Made by a program: the position numbers and the translations under genes
Shown: positions 1 to 64,000 of the stretch, piece after piece
Layout: each line of letters starts with the position of its first letter
How positions within the stretch are numbered: position 1 is the stretch's first letter
Notes under the pieces: model-generated
Seen by the model: the letters and a program-made list of their open reading frames with translations, nothing else
Told to the model about the DNA's origin: nothing
The model's database searches: none
NCBI GenBank assembly: GCA_000165425.1
Contig: CT868055.1
Location: 124,001 to 188,000 of the forward strand
DNA length: 64,000 nt
Direction: 5' to 3'
Source of the DNA: Paramecium tetraurelia
Lineage: Eukaryota

Positions 1-1696
1 TCTACAATCGCTTATCAATCAGCAAATTGAACATTACAATCGTTACATTGAAATCCACTAGGTCTCACAACTATTCAATAAAATCCTGGTATATTTCAAT
101 GCTTGCAAAGAACTCCAACAACATCTAGATATCAAAGCTACTCAAATCAAAGACAATTACAAAGATCATGTACAAGAAAATACTGAAATCTGTAAATTAC
201 TTTCCTTAATATTCTAAATTCCATTCAAACAACATCCTCCAAATCTTAATTCCACTTTTAATTTAGAATAGCTATCTCAAACAGATCAATATTAGCATAA
301 ATTATTTGATAAATATGATTATGCTTCAAATAATACGATCTCCTTCATTAAGAACAAGGATTTACCTCCTAAACCTAAAAATCAAACATCATAATCAATT
401 TTAGAAAATGCAGGCATGACATAGTAATACTTCATTAGAAATCAATCAATAAAGAATTTTAAGTTAAAACATAACAATTCTTAGTAATCTATTGAATAAT
501 CCTCTACTAATTATAATGACAGTCAAATACAAAACAAAAATGATTAAAGCAGTCTAAGTTAAATAGATACTTCCAATATCTCTAAAATTAGATTTGGATA
601 GACTCCAAAGACGGCACATAGATAGAGTTTCTTAAGTGAATTAATTCATCTCAGGAATTAGGGTGTAAAAACTGATAAATCTGTTATCTAGGAGACAGAT
701 GTTGAAAGAAATCACAGACAATAAAAAGAATTGCTAAAGAAGATTAATAATAAAAGTAAATTAAATTTATACTAATTAGATTTCTATCAACCTTTGGATT
801 AAGTTGTTCATACATACATCAATGAAAATCTTACGAGTCATTAAAAATGCCAATCACTTGAAGAAGTTAAGCAAAATGCCAGGATCATTTGCCAAGCTGA
901 GGCAGAGGTACATAAGGAAGTACCTATAACTAAGAGTTTGTTATATGCTCGAAGGATGACATGTCCTTAAGGAGTTTTGGTGAAGGATTAAAATGCAGAA
1001 AATGAATTCAATAAGTTATTGGAGTTCAATGTTATTGAGTACTTTGATTTCGTTCAAACCAATAAAGATTAGGCTGTTACCAATTTAAAGGCATAATAAG
1101 AAAATTAACAAGTCAGAATAGCTTAATAAAATTTATTCTCGGATAACTTCATTCCCAAAAAGAAGTTGAATTTTATTGAGAACGAAGAGATCAAGCAATT
1201 AGAATAAGCTTAAGTGATTGCATAGCAAGCTGAGAATCTGCTAAAGAGGACTTAGGATAAAAGAAAATCTACTTCAAAGTAATCTAGGCTTTCCATCTTG
1301 TCTTTGATGTCAGATAAAGCCTTAAAGAAATAAGAATCCGTTATTGTTCCCATTACTTAGGAACAAGTGGTGGAAAAAGCTCGAAATTCAATTAAGCAGG
1401 TCATCTCTATAAATGAAAAATAAAAAGAAATATTCGAACAGGAGGATCAATAATTAAAGGAGGTATTACTAAGTGATCTATAATTTTAGGCAGAATTACC
1501 CTATAAGTTTAAGAGATCTCTTTCTGGGAAGCATAAATCAAAGCAAGAGGGCAAAAGCATCTTGATTAAACAAGAATTCGGCCATCTCTGTTCATCGACA
1601 AAGAACATTAGGGAGAAGGACTTTAGCATACTCAACAATAATAATAATAATGAATAAAAACTAAAAGGAATAATAAGTTTAGAGAAGATCAAATGA
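1..1696 (+). CDS. Hypothetical low-complexity/coiled-coil protein, 5'-truncated by the window edge
   Basis: Frame starting at position 2 is open under code 6 (LQSLINQQIEHYNRYIEIHQ...) and is in phase with TGA at 1694-1696. No family motif recognised. Confidence 0.7.
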
Positions 1697-1725
1697 ATAA
1701 TAATATAGTTTTTATTAATATTGTT

Positions 1726-2603
1726 TCAAAATGGTTGACTTAACTATTTAAGTTATCTAGAAAATTGTGAAATGTCTTATTAAGTGAAGATCTTCACTAA
1801 TTTATTGGAGGAACAGTTTTTGCATCCATCACATTTGCAATTATCAGAGCATTCAATGCCCATTTAATAGCACTCACAATATTTCTTTTTGCAACCACTT
1901 TTTCTGCAATTACATCCCTATGATTATATCTCTAAATTACTTTGGAATGAGCCATTTTCTAATCAACTTCCTTTACTTTCTGATTGAATGCTTCTGGATT
2001 CCTTTCCACCATCTTCTCCCTATATAGATTTCTCTCTATTAGATTTGAACTGTTATTAAAACATCCGCAACAATTACATTTAGATGAACATAATTTATTA
2101 GCTGCAAAACAATCACAATATAATTTAAGGCATTTGCTCTTCTTACAATTACAGGGCTTAACTTCTTCAATCCTATAATAAAATTTAATTAACAAAATAA
2201 ATTTTATTAAGTTTATATTTTGAATATGATATTTGAATTTAAAATATAATTCTTTATATCGTATTGTTATTATAAGACATATAGGGTACTTACTCTTATT
2301 TTTAATTGTTAGTATTGGTTTGAAATAAATTTTAAGCCAAGTTATTAAAATTTCCGATTGAATTCTGTGATTAGAACTTTAAAAATGATTTTTGTTCTGA
2401 ATTACATAAGGAAATATTTTTTGTTTATGGAGTTCTATAATAATTAGTTGGAAAACATACTAAAAGTTGCTTTTGTTTAGAGTTTATGGAAATGTTATCT
2501 CATTACTCTAGAATATTTTCTTAAAAGGTGGAGTAGATAAATTTAAGTTCTTATTTGTTTCTTAGGACTCAAAGAAGATAGTATCACAGTTTTTATAAGA
2601 CAT
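1726..2603 (-). CDS. Tesmin/TSO1-like CXC (CRC) domain protein, LIN54-like
   Basis: Two CXC domains: PCNCKKSKCLKLYCDCFA..CSSKCNCCGCFN and GCNCRKSGCKKKYCECY..CSDNCKCDGCKN, joined by the RNPEAF linker. A 23-nt intron lies at 1918-1940. Confidence 0.9.
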
Positions 2604-2685
2604 TGACAAACGTATTTAAATTTTTTAAATTAAAATCAAATATTGGCAGCATTAATTGTATAAATACATCAGTTAATATTGAGAT

Positions 2686-4228
2686 TCATTCCATTTATTT
2701 TTATAATTTGAGAATCCTTTCATAAAGCTAATTGTATTTCATATCACCCAATTTCGCATATTCTCTCGACAGATTAGATATGGATTCAAATTGGCCAAAC
2801 TTACATTCGAACATATCTAATTTCTAAATAATATCATGCTTTTGAGGCACTAATTAAGCCAATAATTTCTCATGATTCATCTAATCAGAATAATTCTTAC
2901 TTCCTTTGATTTAATCTTCGACATGGCAGTCTTGAAATCGAATCCCTTATCATACACTTGTTTCCTATTTCCTTCTTACTTAATCTTATCTGACAAGGTA
3001 TCCTACACCTTAATACAAAAACAATACAGTTGTTTCACATAATCATATTCAATAACTAAATTACAAAATGATTTAGCCTCATTCAACAATAATTCGTAGG
3101 GTTAATTAAATTATTTTTCAAATAAACATTATATTTCATCGATATCATACAAATTCATACTCAAAAACTATTTTTCAATAAGATACTATAAATCACTACA
3201 TTCTTTAGATTATCTTAACATAAATCGAATTGTTTAATTAGTAAAATTATCTATCAACACAGAGTGATTATTCAAAATATAAAATACCTGATATTAAAAT
3301 GTTAATTGTCTCAACTTTTGACATTCCGAATCTTCAAAGATTAAATTCTCTAATTTTTATGGAATGTAAGATTTCAATGTTTTGATTAAATATTAAGTTC
3401 CTTTGAACAATTAAGCCAATCCCTATTGTGATAATTTAGTTTTACTTCGATGTTTAATGGTAAATTTGTTAGGTTGTAAGTGAAATTCATAAATCCAACA
3501 AATTTCTATTCATCTTCTAAAAAGTGTTCTAATTTGCTATTCCCTTTCCAAATTTGACAAGTGTATTCGAATGTCAAAATTAACTTGTAAATGTATACCT
3601 TCAACTCAAATTATCTTATGTCTTTCGAATCTCCGTAACGTTATCTACGATTAGAGGACTGTGTAGCCAATTAATGCTTTTCACTAGAAACTTCAGTATT
3701 TTAAGATCTTTAATGGGAATGGACTTTGACTTATGATTTGCCTAACCTAATTTTGACCAACTTATTAATCCTTTCAAGGTTCAAATCCTTCTATATTAAA
3801 GACTATAGAAATTATTATTAGTTATCGAAACTGTTTAGGTGAGATTAAATTTAATTGCTAAATAATTATCTCTTTTCAGTAGACTTTTGACTTTCCCTAT
3901 TGTGTACTTGAATTATTTTTATTTTGGTTGAATTAGTTAACTAACATTGAGAGTTATTTGAATTTTGAACTTCTTTCTACAAAATTAATTTTCTTCTTTT
4001 CATAATACGCATTTACCCAATAGGATTTTAATGGTATTCAGTAATATTCTCAAGACCTTTTATATGGGATTTGGAAGTTGCAGAATTGGAGTACTTTGTT
4101 ATAGAATTGACCATCTTTCTGTTTTCACTTTTTGATCTTGCTATTCTTGTAGTTTATGTCGTAAGTTAATATTCCTTGGTCTTTTCAATTAAATCTTCTC
4201 CATAATAAAACTTATAAGTATTATTCAT
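2686..4228 (-). CDS. Hypothetical protein
   Basis: ATG at 4228 (MNNTYKFYYGEDLIEKTK...), code-6 frame with at least one tiny intron, TGA at 2686. No motif recognised. Confidence 0.65.
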
Positions 4229-4460
4229 ATTGGTAATTATATAAAAACTTAGAAATTATATTGAGTGGATAAATTTAAATTCTAGTGATGATGTCATCTA
4301 ATCTCATATTTTAGATTAGGATTAATAATCTATAATTTTAAATTTATCGCTTATCATCAGATGAAGTAATTAGCAATATCTAGATAAGCATATAGTTCTT
4401 ATCTTATTAGTATTTCGTATTTATCCTATCATTTTATAAATTGTAAATAGAATTAATAGT

Positions 4461-4497
4461 AAATAAAATAAATAAATAAATAAATAATAATAATAAT
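4461..4497. repeat. Short (TAAA)n/(TAA)n microsatellite
   Basis: aaataaaataaataaataaataaataataataataat lies immediately 3' of the stop of the 4498-9000 gene. Confidence 0.6.
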
Positions 4498-7400
4498 TCA
4501 TATTATTAATTTAATCTACTTGATGATATTTTTATTGATCATCACCTTCATTGGAATGAATCTCAATGAGTATCTAATTGAAAAGTAATTGCTAATAATT
4601 TGGTGAATTAACAACCCATTAATACTAAACAATAACAAAGATATGAAGATTCCTAAACTAAATAACAAGACAACAATCATTTCAGTCTCTTATGTCAGTT
4701 CATTCTTAGCTATTTGGATGAAATAATCAGAGAACAATCTCAATTAGAAATTGGTGGCATCTAAACCCCAATATATATACATGAAGTATTCTCTTGAAAA
4801 CAAAACATCCAAAAAATCATTGAGAAACTCCGATTTTGTTTCATTTTTATCATTCAATCCTAGACTCTGAGTAGCCAAGAAGGTTTGTTGGTACAATTGG
4901 ATTAGTCCAACCTCAAAGAATTTACTCAAATCATTGACTAGAAATCTCTATTTGAGCAATTCAGTTTATGCATCACAACCTACAAGTAAGCAAATATCAT
5001 TTAGCAATAATGAAGCCTTTTCATCATCTGGCAGATCTTAAGTAACACTTGTGAATGGTTCCTAAACTAAATTTAGATAGGATTGAAGTATATCATTCTT
5101 ATTCAATTCAAGTAATTACAGAATCTTGTTATTGCCTCTAATATTTCCATTGATATTTGGAGTATTCTCATTAACTTCAATATAAAAGTTATAGAATGTC
5201 TTGAAATTGTAACAGTCCCAATTGTTGATAAACTTTATGAACTGTAATCTTATTTGTATACCTGATAATGCAGTATTCACAATTGGATTTATTTGATTTG
5301 AGTAGTTATTGTATTGGATTTAAAAGATTACAAAATAGATGATCAACAAAACAAAAATAATTGTTTACATTATATAATACATTGGTAGATTGAATTAATC
5401 GTCTAGTTTTATATTCTATGACCCTTGAGTTTGGGTTTTTGAGACATCTTAACTCATTTCATAGAAGCTCTAGAAAAATTTGCTATTGAACCAAAATTCT
5501 TCAATTTTCACATTTTAAGATACAAATTCAAGTCTTTGCAATTCATCATCAATATCTCGATTATCTAATCGTTAAAAGATCTGGAGAATCTATTTAATCT
5601 TGTAGATGATTCTTGCAAGAGTTAACATTAACATGGTATAAAACACTAAAATCCCTATATAAAAGCTATAGAAGACTATCTAAACCTGATTGTCAAAAGC
5701 ATTGTTATATTCCTAACTGTTTTAGAGACATGTCTCTATAAATTGTTAGGTTATATCACATACATCATTGAAATTCAAAAATAAGATAGATCTTGTGTTT
5801 ATTTATGGAAATGTATCTAAAGTACCTTTTAAATAGAGAGATGGATCACCAGCAAATGTTTTAATAGCCAAATAAAATAATTAGTTCATTATTTCATAGT
5901 ACGCTGCCTATGTTTAGATAACTTGAGTTTGAATTGAATGGACTTAATAGTCTACAAATTTAAAGTCAATTAGTTTCTCTTCCTAGTAACTGTTTAAGAC
6001 AGTTTTATAATTTTCATATAAATTGATTAGATTCTAACAATTTTCTTTGTAAATCCATAAGGTGAACTCAATTTTATCACTTGTTGTAATGGACACTTAG
6101 ACATCTTGATCAATATTAATGGTTTGGTTTTAGGGAATGAAGTTATTAAAATCTCTGTAGAAAACTGTGTGTCGACTGCCCTTCAATATGATACCATAAT
6201 AATCTAGGAATTCAGTCCCATAATAGAGTCTATTGAAACAGATATCTTGTTCATTTCTCTTTTGCAGTAGTAACATATAGATCACAACTAATCCAATGAT
6301 AGAAATACACATGTTCACCAAAGAAAGAAGCATGAATTGTTTAATTGCCGTTGGTAGTGTTTATTAAGAAATAAAAACCAATAGCTCATCAGATGATTTA
6401 ACAACAGTAGCAGTACTTTGTCTAGAATGCAATGATTTTATAACGTTCTCATTCTATTTTGATTTACTTCTACTTTTCCTAATTATATTGAATTAATATT
6501 ACTTTTTGATAATCTCCTTTTTATTGTCCTCGAAATGATCCTGGATCTATTGTTTTTATTCGCTGTCAAATTAGGTCAAATCTATGAGGAGTCTATAATA
6601 AATGTAGTACTCCGAATCATCGTCAATGTCATATTAAATAGTTTATAAAGAAATTTCATAGTCCACTTAAGAAATTTTATCCACTGATATTGAGTTGACT
6701 GAAGCAACACTATATTATTCTAGTTTTTCGATTTATTTAGAGAAATCAATGTCTTTACTGATATTGCATGACTTTTAATTGGATGATCGCATAAAACGAC
6801 TCATAACCTAAATGATTTGATTTTAAAAGTAGAGAGGTTTAGCATTATTTGGTGAACTGTGAAAATAAATTAAGTTCTCTCTTAGTTATGGAATCATCTA
6901 AAATACATTAATTTAGTTTAGTTACAATTAAGACTAATTGATTATTAATTTAAATTTGTTATCTGAACACATAAGATTAAAGTTGTAATCCAATAGAATG
7001 ATAGCATTATTCTTTGATTTAATTTTGTACAAATAAGTTATCAACTGATATTTATTTAGATTCTATTTAGGGAAGTAGGGAAAAAGGATCATCTTAACAG
7101 GAATTATAGTATTTGCATCTGGACTGATCATGCTTTCGATTTGGGTTCCAATGATTTTCGATTTTCCTTTTTGCAAGTATTAATCTATCAATTTGACATG
7201 AGATGGTCGAAAAGAAGGGTGAAGTATTTGAGAGACTGAATTAAGGACGAAGTGTTCATCTAATTCCAGAAATTGCAATTGCTTTGATGTTATTTTCGAA
7301 GTGATTTCTCCTGATTCTTTCTCATTCAATGAAAGCAACCAAACTGATTGCAAAGTTAGAAGTAAAGGCTATGTTTGTGAATTCATCTTCTCTATATATT

Positions 7401-9000
7401 TCATTCTAAATTATTTCGTCTATTCTGATCTAATTATCAATTTATTCTCTCAGGTTCTAAGTCAAAAAGGATATCAAATGACATATACGAAGTGCAAAGA
7501 TGTTGTTTAACTTTTTGTTATCATAAATTTTCAGATCTCTACTCTTCTTTATTAATTCTTGGATTGTCTCCTTCAATCTATATAGGGAATCGTAAAGTTT
7601 CTAAAAGTTCTGAATGCTCAGCAACTTCAACGATTCGTAAAATTTGTATTTCTCCATAATTACCTTCAATAATTCTTATTGAACTATCAAGCCTTCAAAT
7701 TTCAATAATCTCATCTCTTCAATAAATTTTACTTGTTACTTCTATTGCATTTCTCTCTTCAACTTCTCTTACAGCACTTATTCCAAATAATGAAAGATTT
7801 CTAATATATACCCATTCTAAACATTCTTCTTTTGATTCAATATTAACTAATGTGCTTGGATTGTGTTATTGGAAATATCAATCAATATCAATATATACTG
7901 GAGTGCATTCTCCTCAGTGAATTTCTAGGACAATAGATTCTTGTAATATAAATTGATGATTTGACTAATTTCTCTCTCGGACAACTTGCGAACATCCTGT
8001 TTACATGGACACCTCGAGAGCAGACAATGCATTAGATGTTGTCTATGTAAGTACAAGAATTCTATGGCTTGATTATAATTTGATCGGTAATTGAGGTAAC
8101 CATTGTAGTATTATTAGTAGAATGATACTGATTAATGATTTGTAAACAATAGTTAATTAGCTTATTAATTAATCATCGTCTAAAAGGATTAGGTAAGCTA
8201 AATTATCAAAGTAATATTACTGTAAGAATTAGCATAAAATCATATATCATTTAATCTTGTCCTGTCATTTAAGAATATGAGTTGGCTATAATAAAACTTA
8301 TAATAATTGAATATACTCTTATTTCTTAGAAGTATAGATCAGAATGATTCAACACTATCTCGCCATATAACCATATGATCATGTAAATAAAATAAATGAG
8401 ACTAAAATATTGCAAATAATAATTGATTTCGAATAATTTCGAGTACAATATGATCTACTAAATGATCAATATATTAAACAGTGCCAATTTAGAAAATTGC
8501 TTATTTATGTTCAAAGATTTGAAGTGGATGTTCTAAAAGTAAAAACTTTACGTTAATCCAAATAAGAAAATCGAAATTGTGTTCAGCACACATATTGCTA
8601 TCTTTTCAGTTTCATTCATGTTCAATGAAAAATTTGCAGAAATTATTTAAAAAGGAATCAAAAACAATCGATCATAATTACTTAGTAATAAGCGAAAGAA
8701 TACCGCAGTATTTACTTTCAAATTAAAATAAAAGGTAAACGATAAAATTATGCTAAATAAGGCTATGTTACACGCTGTAACGAAATAAGGGCTTAACTCA
8801 CTTAAAATTGAATTGTAAATAAAAGTTAATATTGGTATTTTGGAATCGCAAATTTAAGATTCAATCATGAAAAGCTCAATCAAGTAAATTGGAATGATAA
8901 AGTATTGGATTACAAATAATTCAGTTGATTAACTTTGAGAATCATAACATTAGACCGATGCCATAAACCCTCTGTATTTTTTTATGAATTTCTCACTCAT
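4498..9000 (-). CDS. Large multipass membrane protein with central PAS-like segment (TmcB/TmcC-like, ciliate-expanded family)
   Basis: About 1500 codons. Hydrophobic N-terminal block, central LHPSFRPSHVKLIDQYLQKGKSKIIG...PVKMILFPYFP, further TM blocks, and C-terminus ...IRYSLRFIPMKVMINKNII. Family assignment is by recalled motif resemblance. Confidence 0.65.
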
Positions 9001-9863
9001 ATCACTAATTATCATAATTTTAATAAATTATTCATCTAATTTTTATATTCAAACAATTATTTATTTATACATTTATCCATACAAATTGTACTATTATTTA
9101 AATAGTTATCCCTTTTAAAGTGGCAATCTAAGAGACTCCACATTTTTATTATTAAAAATGAAATAATAATAACTATAATTGTATTTGCTTAAACAATAAA
9201 AAAGTAAATTCATTTTCCATCTCTATGTTCTTAATTTATGAAGAATATTTATTATTTGTAATAGATTCTCCACAAATTATTTTTTTTAATTTTAGCATCA
9301 TTTTCAAATTAATAACTAAAAGTCTCTCATTCTTCTACAATTCTATCTTATACTAATAATTAATCATCCATCAATTAATTTAAAAATAGAAACAATTCAA
9401 TATAAAAACATTAATTTCAAAATTATATAACTTTAATAATTCCAACAATTAGATCTAAAATTCAACAAACAATCCTAACCTTCTAATCCTATCATCATAA
9501 CTCAATGTTTTTTTTGATTAATAAATAAATTCAAATTCTTAAGTTTTTCTTTGAGAATAGAGAATTTAAAGTAAAGTTAAAAATTAAATATAAATTACAA
9601 TTATATTATAGATATAAAAAGTATAAATCAGAAAAACTATGGTTTATTTCATTCTTACTTCTTAAATTCAGTAAGTTCTATTTTCGTTTTATCTCTTTTA
9701 TACCATTGTAAGAGTGTATAATTTGAATTTGAGTGAAAATATTAATTAATAGGAGCTAATATTGATAGTTTCATCTAAAACTAATCTAGATCTAACAGGG
9801 ACTAACACTTTCTTTTAATTAATCTAACCTTATCAATAAGTTTTTAATATTTATTGTTTAATT

Positions 9864-12800
9864 ATGAAAGCAAACAAAATTCAAAGAATATCAAACAGAA
9901 TCAAAAAGAAAACTATTTAAGCCTTGCTTTACATTTCAGAAGATGGATTTGATATCACGAAAAGCTCCTTTTTTAATTGTCTCAAAATGATAATGTATTT
10001 TCTATAGTTGGAGGGATATGTTTTTAGTTAATATGAATCAAAACCCTTAACATTGAAAGAAAACATTTACTTTTCCAATTATACACAATTATCTGCGTTT
10101 ACATTTATTCTTTTTGAAATTGGGAATGATCTCTTAACATAAACATTTTTTTACCTAATATTTTTCTTGCATTTAGTAATATACTTACTGCTTCTAATAT
10201 TATCATTAGATAAATCCATCGAGAAAACAGGAATAACAAAAAAAATGTTGAACTTATTTTTTACTAATTATTAATGGATATTTGTGACACCTTTTTAAGA
10301 AATTAGTGTCGGAGTAATGGTTTGCGGTGACAATGCCTTTATCAAATCAAACCAATTTTCTCAAGACTGTTAATAAACCAAAAGTCATTTTTTATATATT
10401 TTTGGAACAATATCAACAATCTTTGTATTTATATCTGGTTTTTCAATTTCCTATTTTTTTAGAAATTATTAATTCAATGATAAGACTTTTTCAAGATAAT
10501 TCAATTATGTAACTATTCTAAGGATATTGCTCCATCAAATTGTTATTATCTTATATTACATCAATATGAGTAGCATTGATTATGTAAAACACACAGCCTC
10601 GTAAATAATAGGATTAACACTAATTTTCGATATTTTGTTTAATTAGCCATTTGGACACTCCTTTGAGTCTAAGTTTTATAGTGCGGCAACTCTTAACCAT
10701 CAATGTCTCTTGATATTGACTACTATTTGGATCTTTAGATCTAAACAAAATGATGAGTTTATTTTTTTGGCTTTCCTAATTTTTATTCCAGTAACATTAC
10801 ATTTTCTATTTAGATTAATACATTTGTGTCCAATCAATTTTTAAGATTGAAATAATTGGAAATTTATAATTCATTTAATCCTTTGGTATTTTAACGCAGA
10901 TTTGATAAGCAATTAGAGGAAATATATCGAGTGGCAGAATCAAGTGAATCCAATGTAGAATCCAAATTATTATTGCATTTGATTTTTAAGAATCATATTT
11001 CTATTTGCAAAGACATTGAGTGTTTATGCATGCAAAATTTAAAATCATTCTTCATTAATAGTTCAATCAATAGCAACGCACTGAATCGGTGGTCAACCAT
11101 ATTATTTTAAAAGCAATTAAACTTTGCTCTAATTCATAAGGATTTTGATGTCTATGAACATCTTTCATTGAAATTTGTCACATTTCTAGCCAAATATTAG
11201 AACAACCCTATTAATGCTTACTCAATATTGTAAAAGATTATGAGTAGCCAATAATCTTAATCTTAATTGTCACCAAATAGAAGATAAACTACAACTTCAT
11301 TTTATTTCAAAAATATCTAATAGATTCTTTTGAAACGCAATCGAAAATAATTCATGAGTCAATAAGTACATTGTTCAAAAAAGGTTGAGTCCTTATTACA
11401 AGGATAGGCTTAAATAGAAAATATTGGTACCTAAATATAAGAGGAATTGTTAAAATTAGCAATGGAAAAGTAAAGGTTTTGGGAGAACTACGCCAATAAC
11501 AAAATAGCATCAATCTAGCTATTGGATTAAGCATTGGATAGAGTTTAACAAATGATTAATCAGACAAACTATGCTGTTTAGCAATTGAGGAATAAAATAC
11601 AGCACTTAGTTAGTCATAAAAATGATTGTGTCAGTATTTTAAATTTTGAATTGCTCTATAAGATTTGTACAACAAATAATGCTTAAGAGATTTATGCTAT
11701 CCAGTAGAAAATCAAATCAATTTTATTTGCGGACTAGTACGAGGATGAATGCTACTTGAATATCCACTTTCAAACCAAAGAATGCATATCTTTAATAGCA
11801 AATGTTTCTTAGTATAAAAGAGGAGAACTTTGGAAACCAAATCAGGCTGTTATACAGAAGTTCTTTCAAACAAATAAGGAAATTAAGCACTTAAATGATT
11901 TGTTACCACATTTCATAGCTGATATCCACAATGGAATCATAGAAAATTACATTAGATAAGGTAAAAGTTAAAGGAGTGAGGCAATCATATCAATTCTTTC
12001 CATCATCGGAGAAGAATACATTTAACCAATAACATTTACTCTCAGGTTCTTTTTCCCCAAATTTGATTCTGATAATGATTTTTACATGATAGGATTTCTA
12101 AAGAAGGATGAAGAAGTTAATGATAGCAATTAAAATGAAAAGAAAGTTCCAGGATATATTTGTTTTGATCAAAATTTAAATGTATTAGCTATTAATTCTG
12201 TTGTTGCCAACAAATTAAATCTCAAAATTTAACGTTATAATAATTATAACGGATTAGATATTTGCTCATTATTACCCACAATATTATCTTCATTGATCGA
12301 TTAATACAAGTAAATCTTAAGCGGAAAGATTGATAACCTAATTGATAACGAAATGATAATTTCAAAAAATTAAGAATTATTTTATGTTCCAAATGAATTC
12401 TCAAAAAATTATAAAATCAATCCCAATGATAGTTTAGAAGATAAAATTCGAAAATTTGAATAGATTTATGCTGAAACAAGTGAAGATTAATATCAATTCT
12501 CGAACACTTATCAAGTGGATTATCAAATATTTTCAAAGAGATTGAGATACTTTGATGAACCGTCAAACACTGTTCATTATAGAGAATTCTTTATCTTAAG
12601 ATTACAATTCTTAGAAAACACTGGGTCTAATGATAGTTACAATGGAAGAGTGTATTAATAAAATAAGAGTATATTAACAGAAATAAATGATAAAGATCTG
12701 GATGGAATGGTAGAATTGGCATCTAGCAGATCAAAATCAAGTACAAAGTCTGTACTGTAATAGATACAAATATTTCACCATCTCTTATCAAATCTAAATC

Positions 12801-14653
12801 AAAGCAAACATTAAAGATTTTTCAAAATGATAAACATTTTCTTTTTAGTCTTTTTTGTTTTCACTTTCATCTCTATTAGTTTTACTTTCAAAGATATAGA
12901 TTTTGCATTCGAAGATTGTCAGACTACATAAATTTCAATGTTAAATGAAGCAGCAGTCTACTCTAATTTAGTCAATAGTTTAAACAATCAAGGAATAGTT
13001 GATATAGCCAAACCTCAGCTTGATATTGACATTGATGATGTAAAACTCAGCATTTCTTATTTGCAATACCAATAAATTTTATCAGATTTGATAGAGTACA
13101 CATCAAACAACTTTCTAACAGTGATTCAAGAGGTTGAGTTCATTTTGGAGTTGCCTAGTAACTTCACTATGTAGTTATACTCTGAGTTTGGTTAAGGAAT
13201 AGAATATAATAAAATTGAAAATGTTTTGACATTCAGATAAATACTATCTCAAAATATTCAAAACTTTAAATCGTTTAGAAAAAAAGAAGACTTGGGTTCT
13301 ATTGTTTTGAATTATTTTAAATACATATAGCAATTAAAGCTATCCACTAAGTCATGCTTCGAGGAATTCAAAGAAGAAACCAGCGAACTAACTTCAAGAG
13401 CTTATAAAACCCTAATTTTTATGTATGTTTTATTAATTTTTATTTATTTGTCACAGATCTTTATGGTGAATAGAATGATCAAGAGACATAAATTTATGCT
13501 AAAATTATTTATAAGGACAGATTATAAAGAAGCTTTACTTGAGAATGATAAATATTCAATATTAACTTCATGGTTTACTTAAACTAAAAAAGGTTGGGAT
13601 CAAAAAAGTATGTCAAGTTTATTGTCATAACTAAATTTAAGTGTTAAGTCTTTAAAAGATGAGGATGATATTATCAATGGGTTGACTTCTTCGGATAAGA
13701 GATCGACTGAGAAAGGGGAGAAGTTGATTGAGAACAACGAAAAGTTGAAGATGCATTTTTCTCACAAATACAAGAATTTTACTGGTTATATTACTATAAC
13801 AATATTGGTACTGTTCACTTTAATTTACATTTTGACTTTCCATATTCAAATAACTGAAATATCAGAAGAGCTGCTTATATTTTCCTCATTTAGTTTGTTA
13901 TTGTAAGATTATTAAATTAACTATTTGGTACAATATTTTCGATGTCAATATTACATGAATTACTAGTTCTACAATTATTTTGAGAATCAGATAATGGCGG
14001 AGATATACAGACAGGACAATTTCACAGAATAAGATCTGTAGGATGATCTACAGTAGTTAAATAAGAACGTGTTTAGTTCAATTTTAACCAATTTCGATGA
14101 TGCATTAATGGATAGGATCTTGAAGTTGAGTGAGGAGGAGTAGACTAAATTTTTTTAAGGAAATGTCTGTTGGTTGGATCAAAAGATCTGCGATGAGGGT
14201 TCTCGAAAGGTGTTATTGAAGGAGGAGATAGAGAGCTATTACAACACTAGTTTGAATCAGATATTTTTGTAACAGGGACAAATCTTTTATGAGAATAACG
14301 AGATGTACAATATGGAAGGGTTGATTGGAAAGTACGTTAAAAATTTGTTGAATTCGAAGGAGTATTTCTTAAACAATGTTTGGGGTTTCGATATCATAAT
14401 TAGTAGAGTGAGCAATTCGATTGTGTACTTTTAGAGTAGGATGAATGAAACAATCGAAGATAGCGAGACTAATATGTTTCTGTATGCACTTATGATTGGC
14501 TTAATGTATTTTTTTCTGTTGATGATGTTCATCGTGTTGTTTGAATGGTACTTCAACAAACAGGATCGGAAGAGGAGGTAGTGTTTGTTATAGATGCCGT
14601 TCTCAACTATTTTAAAGAAGAATATCTATTCTTGTCTAAAATTCATTGATTGA
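9864..14653 (+). CDS. Large multipass membrane protein with central PAS-like segment (TmcB/TmcC-like)
   Basis: ATG 9864 (MKANKIQRIS...), N-terminal TM cluster, 23-nt intron at 10791-10813, central LNDLLPHFIADIHNGIIENYIRQGKS...QPITFTLRFFFP, C-terminal TM helix then LLQMPF, TGA 14651-14653. Confidence 0.7.
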
Positions 14654-14746
14654 TTATAATAAGTTATATGTAATTAACTAATTAATAAAGATACGACATT
14701 ATTCTTTATAAAGATTACTCCATCACACATATAAATTTAATAGAAA

Positions 14747-16292
14747 ATGGATATAGAATAACACACCACAACTGTGAAGGACTTGAATCATAATTGGGTT
14801 GAAGCCTAATATGCAGTCCGAGGTCTGGTGCCAGCGACAGCTGCAAAGATTCAAGAGGAGATAAAGAGCGGTAAGCAATATCCCTTCGACTCTATAACTG
14901 AGTTAAACATTGGGAATCCCCAAACATTCGGATAGAAGCCAATATCATTTAATAGAAGTGTGTTGGCAGCAATGTTGGATCCATCGGTTCTTCAGCATCA
15001 ATCCGAGGATGTCTAAAGAAGAGCGAAACATTACTGTGACAAGATAGGGTTTGGAGTGGGTGCTTACAGTTAATCTGCAGGGTATCCAGTAGTGAGGGAA
15101 GCCTTAGCAAAGTATGGATTTTTTCATCTATAGATAGCTTCATCCAAAGGAGAGATGGGACAGCCGAGAGACCTAACATCAATGATATCCTGTTGACTGA
15201 TGGGGCATCAGCAGGAATCACTTTGATGTTCAATTTGTTGTTGAAGGATAACAAAGATGGAGTAATGATCCCAATTCCATAATATCCACTTTATTCAGCA
15301 GTCATCACCTAATGTGGAGCCCAACAAATCCCCTACTATTTGGTTGAGGAAAAAGGTTGGTCAGCTGAGTAGAGTGAATTGGAAGCACAATATGAAAAGG
15401 CCAAGCAAAATGGGATAACTCCAAGAATCCTTGTCTGTATCAACCCTGGCAATCCCACAGGTTAGGTATTCGATAAATAGAGCATTGTCGAAATGATATA
15501 GTAATGATGCAGATATATTGTCTAGATTTGCATCCCAGAAGAAAATTGTAATTTTCGCAGATGAAGTGTATTAAGAGAATATTTACGTGGAGAACAAGTA
15601 GTTCATCTCATTCAGAAAAGTGGCTCTGGAGTTGAATTTGAATGTAGAAATCTACTCTTTCCATTCCATTTCTAAAGGCATCACTGGAGAATGTGGACTC
15701 AGAGGTGGCTACATGGAAATTACCACTAAAATCGATCAGGATGTCCATTTCCAAATTCACAAGTCCAAAAGTATAATCAGTAATTATACTTTAGCAGTGA
15801 TGCTTTGTCCCAATGCTATTGGCTAATTAATGGCCGGTTTGATGGTCACTCCCCCCACCAAAGAAGAGGGATGTTCGGATCTTACTATTCAACAATACAA
15901 CGAAGAATGTCGCTCCATTTTCGTTAGTTTACAGAAGAGAGCAGCTATGGTTACCTAATTCTTGAATGAGACCAAGGGAGTTTCCTGTCAACCCATTGAA
16001 GGGGCTATGTATGCGTTCCCAAAGATTGAACTACCAGGTTACATATTTTTATTCATCCTTAGAAAAATTCATTTAATTTGCAAAAGAGTAAAATAAAGAA
16101 CCTGATGTCGTTTATTGTTTGGATTTATTGAATGAAACAGGACTGGTGGTTGTTCCAGGCTCAGGTTTCCTTCAATATCCAGGTACTTATCATTTCAGAA
16201 TGACAATCCTCATTTTACCAGAAGAGAGGCTGCTTGCGAAAATGAAGATATTCAAAGAATGGCATGAAACTCATATGTCTAAATTCCAATGA
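14747..16292 (+). CDS. Alanine aminotransferase (PLP-dependent, class I/II)
   Basis: Motifs AQYAVRG, LNIGNPQTFGQKP, PIPQYPLYSA, INPGNPTGQV, ADEVYQEN, FHSISKG..GECGLRGGY (PLP lysine), EGAMYAFP, VVPGSGF..YHFRMTIL. Several tiny introns. Confidence 0.95.
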
Positions 16293-16301
16293 TTTTAATT
16301 T

Positions 16302-17159
16302 ATGGATATAAAAAGAAGAAATATTTAATATTCAAAACCATGTCCTGTTTATCTTTTGGCTTCTTTTGGATGTGCTACCACTCTCCTAAGTGAAATACTT
16401 TGCTATCCCCTCGAATACATCAAAGTCAAATTATAAATGAATGGAACTCAAGGTTGTCCTAAGTACAAAAACATTAAGTCATTATTTGCTGAAACAACAT
16501 CCACAAGACAATATTATAGAGCAATGAATGCCTAAATGTTGAAGATCATACCCTACTCTACCACCAGAATATTCGCATATGAATTTATACGAACTGCCTT
16601 TACAGGAGATATTGTAGAAACCACATACAGAAGGAAACTCTCTTGTGCGTCAAGTGCTTATGCAATTGCATTATTGACTGGAAATATGGGAGACATTTTG
16701 AAGATCAGAATGATAAACAACCCAGAATTATCCTTGGTTTAAGCAATATAATAATCATACAATAAAACTGGATTTGCTGGATTCTTCAGAGGTTATTGGC
16801 TGAATGTAATAACTATCACAGCAATCTAAGCTGTAGAGATATCTCTGTTTGAGAAATTCTAGAGATTCTTTGTGAAGAACTTTACTCAGGGAAACACCTC
16901 AATCGGCATAGATGCAATCTCCAGTCTACTCACTGGAATAAGTGGTGGAGTTCTGACTGCTCCACTGGATGGATTTAAGTCGAGATTCATGAATTAGGTG
17001 ATTGATCAATAGACCTATTGGAAAACCTTCATTAGTTTGATCAAGGACGAGGGGTTGTTTGGGTTGTACAAGGGAACTTTGCCATATTGTGTAAAGATGT
17101 CAATCGGATCCACTTTGACCTTTGTGCTCTATGAACAATTCAAGAAGCAAATAATTTGA
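16302..17159 (+). CDS. Mitochondrial carrier family protein (UCP/oxoglutarate/dicarboxylate-carrier-like)
   Basis: 285-aa intronless ORF with three carrier repeats: PLEYIKVKLQ, NMGDILKIRM, PLDGFKSRFMN. Also YSTTRIFAYE, GFAGFFRG and EGLFGLYKG. Confidence 0.9.
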
Positions 17160-17172
17160 ATAATATATATTT

Positions 17173-17929
17173 ATGTAAAGTGATTATTATGAGAGTGACA
17201 ATATCGAAGTTATTCCAGAGGAGCATAATGAACGGATGACACCCAAGGAGAGGGTCACTCTCAAAGAGTAGATCGAATTTCTATAATAACAAACAGCTCA
17301 TCTCTAATAATCTATGGAATTGGAGTAGGTATTGTAAGTGGATAATCCCATTGCTTATCTGAATGCGATTGAGAATAATTTGGAATCTCTTAAAGTCACT
17401 AATTTATAATAGAGGATACAATGTTTGGCAATACTGGGATCGGGAGCGGAGAAATGTGTCACATTGAAATGTGTGCTGCCACAATCGGATAATTTGAAGC
17501 GTTTCCAATAGCTGGAGAAGTAGGTTCATTTATTGGAGACCATTGTTGGATAGAAGAGTTATTCATACAACTCAACCATAATGTAAGATTTGAACGAAGT
17601 GTAGTAAATTATCAACTCAATCTAAGGGGAAAACAAGGATATCAAATTAGCATTCACTCAGAGTCTACCTCAAATTGATAAGATCAATGAAATCTTTAGG
17701 CAAGTGTAATTGCTGGTGGGAATAGCTGATTTGCTCCCGAACATCATCACGAGATTGGAACAATTAAAAAATGCTCATGATCAGAGCATCTAGTATTAAA
17801 ATTAACTAAAAGTACACAATATGATTTAGATTGTAGGAATTGCAAATAAAACACAATAAGGTTTTGGATTTGATATCGAATAACAGAAACAGGATCAAAG
17901 TTCTTTGTGCTAAACTAGCTTAGAAGTGA
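17173..17929 (+). CDS. Coiled-coil protein resembling dynactin subunit 2 (dynamitin/p50)
   Basis: QQLEKQVHLLETIVG and LPNIITRLEQLKNAHDQS resemble dynamitin segments. One intron near 17812-17836. Confidence 0.55.
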
Positions 17930-17970
17930 AATATATTATCCTATTTATTAAGAGATTATACAAAAATAAA

Positions 17971-19899
17971 TCATTATCGAAAGTAATTACTTAGACTATT
18001 ATCCTTAATCTAATGTCCTAAGTCAAGTGTTATCGATTTGTTCTTTCGATACATGACAAAATTATCATAACTATATTTCATTGGCAAAGGGGATTGTTAC
18101 CGTCCACTTACATAAGTTTTGTTGATCCTCTGATGGAATTGAGTCTTTCGAAATTGTTTTTGTTAAAATTCCTCGTAATCCAAAAGCGAAGTTCTATTTG
18201 ATAGATTCCCACTCATCCCAATGAGGGGATAGAATGAAACCAACTCATACAATTCATTACTATGATCAATAATTTGATCTAGATTGATGCTTTATTGTCT
18301 CTAAGTCTTCCTCACAATTATTTCCTATTGTTTGGTTGGTTTTGCCATTAGCTATAGATTCTGAGACAGCTGATCAGAGAGTCTCTTTCTGAATTCCTTT
18401 ACATCTGGATGAAAGTTGTGATGACAATTATTTATAATCTGAATGGGTTAAATAATGCGGAGTGAAGTGAATTTGATTTAATAGAGTAATTTGAATTGTA
18501 ACATGTTGATCAAAATTACAATTATTAGTTTATCGGTCAATACTATGTCTTTGAAGAGCAAATTGTATAAATTATCACCTTCATTGACAGAAATGTGAAA
18601 GTCTTGAGGATTGCGAATAGAAACTTACAGATGTTACTATGATTAAATTAAGATGCTTCTCAATTCTTGAATTTCTAATTTTCTTACATATTTAAGTATT
18701 GTTACTGAAGGAGAACAAGTATACTTTGGAGTCTTGTTGAATTTGTTGACTGTGAACATACTCACTTTTTCAGTAAACAATTGGATTGCCTAGATATATC
18801 CCATTTGTGTAGCAATGTGCATGATGGAATCCTGGGATGGTCCCATTCTCTTGGTGTAATCAAATTGATCTGGACGACAATTCGCAAAACTCTGTTTAAA
18901 ACACATGAACTTACTCGTAATGAAGGTATTAACAATATTTCATGTATTGGAGCAACCCCTTTGGAATTCTTCTGATTCGGATTCTGATGTTTAAGCAACT
19001 ACTGGACAATCTGCATTTGATTGACATAATCAGTCTCACTTCTACATTGTCTCCTGAATGCAAAATGCAATGGGGTGTCTCCAATCACTCCTCTCAATGG
19101 AATGCAAAGAGCCTGACTCAGGATTTTCATTTGGTCAGACCAACAGACCATGATTCCACTTTCAAGCATGTGTTCAACAACTTCCACTTCTAAACGATCG
19201 CATGCCCATAGGAATACAAATTGAACCAGCAATAAGGTTGGATGCAAATAGGATAGTAAGATCTTATAAATTCTGAATTGCTTATATTCACTTTTACCTT
19301 ATATTTAATTTGGCTGCTAGAATTAATGGTTAAGGATGTTACAATTTGGTCAAGCATTCCGAATGACTTTCACACATTGAAGGTATGATACTGTGCTCGT
19401 CGTATTGGATGGCCTTTATGAAAATGGTATCGGTGAAATTCGAAAATATGTTAACAAATTAGCTGAAATTCATGTGGTGGTTCTCTCTCAATTGTACACC
19501 TATCTTCGAGGTTCTCAAATCAAATTGTTGAGCACTCATGTCGATCAAAGTGAACCAACTCAGAGAGAGGCGTTCCAAGGTGGGATGGTGCTGGTAAATT
19601 TGAAATGAATTATATTGGATGTCCAGACAGGTTAGATTGAGATAAGAGAAATCTGTTGAGAGTAATTGATTGTCTGAAATCTCCAATGTGCGTAGCCTCG
19701 GCAATGGCACCTTTGGAAATTCCGAGATTTGATTATGATTAAGGATCAAAATCTCCAGATTCTCCATCTGTATGATCTGATATGGAATCAAAGTGATCTG
19801 GTTGTAACTCAAATTTAGATATTACACATTCATCAGAATTGGGAATTCCTTAAGACTTTGAGACTGCAATTCACCTTCCTTTCGAGATATTATATTCAT
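17971..19899 (-). CDS. Leucine-rich repeat plus ankyrin repeat protein
   Basis: N-terminal LRRs (LNLSYNQI, LEILILNHNQI, LRTLEISDNQL, LTCLDIQYNSF) and central ankyrin motifs (GDTPLHFAF, GVAPIHEIL). Confidence 0.85.
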
Positions 19900-19923
19900 T
19901 ATTAAATTGTTTTATTATTGTCA

Positions 19924-21232
19924 ATGGAAAAATGTCCTAAACACTAAGGAAACATCACCTATCTCATATTGAAACCAAACTCAGTTATATTGGGCTGTAA
20001 CGAATGCAGAGATGAACTGATTGCAGAGGGACACAAATCAGAAGCCTGCATTTTGTTATCCAAAGTATACATCTCATATTGTGACCCTAGGCTCTCAAAA
20101 TACCTGAAGTATTATTAAGCAAAATCAACATTGAACCCATGTTCAAAACATTCTTTTCCAAGATCAGCTTGGTTTCAGGAGCGGAACTTGATCAATAAAA
20201 AAAACAATGGATCCAAGAATTCGAAGGAATAAAGGCAGAAATAGATAAAATGATAAGTGACACGAATGTTTTCTTTGAACATCTCTCTTAGACCCTTTAA
20301 CAATACAGAACGAATTTAAGGAGAGTAAATTTCTATTAATAAAATAGATTATCAAATTTGAAACCTTCGAATAGCTCACCAGTTGTAATCTCCATGATCA
20401 AAATTTCAAATCAAGTCTCCTCAATCATCATCTATTAACATCGCCAGTCAATAATTGGACAAATAGAATAAAAAATTTAATTATACATCAATTCAATCCA
20501 ACACGAGAGCAATAATGAGAATAAACAAACTATCGAAGCTCTAATTTAAGATTATAAGAAGAAAATCAACAAGTAAGTCATTACTACTATTATTATCAAG
20601 TGTCAAATTCCCACCTTCAACTGAAACATAAGATCGATTAGAAAATAAATTTAAAAGTTTCAAAATGGCTGTAGAAATTCGGTTCAAATAAGCCAATCCA
20701 AGTTATACATGTTCTAGTTTATTGTCAGAAACCAATTTTGACAATATTCAAGCTAGAATTACGCCGAATTCCAATTCAGCATATTCGCTTATTTACAAGG
20801 GATCATTTGACGGATTGAACACCAACCAATTTTGGAGTAAAGTCTCAAACAAGAGCAATCTACTGATGATAATGAAAACACGCAATAATCAATGTGTTTT
20901 TGGAGGATACTCCCCTTGCCAATGGTTCAAGACTCCCCAACCATAAGTTTTGGCAGATCAAGAAGCCACTTCATTTTTATTTGTTCAAAATCCTAATCAA
21001 TAATTGTACTATTACCCAATCAAGAAGGAATTCAAGCATTAAGCAATCACACTGAATTAAAATTATGGCCCTATATTTGGGCAAACCAGATCTCCTAATT
21101 TCTACTAACTTCAAAGATGGATAATTGAATCTCGGCAATCACTACTTTAGAGATCCCAAAGAAAACTCACTAAGCTTTATCTTGGGACCTAAATTAGATG
21201 AGATAATCGAATGTGAAGTATTTTAATTATGA
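19924..21232 (+). CDS. TLDc-domain protein with N-terminal Cys/His zinc-binding motif; one frameshift near 21080
   Basis: MEKCPKH...GCNEC, then LIYKGSFDG, LMIMKTRNNQCVFGGYSPCQW, SFLF, YGPIFG. The canonical end PDLLIS...EIIECEVFQL* is in the +1 frame. Confidence 0.85.
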
Positions 21233-21299
21233 TGCATTTTGAAAAGCTTAATTTAAACAATTAATATTATCATGAATACGAGTTCCTTAGAATCATTAC

Positions 21300-21985
21300 T
21301 AATTTAAACTACAAATACATTGCCAGATTTGAAGGGACTTATGGTTTTGATGTAGTTAGCAATTCCTGCAGCAAGTGCTCCTTGTTCAACAGGCAAAAAT
21401 ATCTAATCTACTTCTCATCAAGAATTTCAATTCCCTTATGCTGATTAACTATCTGTCAATTGTACCACAACCACGTATGGCTTTGATGTTGTCACTTGAA
21501 TTTATAAGTATTTTATCATTTCCTTTATGTATTTTTGAGCGGCCTCTTCACATTCATCAAATTACTCACCAGCTGTTTTGATCTCCACATATAGTTTACA
21601 GTTTTCTATATTAAATCTAGTTTCCAACCATAACAGACATCAGGGACAAAAATCGTACCTTTGCATAATGACTTACTATCATACCTTTAATCTTGAAATG
21701 ATTACAAAAGAAAGGCAAACGTTTAAACAAAGTTACCATCACTTACTGTTACTACTCCCTTTTCTTTATACTCTTTTTTAAGCGATTGCGCAGATGTGAA
21801 GGCACTTGTCATCTTGAATACTCTAGTCAATTATTGATCTTCTCTTTTTAAGTAAACAGTTGCATGATATTACAATCTGAGTGATTTTTGGAGTTTCGTC
21901 TAATAATGGAATGCAACTTTCTCTCATTTATTTATGTGCTTAAGTGATAGAGGGAATCAAATAAACTTCTTTATTAATAGTACAG
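21300..21985 (-). pseudogene. Threonine/serine dehydratase (IlvA-like, PLP fold type II) pseudogene, frameshifted and 3'-truncated
   Basis: Recognisable blocks lie in different frames: VYLKREDQQLTRVFK, KGVVTVSDGNFVQ, GTIFVP, VEIKTAGEQFDECEEAA, AIRGCGTI, IFLPVEQGALAAGIANYIKTISP. At least three frameshifts, and no C-terminal half. Confidence 0.85.
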
Positions 21986-22010
21986 ATATTATTACAAATA
22001 ATAATATTAA

Positions 22011-24871
22011 ATGTCCAATATATTGTAGAGAATGGTAACCAAAGAGGTCAAAAGGAGATAAGTGGAGAGTCGCTTATTGAACAGATCATAATAAACATTG
22101 AGATAACTCATTCCTGATTTGAAATCTCCTATTAAATCACCCTAAGTCTCAACTGCACTTGAGTAATTTAAGAGTAAATTTACAGAAGGCAAATACATTT
22201 TTCAAATTGAATAACAAAGAAAAAGCTAGTTAGATGAGGTTTTTTCGAGGGTTCAAATACCAATTAAAAGGGACTTCTTGGATGTATTATTGCAATAATT
22301 TGAAACTGAATTATGGAGAGTTTCTAATGAACAGAATCTCCAGTACTTAAGTGATCGATACTTGAGTTATCAATTATCAAATAACAAATTTCTTAAACAC
22401 CTTGTCTAATTTGTGGATGAATAGAGAGAGAAAGCTGAACTTGCATTGGGTTAATTGGCAGGCAAAGAAGCTACGATCAATGAATTGTAAAGTAAGTATG
22501 CGCAACTGTAAATGATGTTTCAACAATTGTCTCACAACAAAGATGATGGATAGACTAAGCTAAATAAAAATGAAAGTGTCAAAAGATAGAAAGAATTATA
22601 CATGGAGAATGTGAGATTGAAGAATGAAATTGAAAGAATTCAAGACAAATTAAAGTAAATTGAGAATCAAACGAATGTTCAGAAATTGCAAGAATAATAT
22701 TAGGAATTAGCAAGAAAGTCAAGTGAGAAAATTCATGAACTCTTGAATGAAAATTAAATCAAAGAGAAATAGCTATAAAAACTCAATCTCCACTATCAGA
22801 ACATCAAATCACAATATAATAAATTAGAAAATGAATCCAAAGCCTATTAAACTGTATTTGAAGCCAATAAGTAACACCTCGATCGATTGATTAAGGAGAA
22901 TGAATTACATACAAACTTAATGAATAGATACAGAGAAATAGCTTGTATGCAAAGGGAAGACTTTGAAGTGAGAATCATGTATTACAAGGAAGAATTGAGT
23001 GTAGCATCGAAAGCAAAGGATAAGTTAATGTAATTGTAATCAAAGTTAGATCGATTCTAAATTGAGAAATCCAAAGACATAGAACCACTCCCCAATAATA
23101 ATTATGAGAAGGAGAAGACAGGCTTGGAGAAATTCAATGATCTATTTAGTAATGATAAAACCTATCAGCGTTTAACATATTAAGCTCTGCAAGAGGAGAA
23201 GGGGAGAATAGTAACAAGAGTAGGACATTCAATTGTCACTATGGAGTAACATTTCAATGCATAGGAAATTTAATTGGAGAAATTCACAATTGGATATTGT
23301 CCATTTGTCAATTTAGTTGAACATCATAAAAAAACATTGGAACAAGAGTTCAGTGGATTATAGTATAAACGCCCAAATCTACAATTGCTAGTTACATTAC
23401 GAGTTATTCTTGATAGCAAATGGAATGAAATGTAAATTAAACCAGAGAAGATGTGGACTCATTTACCTGAGTTCGCATATTCTCATTTGATGAACTTCAA
23501 AGTAGACATGCAAACCAAATCCATCAAAAAGATTGATCAGGATGTTCATCGTATAGATGATCAGATTATCAAATTTATAGTGGATTTCAGTAATCCTGTA
23601 TTTGAGAAGAATTGGGAATGCATCACATTCTAAGAATTCTTAAATGACTTTACTAGTTAAGATGAGATCTATTTCTATTTGTATGCTCGAAATCTCTTAT
23701 TCCGTGGGCCTGAATGCCAACACACAACCGCATACTATGAGCCTCATCATTACATTCCATTATTGTAGGCTGAGTTTGTAGCAACTCATATACTCTCACA
23801 ATATGAAACTGCAACCCTCCAGCAAGTCAAAAAAGTCTTAAGAGAAAAAGCAGTCAACAAGACCATAACCAAGAACCTCTTCATTGTGGATGCTTCTTTT
23901 GTTTTGAGAATTTTGCTTGAATTTTATAGAGTAGAACGTAGAAATAGATACAAGATGTTTAAGATAGCATTTGGAAGTAGAGCCACAAATATCAGTTTCA
24001 AACAGTTCAGAGTTGTATTGATCAGCAATTACCCCTATATCACAGACCTTGAATTAGCAACCCTTTATAGAGAGGCCTACTCTTTTACTGGCACAGGAGT
24101 ATCAATTGATTCCTTCTACACTGTGGCTTCAGAGACTGGATTTTTCATTAAGCATCTTAAATTATAGAGTCTAACTACTCAACCGAAAATTGTGAATAAA
24201 GAATTCGTTTTCGAACCCAACACTCAACCCTTCCTTATTGTCAATGAAGCATACAAGAGAGTAAGTTATGAGTTTAATTTTAGTTTCAAGCATATTAAAG
24301 TAAATTAGAGTAAATCTTAATTGATTTTGGTTTGGAGGAACTGTTTGCGTAATTTAAAGAATTCGACAATTTGATCCAATCGAAGTTTGCACCGCTTTAA
24401 CACAATCAAAAGTCCTTGTCATAGGTCATTGAAAGTTACATGAGTGTGTTTAGGAACATCAATAACCTCATTTGCAACAGACTGTACCTCTAAGACTAGT
24501 AAATATCGTATCTATTTAGGATTCAATAAGGGTAAGAGTTCCTTACAAAGCATGAGGACAAGATGAAACTCAATAAAGAGTAGAATAGAGAGGCTTAATT
24601 TTACTCTGGCGATAATTTTAATAAACAATATTTGAGAAGAGAAGACTTCATTCCTGATATAGAGATATTGAAAGGACAAATGGATTGTTTAGAACATCTC
24701 GGCTCTCACTTAGAATCTTATGAATTAGTAAAGAGAAGGCGAGATTATTGTATGACAATTCAAGCGAAGAAGATCTAGAAATTTGTTAAGAAAAAGATGA
24801 ACAAATTTTATAGTTTTGTAAGTTCTTTGCTAAGTGCCAAATTCAAAGCTTCACTCAAATAAGGGAAATGA
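22011..24871 (+). CDS. Large coiled-coil protein with C-terminal IQ-like motif
   Basis: ATG 22011, long heptad-rich region, globular segment (DASFVLRILLEFY...LYREAYS), C-terminal IQAKKIQKFVKKKM, tiny introns near the 3' end. Confidence 0.75.
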
Positions 24872-24949
24872 TTATAAGATTGTTGTCATTTATTATTAGA
24901 AAATTATTTAATTTAATAATTGATGGTAATAGATGTAAGAATTTGAAAA

Positions 24950-25951
24950 TCATTAAAAATTACTAAAACTGTGTTTAAATTTAGGAAATAACTATCCCTA
25001 AACTATTTAATGGTCTGTTTCATTACATTTCAAATAAGGATGACTCAATGCCTGTTTGATATTGATCCTGTATTAAGTGTTGTTTACGAGACCTTTCAAG
25101 AAATTGGTCCCATGACCAGGTATGAGAGGGTAAATTCCTTAATCGGCATCAATTGCCTTGGCCTCAAAGTTATACAGATAGAGCATAACTTTATGCAATC
25201 CATAAATATCAGTTGTGTTTGGCTGATTCTCAATTGTTGCTTTGCTAAAACCAATCAATTTTATTTCGTGATTTCTGCCGAACATGAAATTTTAAGGTCT
25301 AATTTACCCATGAACTATATTATTTTGTTACAATGTTTCCAATATAGTAAGGATTTCCTAATTGCATAATTGTAAGTACCTTGATAACATTTTGATTTTC
25401 TTCATGTGTGTAATCCTGCTCTAATTAGCGATCCAAATATTCTAAGATAATATAATAATATTTTGAAGATTCATAAACTTCTCTGATGGCAACTATGTTT
25501 TTACAATTCTTCAGTTTCCTTAGAATTTTGACTTCTTACAAAAAGTAAAATTCGCTTTGTTTCTTATACATTTTGCAGAACATCTTTTCTCCGTTGATAG
25601 TTGATTTTACAATTAGGTTCTTGGGTAAAAAATAACAATTACTGCCTTGAACTCTGTTTTTAACATAGTTTACAACTCTTCATAGATTTCAGATGCTCCC
25701 AAGTACATTACACAGGAATTGAGTTAGGCTTTAAGTTGTGATAAATTTTTAGAAGAAGATTAGAGAGTGCAATTCTCAATAGTACATTGTTCAAGGACTT
25801 TATTCCTATAATACCATTGCAAATGTAGATTTAAGGAGATGTGAAATTTAATCTCTTCAGTTTAGATTTTAATGAGTATTGAATGTTCATCGCAATTCAA
25901 AATAGCTGGTTTAGCATTAAATAGGCAATCAAATATTAAGGATTTTTGCAT
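24950..25951 (-). CDS. Protein-kinase-fold pseudokinase (CAMK-like, divergent)
   Basis: MFCK, QEVKILRKL, IREVYESSKYYYIILEY, IVHGQIRPQNFMF (HRD replaced by HGQ), IKLIGFS (no DFG), no APE, ends ALSHPYL. Confidence 0.8.
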
Positions 25952-26068
25952 GATTATTTTTATAAAATATCCTGATTTAAAATTTGAAAAGCTTATACGG
26001 ACATATGTCAATAAATTCTAAGTAGAGATTTTAGATTTAATTACATTTTAATTAATATTTTAAGAAAA

Positions 26069-27132
26069 TCATTTAATTTTTTAATAGTATGAACTCTTTG
26101 TATATTAACTTATCGCTTCAGTCACACCAGTAATTAACTTTGGGTTCTATGTAAATTTCACAGGTATATTTGTTTCGCCAAAGATACTTTAGATGTATTC
26201 GTGTCGCATTGCATCTTCAAAAGTAAATCTGTAATCTAGATTTGGATTCATCAACCCAACAATAAATTCGTTGCCCTTATCGGGAATATAAGGCAATGAA
26301 GTGTAGGAGGCCTTGAAGCCATAACTAAAGTCATTCAAATTGATTACAGTTGAATCATAATTTAGCCTATGTTGCCAAGGTAATTGTCAAGATCGATATC
26401 TTTGGATCGAGAAGCGTGACAAAAGCTAATGAGTTTTATGTTGCCTCGCTTATCCATCATGAGATCGGACAATTTGAACTTGGAATATTGAATATTGTTG
26501 TCAATTAATATCCTAATGGTTTTGAGTAAATCCTAAGAATATCTTATTTAGATACCAAAGTAATAATCTGGATTTCTTCATGAATCAAGTCTACATTCAA
26601 ATTATGGTCCATCAACTCCATCACGATGTAGATGTGAGCCTTTGATTCGTAAACCTCATACAATTTAGGAAAATATTTGTGTTGTTACAGTTTGTACAAA
26701 ATAATAATTGATTAATATAATTGTTCTTAGTTGTAAGCATCTTTCCTCAGAGATCTACAACATAACTTCACCTTTGTAAATCTATCTTCAACTTTACAGA
26801 TCTTAAATTTTCGAATAAATTACCTTACAATTCTTTTTATCAGACAGCAACTCTATGGTTTCATAATAATTCTAAATTCCCAGGTACGATACTCTTCCAT
26901 CTAGGTGCTACTTCAATTGATTTAAGTCCTCTTGATTTGCTTGGATCATTAGATCTTGTATATGAACGGATTGAATTCCAGAAGGCGATATCTCCCATCT
27001 CATTTTTATTTTCAGATGGATATCGATTTTGAAGACTAGGTTATGTTTAGTAATCTCAATTCTTTCGTCGAACAGTGTTAAAGAATGCTGGACTTTTAGA
27101 ATCCAACAAGGAAATTGTAGGATGGTTAGCAT
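26069..27132 (-). CDS. Protein-kinase-fold pseudokinase with N-terminal PH-like region
   Basis: LCCRSL (beta3 Lys replaced by Arg), FPKLYEVYESKAHIYIVMEL, IQYSKFKLSDLMM (no HRD), IKLISFC (no DFG), ends YRFTFEDAMRHEYI. Confidence 0.75.
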
Positions 27133-27273
27133 ATAAATTAGTATTTAATAATTATACTGCATTTTTAAAAAATACAAAACCCCTATTAGATTGGTGAAAA
27201 TGTGATTTTTGGGAATGGATTCCTCCCCCATTTTTATTTTATATAAATTTCATATTTTAAACATATACTACAT

Positions 27274-27699
27274 TCAAAAGATTTCATCAAGATTTATTTT
27301 CGAACTCTTTCGTTTTGTTTTTTTAACTTTTCTAAATAAATACACTTTATCCCCAAAAACTACTTTGATTTTATTGTCGAAATGAACGTTCTTTTCTGTA
27401 AAGGCTTTATCTAGCGGTTCTTGATTTATAGCCAGTTTTAAACATGGCTTTTTAGAAGTGAGTGCTGAATAACTCGAATAAGTGGTTGGTATTGTATTTT
27501 CAGGTGTACGAATTGAGAAGTAAAGGCTATCTTCTCCCTGGTCCATAAGAATGTGTTATTGAGTGTGCAAGAGTAAGGCTTTGGGTTCGACATGAGAATT
27601 AATTTCATGAATTGACTGCTCATTCTAAATGATTAATTCATCGACATCAAAGTTCATTTCATCTGAATTTATCGCTTTTGTTGGTGCTCCACAACCCAT
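27274..27699 (-). CDS. Small N-acylated protein with RVxF-like motif
   Basis: 141-aa intronless ORF starting MGCGAPTK (Gly2/Cys3). Contains KKPCLK, KNVHF and a basic C-terminal patch. Confidence 0.75.
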
Positions 27700-28403
27700 T
27701 ATGATTAATATTAATTCTTTTCTATATGAGTTTTATTTTAATATAAAGTTAAAAATCCAGGAATTGAGAGAATCATTAATATTTCATAGTTACTATAAAT
27801 TTCACTCTATTACACCTTTAATTAATTATAAGGTCGAGTGATTCTATTTTTTAATGAAAAAATATTATTTTATAATACTTTAGATTATTCTTCAAAAATT
27901 CTTCTGTGAATAATATGCATCATCTCAGATTTACGCCCAATCACTAAAAATAAAAATCTACCAAGAGACCCTTATTGATTTCAAGATACCTTTTTATTTT
28001 ACTACCAAAACTTGATTTAAAGTATACAAATGAAGACACGTATTAATAATTGGTGTTTTTTTAATAATGATGAGAAATTACTTTATAATATTATTATATT
28101 TCATTTGATATCATAAATTAATGAGCCTATTCGCTATTCTATCAACTTCTTAGTAGATTTTGGGAATCTTTACATTGACCTATTCCTTCCTTTGAATTTT
28201 GTTTTCCTTTCAAAATAATATTGAGTTTTGAAAATGAGTGGTTCTGAGTCACACAGAAGAAATTTCTCTCTGACTTGTAAATGTTATCATCCTTCCAATT
28301 AGACCTATTGAACTTGAATTAAATCACTCTGATTGGATTGTGATAATTTTTCAAATATTTCACATACTTTGGTGTCCGTAATTATTAATATAATTTAACG
28401 AAA

Positions 28404-29147
28404 ATGCTGAAAAACCCAAAATTTAAAGAATCACTGACTTCTCGATCATAACAATAAGAATGTTGCAAATTATAAGGACACGAGAACAATCTGATCCAAT
28501 TTGTTTGTGCTTGTCATGAATGTCCTTATCGTTATCAGAAGGCATGTGCTCATTGTGTGATTAAGTTGCATGGGAAACACGTTGAGGACATGAAAGAGAT
28601 CGAAGAATTCGATACGATCATTAATGAAAACAGCAAGAAAGCTAAGAGTTTGATAAAGTAAAGTGATGAACTCTTTTTGCAATTGAAAAATCCATTTGGG
28701 AATTTCTTTGAATAATTGAAGCAGTAGTTGATCGAGATGATCGACAGTGTTCAGAAACGATATTTGTTGTAAAATCAAGAGAGAGCATAATAACTAATAC
28801 GGAATGAATTGGATTTCATTAATTAATTCAATTAGAATGTGAATTCTAAACAGAACCGCTATTTGAATGATCATTCTCTAAAATAGTACAGTAATTCATT
28901 ACGAACAGCATAGGAGAAATTGAGTAATGCACTTTCTCTATTTGAATTGAAATAGTTATTGGAATCTAATTTGATATTGTTGCTAGAGGATTTTGGCAAG
29001 AATACAGGAGTCAGTTATATAAGCAACACTAGTCGAAATACGAGTTAGAGACATAGTAGTTGCCACAATATAATGACTCCCAGATCTGCATTGAATGTGT
29101 TTAATCACAATATTAGTGCAATCAGATCTAAAAAAATTAGAAATTGA
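28404..29147 (+). CDS. Cys/His (B-box-like) zinc-binding plus coiled-coil protein
   Basis: CCKLQGHENNLIQFVCACHECPYRYQKACAHCVIKLHGKH followed by a helical region. In-frame TGA at 29145. Start codon uncertain. Confidence 0.7.
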
Positions 29148-29154
29148 TTAATTT

Positions 29155-29939
29155 ATGAGTAAATAATCTAAATAATATCTCTCTACGTCGGCACCTCATG
29201 TGGATACATCGCAATTATCTGGTGTGTCACCCAAAAAGGAGTTTTACGATGCCACAAAGCAATTGGAAGCAGCAAGGAGAAGAATCAGTCTTCTTAGATT
29301 GGAGAATGAAATGAGGTATGGTTTAGACATTCTAAGTGAGGGAGAAGAAATTGCAAATCCAACAATAAAAGCAAGAACAATTGAACAGGATTAGGGAAGA
29401 TCACGAACTGTTCAAGGAATACAAATAGGCTCATAAAGAGTAAGTGAACGTGCAATTGCAGAATCTAGTGCATAGAACAAGGAGTATGAAGATGCAGCAA
29501 TCTCAAGATAAAAAACTGATCCAACAGAACTTTCGATAGATGAAGTAACAAGAAGTTAAGAATATTAAAGAGCAATCTCAAAGAAATGAGTACATCATTC
29601 GATCGAACTTGGATTCAATAAAATAATAAAAGGCAGAATAAAAATAATAAGTTCAGACTCAAGTCTAACTTGCTCAATAAACTATTCAAAACTTCCGCAA
29701 ACAGAAGTACCTCCGATTCATTCAGGAACATCAAATCTCCAAATCTCAGCACTCTCTGGAAGCAGAGTTAAGGTTACAGCAGATCGAAGAACTCAAGAAA
29801 CAAGAAGCCTATCTACTGATCAAATTAGATGAAACCACCAATGTAATTTACTATCCTATCCTAGCAAGTCAACAAACTCAATCAAAGTGCCTTGATCAAG
29901 CAATCTCAGACCACACCATAGACTGCATCCTATTCTTGA
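29155..29939 (+). CDS. Coiled-coil hypothetical protein
   Basis: MSKQSKQYLSTSAPHVDTSQL..., Q/K/E-rich. Needs a 25-nt intron at 29316-29340 (GAG acceptor) and a 22-nt intron near 29843. Confidence 0.65.
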
Positions 29940-29995
29940 GATATTATTATGTTTTACAATCATTTATTATATTACTAATAAATTATAATTAACTA

Positions 29996-31356
29996 ATGAG
30001 TGAGGATGATTAAGTAATCTATTATTCACTATGACCATGTAGCATTTCGTTGAAGATGACAACAGTGAAGACGATAAATTTGAGGAGAATCTTGAAAAAC
30101 AATACGCTGTAATTCAGTTACATTTATTGTAGTTATACCCTAAAGCTAGCAATAAGAGACCTGAATCCAAACATGGCAGGCCTGAGAGTTCCAAATTTTA
30201 GTATAAAAAATAAGAATAGCAAATCATAGAATAATAGCCAAAGCTATTAGAAGCTATACCTACTTCTCAAGCTCTCAAGAAGTTTAACTAATTAGTTTCA
30301 TTTCACAAAATACAGATTGAATAATTCTGGAAAAATCATACAATTATGGCTTCTTAAACAGAATTCATAGGTTTTCTGTTAGAATCAGGTACTTTATCAT
30401 TAATAAATAAGGATTTCAATTTGAACAATATGAAATAAATTCAATTCTTAGTGATTTAACTAATGATCGTGGTGTTATCACTATTGAAAGTCTTTGTAAG
30501 AAAGTACCTGCATGGCATTAAAATGAGAGTATTTCTACAATTTTATTATTCACTTTAGATGCTATGTTAGAATTTATAAGGGAAAAAGCTCTCAAATTGG
30601 CTCAGGAATCGAAGAGAAAGTTCTCTGCCCAAAGGAAACCGAAGCCACAATCAGCAAGTACAAAACGCAGTGGTTTCAATAAAGGAGAATCCAGGCCAAT
30701 CAGTGGCATTTCAAAAAAGTATTAATCCGGTTTCAGTGATTTGAAAATGTAATTCTAAACTTGCCACATATAGATCCAACATCAATGATAAACCATTGTA
30801 AAACAGATCCAAGCACTACCTACTAATGGCCAAGCAAAGACAATAAGAAGAGGATCGACTTCTGCAATTAACTATTAACTAAGGCAAGAATGAATACGAG
30901 TATGAAATGCTCATTAAAATGGGAGAAGCCAATGAATTGTCTTAAGAACTTGATAGCAAGATTACATACAGAGCATACAAGACTGCACAAGGACATTTGA
31001 AGGTGCATGTCTATGAATTGGAACACTTTTAAAGAGATCTCGCTTTGGAGGAGTTTTAAAGAGAATACAACATTCTAAGGAGCAGATATAATGAGAAAAA
31101 GAAATTGAAAATCTGGGAAGTGCTCAGTGAAAAGAAGAAAAATCAAAAGAGTCTCTAGCATTTTGGATCTTCTCAAAAAGAAGAGATCAAACAAAATGAA
31201 GTTGATGGTAAAGCTGCGAATAAGAAAGAAAGACAACAAGAATTAAAGAAGGTGCTTTTGGAAACAATGATGCTTTCGAATGTTCTGAAGGAGTAATTGG
31301 TGGTATTGAATAGGAAGGGTATCAATGCAAATCTTAGCCAAAGTGTAAAATTATGA
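29996..31356 (+). CDS. Hypothetical protein with a possible EF-hand-like loop
   Basis: Multi-intron code-6 model (MSEDDQ|HFVEDD...). The loop ..NDRGVITIESL resembles an EF-hand. TGA at 31354. Confidence 0.6.
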
Positions 31357-31471
31357 TATATAATATATTTGATTTGATACTCTGCTTTGACTAGTCCTTA
31401 AGTGTCTCTTCAATCAATTTATTATTGCGATCAATAATTAAATCAAAATAGTTTGGATAATAATAATATTA

Positions 31472-32425
31472 ATGTCTTCTAAAAGAGAGGTAATTGCAAA
31501 ACATCGAGTTGAGAGTGCTAACAGATCCTAGAAAAGGAAATTGGAATAGGCTATGCTTCAAATCAATAGTCAACAGCCTATCACAAAGGCCTAATAGACT
31601 TTGCCTTCGGAAGAAGTTGAATTGTATAAGAATGTGAATTTGTAACATGTGATTAACGGAGCTGATTTTGTTTGGAATCACCTAGAGAATATGCCTAAGA
31701 AACAAATGGAAGCAGTCTTTCTCCCTCAAACTATTGCTGGAATGCAGAATGTGTATTGCGTTGTCAAGAAAAAATATAATGCAGAAATGGCAAGGAGAGA
31801 GCAATTGGGAGTTGAAAGAATTCAAAAGAACTAAGAGAAACACCACTAATTCGAATAGAGGAAACTTAAAAATCAATAAATCTATACTAAATTAGGATTG
31901 AAGAAGACTTATCAATCTGCACCTGTTACTTAAGTAACAGAAGAACCGCTCTTCCAACGATTAAGTAAGCCCAAGCAATCATTCATTCAGCAATCCACTT
32001 ATGATCTACCTGATTTTAGAGGACTACCAATCAAGAATCTCTCTAATGTAGACAAATACAAAAATCCAGTTCTGATTAATCATTTCATTAGTTCCAATAT
32101 ATTACCTAAATCTGTAAATAAGGAGAAAATGAGAAGTAAATTCGAAACTTTCGATTAAAAACTCGAATAGTTTCAAAATACAATTCAGATGGACGAAATG
32201 AATTTGGACAATAATTTCAAAGACAATGCAATGATTGAGATTGATCAATTTGAATAGATGCTATCCACAATTCCAATGACAATGTACTCACAAGTAAAAG
32301 ACAGAGAGATTCAACTGTTGTAATCGGTTGAAGGATTTAGATCGATAAGGAAAATAAAAAAAGATCCAAATTACAGACACTTAATTGGGAATCAAATCAG
32401 AGAAGAAATTTTGACAAAATAATGA
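31472..32425 (+). CDS. Hypothetical protein
   Basis: MSSKREVIAKHRVESANRS..., in phase with TGA 32423-32425, about 317 aa. Confidence 0.7.
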
Positions 32426-32442
32426 TTTTAATTAACAATATA

Positions 32443-33674
32443 TCAGAGGTGAACCTTCTTTGTGACAGTATCCTCAAATTAGCATTCTTCTTCTTTGATT
32501 TCTGTATCGAATTCATCTTCAAATTATTTCCACAGATTCGACATGCTCAGTTCCTTTTGAAACTTATTCTATCATAATATTATTATGAACTTACTTTTTC
32601 CAAACCCAATAAAAATTTAGCGACTTGAGTAGGAGTGAGAATACTTCTCATTTCATCAATGAAGTTTTCCAAAGAATTTGTCTTTTGATAGAGATTCTCT
32701 TTTACAGTTTACAATTATTTGATGATACTTTGAATAATAAAATAATAATTTTACTCTTGCAATTTCTCCTTATCCGATTAGATTCTCTTATAAGATTTCT
32801 TCAGGGATTTCATTTGCTAATCTGATATATCGATTTCTCGACTTAGATTGGTGAACCAAGTTGGTTCAGTCAGATTAGGTCCTGATGCCCATAACAGATA
32901 TTTGACGTGAATAGGAAAAGAGATCTCCATTATTTATTGTAGAAAGTAATTGGAAGCATTGACTCTCTCCTTGCCTCCTCCACCAACTCTGAATCTCATT
33001 GAGTCCAGTAACAGATTTATCTCATTGTTATCAGAATTGTTTTGCACTGCAGATTCCAGCTTGTCAAACAATTGTTATCTACCTACAAAAAAGTTTTATA
33101 ACTACAATAGTCTCATATACTTACTTGGGGATTGGACCCAATTTATTACATACAACTACTGTGCCCCTTAATAATGCGTTTGCATTTTTCTAACTCCTCC
33201 TTCAGTGTGTTTACTCTGTTTTCTAATAATTCCAAATAAATTTTCTTTCTCTTCCTCGAATTCCTAGCGCATTCCCTATTCCTAATGAGTTTGGCCTACG
33301 TAGAATCGTCTGTGTTGGTTGAAACTTTCCTCTCAAACTTAGGAGTCATGGTTGGTTTAGATTCTTAAATTAGAGAAGTGATTTTGTTAATGTAAGTGTT
33401 CTTTAGGTTTTGCTTGCTTGTCAGAATAGTATCCTCCGATTTCTTCTTTTTTTATTGCTTCTTCCCTTGACTTTATTGAGGTAGTTAACATGATGAAAAG
33501 AACTCTTGTTAATTCGGACCTTCATCATCTGAGTTCTAGCATTACCCGAATGAGCTACTATTAACATAAGGAAAATTCGATCTTTGTGATATATTAAACT
33601 AAATACTAATTCTGATCCATTAAAAAGTTCACGAAATGGTCGTCCCCAATAAGCTCAAAATGATTATTATACAT
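32443..33674 (-). CDS. bZIP transcription factor
   Basis: Basic region plus zipper: AKLIRNRECARNSRKRKKIYLELLENRVNTLKEELEKCK. Several tiny introns. Confidence 0.9.
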
Positions 33675-34580
33675 TTATTTAATATTTCATCATTAAAGCT
33701 AACTATTTATAAATTATTATCTCATATTTCACGTATCTTCCTTGAATCTTTCTCAATAAAATTGCACAATCTAAAATATCTCATTTTCAGCATTTGAAGT
33801 AAGTTTACATTAGACTACTTTCTGTCTATCCTAAATTAAATAGAGTTAATTTGATTATTTATTTATATTCTTCATCAATAAAGAGTAGCAACATAAAATG
33901 AGGCAAATAGAAAGAATTTTAATTTATAATTGAAGTGATATGCATCAATTACTTACATAAAGGAAGTAGTATATCAATTAATTATAAAACTATGAATATT
34001 GTTACTCTTAAGAACTTGATAGACAGATTTGATTCATCAAAAATATATATATGGATCTTGTTATAAATATTACTGTCAAATTATAGATATAATTAACTTA
34101 ATTATTCAAGTATTTGGATAAATTTCTGAAGTTGGATTGGAATAGGAGGAAAGATATTTGTATTAAACTTAAGAAAAGTATTTCAAAGAGCAGGAAAATA
34201 TAATATCATTGTAGGGAGGGAAGTGTGAATTAAAGATTTTATTAAAATATTTAAATTAGAAGATAAGTAATGAAAATAAGTGAAAATTGATATCTGCTTT
34301 TATTATTATTAATAGTCTTTAGAATTTTAGAATTAATTATAGAAAAAGAAGGGAATAAAAAATGGGAGTCAAAATACTTAAATTATTTAGAATAGGATTT
34401 GATCAATGAAAAATGGATTATGCTGTCCTGACCTAGGTGGTGATATAATGCCTTTGTTTTGGAGATAGTAAATTTGTAATTTAATATATTATTTATATAA
34501 ACTTATGAAAAATTTAAAAGAATGTTTATCTTCGGAAGGAGGTTATAAAAACACAAAACAATTTAAGGAAAATATACAAG

Positions 34581-35714
34581 ATGAGTAAATTGATTTACCA
34601 TGATTCTAGGGATACTTTGAACTACGTAATTGAGACCTTGGAGGACATTTTGCAAAGCTCAAAATCACAACCAATGTCGTTGGTGCTATCCATGAGAGTA
34701 AGTCTGTTGGTATGTTTAGCTGAGCAGTTGACAAAAGAACTTATGGATCTTCATTATGACTGCGTTGTGCACTCTATTTCCAACAACATTGTTTACATGA
34801 TTGAGGATATTATCATGGCAGATTTAAAGAAAAACGAGAGAGGCAAATTTTATTTCAGTGATTAACCAAGTATGAATAGGAATTACGTAGATTAATCTCT
34901 GATTTTGCTTGGAAATACGCTGGTACGTTTAGCACTTGAATGCATTTTTGTGTGGAACTTGTGGCACCCTAATAATTTAGCTATTACTTAAGTGTATTTT
35001 AATATGTTTTAATTTTAGTTATTAACGATTAATCGACAAAGGAGTCTAGTTCCCAAAATTGCATTATTTTAGTGCCCAGAAAGTCAAGGAGTACTATATG
35101 ACCGTGAAGGAGAGCTCAAAGAATGGAACCCTTTATCGATAGCAATCCTTGATGTTGCATGAGCAATACTTTGAGCAACTCAAGAAGACTATTGAGAAGA
35201 ACCAGTACAGTAATGTCAAACTACATGAAATCAATGAGGAATTGAAATGTAATTAAACTTGAAAATCTAGAAATCAAGCACGTAAATGAAAATTAAAAAT
35301 AATTTATCGAGAACTTCAACAGGGCTTACAAGGATTATCTAGTCAACAACAAAATAGAAGAGTTCAATAATCAAATTTAATCGATGTATTCGTATTATTA
35401 AATTAAGTTGCTTAGAATACGACGAATTGTAAAGTCAAAAGAAACAGAGTAAGAAACTTACAACTTATTTTTAGATAGCGCAATCTAGTTCTGCACATAC
35501 TCTACTGACAAGCAAAGTAATCAATTATCAAGAAGCATGAGTGTAAGTAATTCTCTATCGATCTTAGTCGTAAAATTCTTAACGTAAAAATGAGAACGAC
35601 GATAAACAACAATCTATTGAACAACTACTACATGAGAATGAATTAATATAGGCATAAATTCAAAGTTTTGAAATTCCGAAAACCAATTGTAATTTGAAGA
35701 AATCAGAAATATGA
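34581..35714 (+). CDS. VHS-like helical domain protein with coiled-coil tail
   Basis: LALECIFVWNLW...YQRLIDKGVQFP resembles the end of a VHS domain. Multi-intron model, 3' end approximate. Confidence 0.55.
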
Positions 35715-35946
35715 TTCTTATATTGTAAACAATTATGTTATATTGAAATCTTTTATCAATATTAAATTTCTATAAACATTAATAACAAAATCCTTAAGAT
35801 ATAGTTTTATTTTATATAATCACAAAAGAGATTCTAATTCAATGTTAAAGTTAAAATCACTATCGGAATCATAATATAAATAACTGCATTTAGAGATTTC
35901 GAATTTGTATATATTTTATATAAAAATGTAAATTAAGCTCTTTGGA

Positions 35947-37272
35947 TCAAGAAGTGGATTTTAGGATTTCATAAGGTATTTTCTAAAATCTTGCTGCCTC
36001 TGGGTTGAATTCTGGTGTTTCAATGAATTATAAAAATAGGTTCTATAGTCTTTGTCTTAATCCCTCTAAAGAAGGTTCTGGTCTACCTCTGTTTAACATG
36101 TCAGCCTCCCTATCAATCAAATCAACTATCTCTCGCGTCAGATTGCAGTCCCATTCTTTCACTGTCCATTTGGTATTAACGAGAATATCCAGTCTTTCAT
36201 CCAAACTTAGTTTTCTTTGCTTTAAGCCTATAAATCATTGGAATACAATACCATTATATATATCCATCAATTCTCTTGCTCTTGTGGTATAGAGAGTATG
36301 AACTTCAGTGAATCTACCATCTGATTTCCTAAGCCACTTTTTAGGATCTGAGATAGATTTTAAGAACTTATTGATTTTCTCATCTTTGTTCTTTTGATTT
36401 GCTATAATCTTCAACCTGTCTATGGTTTAGAGTAAATCGGTTTCCTTATTTAATACTTACTTAAGAGCAGCTCGTTTTTCCTCTTCAGACATAGCAGAGG
36501 ATTTGATTCTGGCAATTTCAGTCGTTCTCCATAGCTGATTGATATGGTTGATTGATAAATACTTCTAATTCCTCATATAAAATTTGGAAATCCTCCTTGG
36601 TTCTAGGATTGGTTCTTCTTTCTATTTCTTTCTTGTGTCTGACTTCTTCTTGTCTTCTGAAATCTTCTTCTTTTTCCAATTATTCATTTTGTAATTACTG
36701 CTTTTTTTGTCTCAAGGCATTAGTTCTCCTCCTGGCAAACCAGCCTCGAATCAATCGTTAAATAAATAAAGCTGCTTCTTCTCTTCGTTCTTCCCACATT
36801 TCACTTGTAAAATATCTAAGGGATAATAGTCAACTGTTACAATTTTGGTTCAAAATTCCTATCATTTCGTAAATCAATGAATAGATCTTCCTTTTCCATC
36901 TATGTGCCAAATTCCCTCATCATTATCGTAGACTTGGTGGATTCAAAATGAGTTTGTGTGTCTCTGTGATTTTTCTCCTTATGCTCTCTTCGATATTAGT
37001 TGGTTTGAGCAAAGGCATGATGCAACAAAGCACCAGACTTCTTATTTTTCAATCCTCCCAAGTAAGGCTTTTCATAATCTAAGCAAATGTTTGAATAAAT
37101 AACTTGCTTTAATAATTTGGATTGTCAAAGTGTATTTCTTCTGTACTTCACCTTTTTCATCCTTAATGACAACGACAGATTCAAATTGTCTTCCCATAGT
37201 CTATTCGTATTCGTCGTTTTCATCAAATTGTTCCTGATCCTCCAGGAAGTTAACCTACTAATCATTATCCAT
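35947..37272 (-). CDS. IQUB: IQ and ubiquitin-like domain-containing protein (radial spoke component)
   Basis: KPYLGG..NKKSG..HHAFAQT, RDTQT, REFGTQM, AALFIQRLIRGWFARRR (IQ motif), NPRTKEDFQILY.ELELWR, FIETPEFNPEAARF. Confidence 0.85.
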
Positions 37273-37320
37273 TTTGTTAATATATATATATATAGATAAA
37301 TAAATAAGATTATCAAAAGT

Positions 37321-38235
37321 TCAATTTTTTAAAACCCAAATTTTAATGTTATTCCTACTTACAGCATATAGATACACTCCATCTTCAGATACTATCGATG
37401 TACCGATGCTAGTACTTGAATCTAGGATGTGCAATAAGGTGGCTGTCGTCCAATCTATGATTTCTATTTTATCGCTTGTTGTGAGAATCGCCATAGAACT
37501 TGTTAAATGGAGATGCATGCAGTCGCACTGGTTCTTAGTTATGAATCGTCTGAGGATCTTGAAATTGATTTGATTGACAAGGTAAGACTTCGATCGTATT
37601 TGTCCGTTGATTAAGAAGAGTTGAGAATTAGAGAGACTGTTTATCATCGATACTTGTTTGATCTGATACTGAAGGGTCTTCGTTTTTTCATTCTTCATTA
37701 TCTCTGGAAAATTGGTGAGGTTTATGGGTCCGAATGTACCATAAATGAAGAGTTTGGTATCATTTATAAACTAAACATAGTTTAATCCATAGGGGAAGTA
37801 ATACTTCGACAGCAACTCACAAGATTGCGAATTGAAAACCAATAGCTATTTGTCTGAACCTGCACTTATTAAGTAATTTTCATTGGGACTGAAATCAACC
37901 TTCATCACATACGCCGAATGATGACATAATAATCTAAATTGCACCTACTAGATCCCATCAAACTCAATCCTCCCAATATTGCAATCGGCTGAACCACTAG
38001 CCAAGTATTTCCCAGAACATGAAAATTTTAGGGTGATTATGAATTTTTTGTGATATTTATAACTCTTGATCAAACTTAAATTATTGTACAAGAACATATT
38101 CCCGTCAAAATCACCTCCCATAAGCAGATTTCCCTTCTTATTCAGAGTGATGACATAAAAACTATTGTGGGTATTTTGAATTATTTTGAACAACTCTATT
38201 TGAGTATCATTATTATTATTATTACCATTCTGCAT
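37321..38235 (-). CDS. WD40-repeat protein
   Basis: 304-aa intronless ORF with HKKFIITLKFSCSGKYLASGSADCNI, HSAYVMKVDFSPNENYLISAGSDKQL, and terminal IKIW. Confidence 0.85.
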
Positions 38236-38989
38236 TTTATATAATAAAATAATTCAAAATTAAAGGATGCTTGCTATTACATTCCCATTCAAATACCTTC
38301 AGACAAATGGCACTAGTATAAATGGATAAAACTAATTAGACGACCCAAGAGTGATTCAGATTAGGAAAGTATTATTAACGCATGCCTCTTGAGTCAATTA
38401 ACATCATCACTTTTGGATTCCTTGCCTAATTGAACAGAATCAGTCAAATAAATTACCATGAGATCTAAATTTAATATTAAACAGCAATTTCATAAATCAT
38501 TCCAAAATATTTATACGAATACTTTTAACATGTGAGATTTAGATTAATCCATCTATTGTTTATTGAGTATCTTTTAATAATCGAACATAATAATTCTATT
38601 CTTATAAAATCATTAATAAGAATTGTATTATGAAAACGCTATTCTTAGAAATATACTTAAATTATTAAGAAATAAACAATAGAGAGAGAGAATCTAATTG
38701 TTGATGGATCTATTGATGAAAGCGGTGCTCATAATTTTAGCTCCTCCTATTAAATAATCTTTCTATTTTTCAGAGATAATACACACCCTCTCCTCTAATT
38801 ATTATAAGAATTTCTTTTACTATAACCATTTGAAGAGTCTCTAAAATTCCTAAGTTCCTTTTAGATTCCTTAATTTAGTATGAATTCACAGAAGATTGAA
38901 CTTGAGAAGGAATTAAAAATGAATTTTAATTTTCATATGTATTTTGAAATAGAATTTAATTGAAATAATAATAAAATATGCTTTATAGT

Positions 38990-40262
38990 TCACAGGTATG
39001 CATATTACTATTGTTTAGAACTCATACAATTTCAGCATATACTTTTCTTTTCTCGAACTTCTTCCTTACATCTACATTGTTCCTCTAAGAGAAAGCGCCT
39101 ATCAATTATTCCCTTTAGACTTTGGCCTTGATAACTTCGGATCTATGAGTAGCTTGATTTCCCTCATGATCCTAAAAGGTCTGCAACTATCTAGAAAGCC
39201 ATATAGCAGTATGAATTACTTAAAGACTTCCTTGTTTTCAAGTTGGACATCGTCTGCTTGGGTGAGGATATGCTTGATTCTTTGGACAGCACTTTATTTG
39301 AATTTCCTTTGTTTGACTTGGTTTGTGGAACACCTGGTGTTGGTGTCTATTAGATCAAAACTGGGTTTGCTGTATTGGGAGTAGTAGTTGTGATGAGTCT
39401 GTGGTCTGGGCTCAGTGGATGTTCTGAGTGCGGCTTGTTGAGTGCAAGGACGAGTGTTCATATTAAGAGTGATCTCATTTCGCTATAAATCTAGAGATTT
39501 ATCTCTTACATGAGCCTCCTTTATTTAAGAAATAAATAAACTTGTTTATCATCTTGGTCTGTGTCTTTGGGCATGACTTCTCCGAAGGCATTTGAGATTT
39601 CTTTGATGAGTTCAGGGACTGACTTTTTGGCACCAACTACGAGTTGTTTGCTTGCAAAGAATTGTTCAAATTAGGCTAGAAGTTCTTCTCTGCCTTTGAA
39701 TTTGTTGCGTTGTAGGACCTTCTGGAGGTTAGCGAGTCTCGATTGCTGTATTATGCCATTGTAATATCTGTCTGACCACAATGTGTTGTCATACCTATAA
39801 GATATGATAAAATTAATAAACATAATTCCTTAATTCTTTTTAAATGTATTCAAATACTCATTTTATAATCGATTATTCTTGGTTTGTTAGATAACTTGAT
39901 TGTAATCAGCCTTTTCCGAGATGCTCTTGCCTAAGCCTTTGGCTTTTTTTAATTGGAGGTAGTAGAGATCCAGTGTGGCATTTTTGGTGTAGGTTTAAAA
40001 GGTTTAGCGTCTCCTCAGGAATTGCTTATCAGTAACAATCAAGGGAACTTGGAGAATGTGCTTGAATTTGTCTTTGGCTGTTTTTTTCTAGTTTTTGAGT
40101 ATGAGAGAGAGTCTTTACTTTGAATTCCTTCACGTACTGGATCTCAGCGTCTTCAGTGATCTTGTTGAGCCAGGAGGATTTGAAAGTGACACCCAGTTAT
40201 TCCTCCTGGACTCGTTGCCAGAAATTGGAATGAAGGTGATTCTTATCTACTTTTTTATTCAT
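38990..40262 (-). CDS. Hypothetical protein
   Basis: ATG 40262 (MNKKVDKNHLHSNFWQRVQEEQLG...), a 31-nt first intron and further tiny introns. Stop is at 39022 or 38990 depending on the last intron. Confidence 0.65.
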
Positions 40263-40275
40263 ATATTTTAATAAT

Positions 40276-41629
40276 ATGAAACTTTATATAGTGTTTTTGG
40301 TAATTTGTGCGGTTGTCTCTCAAAAGGAGAACACAGAATTGTCCAAGGAGGACTAGACCCTTTTGGATAGTATGGTTAAGGACAAATTCGGAATGAACGT
40401 CTTAAATGATATACAGAGCGAGTACAGAAAAGATTCTGGTAATAATGTGTTGTGTATTTGGAGAAAAGACGGAGTAATTGTTGAGGATTGAAAGTTTACT
40501 GAACACCATCGAAAGATAGATAGCCTAGGACGAGTAGGACGATCTAGAATAATTGACTAAGGACCAAGAACTATGTATTAAAAAAACGAATTTTATACTA
40601 GACAATTAATAATAAGAGAGTTTGAAAGAGAAGATAGCAGAAGCCCAATATGATCATAGTAGCATCGGTGCAACGATCAGATTGTTGGAGGATGAATCCA
40701 ACAGATATGATACTAGAATAAATGAGAAAGAGAATATCGTGAATGAATATGAATCAACTCTAATTTAATTGGAGGAGATCAGATAACATGAAGTAATATA
40801 AGATAGAGTGTATGAATAGAGTGCCTATTTCGAAATTACCAGAGATGACTCATTTGCCATATGCAGTTTAATCAAGAGAGCCAGATATTTGATTAGGGAA
40901 TTATTACCTAGAAGTCCAAGGAATGTTGCATTTGTTCAGCAATACACTTATGAAGATAATTCTCATCAATTCTCTAGTGCTGATGTCTTGTAATAAATGA
41001 GAGATCTCTAAGTTGAGGCTTAAGAGACTCTCCAAAACAATGAACCATTTCTGAAGATCATAAGTTTTAAATATCAATTAATTAAAAGATGAATTTGTAA
41101 GTGTTTCTACTCAAACTGAAGCAGTTATTGACACTACTAGAGCAAATGCCATCATTAATTTATTCTAATAATTATACGATCAAGTAGACAGTACTAGTAG
41201 AGTGTAATTAACTGCTGAAGATGATAGAGAAAACCTCCATTAAAGAGTTAAGGATCAAATCAATGGAGAATTGGACTATTTACACTTATAAGTATGGAGA
41301 TTCTCTCATCATCATATTCTAGCTCTCCATTCTCTACGATGAATAGGATGGTGTAGAAGCCCACATTGTCGCAGCTCAGATGGATCAGAAGGATGGCGAA
41401 TAGAGATTGGCCAATCTGAAATAGTCTTACTAGGATTTATAAAAGTGCAAGGAGGATTCAAAGGTATTAGAGACACACGAATGACTAGGTTAATTACGGA
41501 GTCAGATCGAAGGAGAGGAAGGAACAATTGAAGTTATTAAGAAAAGCCAGGGATGTGCTATTGAATGAGTTCGATGCTGTGAGATGCTATCTTGAGGGTA
41601 TTCTTAGTCGAAGTTTGAGTCAGGAATGA
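40276..41629 (+). CDS. Trichocyst matrix protein / granule lattice-like secretory precursor
   Basis: Signal peptide MKLYIVFLVICAVVS, DKFGMNVLNDIQ, two acidic coiled-coil halves separated by AFVQ, terminal C...Y..R..ER..QL..LRKA. At least five tiny introns. Confidence 0.75.
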
Positions 41630-41707
41630 TATTGTTATGATTAATCTAAATATTACACAAAAGTCCCAAATGTCGACAATGAGTATATTGATACAAAAAT
41701 ACAAAAT

Positions 41708-42096
41708 TCATTATGCTTCCATTAGAGTGGATTCTCTACTCAACTTGATTTTGCATCTTTTGGACATATCCAATATCAATTGAATGAGAACACAACAAAT
41801 AACAATTAATATGATTGAGAGTACAGTTGCAATTATAATTCGCTTGGATTGGTTATCTTTGCTTTGCAAGCCTACGGTTATTGTGCTATTTTACCCAGCA
41901 AGGTATTGATCGTGGTTCCTTCCAAATAATTTGCAATCTCCAATAGAAACACCTATTAAGTGTTCTGAACTTTTTTCAACTGCTATTCCTAGAATTGTTC
42001 ACTGGAAACTAGTTACAACACTTCAATATTCTCAGTTTCCTCTATTGGTACTTGAATGGAGTAAGTTAAGACTAATATACATATTAAAATAAACAT
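41708..42096 (-). CDS. Small type I single-pass membrane protein
   Basis: Signal-like MFILICILVLTYS, 23-nt intron GTAAAATAGCACAATAACCGTAG, TM helix IIIATVLSIILIVICCVLIQLIL, short basic tail. Confidence 0.7.
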
Positions 42097-42144
42097 GTTA
42101 AATAATTTATGAACGTTTTTGAGAAATGTTATGTATAAAATAAT

Positions 42145-42993
42145 TCATAAAATTAACACCATCACTATTACCATAGAGAGTAGAGTACTAAATCCGTCAT
42201 TCTGACATAAATTGCAACTTGTTCCATTCCAAGTAGCTGAAAAAAAAGTAGATTATAAACAATTGTCCTTTGTGAGGAACAACGTATCTTCGGCATCCTA
42301 ACATTGATCTTTGTCCCACTGGCAAATCTAGAAAGTGCCAGTTTGATCCCCTCGTAAATAAGTGCATTTGGTTTTGTCTGTTATTTCAATGCAATAGGGC
42401 TCCGAGCATATCTCTTTCTCGGAGTCCCACCTACAACTGAAGAGTTCGCATTTCGATTTGGAGATGATGTTCGAACACTTATTGGGATCGTAGGCAATGC
42501 ATCTTCCAACGTTGTCCTCCACAATCCAATCACATACCTCACCATCTGCCTACTTTATAGCTGCCTAATTCTCTATTGCATCCGCAGTGCATACGCCTCG
42601 ATCCTCTATCTAGTTGCAAACATAATATTGATTGTTGTTGTCTTTCTCCTAACATTCGTACTTTCCATCGACCATATTCGTTCCCGCTACACAAGTCGCC
42701 CATTTCTCTTTGCATTTGTTTGGGTCTGTAACATGATAATCGACACAATCTGAAAAAGGCCTGCAATTGCCAACATCATTTATTGCACACCCTATGAACT
42801 TTATGCAATCCTCTTCTGTCTTGCTATCAAATGATTAGCATTGTATTGTGCTGCATGAAAAACCATCCCAATCACATTATTCTGAGCCAATTTTACAATC
42901 ATTTTCACTTTATAATTATTCACATGAACACACATGATCAACAAGTAATTAATTTGTTAATGCAATCAAGCCAATGAATATGCCATAATTCAT
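42145..42993 (-). CDS. Cys-rich, probably GPI-anchored surface protein (mini-antigen-like)
   Basis: 282-aa ORF with signal peptide, CSCEQL start, periodic Cys and CxW repeats (CDWD, CRWD, CQWD), and hydrophobic C-terminus TLLSMVIVMVLIL*. Confidence 0.85.
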
Positions 42994-43049
42994 TAATAAT
43001 AATTATAATTCAATTTTATAGATTATATACATATACATAAATATATGTA

Positions 43050-44017
43050 TCAATCATTAAAAACCTTTATCTATTTCGATATTTTCTTCTAACAAATAGG
43101 ACAACGTATCTGATTCTGAGAGCACTCCACACAACAAATCATGTGAAAACAAGGCTCATAAATTATATTCGCCAGGCTGACTTTGCATTGGAAGCATTTT
43201 AACGTTTGATGATTTTAGGAAATAAGGACATCTTGAATGTTTTGCTTCAAGTATGCCCCTATCTACTTATATAAGAAATGTAACAGGTAACCCACCATTC
43301 CAATCTTCCCCAAAATTTAAATGATGTTTGACAAAAAGAATGAAAAACGGAGCCCAGGATAATCTGAAACCTCAGCCAATTTTTCTTATCCTGTAACATC
43401 TCAACACCTTAGTTTCTGGATTGTGAATGAAGTCCCCAAAAAAATCAAATACTACTTATTATACTAAATAAATCGAATGATATTAATATATACAGGAAGA
43501 CCAGCGATTATTTCTCTCTTTATCAACCCGAGATTGAAGAGTGTCTATCCCCAAAAACTCATATTCTCCTAGAATATCACGAGGGCCTTCTCCAGATTGA
43601 AATTAAACTCATTCAAAGTGCTGACTTAAACTTTCAAATCGTATGCATTTTTAAGTTTGAAAATAGGTGCACGATCAACCACTTTATTTGAAAAAAATGC
43701 CTCCTAGCCCTACCTAAATCCCAATTAAGAGATGAGTAAATAATTCTTTAATCTTGGATTAGTCCATCTCAAACCCTCTGTTCTTTTCGAAGTTCCAGTG
43801 ATGTACATGTGAGTGAAAAACTGTAGTCCTTTCGATTATTGACCTTCCTGTCGAATCTTTGATAGCAAGTAATTTTTTGATGATCTGTCTCCAGACAAAC
43901 TCTTGAATTTAATTATCTAATTGGATTTTAATTATGGCTTACTTGCTTAATTGCAGACTTGGAGAGGTAGAGAATCCCAAAAATTGATCCTAAATAATAG
44001 ATGAATTGAAATTTCAT
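43050..44017 (-). CDS. Membrane-anchored RING E3 ligase, MUL1/GIDE-like architecture; frame disrupted near 43440
   Basis: N-terminal TM FIYYLGSIFGILYLS and C-terminal RING CFQC..ANIIYEPCFHMICCVEC..CPIC. No canonical intron restores the frame across the A7 run at 43438-43444. Confidence 0.65.
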
Positions 44018-44041
44018 TATAGAATAATAACAATTTATATT

Positions 44042-45075
44042 ATGTCAAATAGTTAAGAAAAAGAGTAAGAGCTAAAGGAGATCCGCAGAGAAATGCTCAA
44101 GGATGCAGAAAACCACGCTCAAAAATAAAGGTTTGGACTGTTCTCGTCTCCTGTTCCTTTGGCTTTGGGCGACGACAGCATGGAGATGAGGAAGAGACGT
44201 AAGACAATCAGAATGTACATCTCTAGCTCAAAGAGGAGAGAACGGCAAGCCTATAACGGAGCCGTCCAATATGAAGGTTAGCGCTACTCGGACGGGCAGA
44301 ATCAGATCTTCGTATTTCGGACCTTTGAGTTTCACAACAGTTGGGGATCCATACAAAGATCCAGAATAAGTGCTTGCACATTATGAGAAGGAACAAAAGA
44401 AGCTGTGTAATAAGGAGGCTCCATTCAAGCCTCCCTCGGGTTATAAGGAATTGATGGGGAGTGCCTACTAGCACATGAAGGAATACGATTTCAAGAAGGT
44501 GGAGAGCAGAAAGCAATCTGACGGTCGTGTGTATTCTGCACCTCGGAATGTTACAACGAACCCGAGATGCAAGGTGCTGGACAAATCCATTCACCTACAT
44601 CATGGACGATTACAATAGATATAGCGATTTTGAGAGGGTATTTTTAAATTGCTAGGAGTTAAGAAAGCGAGGATGCAGAGCAAGAGCAAGGAGAAGGAGT
44701 AGCCATTTCGAAGCACTGTGCATGGTGGAGCGACTTTCGAGAGGGACAAAAATTTGTTTGGAGAGACCAAGATGCCAGGTGCAAGTTAGAGGAAGTCTCC
44801 GGAACTGAAGTTGGCCAAGCATGAGTCAGCTTTTCGGCCAGTAAATGGGTTGAAGAAGGGGTTCGATGGGTTGTTTGCTCATTTTGAGTACAAGGCTGAC
44901 CCGATGAGGGAGATAAAGAGGCATTACAGTTCGAAGAAGGAGCGAGAGAGTTTTAAGTAAGGACAGAGGATTATAAAATAATAGACCTGCAGATTTGGGG
45001 AATAAGACGAGACCCAATCCAACTATTTCTTGTTTCAAGATGAACATAAGAAGGGAGATGGCTGCGCATTACTGA
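44042..45075 (+). CDS. CFAP96/C4orf47 (UPF0602)-like ciliary protein
   Basis: RFGLFS..LALGD, YFGPLSFTTVGDPYKDP, PFKPPSG, APRNVTTNP, AFRP...GLF..FEYKADP. Confidence 0.7.
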
Positions 45076-45287
45076 TTTTAGTATTTAATTTTATATAATA
45101 AATAAGCATTATTATATAATAAATATAATCTAAGATTTAGGTGGAAACAATGATGGAATGACGTAGTATGCAATTATTTTTTTTATAATGATTTACATCA
45201 TAATTATTCACATTCGCACTATTCAATTTCCTAATATGAGGATAGATGAGGTAAAATTAAAGGAGGGAAAGGTTTAAATAAAATAAC

Positions 45288-45671
45288 ATGAACATTTTGA
45301 GCGAAATAAAGAAATAAGTGGAAATAGAAATGAAAAAGATTAAGAAGGTACCAACCTCAAATAAAACGATAACTTGTTAATAAAAAAAAGAATTAGTTGA
45401 TATGGTAAATCAAGGAGTGCTCTTGAAAGATGCAGCAAAAGATTTAAACCTTACTTATCATGAGGCAAAAGTAGCCTACAACGAGCAAAGGAGAAAATCT
45501 ATGAATACTCAGAGTGAAACTGAATCTGCTGTCTATAACATGCGGACGGCTGGAGTTAGTGATCTGAAGGTGTTCCCTAGACACTTTTTATTGTAACAAA
45601 GCGTCAACAATACCTTGATATCTGTTAGACGGCTATATAATATATTAGTTTTGAACCCAAAATAATAATGA
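45288..45671 (+). CDS. Small putative helix-turn-helix protein
   Basis: 127-aa ORF. QQKKELVDMVNQGVLLKDAAKDLNLTYHEAK has an HTH-like pattern. Confidence 0.55.
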
Positions 45672-45720
45672 CTTTTAATTTAATTTATAATACTACGTCA
45701 TAAATTTATAATGAACAATA

Positions 45721-47221
45721 TCAAAACAGTTCCAGGGTGCCTTGTTCCTTCTCCTTCTTGAGAGTTTCGAAATAACCATAGATGATAGTGACGGATAAGA
45801 GTATTCCAGTTCCTAAAAGACTTACAAAGATAGAGTACCTGAACCGATGGCTCCCAAGAAATCAGCCAAAATTGTCAGAGCTCCTATGCACATTCCACCG
45901 AAGGAAGCAGCAATTGGGATGTATCTTTTGAGTACATCCTTCATGGAAGAGTCTCTGTATCCAACTATTTACATGTCTTGTTCTTTGAGTTGTTTGGCAA
46001 CCTATATGTTTGAATAGATTAAATACATCTTTTGGTGATGATCCAGACACGTCAATCCAAGTCTTTGAGAAGACTGCACAAGTACCCAGAATGAATGCAG
46101 TATACAAAATAGTGTGGATGGGATCAAAGATGGCTTCGGAAATTGATCTGGGAGGTGAGACATAATAGACTAATCCACCAATGGGTACAGTTTGTCCATT
46201 TTCTAATTCTTACCAATGTCCAAGTAATCTGATTAAGAAATTGCCTCTGAAATTTCTGTATAGGATTTGTGAAAGGAAATAAAGATTGGAAACCAAAGCA
46301 GTTTGGAGGATGATTGGAATGTTTGAGGTATAGAACAATTTGATTGGGTAGGATGTCAATCCTCCTCTGACTTTATTGTTTTTGATTGGAATATCTACTT
46401 TGAATCCTTAGAAGTAGATAACAATCATGAAAACTAATACAGTGGCTAATAAATTAGTGAGATTAGGTAATGAATCTCTCAAGATGGCTGACTAGATTGC
46501 TGCAACCTTATCATCTCTGATAAATAATCCATGGAAGAGTGCAATAATGGCACCTTCGTATTCCAATCCGAGTTCAGTTCTGTGAGTGATTGGTGAGAAT
46601 GCTTTCCACATAATGTTCTCGCAAATGTTGATGGCAATAAATAAGGATGTGCCTGAGTTTCCAATTCCATACCCTTTGGATAGTAATTCATCAATCATGA
46701 TCATAACAATGGCTGAGAAGACTAATTGAATGATGATCAATATAGCATTGCCTGCTCCCAATTTATCCAAATCGCCGTACATTCCAGACCAAACATATGC
46801 AAATGCTTCACCGAAGGCAATTAAGATTCCTAACAACTTCTAAGCTCCTGAGTACAGTTGCTTATCTTCCTTTACATTCTAATCCACGTCGATTAACTTT
46901 GCACCTGCCAACAATTGCATAATCATTGAAGCTGTCACCATTGGAGAAATACCCAATTCCATCAATGTTCCCCTGTTGGATGCCAATATCACTCTTAACC
47001 AATAGAAGGGATCTCCAGCAGATGCCTTGTAGATACCGTAAAGTGGGATTTATGAGCAGATCAAATACAAGAGTGTGGCTATTGCTGTCCATAATGCTCG
47101 ATATTTGAACAAAATCTAATTGTAAATAAGAATAGCATACTCTTCTTTCAGGTTCAGCCACATCTGGAATAATGGCCATTGCTGGTCTCATGTAATTGAG
47201 GATCTTGGTTTTGCTAGGCAT
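45721..47221 (-). CDS. SEC61A: Protein transport protein Sec61 subunit alpha
   Basis: [96 protein letters not shown]. Confidence 0.97.
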
Positions 47222-47292
47222 TAAATTTATTATTGAAACAGGGCCATTTGTCTTTTTATTTCACATCATTCACACGTGTGAATTATATTATT

Positions 47293-47505
47293 ATGGACAA
47301 TATTTAATAAAGAGAAACTTTAGGCTTATTCATAAGATTCACCAGTATCTGCCAAATTCGTTGCGGAGTCTTAAGCTCCAAAGACGACGTGCTTACTAAG
47401 GACAACCATCAATGTTTGGGTACGTAATTAGTTGTAATGTGAATAGAGAAATGCACAAATCACATGATAGATTCCTTCAGAAGAATACAAGATGCATACA
47501 AATGA
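47293..47505 (+). CDS. Small Tim (Tim8/9/10/13, twin CX3C) mitochondrial intermembrane-space chaperone
   Basis: About 61 aa after one 27-nt intron: ...SICQIRC...HQCLEKCTNHMIDSF, a twin CX3C motif. Confidence 0.8.
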
Positions 47506-47532
47506 TCGAAATACATTTAAACAAACAAAATA

Positions 47533-48573
47533 TCATTATTTAATAACTTCATCAAACTTTTAAGATAATTCCTGAAGGATTGTGTTCGAATATTGCATAG
47601 TGTACTTCCCACCCTTCTCAATTATGATCTTATGATCCATCAACTCCTTAAGATTATCCTTCAATTGTATTTTGCTTGATACGATCATCTCATCCGAAAG
47701 AACATCATACAGATCCTAAAAGTTCAATCCCTAAAATTTATAAATATTATATATACATCTCTGCTTTCTAATACTTTCCCTGCGAAATAATACACTATGT
47801 TTTTCTGTTTCTGAGTCATACTCGACAACACATACCACAACCCCTCCTCTTGTTTCTGTTTGCCCACCTAATCCTCAAAAATCTGCAATATCTCCTGAAC
47901 GTATGGTCTATTTGTGTGCACACACGAGAAGAAGGCTCTCTGAATCTTGCATATCATGGGATACCGATAATTGTCGAAACTGCAAGCCATACGAACATTT
48001 GGACAATTGCTCAATTATCCAAGTAACTTCTATGCTTGCTCATTCAATAAATGACGACCGTCTATGCTATGAGCAATAATAATGATCGATTGAGGAGTGT
48101 TCTCAATGCATTTGATGATCTGCTCTGAATTTCTGACATGCGAGTCTATTTTCAACACTTCACTCATCTTCTACAAGAACATCTTCATATTAACTAGAGG
48201 CTTGAATCCCTTCAGTACAAAAAAGTACGATTATGGATTACTCCTACAACACATCAAAATGTAAATACTCCATCAATTCCTTCATCGCCTTCTCAAGCAA
48301 TTCAATCTTGCTCCCTATCCCATATACCAACACATTGAAATCATGATTCACTTATTCAACGATGTCTGTTGACCCTATGATATTCTCCTCGAATTTCTCC
48401 TTCTCAGCTTAATCAACCAATCTTGCTTACAACTTTGTTAGATCAAAGTCAGAACTATCGAATTTTGTGATCTCAGATGTGTCCTTTGTTTTCAGAGAAG
48501 AAATGTAATCCTTCAACTTTCCATATCTCCTTTGATATTCCTCTCTCCCTTTCTCATAAGTTTCCATTTACAT
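47533..48573 (-). CDS. ORC2: Origin recognition complex subunit 2
   Basis: FNVLVYGIGSKIELLE, VLKGFKP, IIAHSIDG, NVRMACSFDN are ORC2-type motifs. Multi-intron model. Confidence 0.8.
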
Positions 48574-48930
48574 TGAATGTATGATTGAGTTGCTTATAAA
48601 TTTTGTAAAATAATAAAAATCAAGCACTCAATTTAATACTTCAAAATAATGGTCACTATTGTTTTGTGATCATATAGTTATTTGTCAATATTTAGTATAT
48701 CAGATATTAATAATTTTTTAACCTTTTTTCATTTTATCAAATTATTAATATTCTTAGTAATGAATCTATTAGGATTATCAGTATTCTTATCCTTAATAGG
48801 GTTAAAAGTCATCAATTTATTTCTTAAATATATTATCCCTATTCAGTATTCAAAACATTAATATCTCCTTGGAAAATTTTGGAATAGAAATGAATCTTTT
48901 CTTTATCTCCAAGGAACCTAGAGCGTATTG

Positions 48931-50259
48931 ATGTCCAGAACATTTGCTGAGGGATCTTAAAAGTATTTTTATTTCTCTGTTCCAATTTATAAAATGATAC
49001 TAGGAAAAGCTTAGCAATTACAAATCTGTATAATTAATTATACAGATTCATTTTACACATACAAAAATGGCAAGTCACACAATGAGGTATGTAATGCAGT
49101 GATAGTTAAAAGCAAAGACATGGAGACTGACAAATACTACTTAATTGATAATGTAACTGCAGAAGTTAAGCAAATCAATAAGAACGGTGACTACATTAAA
49201 AAGTTCAACATCGAACTAACTGGCAAGGCAAATTATAGTGAGAGAGTTGCTAAGGCACAAGGCGTAAATTGCATTTTATCAATCTAGGATTAAGCCTACA
49301 TGCCCTACAGCACCAAAGTGTTACAAACCAAACCCAATCTTTATACTCCTTAAACAGACAAGTTTGATGGTTATGCACAACTGCCTCGCACTTTGCAAGA
49401 ACCCTACATAAACAACACTCGCAAAAGACCCAAGACCACTATCGAAGCCACCAAGTACTTGCTTGAAGGGAAGGAAAAAAATAAAAAGTACTTGATAGGG
49501 AAATAATTGCAACATATAACCGGCACTATTCATGATTACTTCAAGGCCAAGTAGGAGGGCAAAATAGAAATCTTGAAGATGAGGACTGAAACCCAAATGC
49601 AGGATTTCGTATCAGGAGGTTCTGTTAAAATCATTAATGGGCATGAATTGACTCAACCCCAAGTGTTGCACAACCCTCCAGAGAAAAGAGCTTAATCAGC
49701 TTCTAGAATCAAGTACGACACTCTTCCACAAACCACTGAAACTAGGGCATAGACAAGTCAATAGTCAAGAGTGATTGTGCCTCTGGAAGAATAGAAATTG
49801 AAATCCATGCAATCTTATGGGACACTGAATCAGGAGTTGTAAAATACGGAATCTAAGGCTTTATTTTAAAGTAGAACCTACATTCAAACCTCTCAATCTA
49901 AACGAAGTCAGAATGTGATTGACTAAAATGTGTAGTTATACAACATACCTCATTTTTAAGAGAGATTGGATATTTTTAAGAAAGAAATTCAGAGTTTTAC
50001 TCTACCTCAAACAAAGGAGATCAAGTAGATTACTTCCAAAGGAAGATTTAATTGCCACTTGGCTGACAATAAAGAACATTATATGTAGGATAGGCTGATG
50101 ATGAAATTATGTATTGTTTTTATTTTTCATAAAGTTCAACCTGAATAATTTAAGTCGAATGAAAGTCCAAAAAAACAGGAAATGGAAAAACAAAGAAGGA
50201 TTCTGGCTAAAATGAAAGAAACCGACATGTTGACTAGAAATCTAAAATTGAAGTTGTGA
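48931..50259 (+). CDS. Hypothetical protein
   Basis: Coding-like frame (ELTGKANYSERVAK...YTPQTDKFDGYAQLPR) ending at TGA 50257. 5' end uncertain. Confidence 0.55.
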
Positions 50260-50797
50260 ATTACTAATTTACACAAGATGTGTTTTTAATAAATAATATA
50301 TTATTTCAATCTTAAAAATCTTGATTATTATATCCCTTATGAGATACAGTCTCCAGAATAATTCAGATATAGAAAAACAATTCGAACCAAAAATATGCTA
50401 TATTTTAATAAACATAGTTCATCAAGCAATTATTCTAAGACTATAAAATATTTAAGTTCATTCCATATAAGGTCTTCAAATTAAGTTTTGCCCTTCTGGT
50501 CAAAAAATAGTTATAAATCTGTAATGTTGTATCCTTATGGTTTTCTAGTGAATTTATTAAACACAATCTAATTCTTAAAGAATAGTAGTTCTCCATATAC
50601 TTGGCTTGTTACTTCAAATACCCATCCTAAGTAATTCATTGATTAGCAAGGATCAACTCAAAATATTTGAATGCTTAAAACTTGCCTCCTTGATTGAATG
50701 ATAAATGGTTTTGGGCAATTCCAAAAACTTTTCGTTTAACAAGAGAAAAGAACCTTAAGGCAAAATAATAGTGATTAAAATAATATATATTTATATT

Positions 50798-52027
50798 TCA
50801 TTAAAAGTCTTCTAATTTTGGATGAATATATTTATCCCAATCTTTAGGTCTCTCTATTTTACTCTCTCCTTCTAACCACTTTTTCCTTACTCCATTCTCC
50901 CAAACTCCGACTTGACTCTGTCCATCAGACAACACATATCTCCCAATTCCGTGTTACTTCCCCTGTAACCAATACCCTTCATAACAACGACCATCATTCC
51001 ATTTATATACTCCAAATCCGTGCTTCTTATCATTTAAGTACTCTCCATCATAGTACCTACCGTCTGGCCAATAGTAAATCCCTCTTCCATTCATTTGGTT
51101 TTGCAACCAAAACCCCTCATAGCGCTTTGTATGAACCAATCATCTTACCCTCCCATCAGGCCAATTATATAATCCAAACCCATTTAATTTGTTATCACTC
51201 CACATCCCTTTGTAGGTAGAGCCATCAGCCCATTAATAGGTACCAAATCCTGACTTCTTCCCGTATTGATATTAACCATCATATTTAGAGCTATCTGCCC
51301 AAAATTCCCTTCCTTGACCGTGTTACAAATCCTCAAGCCATTCCCCATCATACTAGGCTCCATCAGCATGGATGTACTTCCCAACTCCATTGGCTCTATC
51401 ATTTTTCCATTCTCCTTCATAAAAGTCGCCATCTAAATGCCAAAACTTACCTCTGCCATTCGCTTAATTGTCTTTCCATTCCCCTTCATACTTAGCGCCA
51501 TCAGACCATATTTGAATACCATAACCATCCCTCGTATTGCCTACCCACTCTCCTTCATAAATTGCTCCACTTTTGAACACATGTTTAGGCCTCTTCTCTC
51601 TGGGCCCTTGCTTATTCGTCTCATCCTGATTCAAATCTTATTAGTTTCGTTTATCCATTCTGTCTTTCTTGAAAATACTAGGATCATTCTAAGACTCTTG
51701 GGTCAGTTAAGGTTATTGTATTTGGGCACTGAAAGCAATAACTTAAATAGGTGCTATATCAGGAGTAGCAATAGGCGTGGGAGTTGGATTAGGAACTTCA
51801 GCTTAGTACTTCTATTCTAACTTCTTGTCTTCCACCTTCTTCAACTCAACTCCTTTACTCACTAATTACTCTAATGAATTACATGAACTTTCATCGTTTT
51901 CTTCTTCCCGAGGTTGCTGAGAATACTGATTCATATTCTGAGAACTCTGCTGTCTAACCTCCGATAATACTACCACTTATTCCTCTCTTTTCTAACAACT
52001 CTGACACTACGAGCATTAACTACCCAT
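50798..52027 (-). CDS. MORN-repeat protein with N-terminal acylation motif
   Basis: Starts MGSQCSQCQSC. About 10 repeats of the YEGEW..G..HG.G...W.DG type. Confidence 0.92.
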
Positions 52028-52051
52028 TTTTAATTATAAAAATATATATTA

Positions 52052-54218
52052 TCATCTGAAAATCTTGTTGACCAAATTGTTAATAAACCTATAGGCATAT
52101 ATTTCTGGAGTTTGAGCGGAGACATTCAAGTTAGGGTTCATGGCTAAGAGTTGCTTGGATGCCTTCTCTGCCATTTTGGACAAGTTCCATTCCTAAAGAT
52201 AATCTATTATGGCTATGTGATAATAGATGTTTGGCTCTTCTTGGGAAGGGAAGGCATTTTAAGGTATGTCTACCAGTTTTTCTACTTTGCCCTAATACTC
52301 ACCCCAATCTATCTTCATTATTAATAGAGAGTAATCAAGCAAGTAAGTATTTTTGAAGAATTCAGCATCTTTAATCAATTGGAATTTCACAAAATCACTT
52401 TGTTGCTGTTCGATCTTGATCCACTTCTCTAAGTTGTCAAAATCGACATCCTTCAATGTGATTTTTGAGAGGTCAATGTCTTTGGGTTTCCCCTTGAGAG
52501 CCTCCCTTGCAACTTCACTGCCCTTCATATCAAAGGTTCTCTTGATGAAAGGACGAGGTACTTGAGATATGTTCCTCATCAAGACCATGTGATAGATGAT
52601 GCCACAACTGGACGACAAGTAATTCATGTCATAGGAGAAGATCCCATAAATCTTATTGATGAGAGATTTCCTGTACTCACTCATATGATGGAAGTACTCT
52701 GGCATTCGTTGTCTGAAGCTGTTCAATTCCCTGTCAGTAATAGTTTTGAGAATCCATTTGTTGTCATAACTGAAGAAGAAGAACTCCCCCGATTTGCCTC
52801 CATCCACATTGATCATATTTTCAATCAACTCAGCATTCTTTTCCAGCGAGAAGGAATCATAAGCATCGATGTCCAAGTTGTCAAATTTAAATAACTAAAT
52901 TTATATGGATAAGATTACATAGTAAAAATACTTGGGAGCCAAGGCAAACATCTTCGGATTCTTGCCCTTAGTGTGTTGGGTTTCCTTAACGTAAAAATTA
53001 AACTCCTTGTTCAGTGCTTAATTATTAAGTTTGTATTTGTCCAGAGTCCGTGCTATAGCTATTTGATCCTCACTCAGAGTTTCCCTTATGAGATGAGCAT
53101 TTAATGTGATATCATTATTGTATGTTGCCCTTGCCTAGATTATCAACTGCGAAGTTCTCTCAGCATCAGTCTCAGATCCATCCACATTCTCCTCCAATTG
53201 AGAATCGTCTAAATACTCTTCAATGTTGTTGAAATACTAAATTATCCCTGCCAACACACTCCTAATTTGAAACATCCTTATGAACTTCTGCACTTCAATG
53301 AATTGTGTGTCCACATCAACAATCTCAATCTCCTTCTTCGGTTGTGGATAAAATGCTTTATGAACCATGTTAACAATCTTACGCAACAGAGCAGGATTCT
53401 TTACTCTCTGATAGCATAGAATGCCAGAACCCAAAGTGTAAAAGAAACAGGTCGATATCAGCATCACTATGTCCAAATTCGCTGGTTTATATGACGGATG
53501 TTCACTCGTTTAGATAAAAGTGCTGAGCATGATCAGAAGAGATAGAACTATGGTCGAGATGATGTACATGACGTATCTGAAGAGCGACGACTTTTTGTTG
53601 GTTCTAAAAGTGTCGTCATTCGGTAAGTTCTAATAGAAGTACCATATTGTGTATAGTGCTGATATGATGTACACAAATTCAAATACGTAAAGAGCCAATG
53701 GCAAGTAGTTCCTTTCCAAGATTATCGTGTTGATGCAGCTGTCCACCACTGTCTTCGTTGCTCCTTTTTAGATTTCAGGCTGGAAAGCAAACAGAATCAA
53801 TGAAATACATAATGTGAACACTAAACAGAAGGAATGAAGGAACATCTTAAACTTCGCATTCGTTTTCAGCACGTTCGTGATCTCCTACCTAAAATAGCTT
53901 GGAGGATTACCTCATCGTGAAGCAGTATGCAAAATTGTATATAAATTAACCTAAAAACCCCAAGTTCTGTGTAAAATCAACCCACTTGCAATAAGACGAC
54001 TCATTCAAGCTTTTCTCTGGATTACTCGGAGAATTAACATCAGGACTTGACATCATCCAATATATTGAAGTACTCAATTGGGAGATCCCCAAAGCAAACA
54101 CTATGTCTCCTGGAGATTTACGACCGACCTTCCATGCCAAATAAGTGAACACAATGAAAGAACTGCAAACCACATTCACACATGCAAAAGCAATTAGTGT
54201 ATAGAAATTCTAAGACAT
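52052..54218 (-). CDS. GPCR-PIPK: 7-transmembrane receptor fused to a C-terminal phosphatidylinositol-phosphate kinase
   Basis: Seven hydrophobic helices with a TM3 Cys (YCKW) and a loop Cys (VDSC), linker VLAGI, then PIPK motifs GKSGEFFFFSYD.KWILKTI, FDMKGS, LDYSLL, IIDYLQ. Two tiny introns give one continuous frame. Confidence 0.9.
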
Positions 54219-55258
54219 ATCAATAATATTATTCAAAATTATAATCCCTTTACCACTTTCAACAATTTCTGAATGTTTCCGACACTTTTTCCATATCATC
54301 TGAATCCATATTCTGATCCCCCTTCTCAGTTGCATAATTTTACTGTTTGAAATGATCCAATCTCTTTCACTGATTCAACTTTCCCCCTTCCTTCTCATCT
54401 GAAGTGAGTGAATCCAACATCAATCTACCTTAGTCTATAAAATAAATCATAAATGGCCTGAAAATCCTTAAATAATTTCTTGTTTTTAGATTCACTTCAG
54501 AAATTTCTTAAACTGTTGCACTTAGTTGCAAAATCAAATTTTGACAGGTACTCGCCATCTTTTAATTACATCTACTACTAAATCGATTTTAATTGATTCT
54601 GTATAACTTTCTATTACCTAAGCTTGAATTTCAGTTGAATTTTCAGTCCAATGCTTTTTATTGATAAAAAACTCTATTCTCATGTATTATTATTTTCTTC
54701 ATCTAATTTGCTTAATCCAATCAGATTGATTTGAAACTTAATTTGCTATCTGAGATTCCCTAAAATCAAATCTAAATTTTAAGCACAACATTTTTGGATT
54801 TTTTGGAATTAGTTAAACTTTAGGAATCAGTGAAAGCATTAATTGATTCCATTCTTGACTATTAATCTAATACCTCATTAATATGCTAAAATCAAAATAG
54901 AATTCCTAGTTCTTCCACGTTATTTTAATCATGTAATTAATATACTTATTCAAATCGATAATCCTTTATATAAGAGATAATTTCTTAATCCGCTATTAGA
55001 TTATCAGTATAATTCTCCTATACATTCTTCTCTTTTCTATCTGATTTATACCCAAAACTCCTCCTTTTTTGGTAATTTTTACATTATTTACATTAGGTAA
55101 ATTTCACTTTCAAAATTAATTCTGCCTTCAGTTCTTTATCACTCTTTACTTGTTTTTTACTAAACCTAATACATTTAAGTAATAGTCTTTTTCAAACTTT
55201 GCCTTGAAATTTAAAGGAAATTGTAGTTGAGGAGATTATTTGATTAATAAATTAATAA

Positions 55259-56818
55259 ATGTCTGGACAAAGACAAGAGATGGAATTGATTAAGCAAGGG
55301 TCAAAATTAGCTAAATCAAGCAAATAAGCATTGAAAAGAACAGGGACGATATTGTCTGATAAATCGAGTTCTTCTTTTGAGGATAGTAGAGTAACTTTGT
55401 TACTATTTGAAAAATACCGAATCGTAGAGATGACCAGATTTTGTGTGATATTTGCATGCTAAATCTTAGCTATCCTATAGGTATACATCTAATCCTATTG
55501 TTTTCTCCTTTTCTAGTACGAAAGCTCGTTTCAGGATCAATTTGAATAGAACTTTGATAGCGAAACTACTCTGCTCCTTTACCTAATTTTCTTTTAAACC
55601 ATAGTTGCAAGTAAATTACCTATTTATCGTAGTCACTCTTACTTTAACCTCCTACCAAGTCCTATTAGCATACCAGAAGAAGGCTATGATTGTGACCCCA
55701 CAAGCCAGTCTTCTAGAATCCAATCTCATTTATGGACTCATAATAGAGGTGTTATTAATGATCCCTTCTCCCACTCCTTTTACTCAGAGGATCAAGGTTC
55801 CATTTCATTAACGTTATACAGACGCCCCGCGCTATTATTACGTGAATGAAATTCTAACTTACCTTCTTACCTGTCGAGTGGCCTTGCTAATCAACATCGC
55901 ACTCAAATTTTAAGCATTTTACAGTAGCTAAATTGGCAGATTATGGTTTACTACTTTAATTCTATTTTTAGTCGTCTCTATTCCACAGATTTTGATACAC
56001 ATTTGGTATTCAAAATATGCATGAAAGACATTCCTGGGTTTACTTTGATGGGCTTATTTTGTGCTGGAATGCTTCTATTTGGCTACAGCATGGAAATTGC
56101 AGAAAGAGCCCTTTTACGCGATGAAACCTCATTTACTAATTACAATGTCGGCCAGTCACTTTGGGTCACTCTCATTACAATTGCTACTGTTGGTTATGGT
56201 GATTTCTATCCCACAACTGATTTAGGCAGGATTTCCATGGCTGTCTGTGTATTCTGGGGTGTTTCCAATACTTCACTCTTTACTGCTATGCTCTACTCGA
56301 TGTTGCAAGCAGAAACCAGCGAGGAATTGGTTTGGGCTTTGCTTGAAAAAGCAAACGTGAGGAATATCATGAAGGCTTTTAGTTAATATTTGTTTGTCAG
56401 AATCCAGAAGCTCAAATTAAAGGCTTCAACTGAAAACAAGAATGATAAAAGCAACTACAAAGAATAAGTTGATTTGATTCAGGAAACTTTAAAAGCAATT
56501 AGTTAAATGAAAAGATAATACAGGGATATCGATGGGGAAGCCACCATGGTCATGGCAAAGAGGAAGTTCAAAGATATAAATAACATGTTTGAAGAACAAA
56601 TTTCTTATTTGAAGGAATCTAAACGACTGCAATTCCTCACAAACATCAATTTTTAATATTGCTATAAATCCAATGTTACTTCAGATTAGAAACATAAGCA
56701 AAGCTCCCCGCACATTCAAACTTATCAAACCGATGACAAGCAAAGTAAAGACGAAGCCTTTTTTGCCAATTTGTAAGACAATGAATCCAATCTCCTTTTG
56801 ATGGACTTTCGTGATTGA
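55259..56818 (+). CDS. 6TM potassium channel, SK/KCa2-like
   Basis: Pore WVTLITIATVGYGDFYPTTDLGR, S3-like IIEVLLMIPSPTPF, and C-terminal helical region. Confidence 0.9.
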
Positions 56819-57037
56819 CTATATTTTATTAAAGAATTATGAAAAATATCTTATTTAAAATTAATTAGCTAATTTAATTATGACATTTAAGTTGTATCTA
56901 AACAGCTTTCTGGTTCAGTTAGCATAATGTATTGAAATATAACTGCGATTTTATCGAATTAATATAGAAGTATGAAAATTCAATTATAATTTTGAATATA
57001 CAAAATTTGTTTATAAATTAAACCCAAATATTTTTAG

Positions 57038-58732
57038 TCAATATAATTAGTTTTTGATTCTGAGACTTTAAACATATTTATTGAGAAAATAATCAAAAAA
57101 CAACTTTTATTATGATAAATGCTATTGTATAATTAATTTTAACTATAAATTATGGATAAAGAAAGAATACGCAAATTTAATGATTTTGAATAATTAAATC
57201 ATCAGGATAATTGATATTTAATTTTCAATCAGTAATTAATGTTGTTTGAAGAATTTACAAAGCTGTTCCATAACTTATAGGTTGAGTGACTGAATTATTT
57301 AATTTATGATTAATTCTAGAATTAAGATAATGTATAAATATAATTGTAAATCAAACATTTAGCAATTCTACTTTGTAATCAAGGGGAAGTTTTTAAACAA
57401 TTTCTTTATATCCTTAAAATTTTGCAAGTAAGCAATAGATGAAACGTATTTCATTGTCTTCTATGTCACAGCTTTTATTATTGTATGAATTTAATAATAA
57501 TAGCATAAACTCCCTATTTTCAGCCATAATTTATTAAGATGCATATTCTTTCTCAATCTCTAAATTATTCTTAAATTAATCCCATTAAAAATCAATGAAA
57601 TTTAGTATTACTTCATTCGTATAAATTCTCTTTATTACTCTCAGTCTTTTAGTTTTGGGATCGATGCTGGTGATTTGTGGACATATCCTGGCTTAGGCTA
57701 AATTTTTAAAACAATTGGAAGTTGATTTTTGAATTAGTTAAATCGCTGATTTGGGCTTTTAAGATTGGTGAAAATTTATATTTATAGAGGAATTTATTGT
57801 TGAGAATAAATGATTCTAAGATGAAGAACAATTTATTGTTTATGACAATCTTTGTTTACGATACTGCATCAAAAGTTATTATAAATCATCAAATGTTAAT
57901 CTCTCTTGAGGATTATATCTTATCATTTTTTAAATAGGATTGAGAAGCTCTTCACTAAAATGTTGTTAATTAATGTTGGATGGATTGATTTTAATTTGGT
58001 ATGGTACAGATTTGATAAGATTATGAAACTACATCACTTAATCATGAGTGCATTCAAACGGCAGTTTTCCACATATCAATCTTATTAATACCATGCCAAG
58101 CTTTAATAAAACAGAAAATTACAGAATAAATATCAGAAGCTTCTTAGTTTTGATTGCTCTAAATTTTAAGGAAGAGCTCATCCTTTGAAGACTTTGGAAA
58201 AATCTCAGGAGCTATGTACCCAATATTTGTATTATTATTTGAAGTAGCATATGACACAATATCTCCTATCTTGTATTAACTTGTATGCTAAGATTTAATT
58301 ATAAAGATATTGTTTGTATTTATTTTTCCATGGAACATATTTTAATCATGCAAACATTTGTATCCTTTGAGAAATTCATTTAAAAATTCTTTTATCTGTG
58401 TCTCATTGAATTTTTGGCTTTGTTATTCCAAGTTCTCTTAACATTTTTCCATAATTATTAAATACACTTTTTAAAGAGGATCATATTCAATATAGTAAAT
58501 TGGAACAAGATTTTGATTTTTACTGTTCTGAGTGATTTAGTAGATTTTCTTATAGTCTATCTCGTGTTCGTTCGAATAAGAAAACTCACAAGTAGATATG
58601 AATTAATACTTTTGCATAAAGAGACTTTAGAAAACCTTCTCCTTTTGTGCAATTGAAAATATTAGTATAACTATCTTCGTAAATTGGATTGCCTTCAATG
58701 CTATAATCCTCCCCTCCGATTTTAAAGATCAT
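57038..58732 (-). CDS. Protein-kinase-fold probable pseudokinase with C-terminal extension
   Basis: LYAK, LIIMEKC, MFHGKINTNNIF (catalytic Asp replaced by Lys), KIGDI, GYIAPE, SDIYSLG, PQERLTF. Three tiny introns. Confidence 0.8.
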
Positions 58733-60703
58733 TTATTGAAAACAATTATTATTATGTTGATAGAATTTGAATTAAACTTATTTATATTCAATTAAATAAC
58801 AACAATATGTAGAAGCGAAGAACAATTAATCAATAACTAACCTTTTTCAACTTTTGGTAATCAAAATATCCTTCTCCTGACTTTGTTGTAAATTATTTAT
58901 AATTAATATATATCAATATCATTTTATTTCTTAACATAATCTTATCCGATAATAGATATGATGTTTTCACATTAAAAATAAAGATAGCTCTAAACTGAAT
59001 TAAAAGAAAACCTTGATCACGACTTAAGATGAAACATAGAAATTAGGTGATGCAAGATTAATTTTTATTCAAGCAATTTTTTCAGCTTAAAATATTAAAG
59101 CAAACTTCTCAATAAAGGGATAGAAATTAGAATTAGGTATACACTTATCATAACAAATGCCTCAACAAGATAATAATCAATTGAATTTCAATTGAGCTTA
59201 TTTCTTAATCAATTTATCATATAATTGCAATGTTAAGCAACTAAGAAATAATTTGAGAAGACATAGACAATTAATTAATTAATAGATTTAATTCTTTTAT
59301 TGAATTCACTCAGAGTAAAAAAAAAATTCTCTTTTTCACCATTCGAAAGTAATATTTGTAAGAAATTAACCTCTTTGAAGATTCATTAAGAAAGAACTTA
59401 AATTAATGTTTCTTAAATGGTTAGGAAGTGATCACCCTTCATTTTTTATAAACTGACTAATTTTATATTAATCAACCATATATACTTTTTCTACATCTTC
59501 AGCTTCTTATTTTTTCTCTCTCATTCTTCTATATTTTTAATTTAGTTTTTACTCTCTGCTTTTAATGACTTTAGGTAAAGCAAATAACACATAAGGATTA
59601 CTAATATGATATTATTTAAGCCGTTTAGTTGAGTGTTCTTAAGAAATAAATCAGTTTGGTTCTCCGAGAATAGATCTTCTCATCTATATAAAAAATAATT
59701 TTGACTTAATATTTCTAATATTTGTTCATAATGGCAAGGATTTCATTTATATCAATAATTTACTACTTGAAAAGGTAATAAAATATAATTAAATTCAGAT
59801 GAGATAATTTTTAAATATCAATAGGAAAAATGAGAATAGATAACTTCATTTATTAAGGCCCTACCAGGAACACTTGGGAATAAATTAAATATCATAATAT
59901 GTTTAAATTAATTTAACAATATATTACTGACTTTTATTTTTTTCTTAGTTAAATGGCATTATGGCTCGTAGAAAAATTCTTCCTAAGTAATTTGAGAGAT
60001 ATGTGATTCTATTTTATTGAACAAGGGATCATAATCAGAGTAGTGAAATATAATATACGACTCTTAGAATGCTAGAAACTTCTAAATTTTCTCAGATACA
60101 TACTCTAAGGACATTTATACTACTATCAATGCTATTGATTAACTTAACTTTAGGAGGATATAATGTAAATATTGATGTTAAAACATATAATCTTTAATTC
60201 TATTAAGTGAGAGATAAAATTATAAACCTGTAAAACTGAATAATTAATTCACATTTCCTTATCCTAAACCTTTAAGAATAAATATTTTTGAGTCAATCTA
60301 AATTATGTGGAAATCGTTTAATCTCAATTCATGGCGTATTAGATAAATCCCTTAATTATACAAATGAACACTTAATTAAATCAAATTACATTATTAAGTT
60401 CTAAATTTATGGTAAAAATATAAAAGTTTTATCCTTTGTTAATAAGGGCGTCTACTTTGTTTAACTTAAGAATTTTAGTTATTAAGTATTAATCACAAGC
60501 TATTATGTGACCATATTAACATAAACGAATGGCAACCAGTCTCATAATTCAAATAACTCATCCTTAAAATAAAACTATTTCTTAAATCTTTAGAAATCAA
60601 TTAAGGTACATTCAAGCAAATTAAAGTTATTCTTCATTTACTTAGTTAACTTGGTCATTTATTTTTCAAAGCGGCTTGGATCTTATTATTAAAAATTTGG
60701 AAT

Positions 60704-62077
60704 ATGATAAGAGGTCCATTATATTATCTAGCTCTATAACTGAATATATCAAACTGTCTTATTACATTTTAAACTGGGCTTGTCTCAACCTTTTATGTCT
60801 ATGCCACAAGCAATATATTATTTACTTCTTCAGCGCCTAATAGAGAGTTTAGTACCACAATCCATTTTTAACAAAGCTTTTCCAATGTGCCAGAAATCTT
60901 CATAATGAATCAAGTCTACGATTTAAATATTGGAAGTGAGTAGGGCTTTTAGATGTATATCTTAGATATTACAGTGTCAAGTAAACTTTATTTTTAACTT
61001 TTCAGGTTTTGTAGTCAAAATCCTATTACCATATTCAGCAGTATATAATGGTATTGAATTCAGATACTACGCCTTTGATGACAAACGCAGAAAAGTGATA
61101 TCCAGGTTAAATTAGTTCAGCCCAGCCAATGGGATTATTAAAATAGCTCATCCCAATCCAAACTTCGTTGTTGGAATCTCATCAGTGATAAGTTTAGAAT
61201 ATCAAAGTTCATTTAGTTATCATTTATATGTATTACCATTTTTCTATTATAGGTATCACAAGTTACAAGCACTGATTGTTCCATAACTATTTCAATATCG
61301 AATACCATTACTTAGATTGGATATTAAGTACTGCTTGGCACCAAGGATGCATTTTATCTTTATGAGACTGTTTATGCTACTTCCATTCCCTCTTATGTAG
61401 GAGCATTCAACTTTGAATCAGGTTGGGAAGATTCTTAGTTACTAGCTGTTTATTAAGGAATTTCTTATCAACCACACACTACATTTAGATTAAGAATCAA
61501 TAGAAATAATGCTGTATTGACTTAAACAAATTATGATATAGAATTATGTATAATTTACTATAAATTACTAGGGGCTGGAAGCGTGTTGGAATCAGTTTAT
61601 CATAAATATGGTGGAATAAGAGCATAGTGGGATTCAGGATATTATTAAACTTTTTAACTTGTTAAATATTTTGTCTCAAGGAATTATGATAAAAATATAG
61701 CTAGTATATTAGACTCATTTGAATTTATAATTCCAGAACTGAATTTCTAAACTAAAATTGAAGGGACTTTTACCTTTGATATCAGTTTGTCAATCACTGA
61801 TTTTACATTAATCTTTAATAGGAAATGTGAACATGGAAAAAAACTAATCATGTAATTAATACCTAAAGATGATTGTTCTTCCACTTATTATGAATATTAA
61901 ATAAATTGTGAATCCAAATTTAATATTTGCAAATAAAAATTATACTTTTAAACTTAGACACCTCTAATCTCAAAATTGAAAATTGAAATTGTTTCTGACT
62001 TTTCATTTAAAATTCAACACAATTATATAGATTAAAATGAAAAATTTACATATATTGCTAATATCTAATATGTATGA
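60704..62077 (+). CDS. Secreted H-type-lectin-like domain protein
   Basis: IHFQQSFSNVPEIFI...YDL...ILDITVSSFVVKI...IEFRYYAFDD and repeated beta-rich units. Three tiny introns, TGA 62075. Confidence 0.65.
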
Positions 62078-64000
62078 TGACAAATTTGATATAAATTATT
62101 TTATTATTATATATTAAACAAATTCATATTTTTAAATTGAAAACCCCACAATTCATTCATTCAAATCAATTGCTAAATTCGATAGCTTATTTGAAAAGGG
62201 TGAAGTTTTTTGATTTCCACCTGGTAGAAATCTACCCCAACAAGAGTAACTATTAAGTTAAATTTGTAATAAAATTTTCTGATTTCATAAATAAATTCTA
62301 AAATTATAAAAATTTGCTTATGAATAACTGTTATCAATTCTTTATCAAGAAAGACCGAACTGAGGGATTAAATAAAACAATCCCGTTTCATTAATTCTGG
62401 AAGGAATTAAATAAACGAGTTGACTTTATAAAAAGTAAGCCAATACTTAATAAATATTTGTTAACTTTTAACTAATAAGAAAAATCAAGATTTTGTAAGC
62501 ATTAAAAAAGTTAATAATTAATTACTAAGAATAATTTATTGAATCAGATTCATAATATATCATCAAATATGCAAAAGTAAAAAATTGCTTGTAAATATAA
62601 GATTGCAACACATAATTTTGCCATTAATTATTGTACATATGATAAACAATCTCAAACTCCAGTCGTATCATTTAATGAAATTTACAAAAAATCTTTGGGG
62701 AAACAATTATCTCAGTTTCTGAATTTTAAACATATAAAATTGAACTGAAAATAAAATTGGAAAAATAATAGCTTAAAATTACATTATTTTTCTAGATTTC
62801 ATTGGTAAATTCCAGGAAATGGCATTATAAGATTGAGGATGTATATTGATGTTGGATAAGTATTTAGATCAATTGAAAACCATATTCATTTCTTATATTT
62901 AATCAATATTATCCATACCCACAAAAAGAGTATACTACTTTAAAGAATTCTTCAATTTCAATTAAGTAAAACCAGTACTATGGAAACGATCAATACTTTT
63001 ATATTGAAAAAACTTAGCCAATTTCTCTAAGTTGTAAAAACTAAGAAGGCAAACAGTTTTGTATTCGATTTCCATTATTTAGAGCCCAGGCACTTTTTTT
63101 TCCTTTTTAAATAGTTATGCCACAAATAATACGACCCATTCAATTTTATGATTAACATTCTTGAGGTTCATTTGAATTAGAATTATGAGAATGAATTTTG
63201 TTATTTGTCAATTGGTATTAAAAAATATTTGATCATATTTTTTTTAATTTGGTATTGAAAAAAAATTCAAAAATAAAATAAAAGCTTCTAATTATTATAT
63301 CATCATAAATTCGGTTGGTCATCATAATAATTTATCGAAATGTGACTGTTCTATTTTTTTGAATAATGTATATTTTTGAAACAATATCTCATATATTTAA
63401 ATATTCAATATACTGCTTATTATACCGATTGCGTGTTTTTTCGAAAAATACATAACATTAGATTAGTAGATTGGAAAAGTTTCAAATTATGGTATGGAAC
63501 TTACAACCTTCATGACAATTATGTCTAATATTATTTGATTTTGAAAATTAGAGCATTTCTAAAACTCCATAAAAGATGAGGGACTATATTTAGATGATTG
63601 ATTAAAATGAGTTTTAAGTGGGAATTGATGATTACAAAACCTCAGTAATTATACTTATTTTTAATTGAAAACATAGAATTAAATCAATAAGTTTGAATGA
63701 CTAACTTCAATTATTTTTCAAATAAAATTAATTTTATTGGATAGTGATATGAAAAGATTGCAAGTTTAATTACTAAAGAGAATAAGGATTCTAAAAATTA
63801 CTGAATCTTAATATGATAATCAATATCTGTAGAAATTTAAATAGAATGAGTTATAATTTTAGTGACTCTTCAAATTAAAGAAATACTTAATAATTTAACA
63901 TAAAATAATTATATATAATTAAAATTTTAATATATTAATTAATATTTATAGTTATTTAATTTACATCGTTTCACATTCTAGCCTAAAATCCAAAATGCAC

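What the first reader, a model, noticed from the sequence alone, without database searches (positions are those of the whole stretch)
52052..54218. Intact GPCR-PIP kinase fusion: a receptor with a built-in phosphoinositide kinase
Seen: with code 6 and two tiny introns removed, one frame encodes seven TM helices (FYTLIAFACVNVVCSSFIVFTY; PGDIVFALGISQLSTSIYW; YCKWVDFTQNLGFLGQFIYNFAYCF; FLHSFCLVFTLCISLILFAF; LPLALYVFEFVYIISALYTIWYF; YVMYIISTIVLSLLIMLSTFI; IVMLISTCFFYTLGSGILCY). It has the GPCR-type TM3/ECL2 Cys pair, a VLAGI linker, and a PIPK domain retaining GKSG, ILK, DMKGS, DYSLL and IIDYLQ. Known: GPCR-PIPKs are described from oomycetes and Dictyostelium (RpkA), with an LRxGI-like linker, and as I recall have been reported computationally in ciliates. 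Inference: this is a catalytically competent receptor-kinase that could turn an external or lumenal signal directly into phosphoinositide synthesis. I know of no functional work on it in Paramecium. The ORF track splits it into three unrelated-looking pieces.
Basis: partly seen in the sequence, partly recalled or inferred. Interest (0 to 1): 0.8.

Follow-up and report, generated by a model that had tools for sequence, protein, structure and literature searches.

The report
Known Paramecium receptor–lipid kinase fusion
This Paramecium gene really does join a seven-helix, receptor-like membrane domain to a phosphoinositide kinase, but this exact protein was already catalogued in 2018 as one of fifteen such genes in the species, so it is correct and not new, and how it works is still untested.

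Summary
Observation confirmed; not new. The minus-strand gene (54218→52052, code 6, introns of 22 and 24 nt) gives 706 aa, identical at 706 of 706 residues to P. tetraurelia GSPATT00036728001/A0CAY0. That entry and its duplicate are rows in Table S2b of van den Hoogen 2018, among 15 Paramecium GPCR-PIPKs. The 7TM part hits no Pfam GPCR family, but matches its own family profile (98.6 bits; shuffles at most 41.3). The family profile hits solved GPCRs (E down to 9e-9), and the Atlas model aligns to GPCRs (TM 0.64–0.67). The linker has the diagnostic spacing (IR-x9-GI). Catalytic K476, D613 and D657 are intact; loop E669 points to PI4P 5-kinase activity. Stranded mRNA covers the gene; intron 2 removal shows in one contig, intron 1 in none. 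No G-alpha was found in the genome. Best reading: a membrane-tethered PI(4,5)P2-making kinase positioned, perhaps switched, by its own 7TM domain. Activity, ligand and location are untested.

The parts
53911..54218 (-). Exon 1 (ATG at 54218): TM1-TM3, codons 1-103
   Evidence: model identical to P0020
53889..53910 (-). Intron 1, 22 nt, GTA..TAG; must be removed to keep the frame
   Evidence: 22-nt intron at the same place in the duplicate locus L002; no read or contig showed the joint
52919..53888 (-). Exon 2: TM4-TM7, helix 8, IR-x9-GI linker, acidic spacer, start of the kinase domain
52895..52918 (-). Intron 2, 24 nt, GTA..TAG, in frame and stopless; retention would add 8 aa in the kinase N-lobe
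   Evidence: left out in one contig of run X8; same place and length in L002
52052..52894 (-). Exon 3: PIPK catalytic core to the TGA stop
   Evidence: PF01504 E 3.4e-48
53408..54203 (-). Seven-helix GPCR-like bundle (aa 6-263), with C77 (top of TM3, 53990-53988) and C154 (second outer loop, 53737-53735)
   Evidence: C77 in 70 of 77 and C154 in 71 of 77 aligned homologs; helix limits drawn by hand from hydropathy
53348..53407 (-). Amphipathic helix-8-like segment (aa 264-283) after TM7
   Evidence: hydrophobic moment 0.49 for aa 266-283; 0 of 20 differences to the duplicate; R264 in 66 of 77 and P268 in 65 of 77 homologs
53243..53281 (-). LR-x9-GI-type family linker motif, here IR-x9-GI (aa 306-318)
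   Evidence: motif defined in PMC5784254; the Table S2b row carries no 'motif absent' flag
52055..52996 (-). PIPK domain (about aa 401-706): G-loop GKSG, K476, DMKGS..R556, D613, D657, activation loop K666-M667-A668-E669 (52177-52166)
   Evidence: Table S2b gives 407-705 for the kinase region

Best explanation
One intact, transcribed gene makes a 706-aa type IV PIP kinase (GPCR-PIPK). The N-terminus lies outside or in a lumen; seven helices with a TM3/loop-2 disulfide cross the membrane; helix 8, the IR-x9-GI helix and an acidic spacer lead to a cytosolic kinase. The kinase most likely phosphorylates PI4P at position 5 to make PI(4,5)P2 on the membrane that holds it, probably an endosome or food vacuole as for Dictyostelium RpkA. 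The 7TM domain sets where the kinase works and may tune it through its conserved cytosolic face, without a heterotrimeric G protein. Shown here: gene structure, domain order, intact catalytic residues, transcription, purifying selection on both halves. Inferred: activity (my estimate about 0.85), PI4P as substrate (about 0.65), no G-alpha step (about 0.75), vacuole or endosome location (about 0.45), ligand control (about 0.3).
For: Single frame and identity to an annotated protein. K476, D548, K550, R556, D613, D657 and E669 are shared by 77 of 77 aligned homologs (the set was found mainly through the kinase, so this is partly by selection). K476, D548, D613 and D657 align with the catalytic motifs of solved PIP4K2A. 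E669 sits where PIP4K2A has Ala; Glu at this place marks PI4P 5-kinases (PMC3823935). dN/dS against the duplicate is 0.066 for the 7TM part and 0.017 for the kinase (dS about 1.4, so rough). Inner loops plus helix 8 differ at 4 of 63 residues, outer loops at 20 of 61 (Fisher p 2e-4). PF00503 gave 5 matches, 0 above cut-off; 3 of 5 translate as Arf-type GTPases. RpkA is endosomal and phagosomal, and its loss lowers PIP and PIP2 (PMC3206951). P. sojae GK4 seemed unable to bind G-alpha (PMC11708900).
Against: The papers read report no direct in vitro activity, product or ligand for any GPCR-PIPK. The loop reads KM, not KK, which PMC3823935 ties to lower substrate affinity; but KK occurs in only 13 of 72 homologs. 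Best PDB sequence hits are type II kinases by a small margin (62.4 against 60.6 bits), and PMC5784254 places type IV apart from types I-III. The inner-versus-outer bias is not seen in the sister Paramecium subfamily (10 pairs). G-protein-like activity has been reported in ciliates (PMC3226668 passages), and my G-alpha search had no eukaryotic positive control. No location data exist for this protein in what I searched.
Confidence: 0.6

Rival explanations
1. Ligand-gated enzyme: a molecule or condition outside or in the lumen moves the 7TM bundle, and helix 8 and the IR-x9-GI helix pass this directly to the kinase, switching PI(4,5)P2 synthesis on.
For: GPCR-like fold with the conserved Cys pair; near-invariant cytosolic face in this subfamily; no G-alpha found; silencing of P. 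sojae GK4 impairs chemotaxis.
Against: No ligand known for any member. An acidic, poorly conserved spacer of about 80 aa lies between linker and kinase (mean top-residue frequency 0.12). This copy lacks family-typical TM7 residues (P257 to S, N249 to T; the family has them in 55 of 77). Outer halves of the helices differ no more than inner halves between duplicates (8 of 79 against 5 of 80).
Confidence: 0.3
2. Anchor only: the 7TM bundle is an address label or scaffold (for example beside the V-ATPase) and the kinase is constitutive or controlled from the cytosol.
For: Outer loops vary even between orthologs of one copy (9 of 56 against 1 of 63 inside), which fits relaxed constraint; TM7 residues diverged; RpkA binds the V-ATPase through its kinase domain.
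Against: TM1, TM3 and TM5 are identical between duplicates despite dS about 1.4, and the Cys pair is kept across the family; a plain anchor would need less.
Confidence: 0.4
3. Classical GPCR: the 7TM part signals through a heterotrimeric G protein, and the kinase is an attached effector or is silent.
For: GPCR fold; reports of toxin-sensitive G-protein-like activity in ciliates (PMC3226668 passages).
Against: No G-alpha above cut-off in the genome; catalytic residues intact and the kinase is the most constrained part.
Confidence: 0.07
4. Different lipid product or a pseudokinase (PI5P 4-kinase, PI3P 5-kinase, or inactive).
For: Slightly better scores to type II structures; KM loop; type IV products never measured.
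Against: E669 rather than Ala; the three catalytic residues whose loss defines ciliate pseudo-PIPKs are present; weakest hit is PIKfyve.
Confidence: 0.25
5. Artefact: two neighbouring genes, or a broken gene, joined by the reader.
For: Intron 1 removal was seen in 0 of 4 runs; no single record spans 7TM to kinase core; six molecules end at 52798 in 1 of 3 raw runs.
Against: TM4 to the last kinase residue is one open frame of 611 codons whether or not intron 2 is removed. The same 706-aa layout occurs in the duplicate and in three other Paramecium species. Both introns are at the same places in the duplicate.
Confidence: 0.02

Closest known systems
A0CAY0_PARTE / GSPATT00036728001, P. tetraurelia GPCR-PIPK in van den Hoogen et al. 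2018 (PMC5784254, Table S2b)
   Same: The same protein: 706 of 706 residues to the record with these accessions; listed as a non-oomycete GPCR-PIPK, length 706.
   Different: Nothing. The paper lists it and used it for its tree; I saw no experiment on it.
Duplicate A0E6X4 / GSPATT00023769001 (P0018, locus L002)
   Same: 637 of 706 identical, same intron places, same downstream MORN gene, 81% DNA identity over 3743 bases; also in Table S2b.
   Different: Differences cluster in the three outer loops (19 of 56).
Ciliate type IV transmembrane PIPKs, 'PIPK2' group (Leondaritis et al. 2013, PMC3823935)
   Same: 7TM plus PIPK; catalytic motifs kept; KK loop often changed; Glu at +2; 15 members in P. 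tetraurelia.
   Different: Its gene table (Table S2.doc) could not be read, so I do not know which PtPIPK2 label this gene bears.
Dictyostelium RpkA and Phytophthora GK1-GK12
   Same: Same domain order and linker motif class; Atlas feature neighbours include oomycete 7tm_2+PIP5K clusters at 0.97.
   Different: This 7TM part has no Pfam GPCR hit, and it is in a genome where no G-alpha was found, whereas oomycetes have one. No named RpkA or oomycete sequence came back from my searches, so their tree relation was not tested; the two papers disagree on a common origin.
Type I PIP5K and type II PIP4K (solved structures)
   Same: Kinase fold and catalytic motifs (E about 1e-16).
   Different: Those are soluble; this one is tied to a membrane by seven helices.

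Membership tests
GPCR-PIPK / type IV PIPK | N-terminal seven-helix domain before the kinase in one polypeptide | tested here: met
   Single 706-aa frame; 6 clear hydropathy peaks plus a polar TM3; aa 6-278 match a profile of 74 other homologs at 98.6 bits, against at most 4.4 in 200 shuffles and 41.3 in 200 block shuffles.
GPCR-PIPK / type IV PIPK | C-terminal PIPK domain (PF01504) | tested here: met
   E 3.4e-48, 164.8 bits against cut-off 27.
GPCR-PIPK / type IV PIPK | LR-x9-GI linker motif | tested here: met
   IR-x9-GI at 306-318, exact spacing, L to I; strict LR..GI occurs in only 2 of 77 of my homologs and a relaxed form in 22 of 77; the paper does not flag it as absent for this gene.
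GPCR-PIPK / type IV PIPK | Kinase domain groups with type IV kinases of RpkA and oomycetes | tested here: inconclusive
   Quick tree of 99 kinase domains puts it in a 13-row clade (SH-aLRT 99) whose 11 named rows are all ciliate; no named RpkA or oomycete row was available.
GPCR superfamily (fold) | GPCR-type 7TM fold with TM3/loop-2 cysteine pair | tested here: met
   Family profile hits SSTR2 (9.2e-9), Frizzled-6 (9.3e-9) and rhodopsin (1.6e-6) over the 7TM part; Atlas model TM 0.64-0.67 to class A and Frizzled models, each under the service's bar for naming a family. The single sequence hits no GPCR in PDB at E <= 10.
GPCR superfamily (named class) | Match to a Pfam GPCR family above cut-off | tested here: not met
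   None for P0020 at E <= 1; among 19 homologs scanned, only sub-threshold Frizzled (2) and 7tm_1 (1) hits.
GPCR superfamily (function) | Couples to a heterotrimeric G protein | tested here: inconclusive
   No G-alpha above cut-off in the genome, 5 weak matches, 3 read as Arf-type; exon-wise search without a eukaryotic positive control.
GPCR superfamily (function) | Binds an activating ligand | not testable with these tools
   No ligand known for the family.
Type I-like PI4P 5-kinase | Catalytic Lys/Asp/Asp intact and Glu at +2 of the activation loop | tested here: met
   K476, D613, D657, E669.
Type I-like PI4P 5-kinase | Dilysine (KK) in the activation loop | tested here: not met
   KM; KK in 13 of 72 homologs.
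Type I-like PI4P 5-kinase | Measured PI4P to PI(4,5)P2 activity | not testable with these tools
   Needs an assay.

The most novel reading that the evidence does not exclude
In a cell with no G-alpha, this protein is a self-contained receptor enzyme: an outer or lumenal cue moves the 7TM bundle, and its nearly invariant cytosolic face (inner loops, helix 8, IR-x9-GI) switches the attached kinase directly. The two duplicates, which differ mostly in the outer loops, would answer to different cues. That would be the first shown case of direct GPCR-to-enzyme coupling, and Paramecium would be a clean place to test it.
Probability: 0.25. Interest if true: 0.75.

Novelty: already known. Interest (0 to 1): 0.17.

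Why it matters
As a discovery it matters little: the protein is catalogued and has 14 paralogs. The family question is still open: a 2025 paper states that catalytic function, G-protein use and ligands of GPCR-PIPKs lack evidence. This gene pair is a handy test case, because its 7TM part has only one close paralog in the genome, the organism allows feeding RNAi (own knowledge), and no G-alpha was found to confound the result. It does not make the question more testable than RpkA, which is single-copy and already knocked out.

Tried and rejected
Complex prediction of 7TM against kinase was not available either, so a direct contact is untested.
2. Read-through into the downstream MORN-repeat gene (in frame, 24 nt after the stop), which would mimic plant MORN-PIP5Ks: rejected, the spacer is 28 nt and out of frame in the duplicate.
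3. Longer N-terminus from in-frame upstream ATGs (open frame from 54374): not favoured; by my reading of the 90 bases printed, the duplicate has an in-frame stop 16 codons upstream, and orthologs start at the same Met.
4. The 1393-aa P. octaurelia model (P0016) fusing a coiled-coil to the 7TM: taken as a gene-model error; its N-terminal 690 aa match the neighbour of the duplicate and nothing in the window at E <= 0.01.
5. Ligand-pocket divergence between duplicates: only loops differ; outer helix halves do not (8 of 79 against 5 of 80), and the bias is absent in the sister subfamily.
6. Pfam GPCR families: no hit.
7. Tree with RpkA and oomycete proteins: three database searches returned no such named sequence; the careful tree did not finish, only the quick one.
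8. No run holding the stretch is on record as RNA; splice joints did not reach the listing threshold in three raw runs of 58-nt reads.
9. Papers on this gene: identifiers found in 0 main texts; searches listed no functional study in Paramecium. Most subscription papers and supplements are not searched.

Full report
1. What is in the sequence. Under code 6 the minus strand holds an open frame from 53911 to the stop at 52052 and a second one over 54374-53775. A scan for GTA..TAG introns of 20-30 nt gave 7 candidates in 54300-52000. From the ATG at 54218 the unspliced frame stops at codon 148. Removing the 22-nt candidate 53910-53889 opens it to the final stop (714 aa); removing the 24-nt candidate 52918-52895 as well gives 706 aa. 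The second intron is a multiple of three and has no stop, so TM4 to the end of the kinase is one frame of 611 codons either way. Table 11 shows three minus-strand fragments.

2. Identity. The 706-aa model is identical at 706 of 706 positions to P0020, recorded as P. tetraurelia GSPATT00036728001 / A0CAY0. A duplicate lies on contig C678. Its spliced product equals P0018, 637 of 706 identical, with both introns at the same places and lengths and the same downstream gene (81% DNA identity over 3743 bases). Three other Paramecium species have 706-aa relatives (645-696 of 706).

3. Transcription. Three stranded oligo-dT runs gave 395, 312 and 200 reads on 50400-55600. All 12 bins from 52140 to 54227 have depth in all three, almost all in one direction (first mate on +, which in most such libraries means minus-strand RNA): 1.9-11.7, 1.7-8.6 and 0.3-5.7. 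Depth also runs on into the neighbours, so continuity alone does not prove one transcript. One contig of run X8 (RNA by guess) spans 52058-53120 and lacks exactly the 24-nt intron; another spans 53093-53661, TM5 to the spacer. Intron 1 removal was seen in 0 of 4 runs (58-nt reads at low depth; X8 has no cover there). Six molecules end at 52798 in X20 only; I cannot explain this.

4. The membrane part. Hydropathy finds 6 peaks at KD >= 1.2; TM3 is polar. Pfam finds only PIP5K on P0020, and the single sequence hits no GPCR in the PDB. I aligned 77 proteins (A1), chosen by hand, mostly from the 94 of 159 that were >= 600 aa, favouring those with membrane peaks. A profile of the 7TM columns built without the query and its two close relatives matches aa 6-278 at 98.6 bits; 200 shuffles reach at most 4.4 and 200 block shuffles 41.3. 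The full A1 profile hits solved GPCRs over the 7TM part: SSTR2 9.2e-9, Frizzled-6 9.3e-9, rhodopsin 1.6e-6 (hydrophobic bias may add to these). The Atlas's own model aligns to class A and Frizzled models at TM 0.64-0.67, under the service's naming bar. C77 is kept in 70 of 77 and C154 in 71 of 77 rows. This copy departs from the family at some positions: S257 and T249 in TM7 (family P and N, 55 of 77 each) and D152 (family G, 63 of 77). So the fold is GPCR-like but fits no named class.

5. Linker and kinase. After TM7 come an amphipathic segment (moment 0.49) and IR-x9-GI at 306-318, with the spacing of the family's LR-x9-GI motif, then a poorly conserved acidic spacer. PF01504 scores E 3.4e-48. 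K476, D548, K550, R556, D613, D657, K666 and E669 are shared by 77 of 77 rows (partly by selection). E669 aligns with the Ala of type II kinases; Leondaritis et al. state that Glu here marks PI4P 5-kinases and that pseudo-PIPKs lose the catalytic Lys or Asp. The loop reads KM instead of KK, which is usual in this family (KK in 13 of 72).

6. Selection. Against the duplicate, dN/dS is 0.066 (7TM), 0.049 (linker) and 0.017 (kinase), with dS about 1.4, so the values are rough. Outer loops differ at 20 of 61 residues, inner loops plus helix 8 at 4 of 63 (p 2e-4); I drew the limits by hand after seeing the sequences. Outer helix halves do not differ more than inner ones (8 of 79 against 5 of 80), orthologs of one copy show the same loop bias (9 of 56 against 1 of 63), and 10 pairs of the sister subfamily show none. 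The safe reading is a constrained cytosolic face in this subfamily, not proof of new ligands.

7. Signalling context. PF00503 gave 5 matches in the genome, none over cut-off; 3 of 5 translate as Arf-type GTPases and 2 were not caught by my pattern. The search is exon-wise and had no eukaryotic positive control. G-protein-like activity in ciliates has been reported (PMC3226668). A search with TM4-spacer found the gene itself, the duplicate and two weak hits.

8. Tree. A quick maximum-likelihood tree of 99 kinase domains (104 offered, 5 dropped for lacking the anchor motif; P0003 left out as near-identical) places the pair in a 13-row clade (SH-aLRT 99) whose 11 named rows are ciliates. RpkA and oomycete proteins were not among my named hits, so their relation is untested.

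9. What is known. van den Hoogen et al. 2018 (PMC5784254; I saw the abstract, the first part of Results and of Discussion, the first part of Table S1, and Table S2 rows by search) list A0CAY0 and A0E6X4 among 15 P. tetraurelia GPCR-PIPKs. Leondaritis et al. 2013 (PMC3823935; abstract, the PIPK section in full, passages; supplements unreadable) describe 15 type IV transmembrane PIPKs in P. tetraurelia and predict 5-kinase activity. Riyahi et al. [quoted passage not shown] PMC12716839 (passages) says evidence for catalysis, G-protein use and ligands is still missing. PMC11708900 (one passage) notes that GK4 seemed unable to bind G-alpha. The gene's identifiers occur in 0 main texts, and searches listed no functional study in Paramecium; subscription papers and supplements are mostly outside this library.

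10. How it most likely works. A membrane-tethered kinase that makes PI(4,5)P2 from PI4P where its 7TM domain places it, probably on endosomes or food vacuoles, without G-alpha (confidence 0.6). Whether the 7TM part is only an anchor (0.4) or a ligand-gated switch (0.3) is open.

11. Verdict. Novelty: already known. Interest 0.17.

Noticed in passing
window 52027 to about 50700, minus strand: MORN-repeat gene (PF02493, E 7e-35) starts 24 nt after the kinase stop, in frame, with an MG..C..C start that looks lipid-anchored (my recall of the motif). Plant PIP5Ks carry MORN repeats (recalled), but the frame is not kept in the duplicate (28 nt).
   Followed up: yes
window 52895-52918: Intron 2 is a stopless multiple of three in this copy; retention would insert 8 aa in the kinase N-lobe with no premature stop. 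Only the spliced form was seen, in one contig.
   Followed up: partly
window about 54219-54400 and L002 3705-4829: The upstream neighbour looks decayed. The window keeps only a short remnant resembling the end of the coiled-coil gene beside the duplicate (no tblastn hit), and the L002 copy itself shows in-frame TGA stops. Same-strand RNA reaches about 54400-54750, perhaps a long 5' leader.
   Followed up: partly
P0015 (P. primaurelia, 424 aa): A degraded relative, closer in its outer loops to the window copy than to the duplicate, lacking GKSG and the catalytic motifs: probably the decaying second copy in that species.
   Followed up: partly
P0016 (P. octaurelia, 1393 aa): Database model fuses the upstream coiled-coil gene to the GPCR-PIPK; likely a gene-prediction error.
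   Followed up: partly
window 52798 and 52619: Six molecules end at 52798 and three reads have a 12-base loose end at 52619 in run X20 only; unexplained, possibly library artefacts.
   Followed up: no
window 55850-56818, plus strand: Potassium-channel-like pore (PF07885, E 2e-10), last exon of a gene with a spliced intron seen near 55477-55514.
   Followed up: no
P0030-P0177: Many unnamed full-length 7TM-PIPK relatives in metagenomes: 68 of 94 proteins >= 600 aa examined have 5 or more membrane peaks before the kinase (11 of the 94 are named Paramecium proteins). The family is much larger than the 60 non-oomycete proteins catalogued in 2018.
   Followed up: partly
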